A stretch of 64,000 nucleotides of DNA from Eledone cirrhosa (taxonomy: Eukaryota): the NCBI GenBank assembly GCA_964016885.1, contig OZ024760.1:992001-1056000 (forward strand), written 5' to 3'. How positions within the stretch are numbered: the first letter of the stretch is position 1; every line of letters starts with the position of its first letter. The notes beneath the pieces are model-generated. The model saw only the letters and a list, made by a program, of their open reading frames with translations. It did no database searches and was not told the DNA's origin. Shown here piece after piece: positions 1 through 64,000 of this stretch. Both the position numbers and the translations under genes were made by a program.

Positions 1-1069
<1,069 letters not shown>

Positions 1070-2018
1070 AATTTAGAAGGGCCCTAGATAAACATAAAAT
1101 CAATATTAAGATAGTAGAAAGACCAGGTACCTCCGTAAAAACACTTATTAGCAAGACATACCCTTTCCAAAGACCCCCCTGTATAGATAAGAAATGTATA
1201 ACCTGTAAAATAAGCCCCCATATTAACTGTAAAACTAGAAATGTAGTGTATAGCACAAGATGTACTGAAGGACAATGTAGAGACAAAAATATAGTGTACA
1301 TAGGTGAGACAGCTCGTAGTGTAGGGGAACGGATAAATGAACACTGGCGAGACCTTCAAGATAGTAAAGAATCATCTGTACTCTACCAACATGCTAAAAT
1401 AGAACATAAGGGTAAATTAGAGAACATAGAAATAAATATAGAATCTACACACAGAAAAGACGCAATGTTTAGACAAATCACCGAGGCAATAAACATAAAA
1501 GAATTACAACCAAAATTAAATAGAAAATATGAGTGGAACAGCAACATCACAACTTACAATTAAGGACAAAATGAAAACACACACACACATAGAACAAACA
1601 ACCAACCGGTAACATGTAAATAAACAAATAAATAAACAAATATAAACACACACAGACACCCGGATGTGGCGCATGCGCAGACTGAGCACACAACACACAC
1701 AGAGAAATAAAATGGCGTAGGACAGAACAAAGGAGAGGCACAAAAACAAAGAAAAGAATCCCCAGTCACTGCAGAGGTCACAGAATGTGTGACGAAAGAA
1801 CTTTGACAATATATAAACAACTATCTGGTTGTTGAACCAACCAACCGACCAGAAATTTATAAATTCCTAAATTTATAAATTTATTATAATAAATTGAGGT
1901 GAAAGCAACTAGTGCGTGTGTTTCTTATTGGCAACATGACCCTCCCAAAGTATAACAATATCGGTTTCAACACACGTTTTCAGATAAAGAATCTTGCTAA
2001 ACAAATTCAGAAACGAAA
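1070..2018 (+). mobile_element. 5'-truncated Penelope-like element: GIY-YIG endonuclease end plus 3' pLTR region
   Basis: Translates ..[52 protein letters not shown] (stop at 1563). Near-identical to the inverted copy at 45216-46180. Flanked by (TA)n on both sides. Confidence 0.92.
1765..1807 (+). ncRNA. Minimal type I hammerhead ribozyme, mutated core, in PLE pLTR
   Basis: GTCA-CTGCAGA-G-GTCACA gaatg TGTGAC-GAAA-GAAC-TT-TGAC; the core is CTGATGA in the 45.4 kb copy. Confidence 0.7.
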
Positions 2019-2212
2019 TATATATATATATATATATATATATACATGTGTGTATATATATACAGATGTGTACATATATATATATGTATGTATATGTATC
2101 TATATATATGTGTAAGTATATATACATGTGTTTATATATGTATATATATTTATATATATGTGTATGTATATATATATATATATAGATGTGTATATATATA
2201 TTTATATATATT

Positions 2213-2243
<31 letters not shown>

Positions 2244-2899
2244 TTATATATGTGTATGTATATTTATATATATATAGATGTGTATATATATATATATATG
2301 AATATACATATATATATACACCTCTAAATACACATATATATATAAATATATATACATATATATATATATATACACATCTATATATATACATACACATATA
2401 TAAATATATATACATACACATATATAAATATACATACATATATATATATATAAATATATATATATTTATATATATGTGTATATATATAGATGTGTACATA
2501 TATATATGTATATATATATTTATATATATATATGTGTGTGTGTGTATATATATAGATGTGTACATATATATATATATATTTATATATATTTATATATATA
2601 TATATATGTGTGTATATATATATAGATGTGTACATATATATATATATGTATATGAATATTTATATATATATGTGTAAGTATATATAGATATATATATGTA
2701 TATGTATTTATATATATGTGTAAGTATATATAGATATGTATATATCTGTATATAAATTTATATATGTGTATGTATATATATGTATATGTATATATGTTAT
2801 GTGCATGTATATATGGTGCATATATGTTATGTTGTGTATATGTTTGTGTATGATGTGAATGTGTTTGTATGTATCTGTATATGTGTATTATGGCGTGTT

Positions 2900-2950
<51 letters not shown>
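2019..2950. repeat. (TA)n/(TG)n low-complexity tract
   Basis: Direct inspection. Confidence 0.95.
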
Positions 2951-2952
<2 letters not shown>

Positions 2953-3147
2953 CGAAGGAAATGTGGTAAGGAACCAGGTGGACCATAACGCACCAAAGTA
3001 CTCAATACTTAGGGTAGTAGAGTGGTTAATAGGATCCAGTAAGACCCCGACGGCTGAGCTCAAGCCGTTTCGACGGCTAATTGAGTCCAGAATTAGCCGT
3101 CGAAACGGCTTGAGCTCAGCCGTCGGGATCTTACTGGTTCCTATTAA
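2951..3147. mobile_element. pLTR-like fragment with 57-bp-arm fold-back palindrome (3026-3147) containing a hammerhead 3' half
   Basis: Arms 3026-3082 and 3091-3147 with 2 mismatches; GAAACGGC-ttgagctca-GCCGTC stem III motif; 2960-3025 homologous to 36078-36145. Confidence 0.75.
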
Positions 3148-3197
3148 ATATATATATATGTATATATATATTGTTTCGGCCGCGGATGGCTAACATA

Positions 3198-3452
3198 CAA
3201 CATCCAGGCCGAAACAAATGAGATCGTGTAGGTGTCACGACAAAAAACACACAGTCCACGCTGTAATGTGGCCGTGTAGGCAACACGGTAAAAACCTCCC
3301 AGCCCCACACTGTAAATGTGGTTGGTGTTAGGAAGGGCATCCAGCTGTAGAAAACCCGCCAGACAGTCCTATGCGAGCAAGACAATCACTCTTGCCTCAA
3401 GTGGGAAAGCCCCCGTCCAAACCCATGCAAGCGTGGAACGTTGATGATGATG
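3198..3452 (+). mobile_element. RTE-type LINE 3'UTR fragment with (GAT)n tail
   Basis: Reverse complement of ~36275-36545, which continues into an RTE ORF; ends GATGATGATGA. Confidence 0.8.
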
Positions 3453-3496
3453 ATTCTTTGTTTATTTTCGTATTTATTTCCAAAATGTACTGCTCT

Positions 3497-3690
3497 CCCC
3501 CCCCCCCCCCCCCCCCACGCTACAACCCCCTCCCCAGACTACAACCCCCTTCCCCCACACTACAACCCCTTTCCCCCACGCTACAACCCCCTCCCCCACG
3601 CTACAAACACTTCCCCACACTACAACTCTCTCCCCCAGACTACAACCTCCCACACTACAATCCCCTCCCCCACACACTACACCCCCCCCC
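3497..3690. repeat. C-rich ~21-bp minisatellite (CTACAACCCC..CCCCACA)
   Basis: Recurring CTACAAC units. Confidence 0.8.
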
Positions 3691-3796
3691 AGTGCCCTTC
3701 TCCACCAGCCCCAGAACAGCTGGCCATTGTCTTATCAAGGAGCATCTGTAGAGTCCAGAGAACTGCCAGAAATAGTATCTAGATCTCCCTCAAATT

Positions 3797-4750
3797 ACAC
3801 ACACACATGCACACATGCACACACACACACACACATACACACTCATACATGTGCTTGTATACACAAGCACTCACACACATGCATGCATAGACTCATACAT
3901 GTGCGCGTTTACGACACATGCACATACATACACGTTCGCAACACACACACACACGCACACACATTTACAACATACATGCACTCACAATACACACAGTCAC
4001 ACATACATTCACACACACACATAGATGAATACACATGCATATACACAAACACTCACACACATTCAGACCACACATGCACTGACAATATGTACAGACACAC
4101 AGACACACACATACAGACGCACATGTACAGACACACATGTACAGATGCACACGTACAGACGCACACATACACACACACACATACGCAAACATGCAGACAC
4201 ACACATACACATACACACACAGACACATACACACATAGACACATACACACACAGACACATACACACATAGACACATACACACATAGACACATACACACAC
4301 ATACACACAGGCACACATACACACACACATATTAGGTTCTGCTGTTATCTTAATTATCTGTCCTCATCAGTGTGTGATGAATGTGTGTGTGTGTGTGTGT
4401 GTGAGATGAATGTGTGTGATTGGGTGTGTGTGTGCGATGAATGTGTGTGATTGGGTGTGTGTGTGCGCGATGAATGTGTGTGATTGGGTGTGTGTGTGTG
4501 ATGAATGTGTGTGATTGGGTGTGTGTGTGCGATGAATGTGTGTGATTGGGTGTGTGATGAATGTGTGTGCTTGGGTATGTGTGTGTGTGTGCCCTAATGT
4601 ATGTGTGTGCTCGGGTGTGTGTGTGATGAATGGGTGTGCCTTAATGAATTTGTGTGTGCCCTAATGAATGTGTGTGTGCCCTAATGAATGTGTGCCTAAT
4701 GAATGTGTGTGTGCCCTAATGAATGTGTGTGTGCCCTAATGAATGTGTGC
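3797..4750. repeat. (CA)n tract followed by GATGAATGTGTG..-type minisatellite
   Basis: Direct inspection. Confidence 0.9.
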
Positions 4751-4794
4751 ACACATGTGTTGTCTATCTCTGTTTTATTTTAATTCAATAAGAT

Positions 4795-5190
4795 CCTCTC
4801 ACTCTCCCTTTCTCCCTCTACCTCTCCTCTCTCTTCCTCTCTCTCACCGTCTCCCTCTCATTCTTCCTCTCTCTCACCTTCTTCCTCTCTCTCATTCTCT
4901 GCCTCACTCTGCCTCTCTGACCTTCTCTCCCACCCTCACTCTTACTCTCACTCTTTCACCCTCTCTCTCTCACCCTCGCTCTCTCACCCTCTCTCTCACC
5001 CTCGCTCTCTCTCCCTTTCCCTCTTTCTCACCCTCTCATTCTCTCTTTCTCTCATTCTCTCTCTCCCTCTCTCTCATTCTCTCTCTCTCCCTCTCTCACC
5101 CCCCCTCTCTCATTCTCTCTCACCCTCTCTCTCTCATTCCCTCTATCTCACTCTCTATCATTTACTGTCCCTCCTTCTCTCCCCCTCTCT
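4795..5190. repeat. (CT)n-rich polypyrimidine tract
   Basis: Direct inspection. Confidence 0.9.
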
Positions 5191-5594
5191 GCCATCAAAA
5201 CTCTCATTAAAATCTTCTCTAATTACTCAACCAGTTTCCTGTTGCTTAAACATTAAGTCTTAACGAGCACACTTGATATATCACATTAGGTACCCCCCCC
5301 CCCCCCCTACACACACTCACCTTTCCACCACCACCCCCCGCGTCCCTCCCTCCATCCCATCACTTTTGCTATCTTTTCGACCCTGGACAGTCTGCGCTGC
5401 TCATTAACTTAATCTTTTTTTCATCTGTGCATTCTTCAGGTGAGATCGTGCCTTCCCCCCCCCCCCACCAACTGTGTCTGCCCGCTCACATGGGTATACT
5501 CCTCTTTCGGGTGGCAGCTTGTGGTGCAGCGATGCAGTTATGCTATGCAACATAATTGCATGCATCTAGAGATATTGGAGAGTTTCATATGATA

Positions 5595-5650
<56 letters not shown>

Positions 5651-6139
5651 TCATATATATATATATATATATCATCATATATATATATATATATATCATC
5701 ATATAGATATATATATATCATCATATATATGCAGTTTATCAAAGAAGAATCTTAACCATTTTAAATTTTATCACCATCGTGCGTATCTAAGTAAATATAT
5801 CATAGTATACATATATTTCATATATTGTATATTATACTATATATATATATATTTTATATACTGTCATCATCATCATAATCATGAACATCATAGTTTTAAC
5901 ATCCACTTTCCCTTCTAGCAAGGGTTGGATGGGTCTACATAGACTAAGTCAGTCCTGAAGCGCAGCAACTGACCTCGCAGACAGGCTAGGGGTCTGTTAT
6001 CTCACTTATGTACTGTCTCATGTTCTGTCAAGTTCACAGGAAGGATTGTCGTGTCTTTGTCTCAACTGAAACGTACTCCTAACCCTTTGTTTGGCAAGCT
6101 TTCTACATATGGATGTCCTATATATATATATATATATAT

Positions 6140-6468
6140 ATCACCATTCACCATTTTACATCCGCTTTTCCCTGCTTGCAAGGATGGGGCGGGAACTGAT
6201 TCTGGCTTGATTTCTACAGCTGGATGCCCTTCCTAACACCAACCTCATTTACAGTGGATGCTGGGTGCTTTTTTTGCCGTGGCACCTCCACGACCACTTT
6301 GCAGTGGAATGATATGGACCCGTGTCCCTATCATCTCATTTCTACAGCTGAGTAAACTGGAGCAATGTGAAATAAAGTGTCTTGCTCAAGGAAACAACAC
6401 ATCACCCGGTCAGAGAATTGAACTCACAACCTTCCGATTGCAAGGCCAATGCTCTAAGCCATGTGCCT
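6140..6468 (-). mobile_element. tRNA-derived SINE (family B) with CORE/V-like body and RTE-derived 3' tail
   Basis: Minus strand has a B-box-like GAGTTCAATTC and GTTGTTTCCTTGAGCAAGACACTT; the tail matches the RTE 3' ends at 9.3 and 58.6 kb; further copies at 23.9 and 35.2 kb. Confidence 0.8.
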
Positions 6469-6487
6469 CTGATATATATATATAAAA

Positions 6488-6557
6488 TAAAGTTTAGGCA
6501 AAGAATCGCTGCTTTCACCCTTAAGGGTGAAAGCAACAATTCTTTGCTTAAACTTTA
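6488..6557. repeat. Fold-back palindrome, 35-bp arms centred on TTAA
   Basis: TAAAGTTTAGGCAAAGAATCGCTGCTTTCACCC-TTAA-GGGTGAAAGCAACAATTCTTTGCTTAAACTTTA; a single arm recurs at ~10316-10360. Confidence 0.85.
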
Positions 6558-6788
6558 ATCTGTTATTTTAATAAATATATATTTATGTATATAATGGAAA
6601 AAAAACAAGGAAGCTTCATTTACATATAAAAGATATTTATTGTGTATTGACCTGTTACATATGTTTCACAGAGGATTGGCTCAAGGTCACCCATAGGAGT
6701 TATGGACCTGACTCCTCTATTGATCTGCATAGAGTGCTTGATTTGGTACCAACACCAGTAATTCATTGAACCACCTATACTATATATG

Positions 6789-7078
6789 TATATTGTTATA
6801 TTTTGGGAGGGTCATGCTGCCAATAAAAGCACACGCACCTGTTGGTTGGTTTGATAACTGGAAGTTTATTATATATTGTCAAAGCTCTTTCATCACACAT
6901 TCTGTGACCTCCTCAATGACTAGGTTTTTATTTTGTGTCTCTCTTTTGTTCTGTCCTACACCATCTTGTTCTTGTGTGTTGTGTGACCCTCCCAAAGTAT
7001 AACAATATCTGTTTCAATATATGTTTCAACACACGTTTTCAGATAAGAAATCTCGCAAAACAAATTCAAAAACGAATT
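6789..7078. mobile_element. PLE pLTR remnant with inverted junction (minus 6789-6983, plus 6983-7078) and degenerate hammerhead at 6878-6920 (-)
   Basis: Homologous to 1690-2018 in both orientations. Confidence 0.8.
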
Positions 7079-7658
7079 ATATATATATATATATATATAT
7101 TATATATTATATATATATTATATATATATATATATATATTTGGATACATAAAGTAAACATAAACATGCAAATGACACCATACAATAAAGAAATATATTAG
7201 TTTAACACTTGATATAGTAGGAAAAGAGTCTTAATGCTTATGTGATTCAATAAGAGATATTTCAGTGTATTTCTGGGTGCTAGTGGGGTCTGTATACCAC
7301 AACATTTTTTTATGATGGCGGCATTAAAACGACAACACCCATCTTAACACTTCATTACAGAAACAGCAATACCTAATTGCTCGCTGACAGTCCCCACGAC
7401 CCCACTTGGAACACATATACGTACCCAATACAAAATAGGCCCATTACATTACCTAATAAATAGTTATTACCCACTCCACCTATTCCATTATAAATACATG
7501 AAATATAATCGCCACCATTATCTCCATAGTGCCCTGAAATGTGAATATCTTAAGTTAATCAAATCTATACTTCTAAAAGTAATTTAAGGTAATTTAAGTA
7601 CTAGCTTAGTTTCTAGTAAATAAACTTGAACCATGAAATCCACTAGATTTTACTTTAA

Positions 7659-8072
7659 CCCTTTAGCATTCACATTACTCTATATATACTATTATATGTT
7701 CATGGTAAAGGCGGTGGATTGGCAGTATCGGTAGAGGGTCGGACGCCATACTTTCCAGCATAGTTATGTCCCTTTACGATCTGAGTTCAAATCCCGCCAA
7801 GGTTGACTTTGCCTTTCATCCTTACGGGGTCGATAAAATAAAGTACCAGTAATGCACTGGGTAATTTGCTGGCCTTGTGCCTAAAGTAGAAACAATTATA
7901 TTTTCATGGTAAAGGCTTTACCTCGCATAATTATCTCGCATAATATCGAATCTATGAGATTTTGAAAGTATTTATTTTGAGAACAATACCATGACATCAG
8001 TATGAGTGGCCAGTTACAGCCAGTTTCAACAGAAAGAGGTAGCGAATTCTTGCCGGTTTGAACATTAAAGGG
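7659..8072. mobile_element. piggyBac-like MITE (TTAA-flanked, CCCTTTA..TAAAGGG ends) interrupted by a SINE
   Basis: TTAA|CCCTTTAGCATTCA ... TGAACATTAAAGGG|TTAA; related partial copies at ~16830-16998 and ~52535-52760. Confidence 0.7.
7710..7898 (+). mobile_element. tRNA-derived SINE (family A)
   Basis: GGCGGTGGATTGGCAGTATCGGTAGAG (A box), GAGTTCAAATCCCGCC (B box), core GCCTTTCATCCTTACGGGGTCGATAAAATAAAGTACCAG; target-site duplication (TSD) TTATATkTTCATGGTAAA. Confidence 0.9.
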
Positions 8073-8304
8073 TTAATAGTAATGACTGGTTGTTCCTTGT
8101 TTTTTTCAGATAACTAACAAATAAGTTGTCACTGTTGGCAGATATATTTAATTTGCCAATCAGTGAATTTGGACAATTTTTTGATCAGGGTGATCTTGCT
8201 GCTAGGTCTGACTCCAATTCTAGAGACCTGTTGTATGAAGGTCCCGATAACTACGCCTGAGGGCAGACACATACACACACACTAATATATTTTTTCAATA
8301 AATA

Positions 8305-8480
8305 TAATTGTTTCTACTTTTGGCACAAGGCCAGCAATTATCCCAATGTATTACTGGTACTTTATTTTATCGACCCCATAAGGATGAAAGGCAAAGTTAA
8401 CCTCGGCGGGATTTGAACTCAGACCATAAAGGGCCGTAACTCTTTGCTGCAAAGCATGATGTCCGACCCTCTACCGATTG
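8305..8480 (-). mobile_element. SINE family A copy
   Basis: Reverse complement of 7710-7898. Confidence 0.88.
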
Positions 8481-8769
8481 TCACCTCCCCTCCATGATTA
8501 TCCTATCTCAAGTTGACCAGGCAGTTACACACAGGTGCACACACAGACGCATCCATACATATAAACACTCACTAAGCTAGATATCGACACACAGCTACAC
8601 CTTAACCTTAAAAAAAAAAAGAAAGAAATCAACACATATATGAAGAGAATTTACAATTGGATAAATAATGTATGCCCTTATTTGGACAAACTACATCCCT
8701 GATGATACAGCCAGTAAACTGCCAAGACCTTCGACAATCACTCTGGAACTAGTTGTTGAAATGGCAAGT

Positions 8770-9280
8770 GGTATTGGTGGTGGTGGTGGTGGTAGTAGTG
8801 ATGGTCATGGTAGTGGTGATGGTGTTGGTGGTAGTGATGGTCATAGTGGTGGTGGTGGTGGTAGTGGTGATTGTGATGGTGGTGGTGGTGGTAGTGGTGG
8901 TAGTAGTGGTGGTGGTAGTGATGGTGGTGGTAGTGATGGTGGTGCTAGTAGTGATGGAGGTAGTGGTGGTGGTTGTAGTAGTGATGGTGGTAGTGGTGGT
9001 GGTAGTGATGGTGGTGCTAGTAGTGGTGGTGGTAGTAATGGTGGTGCTAGTAGTGATGGAGGTAGTGATGGTGGTGGAGGTAGTGATGGTGGTGGTGGTA
9101 GTGGTAGTAGTGGCAGTGGTAGTGATATTGCTGCATACCTTTCCCTTCATTCTCTTTATTTGTTGCACCTAACTAGATGTATTAACCATCACCATCTCCA
9201 TCATCATCATCATCATCATTTTTCTCATCACCATCATCACTGCCACCACCACCACCATAGCCATCATCATCTATCTCCTT
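8770..9280. repeat. (GGT)n and (CAT/CAC)n trinucleotide tracts
   Basis: Direct inspection; source of the poly-G/V/T/H ORFs. Confidence 0.92.
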
Positions 9281-9757
9281 ATCATCATCATCATTTTACG
9301 TCCGCTTTTCCCTGCTTGCAAGGGTGGGACGGGTCCTATTCAGCACAGCATCTCTCCACTTGTCACGGTCCTTCGTCATCTCCACCGTGAGCTTCAATGA
9401 TCTGAGGTCAGCTCTCACCACCTCCGCCCATGTTTTACGTGATCTTCCTCTACTGCGTCTTCCTTCTACTGGCATTTCTTGGCACTTCTTTACCCAGCGG
9501 TCATCCTCCATGTGCATCACATGTCCATACCATCTCAGTCCTCTCTCCCGCACACTACAACTTATCCCTCTTATACACACCTTCTCTCTCAACACATTCA
9601 CACTGGGTCGTTCACGCACATTTACACTGCACATCCAACGGAGCATGCTTGCTTCATTTCTCTCCAGCTGTCGCATATCCTCTGCAGTTGCCGCCCATGT
9701 CTCACTACCATGCAGCATCGCGCATCTCACACAGGCATCATATAACCGGCCTTTTGT
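9281..9757 (-). mobile_element. 5'-truncated RTE-clade LINE (RT C-terminus, (TGA)n tail)
   Basis: [55 protein letters not shown]; trinucleotide tail. Confidence 0.92.
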
Positions 9758-10165
9758 ACATGTGTGTGTCTCTATATAGATTTGTATGTATATGTATGGG
9801 TATAGATTTTTATATGTGTATATATATATGTGTGTATATATATATATATGTATGTACATGTGTATATATATATGTGTGTATATGTGTATATATATATGTG
9901 TGTATTTATATGTGTATGTATATATATATGTGTGTGTATTTATATGTATGTATATGTGTATATTTATGTGTGTATATATATATATATGTGTGTGTGTGTA
10001 TATATGTCTGTATATATATATACATATATATAAATATATATACAAATATATATATACATAAAGGTTCAATGAATAAATCAAAGAATGAGTTTTACAATAG
10101 ATTGGAAGCACTCAATGACTGAATCTTAACCATTTACTATGTCAGGGTATGTCATCCTTCATCTT

Positions 10166-10230
10166 ATTTTATCTGATGAGGACGTACTGTTGAAGTTAAC
10201 TCAGTACCTCTGAAATATGTATAATAAAAT
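10166..10230 (+). ncRNA. Minimal type I hammerhead ribozyme in pLTR-like repeat
   Basis: ATTTTAT-CTGATGA-GGACGTACTG..CAGTACCTCT-GAAA-TATGTA-TA-ATAAAAT; the surrounding 10075-10275 is homologous to 53340-53560. Confidence 0.8.
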
Positions 10231-10399
10231 ATACTTGATCACAAGAATATCTATTTTGTTAATATTTTAAATTAGTATATATATATATATATATATATTT
10301 AATAAAATAACAGATTAAAGTTTAAGCGTTTAAGCAAAGAATCGCTGCTTTCACCCTTAACGGGATCTTCTGAAACTAACAAAGTCAATCTGTGAACGC

Positions 10400-10428
10400 A
10401 TATCTCTCTCTCTCTCTCTGTATATATG

Positions 10429-10463
<35 letters not shown>

Positions 10464-10634
10464 GTATATATATATATATATATGTATATGTATATATGTA
10501 TATATATATATGTATATGTATATATGTATATATATATATATATATGTATATGTATATATGTATATATATATGTATATATGTATATATATATGTATATATG
10601 TATATATGTATATATATATATATATGTATATATG

Positions 10635-10689
<55 letters not shown>

Positions 10690-10769
10690 GTATATATGTA
10701 TATATGTATATATGTATATATATATGTATATATGTATATATATATATATGTATATATGTATATATATGT

Positions 10770-10842
<73 letters not shown>

Positions 10843-10873
10843 GTATATATGTATATATATATATGTATATATG

Positions 10874-10954
<81 letters not shown>

Positions 10955-11091
10955 GTATATGTATATATATATGTATATATATATATATATGTATATGTAT
11001 ATATATATGTATATATATATATATATGTATATATGTATATATATATATATATGTATATATGTATATATATATATATATGTATATATATATG

Positions 11092-11122
<31 letters not shown>

Positions 11123-11214
11123 GTATATGTATATATGTATATGTATATATGTATATATGTATATATATATATGTATATATATATATGTATAAATGTATAT
11201 ATATATATGTATAA

Positions 11215-11297
<83 letters not shown>

Positions 11298-12500
11298 TAT
11301 ATGTATATATATATGTATATATGTATATATATACATATATGTATATATATATGTGTATATGTATATATATACATATATACATATATATATGTATATATGT
11401 ATATATATACATATATACATATATATATGTACATATGTATATATATACATATATACATATATATATGTACATATGTATATATATACATATATACATATAT
11501 ATATATGTACATATGTATATATATACATATATATATGTACATATGTATATATATATATATATAATATACATATATATATGTATATATATATATTCTCTAT
11601 TTTAGTAAAACAGTTGTTTCACAAAGTTCATCTGGGTTCATGTGTGTGTGTGTATTTATTGTGTACTGTGTGTGTGTGTGTGTATGTGTATTATTTCCTT
11701 TACGTCATAATGTCTGTACATTATTTCTGCTATGTTAATGTTTGTGTATGTGTGTATATATATATGTGTGTATATATATATATGTGTGAGTGTATGTGTG
11801 TATATATGTACATGTGTGTGTATGTAGTGTGTACATGTGTGTCTGTGTATATATATGTACATGTGTGTATGTAGTGTGTACATGTGTGTGTGTGTGTGTG
11901 TACATGTGTGTGTATATATGTACATGTGTGTGTATGTACATATGTGTGTATATATGTACATGTGTGTGTGTATATGTACATGTGTGTATATATATGTACA
12001 TGTGTGTGTGTATATGTATGTGTGTGTATATATGTACATGCGTGTGTGTATATATGTACATGTGTGTGTGTATATATGTACATGTGTGTGTGTATATATG
12101 TACATGTGTGTGTATATATGTACATGTGTGTGTATATATGTACATGTGTGTGTGTGTGTATATTTGTACATGTGTGTATGTATATATGTACATGTGTGTG
12201 TGTATGTACGTGTGTGTGTATATATGTACATGTGTGTATATATGTGTACATGTGTGTGTATATATGTACATATGTGTGTGTGTATATATGTACATGTGTG
12301 TGTGTATATATGTACATGTATGTGTGTATATGTGTACATGTGTATGTGTGTATATATGTACATGTGTGTGTGTGTATATATGTACATGTGTGTGTATATA
12401 TATATGTACATGTGTGTGTGTGTGTATATATGTACATGTGTGTGTATATATATATGTACATGTGTGTGTGTATATATGTACATGTGTGTGTGTGTGTATT
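10400..12500. repeat. (TA)n/(TATG)n tract then (TATATGTACATGTGTGTG)n minisatellite
   Basis: Direct inspection. Confidence 0.95.
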
Positions 12501-13318
12501 GTATTTTGTGAATGAAACCAAAGTAAGATTCTTTTGTTTGTAATAAACACTGAAGTTTCAGATGTCTTCAACACCTACAAGAATGTTGACTGGATGGTAT
12601 AGTGGGGGGTGGGGGTGGGGATGGTGTGGGGGTGTGTGTGTGGATGGGGTGGGGGTGGTGTGGGGGTGGGGGGGGGAGTGGTTGTGGTGTGACGTGGTGG
12701 TATGGTGTGGAGGTGTGGTGGTTGTGGTGGTGGTGGTGCAGTGGTGATAGTGGTATTGGTAATAGGTTGGTGCCTTGGTGGTAATGATGTTGCTAGTGGT
12801 GACAATGGTGATGGAGGTAATTGATGGTAAAGGTGGTGGTGGGTGACATTGAGAGTGATTGATTAATAAATTTTTTAATTGAACTGTATTGTTTGTTTAG
12901 TTGTTTCAATTTACTTTGCACATACACATACACACACATATATATGTATATAGCAATGAAGTAGAAGTCAGTAGGTTAGAATTCACCTCATTGTATTGAT
13001 TACACAATTGCTGTTATACGTATTTTAGTGGTACCAATACTTCAGAGTACAGACTTACATGTGTACTTCGAGTGCTCTCTCTCCTGCATGCACTAGTGTT
13101 TGTTGATTGACAAACACAATATACCAACACACACACACGCACACGCACACACACACACACACACACACATATCAGTATATTTTGTGTTAGTTAATCAACC
13201 AACAAGAGATTGTGAAATATAACAGATGTGCCTTTTCATGGATAAATTTTTTTTCACTTCTACCCCTGATCATTCTCCTTCCGCTGTTTGTCTATTTCTT
13301 CTTTAACTCCTTATTCTA

Positions 13319-13354
13319 TTTTCTGATGAGGGACTAGCGTCTGAAACATTAAGA
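13319..13354 (+). ncRNA. Minimal hammerhead ribozyme (34 kb family)
   Basis: TTTT-CTGATGA-G-GGAC tagc GTCT-GAAA-CATT-AAGA. Confidence 0.7.
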
Positions 13355-13500
13355 CTTTCTTACCTTATTAAGCATGAAACTAATATATATATATTCATTC
13401 TACTTCATCGCATCTGTGTGTCTTTTCCATTTACTTTTCACACACACACACGTATATATATATGCTCACACGCACACACGTATATATATATATATATATG

Positions 13501-13543
<43 letters not shown>

Positions 13544-13919
13544 TACTCATACATCTGACCATCACACTTATCTCTATGTTAAGACCAGAGAAAGATATGA
13601 TTTATAGTTTCCTGCACACAAATAACTGCAAGACAACCTCCAATGGAGAAAGAAATATTACTAATACAACCTTCTAACTACTGATGTATTAGTAATAATA
13701 ATAATGATTTCTTTATTAACCACAAGGGTTTACACAAAGAAAGACATTAAGGACAGTAAAGGACAATACAGGACGGTACAAATGGGAATGTCTGTGTGTA
13801 AAAAAAAAAAAAAACAGAGGATGTATCAAAAAAGAAGCAATGAAAAATTCCCCAATAGGAGAGAGACTTCAGAGGGCCATTGTGGAAAAAGCCCATTAAA
13901 AAAGCCACTGTGACTAATA

Positions 13920-14590
13920 ATAATGGTTTCTTATTTAGGCACAAGGCCGCCAATTTTGGAGTGGGTGGGGGAAAGTCGATTAAATTGACCCCAGTGCATT
14001 ACTGGTGTTTCATGTTATCGACCATGTAAGGATGAAAGGCAAAGATAACCGTGGCAGGATTTGAACTGAGAAGGCAAAGGGCCATAACTCTCTGCCACTG
14101 CCACTAAGCATGTTGTCTAATGCTCTACCGATTCTGCCAAACCACTACCCTGTATTAGTAATAATAATAATTGTTTCTACTTTAGGCACAAGGCCAGCAA
14201 TTACTCCAGTGCATTACTGGTACTTTATTTTATCGACCCCGTAAGGATGAAAGGCAAAGTCAACCTCGGCGGGATTTGAACTCAGATCGTAAAGGGACGT
14301 AACTATGCTGGAAAGCATGGTGTCCGACCCTCTACTGATACTGCCAATCCACCGCCCTTATTAGTAATAATAATAATGATTTCTACTATTGGCACAAGGC
14401 CAGTACTTTGGGGGGGGGGAAGTCGATTAAATCGACCCAGTGCATTACTGGTACTTTATTTTATTGACCCCGTAAGGACGAAAGGCAAAACTAACCTCGG
14501 TGGGATTTGAACTCAGAACGTAAATGGCCACAACTCTATGCTACAAAGCATGTTTTCTGATGCCCTACCAATACTACCAATCCACCGCCC
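13920..14590 (-). mobile_element. Tandem array of three family A SINEs
   Basis: Copies at ~13920-14150, 14165-14358 and 14375-14590, separated by TATTAGTAATAATAATAAT. Confidence 0.88.
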
Positions 14591-14622
14591 TTTTTTAATC
14601 TAATAATAATAACAACAGTATA

Positions 14623-14875
14623 ACTATTATATTTGGGGAAGGTCATATTGCCAGAAATGTATAATAAAACACACTCACTGTTTGGTTGGGGTTGGTTTTT
14701 GTTTCAGTATATTTTATATTTCTGTAATTAATTTATCATTGATTGACCAACAGTTAAAAAATATATGGATATGAATATAGTCTCTGAGTTCTTTCATCAC
14801 ACACCTGTGGCATCATCAATGTTATAGTTTCAACACACAATTTCATATGAAAAACCTTGCAAAACAAATTCATTG
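14623..14875. mobile_element. Diverged PLE pLTR remnant with inverted junction
   Basis: Homologous to 6789-7078 and 22792-23030; degenerate hammerhead at ~14785-14825 (-). Confidence 0.65.
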
Positions 14876-15142
14876 CTGTCACAGTTTAACTATTACTCAC
14901 TACTAATGTAATAATTATTACTAACTTCCTCCTTCGTAATTTTCTTCTCCTTTATCATCTTCAACCCCTCTCTCTCTCCGTTTTCACTTTTCTTTTTCTT
15001 CTTTGTCTTTTTTCTCTCTTTCTTTCTATGTAAACATACACACAGACATACATGTGTATTTTTGTGTATGTATATGTGTGTAGGATATACATATATATAT
15101 GTATATATATATATATATATATACATACACACCTGTTAAAAA

Positions 15143-15177
<35 letters not shown>

Positions 15178-15868
15178 TTTTAACAGGTGTGTGTGTGTGT
15201 ATATATATATATATACATACACCTATGTGTATATATAGATATATATACACCTATGTATATATATATATATATATAAACACGCCTATGTAATATATATATA
15301 TATATACACACACACCCACAGAGAACACATACGGTATGTGTATATACATATACACACAAATATAAAATATATTGTTTATATACACACAATAGTTCCATGC
15401 CAATTTCTCACTGCACTACCAAGTGCATCCCTTGTGGTTGTGGTTGTTGTTGTTGTTGTTGTTGTGGTTGTTGTTGCTGCTGTTGTTGTGGTTGTTGTGG
15501 TTGTTGTTGTTGTTGCTGCTGTGGTTGTGGTTGTTGTTGTAGTTGTTGTTCAAATGAAGTATTGGTTCACTGTTGTTCCCACTTATGATTTACTCCATTA
15601 TCACTACCCACCCCCTTCCTCACTCTCTTTCTCCCTCTTTCTCTCACATACACTGGTGGGAGTGATGGGGGTGCCTCCTACCACACCTCCCTCTAACATC
15701 TCTCCCTCTCCCTGCCACCCATCCATTGTAGCGGATCTATCCATCATTTCTTTGGTTCTAAAACATATGTCAGACATGGCAAAGAAGCATTGTTTTTTTC
15801 TGTATTCAGCTAACCCGTAATTATATATGTATGTATGTATGATATATATATGTATATATATATATATG

Positions 15869-15905
<37 letters not shown>

Positions 15906-16018
15906 TACATACATATATATATATCATACATACATATATATATATCATACATACACATATATATATCATACATATACGTACAGATATATATATATATATA
16001 TATATATCATACATATAC

Positions 16019-16056
<38 letters not shown>

Positions 16057-16066
16057 TACATATACG

Positions 16067-16105
<39 letters not shown>

Positions 16106-16115
16106 TACATATACG

Positions 16116-16152
<37 letters not shown>

Positions 16153-16277
16153 CATACATATACGTACATACATATACGTACATATATATATATATCATAC
16201 ATATACGTACATATATATATATATATATATATATCATCATCATTGTTTTACGTCCATTCTTCCATGCTAGCATGGGT

Positions 16278-16313
<36 letters not shown>

Positions 16314-16417
16314 CATATATATAAAATCAACAACCCCAGCATTAACATTTTATGCAACCATGGAAATAGATATTAAATAGTGTTGTGTGTGTGTATATCT
16401 GTCTGTGTGTATGTGTT

Positions 16418-16448
<31 letters not shown>

Positions 16449-16511
16449 GTCCCAAGGCTCTGATACCATCAACACTATAAACACAGAGCTGGCATATCTA
16501 AGAACTGACTA

Positions 16512-16566
16512 ACTGCCTGATGAGGTCATAGCCTTCAATGGCTATCAGCGAAATATATATAGCAGT
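16512..16566 (+). ncRNA. Minimal type I hammerhead ribozyme
   Basis: ACTGC-CTGATGA-ggtc ATAGCC ttcaat GGCTAT cagc-GAAA-TATATA-TA-GCAGT: perfect stem I and palindromic stem III. Confidence 0.8.
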
Positions 16567-16611
16567 AAATAAAGGATTATGAGTTCATGCAATTGACTTA
16601 TGTTTCGTCAC

Positions 16612-16644
<33 letters not shown>

Positions 16645-17022
16645 GTATATGTGTGTGTATGTGTGTGTATGTGTATGAGCAAAACATGTTTCATGGATCC
16701 ATCTAGTCTCCGACCTTGATGGCCTGTCCAGTGCATGCCAGCCTGGAAAGAGGATGTAAAATGATGAGGATGAGGCAGACAGACAGATAGATTGATAGAC
16801 AAAGAAATAGACAAACAGACAGACATTGTATTTTCACGGAAAAGACTTTACCTCATAATATCGAGTCTATGAGATTTAGATGTTATTTATTTTGTAAACA
16901 ATACCTTAACATCAGTATGAGTGGCCAGTTACAGCCGGTTTGAACAGAAAGAGGTGAGAGAATTCTGGCTGGATATGGCCAGTTTAAATGCTAAAGGGTT
17001 AATGTAAGGTTCTTATATAAAA

Positions 17023-17211
17023 TTATTTGTTTCTACTTTTGGTACAAGGCCAGCAATCACCCAGTGCATTACTGGTACTTTATTTTATCGACCCTGTAAG
17101 GATGAAAGGTAAAGTTAACCTCGGTGGGATTTGAACTCAGTCCATAAAGGAACGTAACTGTGCTGCATAGCATGGCGTCCGACCCTCTACCAATACTGCC
17201 AATCTACCACC
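17023..17211 (-). mobile_element. SINE family A copy with 16-bp TSD
   Basis: TCTTATATAAAATTAT at 17011-17026 and 17212-17227. Confidence 0.9.
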
Positions 17212-17819
17212 TCTTATATAAAATTATATTGGAAGATTTAAATTTAAATTGAAAACCTTTAAAATGGGTGGTTTTATATTCATAGAACCAGAGCTGGTTT
17301 TAGCTGGGTTGGTAACCAAAGGGTTACAGTCCTCTTCTGCATGAAACCACATTAAGAAGATATTCTTCAAAAGTACAAAACAGCATTATTGTGGTTGAGC
17401 TTGTGGCAGGGGAGACTATGTTTATGTGTGTAGATTTGAAAGAATTACAGATAACGATATACATAAATAAATATATAGGATCGTCAAGTACGAAATTTGT
17501 AGAAATTAGTTTTTTTTTCTACAAATTTCATACCTGACGACCCAATACAAATACATGACATATCATTATGGTTGATTGTAATATTATTATTTTATACTAT
17601 TTACAGGTTCTGGTTAATTTATCATTAAAAATAACCACCAAAACAAAACTAAACTGGATTTTACTCTATTAGGCTTATTATGGTAAGTAAACCATTTTTA
17701 ACATCTTGATTAATATATTTCCAGCACATCTCCCTCACAATCCTCTGGGGAAACATCTTCTCTATTCTGTCTGCTGGGGCTGTGGGGTGGCCAGCACCTG
17801 GGCCCCCATATGCTCATAA

Positions 17820-17925
17820 TAATTGTTTCTACATTTGGCACAAAGCCAGCAATTAACCATTACATCGCTGGTACTTTATTTTATCGACCCCGTAAGGATG
17901 AAAGGCAAAGTTAACCTCGGCGGGA
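17820..17925 (-). mobile_element. 5'-truncated SINE family A copy
   Basis: TSD GCTCATAATAAT at 17812 and 17927. Confidence 0.85.
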
Positions 17926-18375
17926 AGCTCATAATAATGAGAGATGGGGAGAGTGGGAATAGATGGAGGTGGTGACAGTGGGAGTCTGGTTACTCTGTGT
18001 TTCGACCTGGTGTACATGTGTGTGTGTGTATGACTGATTTATTTGCCTGGTTTTATATATATTTACTTGTGTTGGCCTACTACTAAATCAAGTGAAACTA
18101 CCATGATTAAATAAAATAATATATATATACACTATAAAGTATGTCCAAAGAATCATTTGATAATATATATATATACACCATTTCCTCTCCCAATTAGCAT
18201 AATCAACCACACAAAAAACCAATTAAACCAGACTATAAGATTAAAAGGCGCCTATGAAGAAATAGTAGATAAATAAACAACAGCAATCTCTTTGCGACCA
18301 ATCGCTATAGAATATTTACCCAACATTTCAATAGCAGGTGGAAATCGATTAAATATACCGTCAACCATACACAAT

Positions 18376-18414
<39 letters not shown>

Positions 18415-18527
18415 TGTATCTGTGGTGCTGAGACCGGGAAGATCACAGATCATGTGAGTACTCAATGCATGGGGAGATGCAGAGGGGTTATAGAGATATA
18501 ACTTAGCGCTGCAGTTGAGATTTTACA

Positions 18528-18576
<49 letters not shown>

Positions 18577-18685
18577 TCTTCTCTAAGATGGCTAACTAAG
18601 CACACAAATGATTTCCTCCTGTGAAAATATTTTTTTTTCCATTTCTTTCTTTTCTTACTGTCATCTATTGTTTAATCTATTCCAC

Positions 18686-18720
18686 CTTCTGATGAAGGAC
18701 TAACATCTGAAACATCAAAA
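18686..18720 (+). ncRNA. Degenerate hammerhead (34 kb family)
   Basis: CTGATGA-A-GGAC taac ATCT-GAAA-CATC. Confidence 0.5.
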
Positions 18721-18736
18721 CTCTTTTCCTACGATA

Positions 18737-18990
18737 TATCTATCTATCTAAGGCGGGTAAAATTCCCGAGATCCATGGACGAGTTCTCTCCAGCGGTCTC
18801 TGTCCCTCATTATCGCTGCCATATCCTGCATCTCCAACAGACCAGTGTCTGTCCTTAGGGCATCAACATATGTTAACCTTGGTCTTCCTCTTCTAGTGTG
18901 TCCATGTAGGGGCTCCCAAAGGAGCACTGAGTGCATTGTCAACTCTGGATGTCGGTGAGCATGTCCAGCCAACCTCAGTCTTCTTTCCTA
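18737..18990 (-). mobile_element. 3' fragment of a second RTE/RTE-X-type LINE with (TAGA)n tail
   Basis: RLRLAGHAHRHPE..VLLWEP.HG.TRRGRPRLTYVD.L..DTG..M.DR..WR. Confidence 0.85.
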
Positions 18991-19452
18991 CTATATCAAG
19001 TGTTAAACTAATATATTTCTTCATTGTACTGGAATGTTCTCTCGTGTTGTTTTTCCTCGTTGACTTTCTTCATATTTATATAATCATCATCATCGTCATC
19101 ATCATTTTTACATTGATTTTGCCATTCCGGCATGGGTTGGACAGGACTTTTCAAAGCAGTGCTTTACAGCTGGGTGCCCTTCCTATCTCTATAACCTCCT
19201 ATGGTATTCCTATTATATATATCTATCTATCTCTATCTCTATATATAACACCAGACATCATGTTTTTTTGTTTTATGAGTCTGACCTGTATTATAATGTC
19301 ACCTTTTTGCTTGTTTGATGATATGTAGAGCAGAGGACCTGTCCCCAGTATATCTAATGAGGCACGGCCCGCCCCCCTACATTGACACGTTTGTAGATTA
19401 AAATAATGCTGTAAATCTTAACTGGTTATCCATTGTTATTTTACATATATAT

Positions 19453-19640
19453 GGCGGTGGATTGGAAGTATCGATAGAGGGTCGGACGCCATGCTTTCCA
19501 GCATAGTTACGTCCCTTTACGATCTGAGTTCAAATCCCGCCGAGGTTGACTTTGCCTTTCATCCTTACGGGGTCGATAAAATAAAGTACCAGTAATGCAC
19601 TGGGTAATTGCTGGCCTTGTGCCAAAAGTAGAAACAGTTA
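19453..19640 (+). mobile_element. SINE family A copy with 18-bp TSD
   Basis: GTTATTTTACATATATAT on both sides. Confidence 0.9.
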
Positions 19641-19685
19641 TTTTACATATATATATATACATATATATATATGTGTGTGTGTATG

Positions 19686-19733
<48 letters not shown>

Positions 19734-19746
19734 CACACACATATAC

Positions 19747-20390
19747 AAATGGAAGTTTTGGCTGTGGCCAAGCTAGCGATATACAATTAGGTTTGTGCAG
19801 CAAAGCACTCAATAAGGGTGTATCACCTTACAGTAATAAACATACATTAGATAGCGTGACAAATTGAAAACTGTGGCAGGCATGCCTCGCCACATAACAG
19901 CAAAGCAACAAAAATACATTCAGGTTAGATAACAAACCTGGACCGTCTCGAAAGGTGTTGTGCAATACCTCCGATAGGTTTCTGTGAGTCCAAAATCAAC
20001 AATCCTACTTGCGCAATATGGCAAGTTTATGGTATTCGATGACAGAACTGTGGACTCATGTTATCAACAGGTTTCCGTTCTGTGCCCCAAACAGGTGTAA
20101 AGTGTGTAGGCTACTACGAATGGTAGCAGTCAATGTTTCACTATCACGTGCTTTTTCCCCAACGAGGAAATTGGCAGCAAATTTAAAGTGTGAACACAGG
20201 AATTGATGCCATTCCACAAACCGAATAAGAAGCTCTCAACTGGACGTTTATATATATATATGAATGAAAGGGTGGGCCAACCGTTACTTTGTTCCGAGGC
20301 CCCAAGAGCTAGCAACATCCATTTTGAGAAAAATCTTTGCCTACTTCGGCGCCCTAAAGGGCCCTGTACTGCCTTGTATACAGTATGAAT
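19747..20390 (+). other. Unclassified ~640-nt hairpin-rich non-coding element (structured family, member A)
   Basis: More than 10 short hairpins; shares ordered motifs with 44.9, 56.4 and 57.0 kb (see findings); flanked by microsatellites. Confidence 0.7.
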
Positions 20391-20836
20391 ATATGTCTCT
20401 GTGTGTGTGTGTGTGTGTGTGTGTGTTTATTCAAAAACACAACTGGAACTTTAAACCACCTTAAAATATCTCCAACCCAGTTACGCCTGTCACACTAGTC
20501 TAAATAAATAAGCAAATAACTCCTAATGAAGGGTGACAGGCGGGTGGCGAGGGAGTGCCCTTTCTTGAGCCCCCCCCCCCTCCCCCACAATTCCTCATAA
20601 ACTAAAGACACCCCACCCTTCCAGTCACACACATACACACACACACACACACATACAGGGCAGAATAAAAAACAACACGCCTAGTTTTTTTTTGTTTTCT
20701 CTTGTAATTTATTTGTTTTTGTTTTTGCCAATATATATATACACACACACACAAGGTGTCTCCAAAAATGTATACACATTTGAGAGTTATCTGCTGTTGA
20801 AGTGTGTATACATTTTGGGGGGACACTCAGTATAAG

Positions 20837-20867
<31 letters not shown>

Positions 20868-21223
20868 GCACGTATGTGTGTGTGTGGAGGTGTAGTGTAT
20901 ATATATATAAATATAATAATATATATAAATATAATATATAATAATATATATAAATATAATAATATATATAAATATAATATATAATAATATATATAAATAT
21001 AATAATATATATAATATATATAATAATATATATAAATATATGTGTTTTTCTTTAACTATTAATTGTATTTCAATTTTTTTTTTAATATCTTGTGATTGTG
21101 TGAAAGTTGAATGAACTCTTTTGAAAGCAAAACTCCCAGAAGACTTTTTGTGGATTCATGAAGAAGGGAAAGTAGGGGAGATACCCTCCTCCTTCTCAAC
21201 TACGGCGCACATTCACAAACACA

Positions 21224-21264
<41 letters not shown>

Positions 21265-21649
21265 ACACACATTCACACATCTACATATATATATATATAT
21301 ACACATACACATATACACACTCACACATATACATACATATATATATACACATACATATACACACTCTTACATATACATACACACACATACCCACATTCTT
21401 CCATGTTTTCCTTGCTGCACACAAAATCATAGTGGTGGTCGTGGTGGGAGAGGGTTGATATTTGCCTCTTTAAACACCCAGACATCGCCTGTTGACATCC
21501 AAATCCTTTCTTTTTTCAAAGATTTTCCCATCGTTGGAATTCTTTCCTTCCTTCCTTTCTTCCTTGTTCTAGTTTTTTTTTTTTGTATTTTTGCTTTTTA
21601 GTTATTTTCTCACAATTTTTTGGGGTGGGGGGTGAAAAATCAAATAATA

Positions 21650-21820
21650 ATAATAATTGTTTCTACTTTTGTCACAAGACCAGTGTATTACTGGTGCTTT
21701 ATTTTATCGACCCTGTAAGGATGAAAAGCAAAGCTAACCTCGACGGGATTTGAACTTAGAACGCAAAGGGCCGTAACTCTATGCTGCAAAGCATAGCATC
21801 TCTACCGATACTGCCAAACC
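21650..21820 (-). mobile_element. SINE family A copy
   Basis: Homology to 7710-7898. Confidence 0.85.
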
Positions 21821-21837
21821 AATAATAATGGCTCCTG

Positions 21838-22020
21838 ATTTGACCCAGTCTCTCTTGACCCAGTCTCTCTTGACCCAGTCTCTCTTGATCCAATCTCTCT
21901 CTTGATCCAATCTCTCTCTTGATCCAATCTCTCTCTTGATCCAATCTCTCTCTTGATCCAATCTCTCTTGATCCAATCTCTCTTGATCCTGTCTCCTTTG
22001 TTCTAATCTCCTTTGATCCA
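21838..22020. repeat. 15-17-bp minisatellite (TCTCTCTTGATCCAA)
   Basis: About 10 tandem units. Confidence 0.9.
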
Positions 22021-22791
22021 GCAGAACCTCTAGGATGTGAACGCTGGAAGGAGTGAGGGTTGCACCAGCACATGGCTGGTACTTTCAATGACAAGAGACA
22101 AAATAAAAATTTGCAGGATTTTCAAAATAGTCTCTGGAAAGAAACAATGCAGTTATCAAAAGGAAGAGTTGAAATTAATGCATGCAAGATTTCACAGCTC
22201 TAGCATCACTCCTTCATAGTCAGCCTTATGAACTTTTCAGCCTACCCATTTACTGTACATTACACGTACTTTTTAATTGACTTTGACAGGATGAAAGGCA
22301 AAGTTGACCTCAGTGGGATTTGAACTCAGTGTGCAGAGAGCTGGAGCAAATACCTCAAAGCATTCTAACGACTCTTTCAGTATATATATATAGTTCAAGG
22401 AGACAAGAAACAGTTACATAGAATTAAAATTTAGCTTTGGCATAGCTGTATACATATGTGGAGGTGAATTTTGTATATCTAAAGATATACAGTAGCTTTA
22501 ATAAAAGAAACATTTTGAAAGCCCAGCTGTGAATATAGAAAGTGTGACTGAGGGCCAGCGCCATCTAGCAGATTCCAACAGAAGCAATGAGAGACAACTC
22601 TGTGTGATTTCGATCTACTAGCCCTCATCAGGACTGCTCTCTGCTGGAACTTGAAAACAGGCGAAAATATATAGTATTTGTGCCTGTGTAGGTGGGCTGA
22701 TTAACCACATTTGTATATGAAGCTGTTTAAGTAGGCTCAATTTAAAAGTAGAATATACAGCTATACTGAAGCTAAATTTATATATATATAT

Positions 22792-23026
22792 ATATTGTTA
22801 TACTTGGGGAGGGTCATATTTGTGTAATATTGCCAGAATTAATAACAGAACACACTCACTGTTTGGTTGGTTTTCGCTTTTGAAAAGTGAAAACCAACCA
22901 AACAGTGAGTGTGTTCTGTTATTAATTCTGGCAATATTACACAAATATGAACCTCCCCAAGTATAACAATATTTGTTATGACACACGATTTCATATAAAA
23001 AACCTCGCAAAACTAATTCATCGCCG

Positions 23027-23030
<4 letters not shown>
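22792..23030. mobile_element. PLE pLTR-end fold-back palindrome (arms ~90 bp, 22792-22972)
   Basis: Near-perfect inverted arms centred near 22881; the right arm continues into the same 3' end as 1945-2018; TA flanks. Confidence 0.85.
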
Positions 23031-23062
<32 letters not shown>

Positions 23063-23112
23063 GAGTTGAAAAAATAAAAGCTTCTTCCCTTATTATATAT
23101 ATATATATATAT

Positions 23113-23517
23113 ATCATCATCATTTAACGTCTATCTTCCATGCTAGCATGGGTTTAGACGGGAATTGTCCCACTTGAGGCAAGATTGGTCGTCTCGCTCG
23201 TATGGGACTGTCTGGAAGGTTTTCTACGGCTGGATGCCCTTCCTAACACCAACCATGTTTACAGTGTGGTCTGGGAGGTTTTTACCGTGTTACCTACACA
23301 GCCACATTACAGCGTGGACTGTGTGTGTTTTTTTTTTGTCGTGACACCCTACACATCATTTATTTAGGACTGGATGTTGTGGTACCAACATAACTTTACA
23401 GAGAAAGGGGTGGTGTTGATGGGGATGGGGGAGTTGGGTAGTGGGGGGGGGGGGTATATTTTGTTAAGAGGTGCCTACTAACTGTAGGTTTCGTTTTGTA
23501 CTTAGGCAAGGCGGGTT
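23113..23517 (-). mobile_element. RTE 3'UTR fragment
   Basis: Collinear with 36275-36675. Confidence 0.85.
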
Positions 23518-23534
23518 ATATATATATATATACA

Positions 23535-23890
23535 CGGTAAACATTGATGCAATTCAGTTCATGTACTCGACGTCATGTTACTTCTTCAAAATGAGAATGA
23601 TGGAGTATATTTAGAATGAGAAAAATGTGAAGTTGTAGATGTTAAAGAGTCTTTTATTAATAAAGCTGTGATATATATTTCAATGGTGATCTTGGTCACT
23701 TGATTAGTTAACCATTGCCGTGATTTCAGCAGACAGCGACATTGAGTATAAAGGTTAAGTTCCTGACGCACTCCTAGATTTAAGGGAACGGACAAAAAAT
23801 TATGTTTATGTTAGGCTTGCCTATCATTCTTGTTTTGAAGAAGGAACATGACCTCGAGTGCTTGAATTGAATTGCATCTATGTCTACCAT
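23535..23890. mobile_element. Element with ~65-bp imperfect terminal inverted repeats in (TA)n (MITE or inverted pLTR)
   Basis: GGTAAACATTGATGCAATTCAGTTCATGTACTCGACGTCATGTT.. matches the reverse complement of 23822-23890. Confidence 0.65.
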
Positions 23891-23911
23891 ATGTTTATAT
23901 ATATATATATA

Positions 23912-24176
23912 TCATCATCATCAAAAGCATCATTTTACGTCCGCTTTTCACTGCTTGCAAGGGTGGGACGGGACGGGAACTGATTCTGGCTTGATTTCTA
24001 CAGCTGGATGCCCTTCCTACCACCAACCTCATTTACAGTGAGTGCTGGGTGCTTTCTTTGCCGTGGCACCTCCATGACCACTTTCCAGTGGAATGATATG
24101 GACCCCAGTCCCTATCATCTCATTTCTACAGCTGAGTAAACTGGAGCAATGTGAAATAAAGTGTCTTGCTCAAGGC
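23912..24176 (-). mobile_element. SINE family B copy, 5'-truncated
   Basis: Collinear with 6140-6390. Confidence 0.85.
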
Positions 24177-24795
24177 TGTAAAGTGGATGTGTAAAAGACA
24201 CGGCAAAATGCACCCAGCACAATGTGGTTTATGTCAAGAAAGACATCCAGCCATAGAAAGCCAGTCAGAAACACCTCTATATGAGCAGGACACGGTCACC
24301 CAACCCAACTTGCCTCAAAATGGGACCCGTCTAACCCATGCTAGCATGGAGGATAGATGTTAATCGATGATGATATATATATATATATATGTGTGTGTAT
24401 ATATATATATATATACAGATATATATATAAATAGACACATGCATTAAACCTTTGTCATGAAGCATAACAGTAAGGCTCACACAGAAGGTGTGGTGTATAT
24501 ATACAAACTGTAAAAATGTGTGTGTATACATTCATACATACATACATACATACATACATACATACATACAAATATATGTATATGTATATATGTATGTATA
24601 TATATAGATGTATGTCTGTATCTATGTATGTATGTATGTGTATGTGTATATGTATGTATACATATAGATGTATGTATGCGTATGTATATATATATAGATG
24701 TATGTGTGTGTATGTATGTATATATGTATGTATGTGTATGTATGTATGTATGTATATATATATATATAGATGTATATATGTGTATGTATGTATAG

Positions 24796-24829
<34 letters not shown>

Positions 24830-24914
24830 TCATAGACACATTTTTGTAGTTTTATCCATGTAAACACAGTTATGAAAATATGCTCTGATAAATTAACATC
24901 AGCACACAGCTTCA

Positions 24915-24956
<42 letters not shown>

Positions 24957-25063
24957 CATATATACTCATAGACACATACTCACACACATTTACACAAATA
25001 TACATGCATACATACACATAGATCTATCTATCTCTGTCTATATATAACCCTAACCCTACATAA

Positions 25064-25110
<47 letters not shown>

Positions 25111-25175
25111 CATATGTATACATACGTATGTATGTGTATACATATGTATGTATATATACATATGTATGTGTATAC

Positions 25176-25206
<31 letters not shown>

Positions 25207-25227
25207 TATATATACTTGTACTCACAT

Positions 25228-25324
<97 letters not shown>

Positions 25325-25427
25325 GCTACATACAAAGTGTGTACCAAAAGCCCCCCTGGTGTGGGTTATGTTCATATTGTTGGTTTTCACTTGAGAAAAA
25401 TGAAAGAATTCAGTGTGCAGAATGTGT

Positions 25428-26250
25428 GTGTATGTCTTAGAGTGGTGTGTGTGTGTATATCTTAGAGTGGTGTGTGTGTATGTCTTAGAGTGGTGTGTGT
25501 GTATGTCTTAGAGTGGTGTGTGTGTCTTAGAATAGTGTGTGTGTATGTCTTAGAGTGGTGTGTGTGTGTATCTCTTAGAGTGGTGTGTGTGTAAGTCTTA
25601 GAGTGGTGTGTGTGTGTTTTAGAGTGGTGTCTGTGTATCTCTTAGAGTGGTGTGTGTGTGTATGTCTTAGAGTGGTGTGCGTGTCTATCTCTTAGAGTGG
25701 TGGGTGTATATGTCTTAGAGTGGTGTGTGTGTGTATCTCTTAGTGGTGTGTGTATAAGTCTTAGAGTGGTGTGTGTGTGTATGTCTTAGAGTGGTGTGTG
25801 TGTGTGTATGTCTTAGAGTGGTGTGTGTGTATGTCTTAGAGTGGTGTGTGTGTATCTCTTAGAGTGGTGTGTGTGTATGTCTTAGAGTGGTGGGTGTGTA
25901 TGTCTTAGAGTAGTGTGTGTGTATGGCTTAGAGTGGTGTGGGTGTGTATCTCTTAGAGTGGTGTGTGTGTATCTCTTAGAGTGGTGTGTGTGTATGTCTT
26001 AGAGTGGTGGGTGTGTATGTCTTAGAGTAGTGTGTGTGTGTATGTCTTAGAGTAGTGTGTGTGTGTATCTCTTAGAGTAGTGTGGGTGTGTATCTCTTAG
26101 AGTGGTGTGTGTGTATCTCTTAGAGTGGTGTGTGTGTGTATGTCTTAGAGTGGTGTGTGTGTGTCTTAGAATAGTGTGTGTGTATGTCTTAGAGTGGTGG
26201 GTGTGTATGTCTTAGAGTGGTGGGTGTGTATGTCTTAGAGTGGTGTGTGT
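25428..26250. repeat. ~22-24-bp minisatellite (TCTTAGAGTGGTGTGTGTGTATG)n
   Basis: About 35 tandem units. Confidence 0.95.
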
Positions 26251-26492
26251 GATGGTGTGAAGACATTTAAGTTAGCATGTCTGCTATGTCTGTCTGTCTG
26301 TCTCTCTCTCTCTATATATATATATATGTATGCATATATATGTGTGTGCGTGTGTGTGTGCGCTCATGCATGTTTATTTGTGTGTATTTGTGTGTATGTG
26401 TGTGTGTCATGTATATATATATATATAGTTGTATGTATGTATGTATGTATGGGTGTGTGACTGTTTGTGTATATGTAATTAGTTGCCTCTAT

Positions 26493-26546
<54 letters not shown>

Positions 26547-26678
26547 GCAAAAGTTTTATTTAAGATTGTTGGGTTACAACGAGTAAATATTTTATAACTG
26601 ATATAAAAGCACTCAACAGTTTCTGGAGTAGGTTTACGATATTAAACAAATGGAAACTATATTTATAAAACCATATTT

Positions 26679-26742
26679 ATTTCGTTATATATATTTCTGG
26701 GATATCATATTAAAAATATGGTATGCCTTCCTCAGACAAAAT
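26679..26742 (-). ncRNA. Minimal hammerhead in pLTR-like repeat (26550-26800)
   Basis: ATTTTGT-CTGAGGA-agg..ccca-GAAA-TATATA-TA-ACGAAAT; stem I covaries relative to the 37.6 kb copy. Confidence 0.7.
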
Positions 26743-26820
26743 ACAATACATAAGCTGTTTTATAAATAATTATTGACATACCTTATAATAATGCAACTTC
26801 CATTTAAAAAGTTGATTTGG

Positions 26821-26856
<36 letters not shown>

Positions 26857-27119
26857 TATATGTGAATACATGTCAGTGTGTGTATGCATACATATTTGTG
26901 TGTATGTGATTTGATGCATCTGTGAGTGTGTTTATATATATATCTATATATCTCTCTATATATATATATATATATATAATGTATATATATGTATATATAT
27001 GAATTACATGTGTGTGTGTGGTTAGAAAGTCTATGTGGTGTATGTGTGTGAAAGACTGCCAACATTGGACTGGTGTGGAGAATAGCACCAAAAGCAGTTG
27101 GTAGTGTCTGTCTTTCTTG

Positions 27120-28820
27120 GATGGTTGTGTGGTTGGTTGTGGGAGTGGGTCGGTGGGTGTTTGGACGGTGGGTGGGTGGGTGGTTGGGCTGATGGTTGTG
27201 GGAGTGGGTCGGTGGGTGGGTGGTTGGGTGGTTGTGTGAGTGGGTGCGTGGGTTGGATGGTTGTGTGTGTGGGTGAGTGGATGGTTGGGTGAGTGGGTGG
27301 GTGGATGGTTGGGTGAGTGGGTGGGTGGATGGGTGGGTGGTTGTGTGAGTGGGTGCGTGGGTGGATGGTTGGGTGAGTGGGTGAGTGGATGGTTGGGTGA
27401 GTGGGTGGGTGGATGGTTGGGTGAGTGGGTGGGTGGATGGGTGAGTGTGTGGGTGGTTGTGTGGGTGGATGGTTGTGTGGGTGGGTTGATGTCTCTCTTG
27501 GATGGTTGAATGGTTTGATGGTCGTCTGGGTAGATGGTTGGGTGGGTGGTAGGATGGTTGGGTGGATTGGATGGCTGCTTTGTGTGTTTATTGGTTCCAT
27601 TGTTGGTGTTTGTAGTTGTTACCCTGCTAATACTTAACCCCCCCCCCCCCATACCTCCACCGCCACCCACCCATACCTCCACCATCACCTATACTAACAC
27701 TGCAATCACCACTGCCACCACTATCAATACCACAACCATCATCATCATCACTACCATGACCACTATAACTAACACCATCACCACCCACACCTCTATCATT
27801 CCCTCTACCACCACCACCACCATCATCAGCAACAGCATCATCCCCACTATCAACACCCTCTCCACTGCTATCATCAGCAACCTCCCCCTCCCTCATCGTT
27901 CCCACCACCACCAGCAACACCTCTCCCATCGTCACCACCACCACCATAATCATCATCACTGCCACCAGCAACACCCTCACCACTATTACCATCAGCACCT
28001 CCCACCACCACCAGCAATACTCTCAATGCTACCATCAGCACATCTCCCCCAACACCACCACCAACACCAACACTGTAACTACTACCATCAGCACACCTCT
28101 CACAACACCACCACTCACTACTACTACTACCATCACCCCCACCCCCCAACACCTCATCATCATCACACCTCTCACACCACCACCACCGCCACCACTGCTA
28201 TTACCATCAGCAAACCTCCCCCACCTCTCACACCTCCACCACCACCACTGCTATTACCATCACCCCCACCTCCAACACCTCACCATCATCACACCTCTCA
28301 CACCACCACCACCACCACCACTGCTATTACCATCAGCAAACCTCCCCCACCACCAACACCACCACTGCTATTACCATCAGCAAACCTCCCCCACCACCAA
28401 CACCACACCTCTCACACCACCACCACCACCACCACTGCTATTACCATCAGCAAACCTCCCCCACCACCAACACCACACCTCTCACACCACCACCACCACC
28501 ACCACTGCTATTACCATCAGCAAACCTCCCCCACCACCAACACCACACCTCTCACACCACCACCACCACCACTGCTATTACCATCAGCAAACCTCCCCCA
28601 CCACCAACACCACACCTCTCACACCACCACCACCACCACTGCTATTACCATCAGCAAACCTCCCCCACCACCAACACCACACCTCTCACACCACCACCAC
28701 CACCACCACTGCTATTACCATCAGCAAACCTCCCCCACCACCAACACCACACCTCTCACACCACCACCACCACTGCTATTACCATCAGCAAACCTCCCCC
28801 ACCACCAACACCATCAGCAC
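27120..28820. repeat. (GGGT/GGAT)n tract, (CAC)n tract and ~65-bp CAC-rich minisatellite
   Basis: Repeating CACACCTCTCACACCACC..CACTGCTATTACCATCAGCAAACCTCCCCCACCACCAACAC. Confidence 0.92.
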
Positions 28821-29349
28821 TGATTGCAACTTCTGCAATACCTTCCACTGTGGAACAGAAAGCACTTGACTGAAAAAAACAAAAAAAAAACAGAGAGACC
28901 CTTCCTCTCCCTAAAATAACAGAAGTGCAGAGAATTTGAGGGGGAGGGGACCCAGGTTTATTTTTACCTTAGGATATAGATAGATGGAGAGGTAGACAGA
29001 CAGACACACAGACACATATACAGTAAATACAAAGGTAAATAGATATATAGGTAGGTAGGCAGGTAGATAGATAGAGGTAAGTGGATAAATAGATATATTT
29101 CTTTATTAGCCACAAGGGCACACAAGAAAGGGGACAAAACAAGGACACATGCCGGGGATAAATAGATATATAGATAGATAGGTAGACTGTGATAGCTAAG
29201 TGGATAGATATAAAGACAGGTCGTCAATAGATAGATAGAGACACAGATATAGTGAGGTAGAGAGATAGATAGACAGATAGCTAGGTAAATGGATAGACAG
29301 GTAGATAGATATTGCTAGCTAGGAAACTAGATAGATAGACAGAGAGATG

Positions 29350-31135
29350 ATGATAGTTTGGTAGATAGAGAGAGACAGGGGTAGTTTGGTAGATAGACAG
29401 GGGTAGTTTGGTAGATAGACAGGGGTAGTTTGGTAGATAGATAGACAGGGGTAGTTTGGTAGATAGATTGACAGGGGTAGTTTGGTAGATAGATTGACAG
29501 GGGTAGTTTGGTAGATAGATAGACAGAGGTAGTTTGGTAGATAGATAGACAGGGGTAGTTTGGTAGATAGATAGACAGGGGTAGTTTGGTAGATAGACAG
29601 GAGTAGTTTGGTAGATAGATAGACAGAGGTAGTTTGGTAGATAGATAGACAGGGGTAGTTTGGTAGATAGATTGACAGGGGTAGTTTGGTAGATAGATAG
29701 ACAGGGGTAGTTTGGTAGATAGACAGGGGTAGTTTGGTAGATAGATAGACAGAGGTAGTTTGGTAGATAGATAGACAGGGGTAGTTTGGTAGATAGATAG
29801 ACAGGGGTAGTTTGGTAGATAGACAAGGGTAGGTTGGTAGATAGATAGACAGGAGTAGTTTGGTAGATAGATAGACAGGGGTAGTTTGGTAGATAGATAG
29901 ACAGAGGTAGTTTGGTAGATAGATAGACAGGGGTAGTTTGGTAGATAGACAAGGGTAGCTTGGTAGATAGATAGACAGAGGTAGCTAGGTAGATAGATAG
30001 ACAGGGGTAGTTTGGTAGATAGATAGACAAGGGTAGTTTGGTAAATAGATAGACAGGGGTAGGTTGGTAGATAGATAGACAGAGGTAGCTTGGTATATAG
30101 ATAGGGGTAGCTTGGTATATAGATAGGGGTAGCTTGGTATATAGATAGACAGGGGTAGGTTGGTAGATAGATAGACAGGGGTAGCTTGGTAGATAGATTG
30201 ACAGGGGTAGGTTGGTAGATAGATACACAGGGGTAGCTTGGTATATAGATAGACAGGGGTAGGTTGGTAGATAGATACACAGGGGTAGGTTGGTAGATAG
30301 ATAGACAGAGGTAGGTTGGTATATAGATAGACAGGGGTAGGTTGGTAGATAGATTGACAGAGGTAGCTTGGTATATAGATATACAGAGGTAGGTTGGTAG
30401 ATAGATAGACAGAGGTAGCTTGGTATATAGATAGACAGGGGTAGCTTGGTATATAGATAGACAGGGGTAGGTTGGTAGATAGATAGACAGAGGTAGCTTG
30501 GTATATAGATAGACAGGGGTAGGTTGGTAGATAGATAGACAGAGGTAGCTTGGTATATAGATAGACAGGGGTAGCTTGGTAGATAGATAGACAGGGGTAG
30601 CTTGGTATATAGATAGACAGGGGTAGGTTGGTAGATAGATAGACAGGGGTAGTTTGGTATATAGACAGGGATAGTTTGGTATATAGATAGACAGGGGTAG
30701 GTTGGTAGATAGATAGACAGGGGTAGCTTGGTAGATAGATAGACAGAGGTAGGTTGGTAGATAGATACACAGGGGTAGGTTGGTAGATAGATAGACAGAG
30801 GTAGCTTGGTATATAGATAGACAGGGGTAGCTTGGTATATAGATAGACAGGGGTAGGTTGGTAGATAGATAGACAGGGGTAGGTTGGTATATAGATAGAC
30901 AGGGGTAGGTTGGAAGATAGATAGACAGAGGTAGCTTGGTATATAGATAGACAGGGGTAGGTTGGTAGATAGATAGACAGAGGTAGCTTGGTATATAGAT
31001 AGACAGGGGTAGGTTGGTAGATAGATAGACAGGGGTAGTTTGGTATATAGATAGACAGAGGTAGCTTGGTATATAGATAGACAGGGGTAGTTTGGTAGAT
31101 AGATAGACAGGGGTAGTTTGGTAAATAGATAGATA
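29350..31135. repeat. 26-bp minisatellite (AGACAGGGGTAGTTTGGTAGATAGAT)n
   Basis: About 70 units with 22/26-bp variants. Confidence 0.97.
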
Positions 31136-31956
31136 CATAGATATGGACAGATAGATAGAGAGAGGGGTGGCTAGGTAGATAGACAGATAGGTGGATATAG
31201 TTAGATAGATAGAGGTAGATAGATACATGGATAAAGTTATGTAAATAGATAAATAGATGGATATAGTTAGGTAGATAGATAGATAGAGAGAGAGAGAGGT
31301 AGATAGATAGATAGAGAGAGAGAGAGAGGTAGATAGATAGATAGAGAGAGGGGGAGATAGATAGATAGAGAGAGGGGGAGATAAGTAGATAGATAAATAG
31401 ATGGATATAGTTAGGTAGATAGATAGAGAGAGAGAGAGGTAGATAGATAGAGAGAGAGAGAGGGGGAGATAAGTAGATAGATAGATAGATAGATGCATGG
31501 GTATAGATAGCTGTACAGATAGGTAGATATAGTTAGGTAAATAGAGTGAGATCTAGTAGTGAAAACTGTTTGTTTTGCTCATGTAGTTTAGTTACTTTTG
31601 TTATTACTAATAAATGTGCTGGTATGTTTAGTGTCTCTGCTGTTTTAACTACACTATATATATATATCTATATATATATATATATATATGTGGGTGTGTG
31701 TGTATATTTATGTATTTACATTATATATATATATATATATATATGATGTGTGTGTATATATTTATGTATTTATATATATTCATCTATTTATATATGTGTG
31801 TGTGTGTGTATTTATGTATTTACATATATTTATCTATCTATATATTTATATATAAATATATTTATGTGTATATATATATATATATATATAAATGTGTGTA
31901 TATATATATATATATATACACAATATAGATATTTTTTTATATATATATATATATAA

Positions 31957-31997
<41 letters not shown>

Positions 31998-32044
31998 TCT
32001 ATAAATACATATATATGTAAATACATAAATATATATACACGCAG

Positions 32045-32096
<52 letters not shown>

Positions 32097-32586
32097 ATAT
32101 ATATATATATATGTGTGTGTATGTATGTATGTGTGTGTGTATCTGTATGTTTATATATATATATATATATAACTGTGTGTGTGTTTCTATATATATATAT
32201 ATGTGTGTGTGTATCTGTACGTTTATATATATGTGTGTGCGCGCGCGCGTATATGTAAGTCTATAAGTGTGTATATGTGAGGATGTGTGTATATGTATGC
32301 ATATGTACCAAGTGAATCAGACAAAAGAAACGCGTGTACGCACGCATAGCCCGTCCAGGTGGTGCTCCAGTATGGCCTCAATCAAAGGGTAAAGTCTTAC
32401 GCGCGCGCGTGTAAACAAAGCGTTGAACGTTTAACGAAATAGAGATAAAAGATATATTTCTCCAGATGACATGTCAGTTATCTCCCTTACATCATAAACG
32501 TCAACCTGTTTTCCACCGTCATTGTATACACACACACACACACACACGCATATATATATATACATATACATATATATATATATATA

Positions 32587-32616
<30 letters not shown>

Positions 32617-32622
<6 letters not shown>

Positions 32623-32947
32623 ACCCCCCCACCCCGGCATTCGCGGTCCCGGTTATTCGCAGAATTTTCCTTAGAACCTAACTAATAATTGTTTGTGGAA
32701 ACCACCGCATATTCGCGGAATCGTAAATATCTTTCGCGATTTTTTTAATGGCTTTTTTCGTGGCAATATATATTTTTTCACGCTTTTTAACGCTAAATTA
32801 TTAATAACAATATACCGTATTTGCTGGCCTATATTTTACGTTATGTTTTGACGTTTATAGGCATTTTTATGGACCATGTCCAATATTCGCGTTTTTTCGC
32901 CCTTCGCGGGTGCTCTAGGAACAAAACCCCCGCGAATACCTGGGGAC

Positions 32948-32952
<5 letters not shown>
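32617..32952. mobile_element. pogo/Tigger-like MITE
   Basis: Imperfect TIRs (..GTACCCC..CCGGCATTCGCGG / CCGCGAATACCTGGGGACAACT), internal ATTCGCG repeats, TA flanks, no ORF. Confidence 0.65.
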
Positions 32953-32978
<26 letters not shown>

Positions 32979-33138
32979 GGTAAATATACACGGGTGTGTA
33001 TGATTGTGTATAGAAGATTATATTAATAAGAGGAATTCCAGCTTTGTCTGATTTACTCGTTTTAATTACAATCCTTTAAAATTTATAATGGTATTATAAT
33101 GAAATAGTATGATAGAATATTAAATTCTAAGTGTTAAT

Positions 33139-33177
33139 TGAACAAGTACTTTCATGCTTTCGCAATCTTCAGGTTCA
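33139..33177 (-). ncRNA. Minimal type I hammerhead ribozyme
   Basis: Mirror of 33251-33289. Confidence 0.75.
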
Positions 33178-33250
33178 TAATGTGTGGTGACAGTCGAGTT
33201 TGCAATTTTCAACTGTTGAAAATTGCAAACTCGACTGTCACCACATATCA

Positions 33251-33289
33251 TGAACCTGAAGATTGCGAAAGCATGAAAGTACTTGTTCA
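33251..33289 (+). ncRNA. Minimal type I hammerhead ribozyme
   Basis: TGAAC-CTGAAGA-tTGC gaaa GCAt-GAAA-GTAC-TT-GTTCA. Confidence 0.78.
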
Positions 33290-33563
33290 ATTAACACTTA
33301 GAATTTAATATTCTATCATACTATTTCATTATAATACCATTATAAATTTTAAAGGATTGTAATTAAAACGAGTAAATCAGACAAAGCTGGAATTCCTCTT
33401 ATTAATATATATATAGATATATATGTGTGTGTGTGTGTGTGTGTATTGTAGTAGTCGTAGTCCTTGGGCCCAAAAGTCGTTCTTGTCGTGACCATCTTGT
33501 CTAATGTGATCTTTCTCTTCTTTCTATCTATCTCTTCTCTATCTTTACTCGTTCTCTCTCGTC

Positions 33564-33595
<32 letters not shown>

Positions 33596-34083
33596 CTTCT
33601 TCACCTTCTTCTTCTTCACCTTCTTCTTCTTCACCTTCTTCTTCTTCACCTTCTTCTTCACCTTCTTCTTCTTCACCTTCTTCTTCACCTTCGTCGCCGC
33701 CGTCACCTTCTTCTTTACCTTTCATTTTGTCTCTATTACAGCCACCCCAGCCCTCTCTCCCCCCCTCTCCCTTTCTGTCACACACAATTGGTTTATTACA
33801 AAAGACGGTGTATACACACTTAACGTGTAGGAAGCAGAGAATTATAATTACAACCAACTAATTAATGTAATTAAGTCAAACCTAATATATATACGTTCAT
33901 GTTCTACATTAAGTGTTGATTGTTCATTTCTTTCATTGGTATATCATCATCATCATCGTTTTATATCGTTTTCTCTCTCTATATATATGTCAACATGAAT
34001 GGACCTGTTACTTTTATCTTAAGACATTTTTTTTCCAATTCCAACCCTGCCCATCCCTTCAATCTATCTTATTTCTCATTCTT

Positions 34084-34119
34084 TCTTCTGATGAAGGACT
34101 AGCGTCCGAAACGTTAAGA
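34084..34119 (+). ncRNA. Minimal type I hammerhead ribozyme
   Basis: TCTT-CTGATGA-A-GGAC tagc GTCC-GAAA-CG-TT-AAGA; stem III is the palindrome ACGT (dimer type). Confidence 0.85.
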
Positions 34120-34657
34120 CCCTCTTCCTGCTATTTGAAGTGTTAACCTAATATATTCCTTCCATATACTGTTCCGACTAGCAAGTGTTGCATGGGTCTG
34201 GGTCCACGTAGACCAAGTCAGTAGTGAAGTGGGGCTGCTGTTCTTCTGAAGAGGCCAGGGATCTACACCTTTTGTATACAGTGTCATATCCTGTCCGAGT
34301 GCACAGGAGAGGTTGTCGTGACTTTTGACACAAACTGAAGAATCCTCCCAACCCTTTGTTTAGCAAGACTTCTATGACATGATGCCCTTCCTATCACCAG
34401 CCACTTTTCAGTATGTACTGGGTGCTTTATACCCTGTAGATAACCAGCTTTAGGGAGGTTGCCATGTCCTAGAGACAGCTGAAAGGTCCTCCCAAACTCG
34501 TCCCATGGACTCAGTCCTCTACTGCTACGTATATAACCCATCAGTGTTCACTAATATATATATGTGTGTGTGTGTAAAAGGTAAACAGAAATAACACAAT
34601 CAGTACAGTATATGGTAAAAATATATTAGGTTAACGCTTGAAATAGCAGGAAAAGGG

Positions 34658-34693
34658 TCTTAACGTTTCGGACGCTAGTCCTTCATCAGAAGA
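34658..34693 (-). ncRNA. Minimal type I hammerhead ribozyme, inverted copy
   Basis: Reverse complement of 34084-34119 within inverted repeats ~34005-34165 / ~34618-34770. Confidence 0.85.
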
Positions 34694-35154
34694 AAGAATG
34701 AGAAATTTGAAAGATTGAAGGGACGGGTGGGTTGGAATTACAAAAAATGTTTTCAGAGAAAAGTAATAAGTTTATGGTAGAAACCAAGCCGAAATCAGTT
34801 CTCTATAAGAAAAGCATGGTCAACTTATCTAGCTCATGCTAGTGTGGCAGAATAGATGTAAAACAGTATGGTGATGATGATGATGATGATGATGATGATT
34901 TGTATGTGTGTGTGTGTGTATATATATATATATTTTTTTTTTTCAATGTGGTCTACCCTTGGTGGTAGGGTCCGTACCGTAGGTAGAACTCAATGTAATC
35001 CAATGGCGAGTAATTCAGTGAAGTCCATAGAAATGTTCCGTGTTCTGCTGAGTTAATTCCTTAGATATAGAGTCATATATTAGATATTAATTTAACAATA
35101 ATAACAAATATATGAACAGATAAAATAACTTGACTTTTTTAAATTAATACCTAA

Positions 35155-35502
35155 TCATCATTCATCATCATTTCATTTTACGTCCACTTTTTCCCTGCTT
35201 ACAAGGGTGGGACGGGAACTGATGCTGGCTTGATTTCTACAGCTTGGATGCCCTTCCTAACACCAACCTCATTTACAGTGAGTGCTGGGTGCTTTTTTTT
35301 TGCTGTGGCACCTGCACAACCACTTTGTAGTGGAATGATAGGGACCCCAGTCCTATCATCTCATTTCTACAGCTGAGTAAACTGGAGCAATGTGAAATAA
35401 AGTGTCTTGCTCAAGGAAACAACACATCACCCGGTCTGAGAATTGAACTCACAACCTTTCGATTGCAAGGCCAATGCTCTAACCACTAATCCATGTGCCT
35501 CC
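35155..35502 (-). mobile_element. SINE family B copy
   Basis: Collinear with 6140-6468. Confidence 0.87.
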
Positions 35503-35503
35503 A

Positions 35504-35534
<31 letters not shown>

Positions 35535-35857
35535 ACAAAAGGGTGACGATGGTTGCCAAGCACTGTACGGCGTAATTCGGGCTGTTTGTTTACAAACAAA
35601 CCGAACATTATAATACATGTTCAGTAAACCCATACGTACATATATATATGTGTGCATGTATGTATATATATACATACTTCTGTACGTCTGTACACATATA
35701 TGTATGTATGTATACATACTTATATATATATATATATATATATGATTTCTAGAGATGATCTAATACCATATACACCCTGCTGGAAAATCTAATAATAACT
35801 ATACATGGATTTGACACTGATACATATATATATATGTGTGTGTGTGGGGGGGGGGGG

Positions 35858-35907
<50 letters not shown>

Positions 35908-36271
35908 GGTGTATGTATATATATATATATATGTGTGTGTGTGGGGGGGGGGTATATATATATATATGTGTGTGTGGGTGTATATATATATATATATGTA
36001 TGTGTCTGTGTGTATATATATGTGTGTGCACATATATATATATGTGTGTGTGTGTGTGTGTATTTATATATTAGATAGTGTGTGGTAAAAACCATGTAGA
36101 CCATAACTCACCAGAGTACTCAATACTTGGGGTAGTAGAGTGGGAAATGTGAAAAGAGTCAGGACCCCAATTTATATTTCATCAACCCCGACAGTTATCA
36201 CTCACTTATTAGGAACAGCATGACCTCAGCCTATAGAAAATTCTACCCTTCTATGATCTTTTCATGAATAT

Positions 36272-37319
36272 ATCATCATCATCATCATCATCGTTTAACG
36301 TCCATATTCCACGCTTGCATGGGTTTGGACGGGAGTTTTCCCACTTGAGGCAAGAGTGGTTGTCTTGCTCGCATAGGACTGTCTGGCGGGTTTTCTACGG
36401 CTGGATGCCCTTCCTAACACCAACCACATTTACAGTGTGGACTGGGAGGTTTTTACCATGTTACCTACACGGCCACATTACAGCGTGGACTGTGTGTTTT
36501 TTTTGTCTTGACACCTACACGACCTCATTTGTTTCGGACTGGATGTTGTGGTACCAACATAACTTTACATTGAAAGGGGTGGTGTGGATGGGGTGTGGGT
36601 AGTGTGACGGGGTTGTATTTTTGTTAGAGGTGCCTACTGACTGTAGTAGGTTTCACTTTGTACTTAGGTAAGGCAGGTCTTCTGTATTACTGTGTAGAGC
36701 CAAAGATCTCGGTCCAGTGACATTGTCTTGGAAAGGTGTAAGTGTGTGAGGTCGGAATTTATCAAGTCGTCCCAGGTTTTTCTGGGTCTGCCTACTCCGT
36801 GGCTACCGTCTATTTTTATTTCCCTGCACTTTTTTATACAGCTGTCGTCTTTCATGCGCATCACGTGACCATACCAACGTAGTCTTCTCTCGAGTAAACA
36901 ACATCTGATCCCTCTTATTTCTAATTTTTCCCTTAGTTCGTTTATGCTTTGCCGTTCACGTATATTACTATTACACATCCAGCGGAGCATGCAAGCTTCG
37001 TTCCTCTCCAGTCTGCATATATCCTCTGCATACAATGCCCAGGTCTCACTGCCATGTAACATTGCTGTTCGTATGCAGGCATCATACAGCCTGCTTTTCA
37101 TTTTTAGAGAGAACCCTTTAGCGGCTAATAGTGGTATAAGCTCTCTGAACTTTTTCCATCCAGTTCTGACTCTAGCTACTGTTCTTTCAGAGCACCTTCC
37201 ACCACTGCTGATTTTGTCACCCAAGTAACGGAAGGTGTCCACTATTTCTATAGAACCATATGTGCAATGGAATGAGCTAGTATTTTGTGGGCACTTGCTG
37301 CTACTTATTGCACCAGAGC

Positions 37320-37321
<2 letters not shown>
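36272..37321 (-). mobile_element. 5'-truncated RTE-clade LINE: RT C-terminus (stop at 36664), ~390-bp 3'UTR and (TGA)n tail
   Basis: [58 protein letters not shown]. Confidence 0.93.
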
Positions 37322-37385
<64 letters not shown>

Positions 37386-37424
37386 ATATTAATAAATGGA
37401 AACTATATTTATAAAACCATAATT

Positions 37425-37488
37425 ATTTTATTATATATATTTCAAGGGTAACCAAGATAAATTATGGTGCGCTTTCATCAGATAAAAT
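37425..37488 (-). ncRNA. Minimal type I hammerhead ribozyme
   Basis: Mirror of 37606-37669. Confidence 0.75.
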
Positions 37489-37605
37489 ACATATGTGTTT
37501 TATAAATAAATATTGACATACCAGGAAAAAAGACAACCTCAACGAATTTCAACCGTTGAGGTTGTCTTTTTTCCGGGTATGCCAATATTTATAAAACAAA
37601 TATGT

Positions 37606-37669
37606 ATTTTATCTGATGAAAGCGCACCATAATTTATCTTGGTCTCCCTTGAAATATATATAATAAAAT
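37606..37669 (+). ncRNA. Minimal type I hammerhead ribozyme
   Basis: ATTTTAT-CTGATGA-AAG..ACCA..TGGT..CTT-GAAA-TATATA-TA-ATAAAAT. Confidence 0.78.
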
Positions 37670-37892
37670 AATTATGGTTTTATTAATATATTGTATATTT
37701 ACTCCACTAAACTGTTGAGTGCTTTATATCAGTTATAAAAATTTTTAAGCTTGTTGAATCCCAACAAATTAAATATAACTTCTGCATATATATATATATA
37801 TATATATACATATACAGATTATATTTTATATATATATATATATAACATAGCCTCAGCTGGATGGCTGGAACAGGTAAAAGAGTATATAAAGA

Positions 37893-37984
<92 letters not shown>

Positions 37985-38152
37985 AGATTATTTATATATA
38001 TATACACAGAATAGATTATTTATATATATATACACAGAATATTATATATATATATATACAGAATAGATTATTTATATATATATACACAGAATATTATATA
38101 TATATATATATATATACAGAATAGATTATTTATATATATATACACAGAATAT

Positions 38153-38185
<33 letters not shown>

Positions 38186-38334
38186 GAAAAGATTTATAAT
38201 ATCGGAGTGTTCATATGCATACATACATATATATATGTGTAGGTGAGTTTTATTGTAGCACAATAATAAAATATATGTTGATTTCACACTTCACTACTCA
38301 CAAGTGTTTTCTAAGCTTCATATCATGTCTTCCT

Positions 38335-38398
38335 ATTTTATCTGATGAGAACGCAAATATCATCCCATGAAATGTTTTTGAAATGTGCATAATAAAAT
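38335..38398 (+). ncRNA. Minimal type I hammerhead ribozyme, diverged stem II
   Basis: ATTTTAT-CTGATGA-..-GAAA-TGTGCA-TA-ATAAAAT. Confidence 0.7.
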
Positions 38399-38425
38399 AC
38401 ATGGAACTCTTTTAACCATCTTTTG

Positions 38426-38494
<69 letters not shown>

Positions 38495-38880
38495 GCGCGT
38501 GTGTGTGTATTTATGAAGACGCCAATACTATGAATGATCTTGTATATATATATATGTATGTATATATATATATATATATATATATGGGTGTGTGTATGAA
38601 CACCCCAAAACTATAAATCATCGGGTCTATATATGATTTAATCTTATATATATACCCAGCTGAGAGAAGCTATAAAAAGTGTGTACATGGATTTAACGGT
38701 GATATAAAAATGGTGTCTTGGATTAGACATGTCTGCCAGAGTTACTGCAAGAAGAAGCAAATTAATCTCAAACTTGGTAAACATTTAGTGGAATTGCAGA
38801 TATTTAGGACAGAATGAAACATTACTGGTAGAGTGGAATCTTGGTTCATATGAACATAATTCATTCCTGAAAGCCATTTG

Positions 38881-39021
38881 TCATCATCATCACCGTTTAA
38901 CGTTCAACTTCAACGCTTGCATGGGTTTGAACGGGAATTTTCCCACTTGAGGCAAGATTGGTTGGTGGGGTTTCTACGGCTGGATGCCCTTCCTAACACC
39001 AACCACGTTTACAGTGTGGAC
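38881..39021 (-). mobile_element. Short RTE-tail insertion in one copy of a local ~110-bp duplication
   Basis: TSD-like ATTTGTCA; the uninterrupted paralog is at 39112-39222. Confidence 0.7.
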
Positions 39022-39377
39022 TATTTGTCACCCAAAATATTCATAAACCGAATCTATTTTTCCTATATGGAATGTTGAGAGAGGGATACAGTTAGAGAGA
39101 GAGAGACCTTACAGGTAGAGTAGAACCTTGATTCATGTGAACTTAATTCATTCCTGAAGGCCATATGTCACCTGAAATGTTCATAAACCAAATCTATTTT
39201 TCCCTTACGAAATGTTGAGAGAGAGAGAGTGGGGGGGGGGGGGGGGGACTGTACACATCTTAACTCTTTACATTACACTATATCTTTACCTTTCATCTTT
39301 ACCGGGTCAATAAAATAATGCACCTGTCAATTTAATCAACTTTCCCCTAAATCAGATACCATTATTATGTAATTCAA

Positions 39378-39568
39378 GGGCGGTGGGTTGGCAGTATCGG
39401 TAGGGGGTCGGATGCCATACTTTGCAGCACAGAGTTACGGTCCTTTATGGTCTGAGTTCAAATCCCGCTGAGGTTAACTTAGCCTTTCATCCTTACAGGG
39501 TCGATAAAATAAAGTACCAGTAATACACTGCAATAATCACTACCCTTGTGCCAAAAGTAGAAATAATT
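39378..39568 (+). mobile_element. SINE family A copy with 16-bp TSD
   Basis: ATTATTATGTAATTCA at 39361 and 39566. Confidence 0.9.
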
Positions 39569-40630
39569 ATTATGTAATTCATTGTTTTACTTTTATTCAT
39601 ATCAAACTCATTTAAACTCCTGCTTATTGATACAATATTTTGGATTTTACTGTGAATTTCAACCCCCTTGAAATTTGTAAGTTTATAATAGTCAACCCCA
39701 TAAATTTAATTTAAAAAAAAATGGACTTTAAAATATTCAACTTTTACTAACCTTGTTTTTTATTATACTGCTTCCTCTGGTCACACTAAGAAAATTACTA
39801 AACCTACATCTTTCACCACACAGACCACATTTACCCATGCCGAATCAGATGACAGATCATAACACCATATGATTCTCTTCACCACTTTGATTATTTCTAC
39901 AATGCTACTCTGCAGCAAAGATGTTTAGTGGTTATTTATTGATCACAGGAAATTGGTATATTTAAATACCATATATAGGGTTTCAAAGCAATACCAACTT
40001 CTACCACTTTGGTATTGCTTGAAAGATAAGCTACACTAGGAGATATACCATCTCTAATACCTAGGCTGAGTAGGCTTCGAAACTTCAGGTAGCATGCAAC
40101 TGTATTGAGAATTTATTTAAAATAATATACTTTATTCCCTTTATCTCGTTTAGTTGTGTGGTCCTGTAACTCCCGAGGGAGTTGCAGGGGTGCCATTTTG
40201 ACATACAGCATTTCTAGGGCCTTTTAAAACCTGGTGGAACCCATCTCTTTCTTCTCCAGGCCTGAATATAGTAGATTTCTTTCAGAGAATGATAGAGAGA
40301 GAGAGAAAGGAAGTGAGAAAAAGATATAGAGGAAGAACTGACCTCAGTACTAGACTGGTACTTTTTTATTGACCTCAAATGGATGAATGGCAAAATTGAC
40401 CTCAACAGGATTTGAACTCAGAGAGCAGAGACCCCAAGACAAATACCTCTAAGCATTCTATCCAACTTTCTCACAACTCTGCCCTTTCCCAAAGTTCACT
40501 CCATTCTTCTGTGACACTAGAGCCCTTGCCCTTCCCTTCATTTTGCGTTTTAAAATATCTGCAGTGTTGTTACTTGAACAGTTAAGGTATCTTTTCTTAG
40601 TTATCTCAACATTTATAAAACAAACTTTGT

Positions 40631-40689
40631 ATTTTATCTGATGAGTGCGTACCAAAGTGTTGGTACCCTTGAAATATATATAATAGAAT
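40631..40689 (+). ncRNA. Minimal type I hammerhead ribozyme
   Basis: ATTTTAT-CTGATGA-gtgc GTACCAA agtg TTGGTAC cctt-GAAA-TATATA-TA-ATAGAAT. Confidence 0.75.
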
Positions 40690-41404
40690 AAATATGGTTT
40701 TATATGAAACTGTGATCCTTTAAGTTTCAGTAATGTGCCTCTCTGAGGTCTGCTCTCAAGGCAGCTGTCAAGTTGGTTTTACTGGTGACACTAGCCCTGG
40801 GTGGTGGTGTTGGTGGTGGTAGTAGTGGTGGTGGTGGTAGTAGTGGTGGTGGTGGGGTGTTGATGTCAGGAAATTTCCCCTGAATGATTGCTGGTTAGCA
40901 TGGTTTCCTGCTGGGAAGGGAGAACTTAGTGTCTCTAGAATGGCTTGAAGAAGAGGCAAGCAGGGAAGAAAATTTGGCCTCCCTGGTGTGTGGGTGGGAT
41001 AGGAGTAGAGATGAATGAAGGTGGATTACAACAGGTGGGGGTGATCTAGGGTGGAGCCAGGGTTGTGGGTTGGTAATTTTGGAAAGTAAAGTCTGCCCTT
41101 CCCCCCTCCATCTCCTCCTCACACTAAACCAGACCCTTATTAGAGGCAAGATTGTGGGTGTATGAGGAATTAAGTTGCAAGATTGAAAAAAAGTATAGGG
41201 TGAACAAGAAAAAGAAAGGAAGAGGATTTGAGTAGGAGTGGGGTCAGGGAGATAATGTTAGGGGGGAGAGGAGGTTTACGGGCAGTCGGGTGATGGTGGT
41301 GGGGTGGAGGAGAGGGTAGAAATGCCATACTGTCCTTTTAGTAAGAAAACAAAATAAACAATCTCTATATGATGCTGATTAACAATGGGGTGGATGGAGT
41401 TAAG

Positions 41405-43200
41405 GGGTGGTAGTGATGATGGTGTTGTTGTTATTGGTGGTGGTGGTGATGGTGGTGGTGTTGGTGGTGGTGGTGTTGTTGTTGGTGGTGGTGGTAGTGA
41501 TGATGGTGGTGGTATTGTTGTTGTTGGTGGTGGTATTATTGTTGTTGGTGGTGGTAGTGATGATGGTGGTGGTATTGTTGGTGGTGGTAGTGATGATGGT
41601 GGTGGTATTGTTGTTGGTGGTGGTAGTGATGATGGTGGTGTTGTTGGTGGTGGTAGTGATGATGGTGGTGGTATTGTTGTTGGTGGTAGTGATGATGGTG
41701 GTGGTATTGTTGTTGTTGGTGGTAGTGATGATGGTGGTGGTATTGTTGTTGTTGGTGGTGGTAGTGATGATGGTGGTGGTATTGTTGGTGGTGGTGGTAT
41801 TGTTGTTGTTGGTGGTGGTATTGTTGTTGGTGGTGCTGGTAGTGATGATGGTGGTGGTATTGTTGGTGGTGGTGGTAGTGATGATGGTGGTGGTGGTAGT
41901 GGTGGTGGTGTTGGTATTGTTGGTGGTGTTGTTGCTGCTGATGATGGTGTGTTCTTAGTGGTGTTACTGGTGGTGGTGTGGTGTGTTGGAGGTTGATGGT
42001 ATGGTGTGTTGGTTTTGGTATGTTGTTGGTGTGTTGGTGGTGATGGTAGTATGTTGTTGGTTGTGTGGTGATGGTGGTGGTGTTGGTATGTTGTTGGTGC
42101 TAGTGATGGTGTGATGGTATGTTGTTGATGCTAGTGGTGGTGATGGTGTGGTGTGTTGGTGTTGTTGATAGAGTGGTAGAATTGGAGGTGTGATGGTGTG
42201 TTGTCGGTGGTGGTGATGTGTTGTTGTTGTTGTTGATGGTGTGGTGACGGTGATGTGTTGGTGTTGTTGTTGATGGTGTGGTGGTGGTGATGTGTTGGTG
42301 TTGTTGTTGATGGTGTGGTGGCGGTGATGTGTTGGTGTTGGTGTTGTTGTTGATGGTGTGGTGGTGATGCTGGTGGTGTGTTTTACTGCTGTTGGTTGTG
42401 TGTTGATAGTGGTGGTGGTGATGGTGATGGCATTGTTAGTGGTGGTGCGTTGGTGTGTGTGTTGATGGTGTGATGCTGGTGGTTATATTTTGGTGGTGGT
42501 GGTATGGTTTGATCTAGAGTTTCTCACAGCTTCAACCACCTCAGTACCCTTAAAACCCAAGAAGGGGAAAGAAAGGGAAGTGAGATAAGACAGAAGCTGG
42601 GTGGGGTCTGCCTCCTTTACTTGTCTTTAATAAGCTAAATTATTGAGTACTTACCATTATCTTGGGAAAAAGACATCACCACCACCATCACCACCACCAA
42701 CAACATCACCACCACCACTGCCATCATCATCAACATTATCACCCTTACTATCATCACCTCCACCACCACCTTTATCACTCTCACCATCATCATAATCATC
42801 AACATTATCACTGTTACCATCATCAACATTATCACCCTTCTCATCATCATCACTTCCACCACCACCACCACCATTACCACCACTATCACCACCACCACCA
42901 CCACCACCACCACAATGAACATCATCACCATCATCATCACCATCACCACCTCCATTAACATAGTGAACATCACTTTTCACTACCACCATCACCACGACTA
43001 TCACCACCACCACAACCATCATTACCAACACCATCATCATCATCGCTGTTACCACCACCACCACCACCATCACCACCACCATCACCACCACCACAACCGT
43101 CATCACCAACACCATCATCATCATCGCTGTTACCACCACCACCACCACCACCATCATCACCACCACCAGCATCACCATCACCATCACCACCACCAGCACC

Positions 43201-43231
<31 letters not shown>

Positions 43232-44170
43232 CCACCACCACCACCAGCACCATCACCACCACCACCACCACCACCACCACCACCACCATCACCACCATCA
43301 CCATTACCAGTACCACTTTCTCCATTACAGCAACAAAAACTTTTGGAGATGTGGGTTAAGAACTTGGCATTTCTTAGTCTGTTAAGGATGTTGTTGTGGT
43401 GGTGGTGTTGTGTAGTGTGTGTGGTGTGGTGTGGTGGTGGTGTTGTGTAGTGTGTGTGGTGTGGTGTGGTGTGGTGGTGGTGGTGGTGGTGTCGTGTCAT
43501 GTCGTGTGGTGTAGTGTGTGTGGTGTGGTGGTGTTGTGTAGTGTGGTGGTGGTGTTGTTTGGTGTGGTGTAGTGTGGTTTGGTGTAGTGTGGTGGTGGTG
43601 TTGTGTAGTGTGGTGTGGTGTGGTGTAGAGTAGTGTAGTGTGGTGTGGTGTAGTGTGGTGATGGTGTTGTGATGGTGAAGTTGGTGTTGTATTGGTTAGC
43701 AGTGGTATTGTCATTGTCATATAGTGATTATGATGGTGGTGTTGTGACTCTGTTGTGGTAGTGGTATAATTATGTTGTTGTGTTGGTGATGGTGTTGTTG
43801 TGGTATTACTGGTGGTGGTGGTGGTGGTGGTCTGGTTGTGTTGTATTGTTGGTGATGGTGTTGTTGTTGTGGTTGTGTTGTGGTATTACTGGTGGTGGTG
43901 GTGGTCTGGTTGTGTTGTATTGTTGGTGATGGTGTTGTTGTTGTGGTTGTGTTGTGGTATTACTGGTGGTGGTGGTGGTCTGGTTGTGTTGTATTGTTGG
44001 TGATGGTGTTGTTGTGGTTGTTGTGGTATTACTGGTGGTGGTGGTCTAGTTGTGTTGTATTGTTGGTGATGGTGTTGTGGTTGTGTTGTTGTATTGGTGC
44101 TAGTGGTGGTGTGACTTATTGTTGTATTGGTGGTGGTATTGGGGTCCTGCCATGGTATTGGTGGTTGTGG
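41405..44170. repeat. (GGT/GTT)n, (CAC/CAT)n and (GTGTG)n tracts with higher-order units
   Basis: Direct inspection; source of the poly-G/V/H ORFs. Confidence 0.93.
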
Positions 44171-44916
44171 TGCTGGTGTAGGGCTTAGTGTCTATCTTCA
44201 AATTGAATTAAGGAAAGAAAAGGCGAGGGTGGTTCCCTTGTTATAAGACTGGTTGGGTGGGAGTTGTCGGGCAGAGTATGTGTGTGTAGTGGGGTTATAT
44301 GAGGGTTGGCAGTGGTGGTGGTGGAATGAGGTGGGGGGGGAGCTCAGCAGGAAGATACCTGGTGTGTTGGTACATATCATGTTTAGGGCACTCTTAAAGG
44401 GACAGACAGATAACACTCACACACACACATACATACACAGACACATACAAGTATACAAACATACAAGTACACACACGTACACAAACACATTCACACGCAT
44501 ACAAGTACACAAACATACATGTACACATACACACAGGCATACAAACATACAAGTACACATACACAAGTACACACACACACACCCACGTACACAAACATAC
44601 ATGTACACATACACACAGGCATACAAACATACAAGTATACATACACAGACACACATACAAACAAGTACAGACACACACACAAAGAAACAAGTACACAAAC
44701 ACACACACACATACACACACACATACACACATGCGTAGACACGTATGTACATCTATAGACATATATATACACAGTCATATGACATACTGAATATAATATA
44801 TGCATGTGCATTCACGCTCACACATGAATGCATATATACACACATTCAAACTCATGCATACACACACATACTACTTACAAATACACAAATAGATACAAAT
44901 ATGCATATATATATAT

Positions 44917-45190
44917 AAACAAACATAAATTATCGAGATTCGCATTTCGGCCCACGAAATAATGAAAAACAACCTCCGAGATGTGTGGCAAGTGCTCAAT
45001 GATTCAGATGAACCAGAGCTATAACAAACGTTAAAGGCCAAACACACTAAGACGATGGTTAAACAATCATTCGTATAGCCAAAAATTTACCCGGACCCCT
45101 GGAAGGTTGGTAAAATCCAGTATATGGGTTTCTGCGGCTCCTAAATTAAGTACCGTCCGCTTACATAAATAATGTCAGGCTTCTGGTAAA
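44917..45190 (+). other. Truncated diverged member (B) of the structured non-coding family
   Basis: Aligns by eye to 57028-57130 and 57260-57345; (TA)n on both sides. Confidence 0.75.
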
Positions 45191-45440
45191 TAATATATAT
45201 ATATATATATATAAATATTTCGTTTCTGAATTTGTTTAGCAAGATTCTTTATCTGAAATCGTGTGTTGAAACCGATATTGTTATACTTTGGGAGGGTCAT
45301 GTTGCCAATAAGAAACACACACACCAGTTGCTTTCACTTCAATTTATTATAATAAATTTATAAATTTAGGAATTTATAAATTTATAAATTTCTGGTTGGT
45401 TGGTTGGTTGGTTCCACAACCAGGTAGTTGTTTATATATT

Positions 45441-45482
45441 GTCAAAGTTCTTTCGTCACACATTCTGTGACCTCATCAGTGA
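45441..45482 (-). ncRNA. Type I hammerhead ribozyme in PLE pLTR
   Basis: TCA-CTGATGA-G-GTCACA gaatg TGTGAC-GAAA-GAAC-TT-TGAC, ~200 nt downstream of the ORF stop. Confidence 0.85.
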
Positions 45483-45683
45483 GTGGGATTCTTTTCTTTG
45501 TTTTTGTGCCTCTCTTTTGTTCTGTCCTACGCCATTTTGTTTCTGTGTGTGTGTTGTGTGCTCTCTCTGCGCATGCGCCACATCCGGGTGTCTGTGTGTG
45601 TTTATATTTGTTTATTTATTTGTTTATTTACATGTTACCGGTTGGTTGTTTGTTCTATGTGTGTGTGTGTTTTCATTTTGTCC

Positions 45684-46973
45684 TTAATTGTAAGTTGTGA
45701 TGTTGCTGTTCCACTCATATTTTCTATTTAATTTTGGTTGTAATTCTTTTATGTTTATTGCCTCTGTAATTTGTCTAAACATTGCGTCTTTTCTGTGTGT
45801 AGATTCTATTTTTATTTCTATGTTCTCTAATTTACCCTTGTGTTCTATTTTAGCATGTTGGTAGAGTACAGATGATTCTTTACTATCTTGAAGGTCTCGC
45901 CAGTGTTCATTTATCCGTTCCCCTACACTACGGGCTGTCTCACCTATGTACACTATATTTTTGTCTCTACATTGTCCTTCAGTACATCTTATGCTATACA
46001 CTACATTTCTAGTTTTACAGTTAATATGGGGGCTTATTTTACAGGTTATACATTTCTTATCTATACAGGGGGGTCTTTGAAAAGGGTATGTCTTGCTAAT
46101 AAGTGTTTTTACGGAGGTACCTGGTCTTTCTACTATCTTAATATTGAGTTTATGTTTATCTAGGGCCCTTCTAAATTTGTAAGCTAATTCACTTCTAGGG
46201 GTTGTATCGATGAACATTACACTCTGGTATTTATTGCTATCATACCATGAGTTTATTCTATTAGCCTTATTCCTAGTTCTTTCTATTCTATTCCAAAATT
46301 TGCTCCTATACAAGGTTCAGGTCCCATTTGTGTCATTATTTACCATTTTTTCCCATTTGGTTCTGACTCCTCTATACACTCCGATTTTATCTCTCTGATT
46401 GTAACCAGAGAACTGCATACGGTGGATGAAGTGTTGTATGTGTCTCTCTAGTTCTTCGGGGTTGCACATGCGGGACACGTTTCTCATCACCCGTACCAAA
46501 TCCGCAATCAGTATGTTGATTTTGGTATGGTCCAAAACAGCCGAGTTTCGGTGGATCAGATGTTTGGAAGTCATGGGTTTGGCATAATGGGAATGGAGGA
46601 TTTGTTTTTTATTATTAATGGTATCTAACCAGAGCTCTGTGTCTAGTACAGGTAATCGATGGTTGGGGTGTTTACTTGGGTAGTCTATAGTAACTCTAAT
46701 ACTCTGGTGGATGGAGTTAGCTATTTGCAGGATGCTTTCCATTGTGTTTTTCTCTAGTTCCTGACTGTTCTCTAGTGGGGGTGTCTTAACTACGATGTTT
46801 ATATCATCAACGTAGCGGGAGTACATTATCAGGGTTAAGGGGTCTTCTAATTGTTCTTTAAGTTTAAGTTTAAGTCTACTGTCCCACCATACCATGAATA
46901 AGTTAGCTATGTCGCCTGCAATGCTAACACCAATGGCTGCTCCTTCCTCTTGGGCATATGTTTTTCCATTAAA
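45684..46973 (-). pseudogene. PLE reverse transcriptase (motifs B/C, thumb) fused to Cys-rich linker and GIY-YIG endonuclease; one in-frame TGA at 46317-46319
   Basis: FNGKTYAQEEGAAIGVSIAGDIANLFM, YSRYVDDI, LPVLD, C-x4-C-x2-C..C..NVVY..C..C..YIGETAR..R..EH; the two ORF-track pieces are in the same frame. Confidence 0.93.
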
Positions 46974-47071
46974 TTAAATTTAACATATGCCCAAGAGAAA
47001 GGCTCATTGTACTCTATATATTAACCTTCATTACTTTCATTCTAATGAAATATACTCTATTTTAATTAATT

Positions 47072-47487
47072 AATTGTTTCTACTTTTTGGCACAAGGCCA
47101 GCAATTATCCCAGTGCATTACTGGTACTTTATTTTATCGACCCCGTAAGGATGAAAGGCAAAGTTAACCTCGGCGGGATTTGAACTCAGACCATAAAGGG
47201 CCGTAAATCTTTGCTGCAAAGCATGGCGTCATTGACCCTCAACTGATACTGCCAATCCACCGGCCTAAAATGGTTTCTTATATAGGCACAAGGCCAGCAA
47301 TTTTGGGGGAGGGGAAAGTCGATTAAATCGACCCCAGTGTGTAACTGGTACTTTATTTTATCGACCTCGTAAGGATGAAAGACAAAGTTAACCTCGGCGG
47401 GATTTGAAGTCAGATCATAAAGGCCCGTAACTCTTTACTGCAAAGCATCGCGTCCAACCCTCTACCGATACTGCCAATCCACCCGCC
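47072..47487 (-). mobile_element. Head-to-tail dimer of SINE family A inside one TSD
   Basis: CTATTTTAATTAATTAAT at 47057 and 47488. Confidence 0.88.
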
Positions 47488-48306
47488 CTATTTTAATTAA
47501 TTAATGAAGGATTTTGATGGATTTCGAAAATTATTGATTATTTCATTACTGGGATAGTAAATACTGGGAGATAGGACTTCACTTGTCTAGCGTCTAGCAA
47601 CACCACCAATGACAACAACATCATCAACTCCAAAGCCACCAACAGCCCCACCAACAAACAAATACCATGAACAGCAACAACACCACCACCACCAACAACA
47701 ACACCATTAACATGATCATCACCACCACAACCACCACCATCAACACCACCACCATCAAGACCACCACCACCATCACCATCAACACCACCATCACCATCAA
47801 TATCAACAACCCCACCAACATCATCATCACAACACCACAACCAACCTCACCACTACCACCACCACCACCACCACTAATGACATCAACAATCCCGCCACCA
47901 CTACCCTCCCTGGGCCCTGACATCTCTGATGGCAATGTAAAGGAACCTCCATAATTAAACTTCTTAACCTCATTTCTGTCACACACCCCCTCCTCACCCT
48001 TCCCTCTAATAAGGTTGAGGAGAAGGAGGAGGGGTAGAGAAGTTGAGGGGAGAGGACTCACTCTAAGCACATGCCTTGTTGATGATGATGATATTGATGA
48101 GGGTGGTGGTGGGGATGGTGATATGGTGCGGATGGTGTGATGGTGAGGATGAGGGTGGGGATGGTGTGTTGACCATGGGGATGATGATGTTGATGAGGAT
48201 GGTGGGGGTATGATGTGTTGATGGTGATGATGATGATGATAACTGTAGTGGACAATGCAGAGCATTGTATCATTCTGATGCTGATGTAGCTATGGTCCAG
48301 GATGTG

Positions 48307-48342
<36 letters not shown>

Positions 48343-48514
48343 CGTGTGTTTATATATGTGTGCGTGTGTGTTTATATGTGTGCATATGTGTGTTTATATG
48401 TGTGCATGTGTGTGTGTTTATATATGTGTGTGTGGTGATCCTATGTGTGTGTATAATTAGATTTAAGTAAGAATGTGTGACACAATTATCATATGGTAAT
48501 CTTATGTGTGCGTA

Positions 48515-48562
<48 letters not shown>

Positions 48563-48563
<1 letters not shown>

Positions 48564-49377
48564 TAGCAGTAAAGCCCGGCGTTGCTCGGGGTCGCTCAGT
48601 AGCTGTGTTAAAGTTACAATGTTAAGTTTCTTTTTTGGCTTAAAAACTGTAGTGTCTACTGTGCAGACTTGCATGTGGTGTTTTTGATTAATATTCCCTC
48701 AACCAACAATATGCCTTATGAAGTTAAGAAAACATAACGATAACCCGAATGTTATAACAAAAGAGGATGCTGGGGATAAAAACTGCACTGGTTATTTATT
48801 AACAAAGATCGAAAATGTAAACACTGCAACGCAGAGAAAAACATTAGCGTAACCAAATTATCAGTTATGTCTGTCTGCACGCCTATATCACCTCTCTGCA
48901 CGACTGTCTGTCTGCACGCCTGAAATATTTGCTTGTTTTACGTAGTCTTTAAATAGACTTGTTTTCAAGTAAAAATATTGTTTTAAAATGCTTTTAAATG
49001 GAAATGAAGCAAAACGGAAGCTTAGTGTTCGAACTGATGAATTTTGCAGGTCAATATTTTGCTGGCTCGACAACTGTTCGTGTATTGTGTTAATGTCATT
49101 TTAAACGCTGAGAAAGCCAGCGTAATTTTTTACGTAAGACGCTCAATGTAAACAGAACAAAGGGAAATAACTGATAACTTACGCTCAAAAATCGATACAT
49201 TATATTCGATTTCGTCACATAGGGTGGGTCAATTTGAAATATTTTTTTTCCGATGTCTTCGCTAGGGCTCAATGTACAAGTATAGCAATTTCGGTGCAAT
49301 TCCGTCAGAGATTCCAAGAGGAGATGTGTGCCAAAAATCGATAGACAGACAGACAACCACAGTTTTATATATATAGA
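48563..49377 (-). mobile_element. Non-autonomous Helitron
   Basis: 5' TC(TA)nAAAA with (CTGT)n, 3' hairpin CCCG-AGCAACGC-CGGG and terminal CTAG. Confidence 0.9.
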
Positions 49378-49416
49378 TATACACATTATGAAGAGAGAAG
49401 AAACATTTAGATATAA

Positions 49417-50278
49417 TCTCTATATATAAAACTGTGGTTGTCTGTCTGTCTATCGATTTTTGGCACACATCTCCTCTTAGAATCTCTCACGGAATTGCAC
49501 CGAAATTGCTATACTTGTACATTGAGCCCTAGCGAAGACATCGGAAAAAAAAATATTTCAAATTGACCCACCCTATGTGACGAAATCGAATATAATGTAT
49601 CGATTTTTGAGCGTAAGTTATCAGTTATTTCCCTTTGTTCTGTTTACATTGAGCGTCTTACGTAAAAAATTACGCTGGCTTTAACAGTTGTCGAGCCAGC
49701 AAAATATTGACCTGCAAAATTCATCAGTTCGAACACTAAGCTTCCGTTTTGCTTCATTTCCATTTAAAAGCATTTTAAAACAATATTTTTACTTGAAAAC
49801 AAGTCTATTTAAAGACTACGTAAAACAAGCAAATATTTCGTCGTTAGGCGTGCAGACAGACAGTCGTGCAGAGAGGTGATATACGCGTGCAGACAGACAG
49901 TCGTACAGAGAGGTGATATAGGCGTGCAGACAGACAGTCGTGCAGAGAGGTGATATAGGCGTGCAGACAGACATAACTGATAATTTGGTTACGCTAATGT
50001 TTTTCTCTGCGTTGCAGTGTTTACATTTTCGATCTTTGTTAATAAATAACCAGTGCAGTTTCTATCCCCAGCATCCTCTTTTGTTATAACATTCGGGTTA
50101 TCGTTATGTTTTCTTAACTTCATAAGGCATATTGTTGGTTGAGGGAATATTAATCAAAAACACCACATGCAAGTCTGCACAGTAGACACTACAGTTTTTA
50201 AGCCAAAAAAGAAACTTAACATTGTAACTTTAACGCAGCTACTGAGCGACCCCGAGCAACGCCGGGCTTTACTGCTAG
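49417..50278 (+). mobile_element. Non-autonomous Helitron, inverted twin
   Basis: TC...CTAG inserted between A and T with no TSD; the empty site GATATAA|TTAGTAAT is present at ~50685-50700 (-); internal 37-bp repeat x3.4. Confidence 0.93.
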
Positions 50279-51312
50279 TTAGTAATAAAATGTATCATAC
50301 CTAAACTGCTCCTAGATTCCTCGACTACGTAGTTTCGTGGCATGAACAAAAACAATACATCATAAAGATATAGAGCCTCCTTCACCACCTCTTCTACGGC
50401 TTCGATATAAATACCCCCTCCGCCTCCGTGGTATTTTCTTCGGGGTTATAAGAGGCTTAGCTCTGTTTCTCGACCGTTATATCGCGTGACTATTTCCCCC
50501 TCTGCCTTTTGGGATTCTTTCTCACGTCGTGTAGACGCGTTCTTGAGACTAGTAAAATGAGGTATCCTCTTGATAAATCGGCAGACCTCGCAAGGACTCT
50601 ATATCTTTATGATGTATTGTTTTTGTTTATGCCACGAAACTACGTAGTCGAGGAATTTAGGAGCAGTTTAGGTATGATACATTTTATTACTAATTATATC
50701 TAAATGTTTCTTCTCTCTTCATAATGTATTTTTAACTCTGATACTGGTTCAGTCTAGTTCAACTGAATTGGTCTGTCCCGGTCATTCATTGAGCAACATC
50801 GGTGAAGTTGGCACCCTTAACTCACAGTTGGGTGCGGATGCATTCATGTATATATGTGTGTGTCCGCATGTATCTGTGTGTTTCTAAATATATTGTTAAT
50901 AACTCCCTCTGGTCGAGCAATCTTTGAAGTGTGGGGACAACTGGAAAGCTTCCATTACTCATACTTCTAGCCTTCTTCACCACCTCTTCTGCGGCCTCGA
51001 TATGAATACCCCCTCCGCCTCCGTGGTATTTTCTTCGTGGTTATAAGAGGCTCATATGTGTGTGTATGTATATATATATATATGTGTGTGTATGTATGTA
51101 TATATATATATTACTAATTATATCTAAATGTTTCTTCTCTCTTCATAATGTATTTTTAACTCTGATACTGGTTCAGTCTAGTTCAACCGGATTGGTCTGT
51201 CCCAGTCTTTCATTGAGCAACATCGGTGAAGTTGGCACCCTTAACTCACGGTTGGGTGCGGATGCATTCATGTATATGTGTGTGTCCGCATGTATCTGTG
51301 TGTTTCTAAATA
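50279..51312 (+). mobile_element. pLTR-like non-coding unit (period ~595 bp) with inverted 5' segment and degenerate hammerhead at 50565-50654
   Basis: 50381-50456 repeats at 50976-51051; 50684-50892 repeats at 51110-51312; TCCTC-TTGATAA-..-GAAAC-TACGTA-GTC-GAGGA. Confidence 0.75.
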
Positions 51313-51334
51313 TATATATATATATATGTATATA

Positions 51335-52146
51335 CAGGGTGCGGACGATATCTGTTTGCAAGATTACTGTCTAGGAAAAAATAACACAGTAGTTTTATTT
51401 TTTAAGATATATTTATCAAACTTGGGTCAGTTTGTCTTCATGACTTGTTCTTTCGATCTCACTCGATAAACCCGCCATTGGCTTTGATGACGGCCTCGGA
51501 ACCGGCTACAGGCCTTTGTCACTGTTCCCCGACTTAGGCCCCTAAAGGCACATGTGATCCTGACCTTCAGATCGTCTTTCGTATTGCAGCTAGATCTGTT
51601 GGTGTCTCATTCCACTGCGCCCCACACAAAGAAGTCGAGGGGGTTGCAGTCAGGCGAGCTGGGAGGCCAGATGTCAGGTGAAGTGTAGTCGACGAAGTTC
51701 TCTGACAGCCAGGCTTGAGTCTTTCGGCTGGTATGGCAAGGCGCTGAGTCATGCTGCCACACGTACAGCCTACCTGCAGCTACCTGGTCGATCCAGGGCT
51801 TTACTACCTCGCTCAGAACGCGGATGTAGCCATCGGTGTTCAGCTTGAGGCCCTCAGGGAAGAAGTGAGGTGGCATGACGTCACCTTGGCTGCTGACGAC
51901 ACCTAAGACCAATGTTGTCGCTGGAAACTTTGTCTGCATGACTCTGGGCACGTCTTTGGATGAGACACCATTCTCCTGCTGACGCTGAGAAAGTCTGAAA
52001 TCTCCTTATTTGTCCTCAATTATTCTGAAAATAAATAATGGAAATATAGTCACTGTTTTTATGAAGACAAGAGTGACAACGGAAGTAAAAAAAATTTGCT
52101 TAAAATTAGCAGTTGAAAATTGCGAACAAATATCGTCCACACCCTA
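51335..52146 (-). mobile_element. Internally deleted Tc1/mariner transposon, DD37D (maT-like)
   Basis: TIRs CAGGGTGCGGACGATATCTGTTTGCAA / TTGCGAACAAATATCGTCCACACCCTA; TA flanks. Confidence 0.92.
51480..51960 (-). pseudogene. Transposase catalytic-domain fragment
   Basis: WQHDSAPCH..WPPSSPDCNPLDFFVW with 37 residues between the 2nd and 3rd catalytic Asp; stop at 51607. Confidence 0.9.
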
Positions 52147-52855
52147 TATATATATATATGTTTATGCACACACACACGTATATATATATATATATGTGTC
52201 AATGCACACACACACGTATATATATATATATATATCTATATATGTCTATGCACACACACGTGTGTGATGTGTAGGTGTATATATAGGTGTGTATGTGCAA
52301 TATACATATGCACAGATTTTTTTCTTAAGGGTATTTAGAAGTGATGGCTTAAAAGGAAAAACTGCCCCACTTGGTATATAAAGTGGTATGCTGAGTGAGT
52401 GGAGTAGATGTTCTTGCCTAAGGAGGGGATCTCTTGGTGCACTCTCAGAACTCGCCCGCCTTGAGGGCACCAAGTGCACTTGAGGTCATCCAGTATACAC
52501 TTTACTTTGCCTTGAAGTTATAATCTTGAAATTTTAACATTACATTGTTTACATTACTCTAGATTTACAATTATATTTCCATGGTAAAGGCTTTTTCTTG
52601 CATAATTATCTCATATAATATAGTATCTAGGAGGTTTTGATGTTATTTATTTCAAGAACAATACTTTAACATAAGTATAAGCAGCCAGTTATGGCTGGTT
52701 TGAACAGAAAGAGGTGAGAGAATTCTGGCCAGATATGGCTGGTTTAAAAGCTATAGGGTTAAAATGGAATTTATTATTTCACTAAGTTTATTATTAACCC
52801 TTTTGATACCAAACCACATGAGACTGCACCTGGTTCTGTTTGTTTTGAAGTAAAG

Positions 52856-53000
52856 GCAGCAGCTTGGCAGAATCGATGGAGCATTGGGCATCGGACAAAA
52901 CGCTTTGCGGTATTTAGTTATGGCTTCCTGCATTCTGAGTTCAAATCTTGCTGATGTCATCTTTGCCTCTCATCCTTCTGGGGTTGATAAAATAAAGTAA
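52856..53000 (+). mobile_element. Diverged SINE family A-related copy
   Basis: A/B boxes and core; related minus-strand copies at ~22270-22380, ~40335-40460 and ~54270-54410. Confidence 0.75.
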
Positions 53001-53069
53001 CACTATATCTCTACATCTTAAGGCATGTGGTCGCGAATCCAATTCTCTAACCACTCAGCTACACACTTT

Positions 53070-53102
<33 letters not shown>

Positions 53103-53122
53103 GTAGGACCATCTTTTGTTCT

Positions 53123-53164
<42 letters not shown>

Positions 53165-53220
53165 ATTTATAATATTAAAATATAAGTATTAATAAAATAG
53201 ATGTTCTTTTGATCAATTAC

Positions 53221-53273
53221 ATTTTATTATACATATTTCGGATGTACAACAGTACGTCCTCATCAGACAAAAT
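53221..53273 (-). ncRNA. Minimal type I hammerhead ribozyme
   Basis: ATTTTGT-CTGATGA-GGACGTAC tgtt GTACATCC-GAAA-TATGTA-TA-ATAAAAT. Confidence 0.82.
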
Positions 53274-53387
53274 ATAATGATACATGACATACCCTGAGAT
53301 GTTAAATGGTTAAGATTTAATCAAGGTAGTACTACCTTGATTAAATCTTAACCATTTAACATCTCAGGGTATGTCATGTATCATTAT

Positions 53388-53440
53388 ATTTTGTCTGATG
53401 AGGACGTACTGTTGTACATCCGAAATATGTATGATAAAAT
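53388..53440 (+). ncRNA. Hammerhead mirror copy with G at the cleavage position
   Basis: Same as the mirror copy but ..TATGTA-TG-ATAAAAT. Confidence 0.72.
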
Positions 53441-53609
53441 GTAATTGATCAAAAGAACATCTATTTTATTAATATTTGTATTTTAATATTAATAATTCTG
53501 GAAAATTATTTTCCCGTAGAGTGCTTCCAATCTACTGTAAAACTCATTCTTTAACATTATCATTGAATATTGTTTAACAATTTAATATATATATATATAT
53601 ATATAAATA

Positions 53610-54057
53610 TATCCAGGGGGTGTAACTTGGAGTTACTGCAGGTTCACCCGGGAGAGCACTCGATGTTTAGGTTCACTTGTGTGATGAGGTGTAGAGCTAT
53701 ACAGAGTGTAATATATTGAAAGGATAACAAGGACGATTGGTTACTCCTTCATTGCATTTATTGGTAGGTGACACGTGTTTCGCCCCTGAGCAGCTCAAGG
53801 TTCGATCTGTATCGATCCTACCCGACTCAATAATCAACGGCTCGACGGACCCTTTAAAATGCTATAAGAAAATGAAATACATGCTATGAAATTCTGGCTT
53901 TACCACATAGCATGTATTTCATTTTCTTATAGCATTTTAAAGGGTCCGTCGAGCCGCCGATTATTGAGTTGGGTAGGATCGATGCTGATCAGTGGCAAAA
54001 CAAGCGTCACCTACCAATAAATGCAATGAAGGAGTAACCAATCGTCCTTGTTATCCT
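53610..54057. mobile_element. pLTR-like repeat with fold-back (53721-54057) and long-stem-II hammerhead at 53766-53852 (-)
   Basis: Inverted arms around ~53889-53905; GAAAC-ACGT-GTC; inverted homolog at 55073-55320. Confidence 0.8.
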
Positions 54058-54537
54058 GTCTATATATATTCATAATTCCTCTGTACTTTGAAAGTTTGAT
54101 GCTTTACATAAAATATCTATATATATGTATTTATATATGGTCCCTAAACTCCTTAGAGTTGTAGGGGCACTGTATTGACATATGGCATTGGGCATTTTAA
54201 GCCTGGGCAGAGCCCATCCCTCTCCAGGCCTGAATACAGCAGATTTCTTCCAGAATTAGGCAGAATCGACCCCAGTATTAGACTGGTACTTTTTTTATTG
54301 ACCTTGAACAGATGAAATGCAAAGTTGACCTCCCTGGGATTTGAACTCAGTGACCAGAGAGTCAAAACAAATACCATAAAGTATTCTATCCGACATTCTA
54401 ACGACTCATCGCTTATATACAATATATACAGGTAGATATATTCATTGATGTATGCATATATGTGCCTGTGTGTGTATGTGTGTATATATACATATATATA
54501 TATATATATAGAAGTATGCACACGTACACACATATAT

Positions 54538-54570
<33 letters not shown>

Positions 54571-54687
54571 CTTATATACACATATACATATGTATGGGTT
54601 ATATCGAACATTAATAATAATGTTCTATTCATTTGTAAACAAACAGCCTGATTTGAAGGTGTTTGTTCAGCACTGGCTTTGAGGAAC

Positions 54688-54726
54688 AATCAACATGTTT
54701 CTGGGTCATTACCCTTCATCAGGACT
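54688..54726 (-). ncRNA. Minimal type I hammerhead ribozyme
   Basis: AGTC-CTGATGA-A-GGGT aatg ACCC-A-GAAA-CATG-TT-GATT. Confidence 0.78.
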
Positions 54727-54873
54727 CTATATCTCTGCCAGTCTGTTAAACGGTTGAAAGTATATATTTTGTTAAGTACACATCAGCTGAGTAGCCTCAT
54801 TTGCATACCGAGCGAGCTACGACTGGCTTTGCCGAATATTAAAAATAAAATTAGAATTTTATTTCTTGCCCTA

Positions 54874-54925
<52 letters not shown>

Positions 54926-55074
54926 CAACTTATCACCACACCCACCCACGTACACTACAGGTAAAATCATCCCTAGGAATTAATCCACCAGTCAATACAA
55001 ACTTTACTGACCACCATAGGCGCATCTGACTTTATCATACGGCATGTATATACATTTTTCCATTACCACTACAA

Positions 55075-55160
55075 GGGTCTGACGAGCCGTGGATTACAGA
55101 GTCGGGTCAGATCAATACAGATCGAACCTTGAGCTGATCAGTGACGAAACGCGCGCCACC
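55075..55160 (+). ncRNA. Hammerhead with ~60-nt stem II domain
   Basis: GGGT-CTGACGA-GCC..GAC-GAAAC-GCGC-GCC-ACC; cleavage triplet mutated. Confidence 0.6.
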
Positions 55161-55334
55161 AATCAATAAACGTAATGAAGGAGTAACCAATCGTCCTTGT
55201 TATTTTATTTCACTATAATACACTCTGTCGAGCTCTACACCTCAACTCTGAAGTGAACCTAAACATCGAGTGCTCACCCGGATGAACCTACAGTAACTCC
55301 AAGTTACACTCTCTGGATATATATATATATATAT

Positions 55335-55890
55335 AGGACTAATTTTATTCATATGTAACCCATGTGCAACCACGCAGCACTCCATTTTTCTCATATTTAT
55401 ATTTTTTTTCATCAGCTGCGATTGTCTGTTTCTTTCTTACTCTCTCTCCTCTTTTTACCCCCTCTGCCAGTCACACACTCTCTCGGCAGGTCTCTTCCTC
55501 ACACTTCCACTCACTCACTCTCTGCTTCTCCCCCTCTCTCACTTCCTCCCGTTTGACCTGTGTGAAATCCTCTTCTCGCTCACATCTAACCCAAGTCGGA
55601 TGGTCTGTATCTCTCGTCCATGAATTCACCAAGCTTAAGCTTACAGATATCATGTGCTTGTCTCTTCCTATCTTTCCGTTGCCATACCATCGTTGTTTGT
55701 TTACATGTCTCGCTCGTTTCACCCTATTTCACTTGTCCCAATAACTTTATTTGTTATTGCTCGCACCAACCAGAGGTATATGATTTTTAAGCGATAAAAT
55801 ACCAATGAAAGTTGGAAGATCACTGATGAAGGACTAATTTTATTCATATGTAACCCATGTGCAACCACGCAGCGCTCCATTTTTCTCATA
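55335..55890 (+). mobile_element. Non-coding unit with ~60-bp terminal direct repeats (period 495 bp) in (TA)n
   Basis: GGACTAATTTTATTCATATGTAACCC.. at 55336 and 55831; CTGATGAAGGAC half-hammerhead at 55823. Confidence 0.65.
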
Positions 55891-56164
55891 TATATATATA
55901 TATATATATATAAATATAAGAAAAAATTAATGAAACGACAAGACAATGAACAGGAACGAAACAAAATGAAAAACAATTTTTCAAGGGGAAACCTTAAACA
56001 AATATTTTATTAAAATAAATATACAAATGAAGGACACAGAACTCCATGGTCATCTCTGTTTTGGCCCCTAACAACAATACTGCTGGTCCATCTGGGGTCA
56101 CAGTGCCTGGCATAAGCCAAACACTGTCCAATGGAATAAGAGCTGAGAGACAAAACATTCATTC

Positions 56165-56230
<66 letters not shown>

Positions 56231-56444
56231 TTATATTCATATATATAATGTATATATATATATATACATATATATATGTATTTATATTCATATATATGCA
56301 TATTCATATATTAATATATGTATATTCATATAAATGTATGTATATTCATATATGTCTATATATATTCATATATATGTTTATTCATATACATATGTATGTT
56401 TATGTATATCTATCTATATATATATATATATATAGATAGATATA

Positions 56445-56997
56445 CAAAATTAAGATAAATCAAAATGAATTTAATCTAAATCAAAATTATGGGTGTCATG
56501 CCAGAAAGACATGCGCCATATCACCCGCAAAATAAGCTCTAAGATTCTAACGAGGAGGTCCGAGCATTTTATAATAACTAGAAATTGATTAACATATAAA
56601 TAAACATGAATAATCAAAAGAGATAATTGTTACAAGTGTGTAAGCACACATAGCTAGGTAGGTAACTAAATAAAGTTGACCAGAACTTCAAAAATAGATA
56701 CCTTATAATATGATTAATCTTCCCTGTATATATTCCATTAAAGAAATATATTTCACCAATTAATCGAATGGTAAACCATGGAGGCCGGTACTTGGATTTT
56801 CAACAAGGAAGAAGTCCAGCGATCTATGTTTACACTTCAAGTTCAAATCAGCGACTGGCCAGCAACACGTGCCGTATCTACTAGAAATACACATCATACC
56901 AGCTTCGTCACAGTGGCGTGGATAGCGTTATCGACAACTAGAAACAGCAGTCAAGTCCTTTCAACAGAGTTAGCTCTACAATTAAGGAGCCGTATTT
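56445..56997 (+). other. Distant member (C) of the structured non-coding family
   Basis: GCTC-TAA-GATTC..GAGC, TGGATAGCGTTATCGACA and GCAGTCAA in the family order; TA flanks. Confidence 0.55.
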
Positions 56998-57011
56998 ATA
57001 TATCTATATAT

Positions 57012-58423
57012 ATATATTAGAAAGATCGAGTATCGAAAAATCGGCGCACGAGTTAACGAAAAACGAAATCCGATATGAGCGGCAGAGGGCTCAATAATTC
57101 AGATGAATCAGAGCTATAACTATCGTTAAAATACCGTCACATATAGAACAAGTCTACAATCAACCATACGATTTAAAATCGATAAAGGAAGATTCGGGCC
57201 AAACAGATAAAAAATATCAAAAAAACAATACGTCAATAATTTAAATGAATGTAAAATCATACCCGGACCCACTAGAAAGGTGTTAAATCTAGCTTCATGG
57301 GTTTCTGTAAATCCTTAGACAGTACTCTATCAGCTCACATATAAATATAAAAGCCTACTAGAATAAGTGGAATGGAGTTTACGTTGTCAACGAGTTTTAT
57401 CCTGGCGGCAAAGGAGTCAACTAGCGGTGAAAAACGCACATGGCATTAGACAAGGGAGATGACCCCTATATCCGCGAAAATAATTCGAGTGAATGTGGAA
57501 ATACACATATCGAATTAGAGTGCTCAATAGACATGTTAAAATAAAACAAAAGCTATTCATCACTCAATAGAATCGACAAAATATGAGCAATAAAATTAAC
57601 TGGTGGATAGCTATGTCCAGAGCTAAATATATTAGAAAGATCGAGTATCGAAAAATCGGCGCACGAGTTAACGAAAAACGAAATCCGATATGAGCGGCAG
57701 AGGGCTCAATAATTCAGATGAATCAGAGCTATAACTATCGTTAAAATACCGTCACATATAGAACAAGTCTACAATCAACCATACGATTTAAAATCGATAA
57801 AGGAAGATTCGGGCCAAACAGATAAAAAATATCAAAAAAACAATACGTCAATAATTTAAATGAATGTAAAATCATACCCGGACCCACTAGAAAGGTGTTA
57901 AATCTAGCTTCATGGGTTTCTGTAAATCCTTAGACAGTACTCTATCAGCTCACATATAAATATAAAAGCCTACTAGAATAAGTGGAATGGAGTTTACGTT
58001 GTCAACGAGTTTTATCCTGGCGGCAAAGGAGTCAACTAGCGGTGAAAAACGCACATGGCATTAGACAAGGGAGATGACCCCTATATCCGCGAAAATAATT
58101 CGAGTGAATGTGGAAATACACATATCGAATTAGAGTGCTCAATAGACATGTTAAAATAAAACAAAAGCTATTCATCACTCAATAGAATCGACAAAATATG
58201 AGCAATAAAATTAACTGGTGGATAGCTATGTCCAGAGCTAAATATATTAGAAAGATCGAGTATCGAAAAATCGGCGCACGAGTTAACGAAAAACGAAATC
58301 CGATATGAGCGGCAGAGGGCTCAATAATTCAGATGAATCAGAGCTATAACTATCGTTAAAATACCGTCACATATAGAACAAGTCTACAATCAACCATACG
58401 ATTTAAAATCGATAAAGGAAGAT
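57012..58423 (+). repeat. 2.3 head-to-tail copies of a 615-bp non-coding structured unit (member D)
   Basis: AAAGATCGAG at 57021, 57636 and 58251; copies identical by eye; (TA)n on both sides. Confidence 0.95.
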
Positions 58424-58510
58424 ATATCTATATATATGTATATATATATGTATATATATCTATATGTATATATATCTATATATATGTATATATATCTATA
58501 TATATGTATA

Positions 58511-58560
<50 letters not shown>

Positions 58561-58561
58561 T

Positions 58562-63599
<5,038 letters not shown>

Positions 63600-63601
<2 letters not shown>

Positions 63602-63801
63602 TAATAAGAAGAATTCCAACTTTGTCTGATTTACTCATTTTATTTACAATCCTTTAAAATATATATAATGGTATTATAATGAAATAGTATGATAGAATAT
63701 TAAATTCTAAGTGTTAATTGAACAAGTACTTTCATGCTTTCGCAATCTTCAGGTTCATAATGTGTGGTGACAGTCAAGTTTGCAATTTTCAACTGTTGAA
63801 A
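63600..63801 (-). mobile_element. Single arm of the 33-kb pLTR-like repeat with hammerhead at 63719-63757
   Basis: Collinear with 33020-33221. Confidence 0.88.
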
Positions 63802-64000
63802 CAGTGTGGGTCTGGGAGGTTTTTACCGTGTTGCCTACACGGCCACATTACAGCGTGGACTGTGTGTTTTTTTGTCGTGACACCTACACGATCTCATTTG
63901 TTTCGGCCTGGATGGCGCGGCACCAACATAACTTTACATAGAACGGGGTGGTGTGGATGGGGTGGGGGTTGTGGTGGTGGGACGTGGTGTATTTTGTTAG
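63802..64000 (-). mobile_element. RTE 3'UTR fragment running off the window
   Basis: Collinear with 36433-36628. Confidence 0.85.

Follow-up and report, generated by a model that had tools for sequence, protein, structure and literature searches.

The window analyzed here is a 64,000-nucleotide stretch of the Eledone cirrhosa genome (assembly GCA_964016885.1, contig OZ024760.1, forward-strand positions 992,001 to 1,056,000); the host genome is 3.0 Gb and microsatellite-rich. The interval from 19747 to 20390 had been read in a first-pass annotation as one monomer, which proved mistaken, as two elements are joined there. A genome search with the interval as query returned 57 matches from the 40 scored of 3,609 candidates, and the longest of these cover query positions 1 to 502 only, with 77-88% identity, ending at window position 20248. 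Intact copies of this family, termed family A, run ~110 nt beyond query 502 and then restart, giving a ~620-nt unit followed by a variable part of a second unit; they sit in (TA)n and have a fixed left end. The window copy, a putative retrozyme copy on the minus strand at 19747-20248 delimited by genome comparison, retains ~500 of the ~620 nt with short internal deletions, and is ~85% identical to the closest of the scored genome copies. Its fixed end abuts a (TA)n/(CA)n microsatellite at 19647-19746, the insertion target, a context that recurs in other family A copies, and at its variable end a TA run is visible in the sequence at 20249-20261. Beyond this, at 20262-20378, lies an end-less fragment of a ~150-bp MITE, foreign to the retrozyme element and matching a separate genome element. 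The MITE family (626 candidates, including loci L107-L113) has CAGGGCC terminal inverted repeats and, in other copies, 8-bp flanking duplications, from the length of which we take it to be hAT-like. Because 20262-20378 matches this separate MITE, the arm pairs GGGCC/GGCCC and GCCC/GGGC, counted earlier as hairpins of the monomer, fall outside it. No long open frame was found in the six frames of families A and C. The window copy is a worn, ordinary member of its family, either an early-stopped product or a collapsed array.

Other repeats are present in the window. A ~200-nt SINE-like repeat has many copies (7705-7907, 8269-8478, 13983-14610, 17014-17233, 19429-19649, 47060-47507 and others), one of them directly left of the TA run that precedes 19747. 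Near-perfect long inverted repeats, overlapping as palindromes, occur at 33019-33409 (386-nt arms), 22792-22972 (177) and 37442-37652 (214).

What structure do the conserved blocks of family A encode? Read on the minus strand, to which all coordinates in this paragraph refer, they correspond to a type I hammerhead of variant form, with predicted self-cleaving activity. Stem I pairs ACCUG (20068-20072) with CAGGU (19936-19940), and the GUC triplet (G16.2, U16.1 and C17, 19941-19943) places the predicted cut at 19941/19940; the descriptor and the alignment agree on both. The core U3 U4 G5 A6 U7 A8 A9 (20067-20061) and the extra C that follows it (20060) form a block, 20060-20067, recognized by the descriptor. 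Stem II, defined by the alignment, occupies 19984-20059, pairing 20059-20052 with 19991-19984 (TGGACTCA/TGAGTCCA) and enclosing ~60 nt. After it comes an extra A (19983), then G12, A13, A14 and A15.1 (19982-19979), a block (19979-19983) defined by the descriptor and the genome core pattern. Stem III (19942-19979; descriptor and alignment) consists of A15.1-U16.1, two C-G pairs and the AGGTGTTG/CAATACCT hairpin. According to the alignment, a pseudoknot pairs ACAGAAC (20077-20083), 4 nt upstream of stem I, with GUUC (20045-20048) inside stem II, and extends to 7 bp in the window copy (20042-20048). On the 3' side of the predicted cut, a branched rod domain (19747-19935) that holds the TTGGC/GCCAA, TAAGG/CCTTA and TGTGGC/GCCACA arms ends at the putative priming site.

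The window copy departs from this scheme at the first stem II pair (10.1-11.1), an A.C mismatch there and G.U in 19 of 27 family A copies; its stem II does not close directly on G12, the extra A intervening. The copy is less than one monomer, with a single hammerhead and a variable end that falls before the terminal hairpin, and it therefore cannot release a monomer by double cleavage. Given the one hammerhead and the mismatch at 10.1-11.1, the copy is likely inert, a dead end. All 13 arm pairs named in the first-pass annotation are found within 19747-20390, and the positions it gave (19793, 19985, 20010 and 20051) are correct. Its claim of crossing pairings was borne out in part: TGAGTCCA/TGGACTCA is hammerhead stem II and is crossed by ACAGAAC/GTTCTGT, both covarying across subfamilies, so that one of its two crossing pairings is real at the level of the family, on the minus strand. 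ACAGAAC/GTTCTGT joins the 5' extension of stem I to the internal loop of stem II, and is probably a real minus-strand pseudoknot because contacts between stems I and II usually do this job and because it covaries.

Family A belongs to a superfamily with units of ~580-650 nt. Three families were compared (A, B and C, the last comprising the 615-bp unit), and they are 50-63% identical, A being homologous to B and C over its whole length, so the kinship with the 615-bp unit and with B that had been proposed is upheld. Further copies lie in the same window, all on the minus strand. A family B copy (581-nt unit) at 44920-45190, assigned by descriptor and comparison, is truncated before the first core half and has no complete hammerhead. 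A family C array at 57017-58423 comprises two identical 615-nt units plus 177 nt, with complete hammerheads and predicted cuts at 57266/57265 and 57881/57880. A family E copy (568-nt unit), detected by the descriptor at 56440-57005, directly adjoins the 615-bp array. Profile scans of fetched loci revealed further families (F, 647 nt; G, 604 nt; H; I, 610 nt; J, 615 nt; K; and C2), and the genome pattern search lists yet more lineages. Families A-C, F-K and C2 share one mode of insertion and family E inserts likewise; there is one hammerhead motif per unit. The further claim that the element is not a SINE is probably right: Rfam gave no tRNA, 5S or SRP match, and insertions are monomer-plus-part tandems.

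Family E has no profile similarity to A, B or C. It carries the same core variant, in the form UUGAAAA, a U.U before stem II, an AUA triplet and a short stem II, and it likely forms a GUAAAC/GUUUAC pseudoknot. An inverted second arm is frequent in E and starts at a fixed internal TA-rich site, unit position 131. All full monomers carry a long terminal hairpin (e.g. 57551-57612) that adjoins the putative priming site and has an invariant TCAAT/ATTAA block; on the minus strand it contains a G.U and an A.C, each of them conserved. This hairpin, missing from the window copy at 19747-20248, is a candidate recognition signal for reverse transcriptase. Elsewhere in the window, a ~400-nt unit (~54920-55320) with TA runs on both flanks has a hammerhead-like motif with a canonical core (CUGACGA ... 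GAAA) at 55079-55149 on the plus strand and is possibly another retrozyme family.

The motif recurs across the superfamily. On the minus strand the descriptor found the core with three stems in 7 of 10 monomers of family A, 17 of 19 of B and 22 of 22 of C, the C loci overlapping and hence non-independent, and in F (2/4), G (2/2), I (1/4), J (3/6) and E (15/19). It was likewise positive on the minus strand of the window copies of A and E and of H and C2, found no motif in the truncated window copy of B or in the decayed K, and gave zero matches on the plus strand of family monomers. Descriptor scores of 11, 12 and 13 were reached by 10, 4 and none of 800 shuffles, the window copy scoring 11, and the scores of B, C and E were reached by none of the 800. 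The hammerhead is the local minimum free energy fold for the window copy and for C, and comes within 0.8-4.0 kcal/mol of it for B, F, G and A. An alignment built before the motif was noticed already had 9 of 17 core columns invariant, compared with 43 of 302 overall.

When 10 copies were aligned on sequence alone, 90.8% of the 240 cells were paired, compared with 84.2 +/- 1.0 in shuffles (0/500), figures that overstate significance because the structure was derived from the tested sequences, the rows were chosen by core pattern and the families are related. Both sides have changed in 9 of the 24 pairs, 30 cells are G-U on the minus strand, and slid controls gave 26-50%. Paired cells amount to 96% in stem I, 87.5% in stem II and 100% in stem III, with two-sided changes in stems I and II, and the pseudoknot is 90% paired, also with two-sided changes; A15.1-U16.1 is A-U in all 10 copies. 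Across 32 sequence clusters, positions 3-8 are U-A in 22, U.G in 9 and C-G in 1, and pair 10.1-11.1 is G-C in 19, G.U in 5, A-U in 5 and something else in 3. A pseudoknot of at least 4 bp, in the forms GAAC/GUUC, GGAC/GUCC and GGAA/UUCC, occurs in 28 of the 32, a count taken without a shuffle control and with the hit of locus L225 in its TA flank. Exact matches to the core pattern number 4,316 genome-wide, against none for the reversed control; variants of the pattern gave 34 matches when the extra A was replaced by any other base and 31 when position 3 was C.

Standard searches miss these motifs. Searched at the gathering score for the window and with thresholds of E <= 5-10 for young copies, Rfam returned no hammerhead and gave only microsatellite-driven microRNA noise; at the gathering score it also misses the Penelope minimal hammerhead of the window. 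Crude canonical patterns for the hammerhead, HDV, twister, hairpin and pistol ribozymes and group I introns had no complete match in the monomers and detected two positive controls in the window. As to relatives outside the genome, a first pattern gave 11 viral matches and the core pattern 17 viral and at least 120 metagenome matches. The viral matches and the metagenome matches listed were judged to be due to chance because none has 12 of 14 stem pairs, a level reached by 16 of 20 own-genome loci, and none fits the family profile.

The folding signal resides in the family and not in the window copy alone. The window copy has 12 Watson-Crick hairpins, compared with 6.9 +/- 2.8 in shuffles (17 of 300 as high), and its long-range 7-mers and 8-mers are at chance level (227/300 and 144/300 shuffles). 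Folding of the whole interval 19747-20390 gave z of -1.67 on the plus and -1.11 on the minus strand with 20 shuffles. For the element part alone (19747-20248), z was -0.43 and -0.45, respectively, with 11 and 8 of 30 dinucleotide shuffles folding as well; at z about -0.4 there is no excess over shuffles, the outcome that the first-pass annotation had itself named as telling against its proposal. Young relatives folded on the minus strand gave z of -4.6 (B), -2.5 (C), -3.5 (F), -2.7 (G) and -4.0 (E), with 0 of 30 shuffles as good in each case. The minus strand folds better than the plus in four of these five, family G being slightly better on the plus. The plus strand was considered as the RNA, as suggested by a few G-U pairs, and was ruled out by minus-strand folding, the motif and covariation; a stack count that also pointed to the minus strand was set aside as biased by base composition.

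The other long-range pairing proposed earlier, TTGTGCA/TGCGCAA, together with its equivalents in B and D, occupies homologous positions, is partly conserved and competes with local stems. It is homologous in A, B and C and weak in G, H, I and J, and two local stems would have to open for it to form. On the plus strand it ranks in the top 1.3-3.4% of random duplexes in A, B, C and G. Its minus-strand duplex percentiles, which exclude C2, F and K, are 8.1 for the window copy of A, 0.8 for A, 3.8 for B, 0.6 for C, 43.9 for G, 20.9 for H, 9.3 for I and 7.1 for J. The pairing may be an alternative fold or due to chance.

How do these elements spread? Unlike the window copy, family C includes dispersed tandem copies with at least two complete hammerheads, and 31 of its arrays (17 + 14) were studied, a sample biased to long young arrays because it was drawn from the top of hit lists. 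These arrays contain 1-18 full units with exact junctions and variable right ends, the longest having 18 units over 11 kb, and the first base after (TA)n is identical in all 30 visible left ends. Sequence variants are common to all units of one array and differ between arrays (up to 13 per array, 7-13 in three arrays), and no single-unit variant is common to two arrays, which fits round-and-round copying of one monomer and not a linear master transcript. At locus L189 (G000:C1:44273200-44283199), one position is changed from C to A in 5 of 13 units, scattered along the array, and the array ends there; at L502 (G000:C28:54408000-54417500), one position has three different letters. Such mosaic sites may record a damaged base on a single, re-read minus-strand template, although an assembly error would be another explanation; oxidised G in the template would fit with its being read as C or A. 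The T of the target stands at 8 of 12 insertion junctions in family J, where all 7 internal junctions have C, a pattern expected if a (TA)n target primer anneals to the RNA template. Inverted arms, frequent in E, occur in 1 of 31 family C arrays. Together the arrays point to rolling-circle reverse transcription of RNA circles as the likely mode of spread.

As judged from sequence, it is probable that 19747-20248 belongs to a non-coding, non-autonomous animal non-LTR retrozyme, as a decayed copy shorter than one monomer; that the retrozyme has a minus-strand variant hammerhead predicted to self-cleave; and that its family spreads, as is likely, through RNA circles reverse-transcribed into (TA)n. 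A locus with at least two hammerheads would be transcribed on the minus strand, and the hammerheads, their motif and covariation being observed, would cut after GUC with a 4-7-bp pseudoknot clamping stems I and II, freeing a ~600-nt monomer. The monomer would then be ligated into a circle, as in known retrozymes; RtcB circularises retrozyme RNA in vitro, according to the available text of PMC7229834. A retrotransposon endonuclease would nick (TA)n, the freed end would anneal to a UA-rich site on the circle ~190-250 nt from the cut, and a reverse transcriptase, most likely Penelope-like, would circle 1 to 18 or more times before stopping at a variable point, leaving the array anatomy that is observed. 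The copies would subsequently decay.

The same hammerhead and mobility could be imagined without an RNA circle, if master arrays gave long linear transcripts of many units, or if the reverse transcriptase jumped repeatedly from one cut monomer to the next, with unequal crossing-over afterwards. Penelope-like elements do form head-to-tail partial tandems, as the accessible part of PMC8557442 describes, but this scheme sits poorly with single-unit variants that are unshared between arrays, with private variants that are array-wide, 7-13 of them in each of three arrays, with the exact junctions, and with a scattered mosaic site that coincides with the end of its own array. We regard it as improbable.

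The retrozyme reading can be compared with known systems. Like the non-LTR retrozymes of coral, mussel and axolotl, as the text available for PMC7229834 presents them, the Eledone families are non-coding tandem units with a type I hammerhead, ranging from monomers to multimers, with low G+C. The unit range of 51-972 bp reported in a vertebrate retrozyme survey (bioRxiv 10.64898/2026.07.22.740005, in the portion accessible) includes the Eledone unit lengths. Retrozymes that have been tested experimentally have, in the sources available, units of 220-390 nt, whereas the Eledone units are longer. The Eledone hammerhead differs from those of the retrozymes described in these same sources in having both stems II and III long (monomer-type as opposed to dimer-type) and in a core missed by canonical descriptors and Rfam. 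Penelope-like hammerheads, including that of Schistosoma Cercyon, share with it U3-A8, an extra base between 9 and 10.1, a long helix II, a mostly G10.1-C11.1 pair and a short 5-bp helix I, as far as the available text of PMC4209133 goes. The latter are minimal, lack helix III and need dimers, whereas the Eledone stem III has 29-91 nt; the Eledone motif differs from them further in the extra A between 11.1 and G12, U3.G8, the pseudoknot clamp and the absence of an attached open reading frame.

How unusual is the Eledone core? In the Perreault et al. 2011 set, as its main text reports (PMC3088659), a stem I-II pseudoknot occurs in ~40% of hammerheads and raises activity, U3-A8 hammerheads are natural and active, and a U10.1-U11.1 mismatch occurs naturally; family E can be read as having one. 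Set against that main text, two features are particular to Eledone: A.A or C.A at this place, and a pseudoknot that runs from the 5' extension of stem I into the loop of a ~75-nt stem II. Thus U3-A8, an extra base after A9, a U.U opening stem II and stem I-II pseudoknots are all on record in the accessible literature. In that literature, supplements and subscription journals apart, we found no conserved A added ahead of G12 and facing A or C, no U3.G8 in whole lineages, and no retrozyme that joins these to long stems II and III. On cephalopod or octopus hammerhead elements, subscription journals apart, it offers nothing beyond the works cited here.

Activity could be lowered by the additional A that precedes G12 and faces A or C, and U3.G8 is a wobble at a tertiary pair. 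Might the structure then be hammerhead-derived and non-cutting, or very slow, retained as a binding signal for reverse transcriptase while circularisation takes another route? The non-canonical core (the extra A, and U3.G8 in 9 of 32 clusters) would suit such a role, as would the poor in vitro activity of Penelope minimal hammerheads in the accessible text of PMC4209133. Yet lineages that are only 50-63% identical, and the otherwise dissimilar family E, have all kept the catalytic positions together with the triplet and pair 3-8, and a stem I-II pseudoknot is a feature that boosts activity in other hammerheads (PMC3088659, main text). A structure that does not cut is, in our judgment, at least as improbable as spread without a circle.

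Which enzyme would move the retrozyme circles? It is probably a Penelope-like enzyme. The family bears the Penelope marks of a fixed 3' end, 5' truncation (in the sense of the RNA), partial tandems, a (TA)n target and inverted arms. Head-to-tail multicopy insertions, 5' truncation, (TA)n preference and occasional inverted arms are shared with the Chlamys/Naiad non-autonomous Penelope-like elements, as described in the available text of PMC8557442. No family profile match was found in 50 GIY-YIG loci (of 10,597 candidates), which come mostly from a few families, or at the 3' ends of 30 Dong/R4-like LINE loci with a restriction-like endonuclease. The Neptune-like Penelope loci sampled as candidate autonomous partners showed no similarity, nor did the Dong/R4-like LINE, which inserts in (CATA)n-type repeats, not (TA)n. 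Penelope-like hammerheads sampled in the E. cirrhosa genome have C3-G8 and no extra A.

A Penelope-like element is present in the window itself at 45219-47040 (minus strand), encoding a reverse transcriptase with a C-terminal GIY-YIG domain, interrupted by one in-frame stop and ending in (TA)n. Fragments of its 3' part occur at 1071-2017 (plus strand) and 6841-7076, and it carries in its 3' end, near 45450-45480, a minimal hammerhead with C3-G8 and one base added after A9. Loci L289-L325 belong to a LINE of very high abundance (34,073 candidates) that encodes a restriction-like endonuclease and has 1,174-aa open frames and a ~85-nt 3' UTR; we take it to be Dong/R4-like. The lead to Dong-R4 came from the accessible portion of a repeat annotation study (PMC13282606).

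A rolling-circle DNA element, a Helitron or another HUH type, that starts at a fixed A^T and terminates leakily, its folds serving as single-stranded DNA signals, is very improbable. A fixed left end in (TA)n, a variable right end and tandem arrays do fit one-ended rolling-circle transposition, and Helitron-like fragments, which we take to resemble the Rep/helicase frame, are present in the genome (L160, G000:C1:150000001-150010000). Nevertheless, it is the template (minus) strand that has the conserved fold and the wobble pairs, which fit a hammerhead core, the inverted second arms of E start from a fixed internal TA-rich site, and the J junctions have the target T in place of the element C, none of which favors DNA transposition. 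The least credible reading is the first-pass one, a single large plus-strand ribozyme with several pseudoknots spanning 19747-20390, for although there are many hairpins, one conserved crossing pair and the high plus-strand rank of TTGTGCA/TGCGCAA noted above, the last 130 nt belong to another element, the window copy folds no better than shuffles, the core reads as a hammerhead only on the minus strand, and no Rfam family model of a large structured RNA or ribozyme (group I, group II, RNase P, ROOL, GOLLD and others) matches the elements. What survives of the ribozyme inference is a ribozyme-type fold with one conserved crossing pairing, in the form of a small minus-strand hammerhead of ~135 nt with long stems.

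The retrozyme interpretation can be extended, more tentatively and at somewhat less than even odds. The Eledone motif may represent a distinct, fast, monomer-active hammerhead subclass that is missed by standard searches and defines a large and diverse superfamily of animal RNA circles that is still active. Its marks would be U3-A8 or U3.G8, an A.A or C.A pair where the core meets stem II, extended stems II and III, and a pseudoknot formed by the stretch that prolongs stem I on its 5' side. On this extended interpretation each young array would be the record of a single RNA molecule that a reverse transcriptase went round up to 18 times (11 kb), making few errors and logging a damaged base at each turn, and the long-range pairing may act as an off switch for the circular ribozyme.

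The natural hammerhead core is widened by the Eledone families to include a conserved extra A before G12 and U3.G8, and thousands of elements with a predicted ribozyme in one animal genome are missed by Rfam and canonical descriptors. Retrozyme counts are likely underestimates, because elements of this kind escape both. Rolling-circle reverse transcription of retrozyme circles, proposed and still unproven, finds genomic evidence of unusual directness in the arrays, which also supply a candidate template, cut site and priming site. If this is how they arose, the reverse transcriptase responsible would have run round a 615-nt circle for 11 kb while making few errors, a property of technical interest.

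Follow-up and report, generated by a model that had tools for sequence, protein, structure and literature searches.

Four repeat families (A to D), each with a copy in the window (the whole 64-kb stretch of DNA analysed here, rich in TA microsatellite and part of a 3.0-Gb genome), carry a type I hammerhead motif with a U3-A8 core and covarying helices, at which cleavage is predicted (Table 1). We read these families, with a probability of about 0.7, as non-LTR retrozymes, that is, hammerhead monomers that would be closed into circles and copied into (TA)n by a Hydra-clade reverse transcriptase (RT) of the Penelope-like elements (PLEs) rolling round the circle. The pattern of its copies marks family D as a young, protein-less mobile element, and on sequence criteria the functional strand of A to D is the minus strand. 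Their hammerhead is not a new ribozyme class.

The D array and its relatives in the window

Locus D is an exact 615-nt tandem, with a fixed 3′ end at 57012 against (TA)n and a 5′ truncation at 58423, and it sits within the TA run at the end of the family C unit. The first-pass annotation had noted stops in all six of its frames, and indeed the longest stop-free stretch is 62 aa. Judged by its frames and by the array ends, D is non-coding and LTR-free, as a non-LTR retrozyme should be.

That annotation had also treated the four loci as relatives sharing five motifs (1 to 5). An nhmmer search linked D with B (E 1.6e-14) and A (E 1.9e-5) and detected no D–C link; alignment scores of family C against D, A and B were reached by 2, 13 and 1 of 100 shuffles, so that common ancestry of C with the other three is unproven. 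Families that keep the helices and the core are 47–63% identical to one another. The window's B copy has an internal deletion in addition to its truncation; full B copies elsewhere have a UUGAGAA core. The A unit, once thought to reach 20390, ends at 20248, and 20260-20390 is a separate, TA-flanked piece of 130 nt.

Table 1. Features of the putative retrozymes and of the candidate helper (window positions)
Feature	Position	Strand	Basis or remark
Family D array (putative retrozyme), 2.30 units of 615 nt	57012..58423	- (RNA sense)	
Predicted excised 615-nt monomer (putative circle)	57266..57880	-	between both cleavage sites; inferred from tandem and hammerhead scan
D unit 1 type I hammerhead	57261..57395	-	scan, minimum-energy fold, pair counts
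D unit 1 stem I	57395-57391 with 57265-57261	-	
D unit 1 core UUGACAA	57390-57384	-	
D unit 1 helix II domain; GAAA; helix III	57383-57306; 57305-57302; 57302-57267	-	
D unit 1 predicted cleavage	between 57266 and 57265	-	after GUC
D unit 2 hammerhead, identical	57876..58010	-	predicted cleavage between 57881 and 57880
Blocker strand CCYG (motif 2a)	57195..57199, also 57810-57814	-	RNAalifold
Motif 1 core ATTGAGYNCTY	57085..57095, also 57700-57710, 58315-58325	-	
Family C unit (putative retrozyme), one unit	56445..57009	-	
C hammerhead	56718-56812	-	core UUGAAAA 56803-56797; predicted cleavage 56727/56726
Family A unit (putative retrozyme), 5′-truncated	19747..20248	-	
A hammerhead	19934-20074	-	core UUGAUAA 20067-20061; predicted cleavage 19941/19940
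Family B copy (putative retrozyme), truncated inside helix II, without 5′ core	44915..45189	-	
Hydra-clade PLE 3′ stub with inverted 5′ piece, candidate helper	2950..3147	-	

A type I hammerhead with a U3-A8 core

The first-pass annotation had seen no known ribozyme. Read on the minus strand, however, its motifs 4, 3 and 2 make up a type I hammerhead, with UUGAYAA from motif 4, a GAAA within motif 3, and motif 2b supplying GUC and then stem I. The element therefore falls under the non-LTR retrozymes. Motifs 2b and 3 were confirmed in A, B and D. The other motifs were found only in part: motif 1 matches strictly in A and D but has a different spacing in B; motif 4 is strict in A and D, with only a relaxed form in C; and motif 5 is present at the three places reported for it but is not conserved in other families. 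Moreover, motifs 4 and 5 of C, which had been counted among the shared motifs, lie outside the C hammerhead.

All four families carry the hammerhead with the core variant UUGA-N-AA, in which U3-A8 replaces C3-G8, and the core follows the consensus Y3-UGA-N-R8-A9...GAAA...UH with a 3-8 pair. Position 7, which is free in hammerheads, differs between the families (D has C, A has U, B has G and C has A), and position 17 is never G. A generic type I scan gave eight hits in the window, with U3-A8 only in A, C and the two D units. The 11-nt core is intact in 25 of 31 A copies, 18 of 21 B copies, 27 of 32 C copies and 6 of 7 D copies.

A pattern for helix III and the cleavage site was matched 6,676 times genome-wide, and its reversed control 11 times. 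We aligned 25 copies, namely D and A from the window, one B, two more A and 20 pattern loci (35 pattern loci were read, of which seven had no recognisable core through truncation or mutation and seven were omitted as near-duplicates or poor matches). In the collecting pattern, helices I and III were each fixed on their 3′ strand; it left free the core, helix II and the 5′ strand of stem I, and family C is independent of it. The hammerhead structure pairs in 91.4% of cells, vs. 23–44% with the partners slid; by helix, the values are 97.6, 88.8 and 93.0% for I, II and III, helix I being open-ended. Both-sided changes occur in 41 cells, a number reached by none of 500 shuffles (which ignore relatedness). 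The helix test was passed by 22 of 26 genome loci. Pattern matches in metagenomes (at least 118) and viruses (16), considered as possible relatives, failed it in 134 of 134 cases and are thus attributed to chance.

Covarying helices had been claimed from the start, and helix II, the distal part of helix III and the blocker helix described below bear this out. A proposed TGTT-atc-AACA hairpin does not: it is the strand of the catalytic core taken in the reverse direction, and an A after A9 breaks it in 16 of the 25 copies. Across the same 25 copies the 3-8 pair is U3-A8 in 20, U3.G8 in four and C3.A8 in one. In three D arrays (L031, L048 and L049, from two contigs) all units carry the A8-to-G change (unit position 374), and a U3.G8 lineage seems to be spreading among D arrays.

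The helix II domain spans 75–81 nt (42 in C), and helix III is long and stable. At the base of helix II all 25 copies have an A.A or C.A mismatch, which may slow the predicted cleavage. The G10.1-C11.1 position is G-C or G.U in 22 of 25, with an additional A.A or C.A beside it; in family C, U.U is followed by C-G. Folded by itself, the D or A region has the three-way junction as its minimum-energy structure. Two results count against the structure: neither fold is more stable than those of shuffles (z of -1.3 for D and -1.1 for A), and the minimum-energy fold of C lacks helix II. The core is barely more conserved than its flanks in A, B and C, and not more so in D.

Searching Rfam with the window returned only microsatellite-driven miRNA noise among the best 150 of 642 matches, and 56445-58423 gave one chance hit and no ribozyme match. 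It is because of the U3-A8 core and the long helices that thousands of these hammerheads escape Rfam, and surveys of retrozymes may undercount. Resemblance to group I and II introns, RNase P, HDV, twister or hatchet was entertained and set aside. U3-A8 is a reported natural hammerhead covariation, active in vitro (PMC3088659), and some 1,300 U3-A8 motifs are reported with Schistosoma PLEs (PMC4209133).

Strand of the RNA

Circular folding gave z scores of -3.0, -2.3, -4.8 and -2.3 for the minus strands of D, A, B and C, and of -0.6, -0.9, -1.9 and -0.8 for their plus strands (12 shuffles each). Four helices, read on the minus strand, hold 58 G.U cells vs. 16 A.C cells. In target-primed reverse transcription the fixed end of an insertion is the end at which priming occurred; the fixed end of the D array is then the priming end, and therefore the plus strand is the cDNA and the RNA is the minus strand. 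The generic type I scan found no plus-strand hammerhead in the A to D loci.

Insertion into (TA)n and growth of arrays

A genome search with D gave at least 180 matches (25 of 398 candidates scored); the 150 matches listed, all nearly identical units, come from arrays on 11 contigs. Genome-wide, 723 D ends are joined to (TA)n and there are 1,422 head-to-tail internal junctions. D is thus dispersed and mobile, with tandem units that each bear a hammerhead, as in non-LTR retrozymes generally. Its arrays range from under 1 to about 18 units.

We read 21 D arrays, the window's and 20 others. Twenty of these start at the identical base beside TA, and the 21st begins at an assembly gap; their far ends are scattered, and none lies at the predicted cleavage site. 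One D array continues into an inverted piece, family C has many such pieces, and A, B and C share the fixed TA end of D. The start site is 200–260 nt 3′ of the predicted cleavage site, so that priming is internal. Internal priming in vitro is also reported for the RT of a lizard PLE, which inserted without hammerhead cleavage, using uncleaved RNA (PMC11167929).

Four sites have alleles that every unit of an array shares (123 units in the 21 arrays), and variants confined to a single unit never recur in another array; one array has a 617-nt period throughout. The array-wide alleles and the 617-nt array fit repeated copying of one monomer. Together with the one fixed and one random end, such private alleles fit rolling-circle reverse transcription of a putative 615-nt circle. 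Later expansion at the DNA level would homogenise arrays too, and two arrays (L032 and L039) that each have a variant in two of their units give hints of DNA-level events. The older A, B and C copies have at most about 2.5 units within 1.5-kb flanks, which is the reverse of what slow expansion predicts. Of the sequencing runs listed with this sequence, none is recorded as RNA. Contigs from four of seven sequencing runs included one, of 645 nt in X5, in which the unit is closed on itself; a DNA tandem would give the same contig, and we therefore do not count it as evidence for a circle.

A predicted blocker helix

Motif 2a of the first-pass annotation repeats the 5′ strand of stem I further downstream, past the predicted cleavage site, and is predicted (RNAalifold) to pair with the 3′ strand of that stem. 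This pairing is possible in 17 of 17 aligned copies and covaries, with CGGG/CCCG in 13, CAGG/CCUG in three and one wobble. The predicted pair probability of the blocker in the D circle is 0.77–0.88; in the predicted circles of A, B and D its pairing is 0.71–1.0, while stem I drops to about 0.01. In a transcript that ends before the blocker, stem I has a probability of 0.64–0.69 in D, about 0.1 in A and 0 in B; a high nascent value is thus found only in D, which counts against a switch in A and B. From these models we infer that the blocker could act as a switch that protects the circle in A, B and D. A blocker helix in C was rejected, since the C circle keeps stem I. Most animal retrozyme circles are described as leaving the ribozyme free, and plant retrozymes and viroids as having it blocked in the circle (PMC7229834).

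A candidate helper among the Penelope-like elements

The stub at 2950-3147 is TA-flanked and holds helix III, the GUC site and motif 1, and longer copies of it extend into a frame for an RT with a C-terminal GIY-YIG domain. The open reading frame of this Hydra-type element (L378/L379/L381) has RWR, DKT, CxCX5C and CxxC/CxH motifs and a (TA)n target, by which it would belong to the Hydra clade as defined in PMC8557442, where members of the clade are said to target (TA)n. The frame is followed by a long-helix U3-A8 hammerhead, motif 1 and TA. The hammerhead keeps the UUGA core and the long helices in seven of eight copies, the eighth having C3, and A at position 8 in all eight. The family is young (at least 99% identity in 150 of 150 among the matches listed), with frames of up to about 790 aa and several 784-aa frames in 3.5-kb tandems. 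The candidate helper thus itself forms long tandems; at G000:C1:437198620-437213199, five copies stand head to tail with a 3,531-nt period, four of them with 784-aa frames.

Motif 1 was defined in the first-pass annotation before the Hydra-type element was seen. It lies 40–80 nt before the (TA)n junction and is common to Hydra-type PLE 3′ ends, with an exact match in the Hydra-type element and one mismatch in a second Hydra-type family. It occurs in 173 distinct contexts, vs. five for the reversed control, in a set of loci enriched for the families studied; 101 of the 173 are 40–79 nt before a TA run. Motif 1 is thus a candidate RT-recognition site, and it may recruit the RT, in line with the RT-recruiting RNA that had been among the first suggestions. 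Whole 3′ ends of the retrozymes gave no significant alignment to those of the Hydra or Neptune-like elements, by profile or pairwise.

The long-helix U3-A8 hammerhead, motif 1 and the (TA)n target are all shared with the retrozymes, and for this reason the young Hydra-clade PLE is their likely helper and, of the two PLE types, the better guess. Neptune-like Penelope elements (RT, CX5CxxC linker, GIY-YIG) occur in the window at 45215-46973 (-) and 1072-about 2000 (+). Their hammerhead, near 45445-45480, is of the minimal C3-G8 type and, as in the retrozymes, stands some 240 nt from the 3′ end; the element ends in TA, and motif 1 is missing from its 3′ end. The family is young and abundant (97–100% identity in 150 of 150 among the matches listed), with frames of up to 995 aa (L221). 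C3-G8 hammerheads in which helix III is AT-rich mark further 3′ ends, at about 26547-26795 (-), at 53170-53320 (-) and in L380; the copy at 26735 has motif 1 and matches L380, the second Hydra-type family. In a third Hydra-like end (L167 712-1340, +, a 3′ end) the hammerhead has short helices and a UUGAGAA core, so that U3-A8 recurs among the Hydra-type elements of this genome. A Naiad PLE was discarded as a source, the elements found with a C-terminal endonuclease being Hydra-type and Neptune-like.

Proposed mechanism and its alternatives

In the retrozyme reading, the minus strand of a tandem array would be transcribed, and the type I hammerhead of each unit would cut after GUC (AUA in C) to give a monomer of 546–626 nt, which a host RtcB-type ligase would close into a circle. 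Other animal retrozymes are known to be closed by such ligases. The downstream CCYG of A-, B- and D-type units would then pair with the new 5′ end and displace stem I, protecting the circle. A Penelope-like RT-endonuclease, most likely that of the young Hydra-clade family, would nick (TA)n, and the cDNA would start at the fixed internal site and roll round the circle. The product would be an array with one fixed end, one random end and sometimes an inverted piece, which is the pattern seen in the genome. The RNA of A to D thus probably uses Penelope-like machinery, and D probably forms a 615-nt circle. We tentatively go further, at rather less than even odds: these may be self-gating circular RNA parasites that cut themselves during transcription, lock the ribozyme off as in viroids, and hand the RNA over to the Hydra-clade RT through motif 1, up to about 18 units being copied in one pass. 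If true, this would give animal retrozymes a named, young helper-passenger pair with a mapped cis signal, and retrozymes with long-helix U3-A8 hammerheads would be a layer of animal genomes missed by standard descriptors.

A retrozyme of the same kind could be served by a Neptune-like or other PLE, a possibility that differs only in the helper and that we consider rather unlikely. For it speak the youth of the Neptune-like family, its (TA)n end, a hammerhead about as far from the 3′ end as that of the retrozymes, and the lack of significant alignment of retrozyme 3′ ends to either helper; against it, the Neptune-like hammerhead is of the minimal C3-G8 kind and the 3′ end of the family has no motif 1, which two Hydra-type families have at the same distance from TA. 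Less likely still, a PLE-dependent element with a weak or protein-dependent hammerhead might be copied from uncleaved linear multimers, with no circle, its arrays lengthening by unequal crossover. Longer arrays would then be expected in older families, whereas the longest are found in the youngest, and the array-wide private alleles, the absence of single-unit variants passed between arrays, and the retention of helices and core across such divergent families all speak against such copying. On its side are the blocker helix, which forms 20–70 nt from the cleavage site and may pre-empt cleavage, the two arrays with variants in two units, the internal start and use of uncleaved RNA reported for a PLE RT in vitro (PMC11167929), and the local expansion proposed in a 2026 preprint (10.64898/2026.07.22.740005).

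A plus-strand RNA with an undescribed catalytic core, as the first-pass annotation proposed, is very improbable, since motifs 2–4 map exactly on the core and stems of the minus-strand hammerhead, the plus strand folds no better than shuffles and shows no hammerhead in these loci in the type I scan, and the polarity of fixed and truncated ends makes it the cDNA strand; this is so even though the motifs are collinear, no Rfam family matches, and one motif-2 helix pair is G.U only on the plus strand. DNA rolling circles can also yield head-to-tail arrays with one fixed end, as a Helitron-like or satellite DNA repeat with a relic hammerhead would do. We give such a repeat equally little credence in view of the compensatory changes in RNA helices, the motif and ribozyme type common to an RT-encoding element, and the strict (TA)n target with inverted 5′ pieces, as reported for PLEs (PMC8557442).

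Relation to known systems

The first-pass annotation had likened the element to retrozymes. As a non-coding, structured, mobile tandem it does resemble them, but the likeness is not merely an analogy, nor is the ribozyme lacking, and the unit of about 600 nt is not larger than theirs, lying within the published 51–972 bp (bioRxiv 10.64898/2026.07.22.740005). Like the animal non-LTR retrozymes reported so far (PMC7229834; 10.64898/2026.07.22.740005), A to D are non-coding, AT-rich tandem units with type I hammerheads, in dispersed arrays in a genome that has PLEs. They differ from those described in their U3-A8 (sometimes U3.G8) core, the size of the helix II domain, a long, stable helix III in place of one of 1–2 bp, a covarying blocker helix where most animal circles leave the ribozyme free, and a strict (TA)n target with a mapped fixed start. 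In the same preprint, eight of nine Xenopus retrozymes did not cleave, which counts against the cleavage step proposed for A to D.

With Hydra-clade PLEs, as described in PMC8557442, they share the (TA)n target and the tandem and inverted structure. Close to the 3′ end both have a type I hammerhead whose helix III is paired and whose helix II often has one more pair at its base; that paper lists one Hydra family from an octopus. In contrast to A to D, the Hydra hammerheads of File S2 of that paper are all C3-G8 with short loops, and these PLEs encode protein where A to D encode none. The compensatory core change is the same as in published U3-A8 variants (PMC3088659), including that of the Schistosoma PLE Cercyon (PMC4209133); the Schistosoma motifs are described as minimal and mostly single, whereas here helix III is long and the units are in tandem. 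Plant LTR retrozymes and hammerhead viroids have a similar size (about 600 nt or more) and a ribozyme that a complementary sequence blocks in the circle (PMC7229834). Unlike A to D, plant retrozymes have LTRs, rely on Gypsy helpers and carry hammerheads of type III. In viroids both strands carry ribozymes; A to D lack this feature of viroid-like RNA, no plus-strand hammerhead being found.

Our literature searches found no description of cephalopod retrozymes; the animal retrozyme papers, in the text available, cover no cephalopod (PMC7229834; 10.64898/2026.07.22.740005), and the available text of a 2026 octopus repeat annotation makes no mention of hammerheads or retrozymes (PMC13282606). Already in print are non-LTR retrozymes, their link to PLEs and their unit length (10.64898/2026.07.22.740005), and the U3-A8 core. 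What seems new is the combination of a long-helix U3-A8 hammerhead, a blocker helix, a strict TA target and a cis motif shared with a young Hydra-clade element. In the published accounts, the RT that moves retrozymes and the circle as its template are still presented as hypotheses (PMC7229834; 10.64898/2026.07.22.740005). Both candidate partners are present in this genome and are young: D, a 615-nt passenger whose near-identical insertions number in the hundreds and begin at one fixed site, and a putative helper that retains full-length frames and has the target, the ribozyme type and a short motif in common with it, which makes the question of the RT and the circle directly testable in vitro.

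Other features of the window

Fragments of the RT end of an RTE-like LINE occur at 58560-59050 (-), 9260-9780 and 36660-37420; the one just past the 5′ end of the D array could supply read-through transcription. At 22840-22925, Rfam mir-181 scored 45.2 bits (cut-off 45.5) on both strands, probably an artefact of a TA palindrome. A dispersed tRNA-SINE-like repeat lies at 19500-19640, and we take it to resemble a cephalopod SINE. Upstream of the hammerhead in most families (57430-57450 in D, and equivalents) there is a GGGG..CCCU hairpin followed by a CACGTG/CATGTG palindrome, possibly an internal promoter or an RNA helix.

Follow-up and report, generated by a model that had tools for sequence, protein, structure and literature searches.

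Fixed-start arrays of a 615-bp non-coding family in Eledone cirrhosa suggest repeated copying of single RNA templates by a Penelope-type enzyme

Metazoan non-LTR retrozymes are non-coding tandem units that measure some hundreds of bp (170-400 nt in PMC7229834, 51-972 bp in 10.64898/2026.07.22.740005), low in GC and dispersed as multimers in genomes that also carry Penelope-like elements (PLEs). Their RNA circles have been shown, but rolling-circle copying of these circles and integration by PLE enzymes are so far a proposal in these two papers, the open text of which gives it without evidence from fixed-start, one-template insertions. How PLEs themselves form partial tandems and retain introns is an open question. 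As described in the open text of PMC11167929 and PMC3846280 (the latter discussing intron retention), autonomous PLEs form pLTRs or partial tandems and a "tail", with a fixed internal start, an AT-rich target, a minor second start, 5' truncation, fold-back inversion and intron-like sequence retained after retrotransposition. The anole PLE initiates at a fixed internal position, with two start sites, on a linear template (PMC11167929), and in D. virilis Penelope the intron end adjoins a hammerhead (PMC4209133). Chlamydomonas MRC1 forms multicopy head-to-tail insertions in microsatellite targets and resembles an autonomous family at its 3' end, and most Chlamys elements lack hammerheads, according to the main text of PMC8557442. 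Finally, Roll-Seq, a laboratory method, yields in vitro concatemers in which an error in every repeat is attributed to the template and an error in one repeat to the reverse transcriptase (RT); sites misread in only some passes are not treated in its main text (PMC11331410).

Here we describe a family with the design of the retrozymes listed above (non-coding tandem unit, low GC, dispersed multimers, co-occurring PLEs) but with a unit of 615 nt. A search of the literature, mostly of open main texts, returned no account of this family or of one-template evidence from PLE-type insertions. The starting point was a 64,000-bp stretch of E. cirrhosa DNA (the window; contig OZ024760.1, positions 992,001 to 1,056,000), in which an insertion at 57012..58423 consists of 2.30 head-to-tail copies of the unit, with the minus strand as the putative RNA strand. 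Unit 1 (57012..57626) and unit 2 (57627..58241) have the same sequence and meet at a seamless junction without (TA)n between them, and a partial unit 3 of 182 bp (58242..58423) has the variable end. On the putative minus-strand RNA, 57012 would be the fixed 3' end, on the priming side, and 58423 the truncated 5' end. In a lag comparison, 57012-57808 matches itself at lag 615 over 797 consecutive bases with zero mismatches, and lags 614 and 616 give no matching run inside the array. The original observation of an exact 615-bp period and copies without differences is upheld by this run, as is an end in mid-unit by the array length (1,412 bp, i.e. two units plus 182 bp, or 2.296 units).

It had also been claimed that (TA)n lies on both sides, which is right for the far side, where a degenerate (TA)n target extends over 58424..58565, but not for the priming side. 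There, the target is short and AT-rich (56996..57011), an AT run (TATATATCTATAT) that closes a unit of another repeat family. Within this target, ATATCTATAT has a second occurrence beyond the right end of the array, which may represent a target duplication. The longest stop-to-stop frame within the unit is 62 aa, and an Rfam search of the unit gave zero matches. We rejected a protein-coding unit or a derivative of a PLE ORF, having found no meaningful ORF or tblastn match; the absence of an ORF sets the unit apart from autonomous PLEs.

In a search of the 3.0-Gb genome with the unit, 25 of 398 candidates were scored. All 25 are tandem arrays, spread over many contigs, and almost all of them differ from the window unit by no more than a few bases. 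Exact patterns for the array start and for the internal unit junction identified at least 742 insertions and at least 1,632 junctions, respectively (controls 0 in both cases), so that about 1 Mb of the genome consists of the element, and a pattern excluding the young allele gave 246 additional matches. The longest completed array has 26.6 units (16,361 bp). The window locus thus belongs to a set of at least 742 young insertions and is not the isolated event that had been proposed. Of 20 loci fetched from the 246 additional matches, 19 represent older sister lineages of the same design, with an identity of 68-85% and a period between 609 and 631 bp. Dispersal in hundreds of short arrays that have a single fixed end and private haplotypes does not fit a classical satellite, for which a few large arrays, arbitrary ends and cross-locus homogenization would be expected. 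It is scarcely credible that an assembly or polishing artefact inflated or homogenized the arrays: for the 10-16 kb arrays the number of units comes solely from the assembly, but flanks differ between arrays, which are found on many contigs with differing ends and private variants, the older lineages share the design, and the window array is only 1.4 kb long. Elsewhere, at least half of the element words were present in 8 sequencing runs; among 4 runs examined in detail, X10 and X12 gave real pieces at low depth and X18 only noise, so that the element is at most a candidate resident of those genomes. As to expression, none of the runs listed with element words was an RNA run, and the one run guessed to be RNA gave a 144-nt contig at a depth of 2.2 plus AT-rich noise, which speaks neither for nor against expression.

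A circular template had been expected to give permuted start points, whereas the start turned out to be fixed and only the far end varies. In 24 of the 25 arrays scored, the first unit opens at position 1, preceded by an AT run or (TA)n; in the remaining one it opens at about position 138, next to unreadable sequence. An independent list, compiled from internal junctions in the first 120 Mb of C1, shows the same start in 17 of its 18 arrays (41 further starts sampled on C1 had been picked by the start pattern and were excluded from this test). Exact starts genome-wide number 742 at position 1 and 12 at position 110, with none at the unit's other AT-rich site, near position 330. The fixed priming site comprises 13 nt (57012..57024, minus strand), and the minor second start lies in a strongly conserved block (57109..57135, minus strand). 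Position 110, at which one of the 12 exact starts was inspected, is also the outer end of the sole inverted piece seen in the examined arrays, a fold-back inversion (L039) of the kind found in PLE "tails".

The non-integer copy numbers that had been foreseen are borne out by far ends scattered round the unit. We mapped 66 of them to positions 19 to 585 (Kolmogorov-Smirnov test against uniform, p = 0.13), in a set in which two divergent ends were mapped too low and one is cut by an unreadable stretch, and from which the longest array, open at that stage, was omitted. An AT run lies to the left of all 66 arrays, most of which were picked by that feature, and (TA)n to the right of 40; the targets are microsatellites or AT-rich, and about a third of the far ends carry non-TA sequence. 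Target-site duplications (5 of 65, with 4.5 expected by chance) were not above control. A fixed start with scattered far ends is the geometry of target-primed reverse transcription (TPRT) and 5' truncation of a minus-strand RNA. Older lineages have target-like bases at the opening of the first unit, for example TATATAAG, as opposed to AATACAAG at internal junctions, a difference that fits priming by nicked (TA)n paired with a short AUAU. A fixed 3' end, variable 5' truncation and head-to-tail tandems are the marks of non-autonomous PLEs, and the element fits among those such as MRC1, from which it differs in its arrays of up to 26.6 near-identical units, in a shared sequence of only 13 nt and in a candidate partner with a C-terminal endonuclease (Neptune type). 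It resembles autonomous PLEs in all of the insertion features recounted above. The in vitro model in the main text of PMC11167929 has a linear multi-copy mRNA as template and a start without homology to the target. The 615-bp element differs in starting at an AUAU able to pair with (TA)n and in an array pattern that speaks for a monomeric template.

We then compared units within and between arrays. The 39 arrays with at least two full units fall into 21 haplotypes: one is found in 17 arrays, which are uninformative on bottlenecks, two are found in 2 arrays each, and 18 are unique, two of these being majority calls on mosaic arrays. Variation inside these 39 arrays amounts to 75 events over 183,631 bases and is absent from two of them, which have 16 and 18 full units. 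Private variants fill whole arrays, a pattern of the kind by which Roll-Seq separates errors of the template from those of the RT (PMC11331410): relative to the family majority, T>A at unit position 210 is present in both full units of the window (57221 and 57836, plus strand), two variants occur in all 26 units of one array, and two others in all 11 units of another.

These array-wide variants bear on the reading that long linear transcripts of arrays are copied by internally initiated TPRT, with later growth and homogenization by unequal crossing-over as in satellites. Internal initiation on uncleaved linear RNA has been shown in vitro and proposed for the anole PLE (main text of PMC11167929), local expansion is the model in the open text of 10.64898/2026.07.22.740005, and adjacent-unit variants do occur in older arrays. 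However, copying of a linear multimer can only shorten arrays and cannot spread one new mutation through an array, so it does not account for the many haplotypes that fill their own long arrays (26, 11, 11, 9 and 7 units). Moreover, length is greatest in the youngest arrays (Spearman -0.64, p = 5e-6, n = 41), the opposite of growth with age, and no spliced copy is found among 1,632 junctions. We consider this reading very unlikely.

Three young arrays contain sites that were misread repeatedly. At position 368, T is present in passes 1-19 and T>A in 6 of the final 8 of 27 passes; at position 309, C>A appears in 5 of 13 passes (5, 9, 10, 12 and 13); and position 386 reads T, G, A, A across passes. 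About 0.1 same-site pairs would be expected by chance. At all three sites the minus-strand base is a purine and the main substitute is A, the substitute typical of damaged or abasic template positions. A fourth recurrent site, within an A run, was discarded as slippage. Together, the array-wide haplotypes and recurrent misreads point to repeated copying of a single template, although the misread signature of these three arrays could have arisen by unequal exchange after insertion; in two older arrays (L072 and L080) the recurrences lie in adjacent units and resemble such exchange. Of the proposed single integration copied repeatedly round one template, the one-template pattern is supported for each array, and the isolation of the event is not. 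In addition, T>C at position 374 (A>G on the RNA strand) fills five arrays (L031, L078, L085, L106 and L107) on different backgrounds, once together with 210A, which may reflect either between-template recombination, recurrent mutation or A-to-I editing of the RNA.

We infer that the template was a covalently closed RNA. A linear 615-nt monomer of the same element, copied by the same enzyme with the RT jumping at each pass from the molecule's 5' end back to its 3' end, would explain the fixed start, the array-wide haplotypes and the recurrent misreads equally well and make ligation unnecessary; end-to-end jumping is known from the RTs of non-LTR elements and group II introns. Such jumping is nonetheless unlikely, in view of the far ends and junctions: the 66 ends show no pile-up, with none at the donor-like site (position 251), one at 254, by a GUC, and a single end at 253 that is cut by an unreadable stretch, and no site among 282 full units accumulates junction indels.

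The minus strand gives a better fold than its shuffles do (z = -3.1, versus -1.0 for the plus strand; 30 shuffles) and contains a predicted three-way RNA fold (57249..57340, minus strand) with a closing helix, a bulged-A hairpin and a second hairpin. Over 23 copies, 98.2% of cells are paired in this fold, a value reached by none of 500 shuffles and compared with 30-47% in slid controls; the model was drawn from the same 23 sequences on which pairing was scored. Both sides covary at 2 pairs (14 cells), a count of pairs also seen in 144 of the 500 shuffles, and RNAalifold agrees on most helices. These features bear on a small DNA circle, either an extrachromosomal circle or a Helitron-like one, replicated by rolling circle and inserted at nicked (TA)n. 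From such a circle one-template arrays would likewise be expected, and A opposite a damaged purine is a familiar polymerase habit, DNA polymerases typically inserting A at abasic sites. However, the conserved fold depends on G-U pairs of one strand, the splice-like signals described below lie on that same strand, the 3' end is common to an RT element, and no lineage has a Helitron-type TC start or a conserved flank outside the array, making a DNA circle highly improbable. An array derived from a Helitron or Helentron was rejected for want of the TC start and conserved outer ends that define these elements.

The usual circle-making route is missing, as the unit lacks a canonical ribozyme. A hammerhead descriptor matched none of 20 units, recovering one of two positive controls (the minimal hammerhead of the PLE copy L149). 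CUGA, GAAA and GUC do follow one another as in a hammerhead, but with CUGAYAG at the core, a helix I of a single pair and a helix II that is not conserved. Compared by eye with consensus structures, the hammerhead, HDV-like, pistol and hairpin ribozymes each miss a core feature in at least one lineage; the HDV-like P2 helix was dropped because it is broken in L174 and L179. As neither a canonical nor a minimal type I hammerhead was found, and another conserved fold and splice-like signals are present instead, the 615-bp element is not classed as a non-LTR retrozyme. Independently of the fold, three short motifs (TATTTTAAC, ATAGCT and TATTGAGC, minus strand) are present twice per unit, at positions 98-124 and 77-92 versus about 505-545; their order differs between occurrences, they are kept in all lineages, and they are candidate RT-binding or promoter elements.

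The splice-like signals, all on the minus strand, comprise a branch-site-like CTGAY (57329..57333; 25 of 27 copies), which is also the CUGA of the degenerate hammerhead-like arrangement, an acceptor-like YAG (57305..57307; 27 of 27) and a donor-like GT with an invariant +5 G (57258..57262; GTATGA in the window). Between acceptor-like and donor-like sites lies an exon-like hairpin of 42 nt (57263..57304), which measures 42-43 nt in all 27 copies. GT and +5 G are likewise present in 27 of 27 copies, with +3 and +4 varying (GTGAGT 14, GTATGA 10, GTTTGC 2, GTCTGC 1) and a pyrimidine at +3 in 3 donors; the region has no pyrimidine tract, and further AGs lie between the signals. Neither exon-exon junctions of spliced copies (zero, none among 1,632 junctions) nor lariat-derived copies (6 pattern matches versus 2 in the control, the best match being at chance level) were detected. 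Ordinary or back-splicing circles would measure 42, about 545 or 657 nt and not 615, and first-step cleavage at successive donors would, by our reasoning, give exactly 615 nt. Spliceosomal cleavage that stops at the first step is known from fission-yeast telomerase RNA.

In order to find a possible partner enzyme, we sampled the 10,596 candidate GIY-YIG sequences of the genome at 14 loci chosen for long frames and at the 30 top matches. The long frames examined encode an RT, then a CxxC linker, then the endonuclease, which is the Neptune layout in the open text of PMC8557442; Naiad was rejected as the partner, because the RT precedes the endonuclease in all GIY-YIG ORFs examined. One Neptune-type copy, L149 (G000:C1:145867500-145877400), carries two pLTRs at a distance of about 4.98 kb. 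The 13 nt of the fixed end of the young 615-bp family are also present at the 3' end of L149 and at its internal pLTR junction, at the same functional place in both elements, about half of these 13 nt being an AT run. The L149-type 3' end has 6,936 exact occurrences in the genome. As the 3' end of L149 equals its pLTR junction sequence, L149 would itself be a 1.x-mer started at an internal AUAU. Beyond the 13 nt, comparison of the unit with 53 fetched loci, of which 44 are GIY-YIG loci, revealed no similarity. Older 615-bp lineages differ from the 13 nt at the priming site, and six sampled PLE copies are about 98% alike, i.e. older than the youngest 615-bp arrays.

The pLTRs of L149 are about 1.5 kb long and contain internal repeats rich in AT. 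Some 190 nt before its 3' end, L149 also has a minimal U3-A8 type hammerhead, which overlaps a donor-like GTAAAG. In a second PLE family (L152, L153, L156 and L160), a minimal hammerhead-like motif was recognized by eye about 400 nt after the ORF, where the descriptor missed it, and L161 has another tandem, with a period of about 490-510 bp, downstream of its ORF. A further locus, L058, was considered and rejected as a parent element: it holds just 55 bp of the 615-bp element, as a stub, followed by a rearranged, unrelated LINE-like fragment (L058:500-1200) that was possibly captured during one insertion.

On this basis, the element is probably a non-autonomous, Penelope-dependent one with a retrozyme-like life cycle, in which a circular RNA is copied by rolling-circle TPRT from a fixed internal site with borrowed machinery, the RT/GIY-YIG protein of a Neptune-type PLE. 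Arrays would be transcribed on the minus strand, and the transcripts cut into 615-nt monomers and closed into circles. The monomers may come from an atypical self-cleaving motif at the GUC in the conserved fold, which we suggest tentatively, or, slightly less likely, from the first spliceosomal cleavage step at the conserved donor, with debranching and ligation afterwards; that they arise in some other way we hold as tentatively as the first. The endonuclease would then nick (TA)n, and the DNA 3' end would pair with a short AUAU at one internal RNA site; the start is fixed, and the first bases, which appear to derive from the target, suggest this pairing. The RT would circle the same template up to 26 times, as the array pattern implies, and stop anywhere, after which the far end would be joined mostly at TA, at times with inversion or captured sequence. 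Arrays would probably shrink with age through recombination between units.

The 615-bp family supplies genome-scale evidence that separates the models, namely a fixed start, one template per array and misreads recurring from a given pass onward, and offers a substrate of 615 nt, a candidate for the enzyme and specific sites to mutate, so that the question of PLE tandems becomes directly testable. It suggests an RT able to run for 16 kb with few errors and to target (TA)n, and a conserved RNA fold without an Rfam counterpart. It also points to an unexplained mode of monomer formation. A hammerhead-free class of circular-RNA retroelements, with monomers cut by the spliceosomal first step alone or by a new self-cleaving fold and then ligated, and with splice signals masked by the fold once the circle is formed, appears unlikely. 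If such a class existed, each of its insertions would naturally document one RT run, of up to 16 kb, and show in which pass the template suffered damage, and the same mechanism would explain pLTRs and intron retention in autonomous PLEs.

The surroundings of the array contain other repeats. Immediately before its target, 56431-56995 is a single unit from another non-coding family. This family, with 2,738 candidates that are 93-97% alike and a period of about 566 or 545, has the same design, with a start after (TA)n, tandems, a variable end and inverted pieces mostly from one site; the hammerhead descriptor gave zero matches on it. On the far side, 58566-59057 (minus strand) holds a LINE-type ORF fragment ending in a (CAT)n tail, presumably an RTE element, a 120-aa piece of which had zero Pfam matches. 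The window as a whole is very rich in microsatellites and minisatellites (196 TRF rows).
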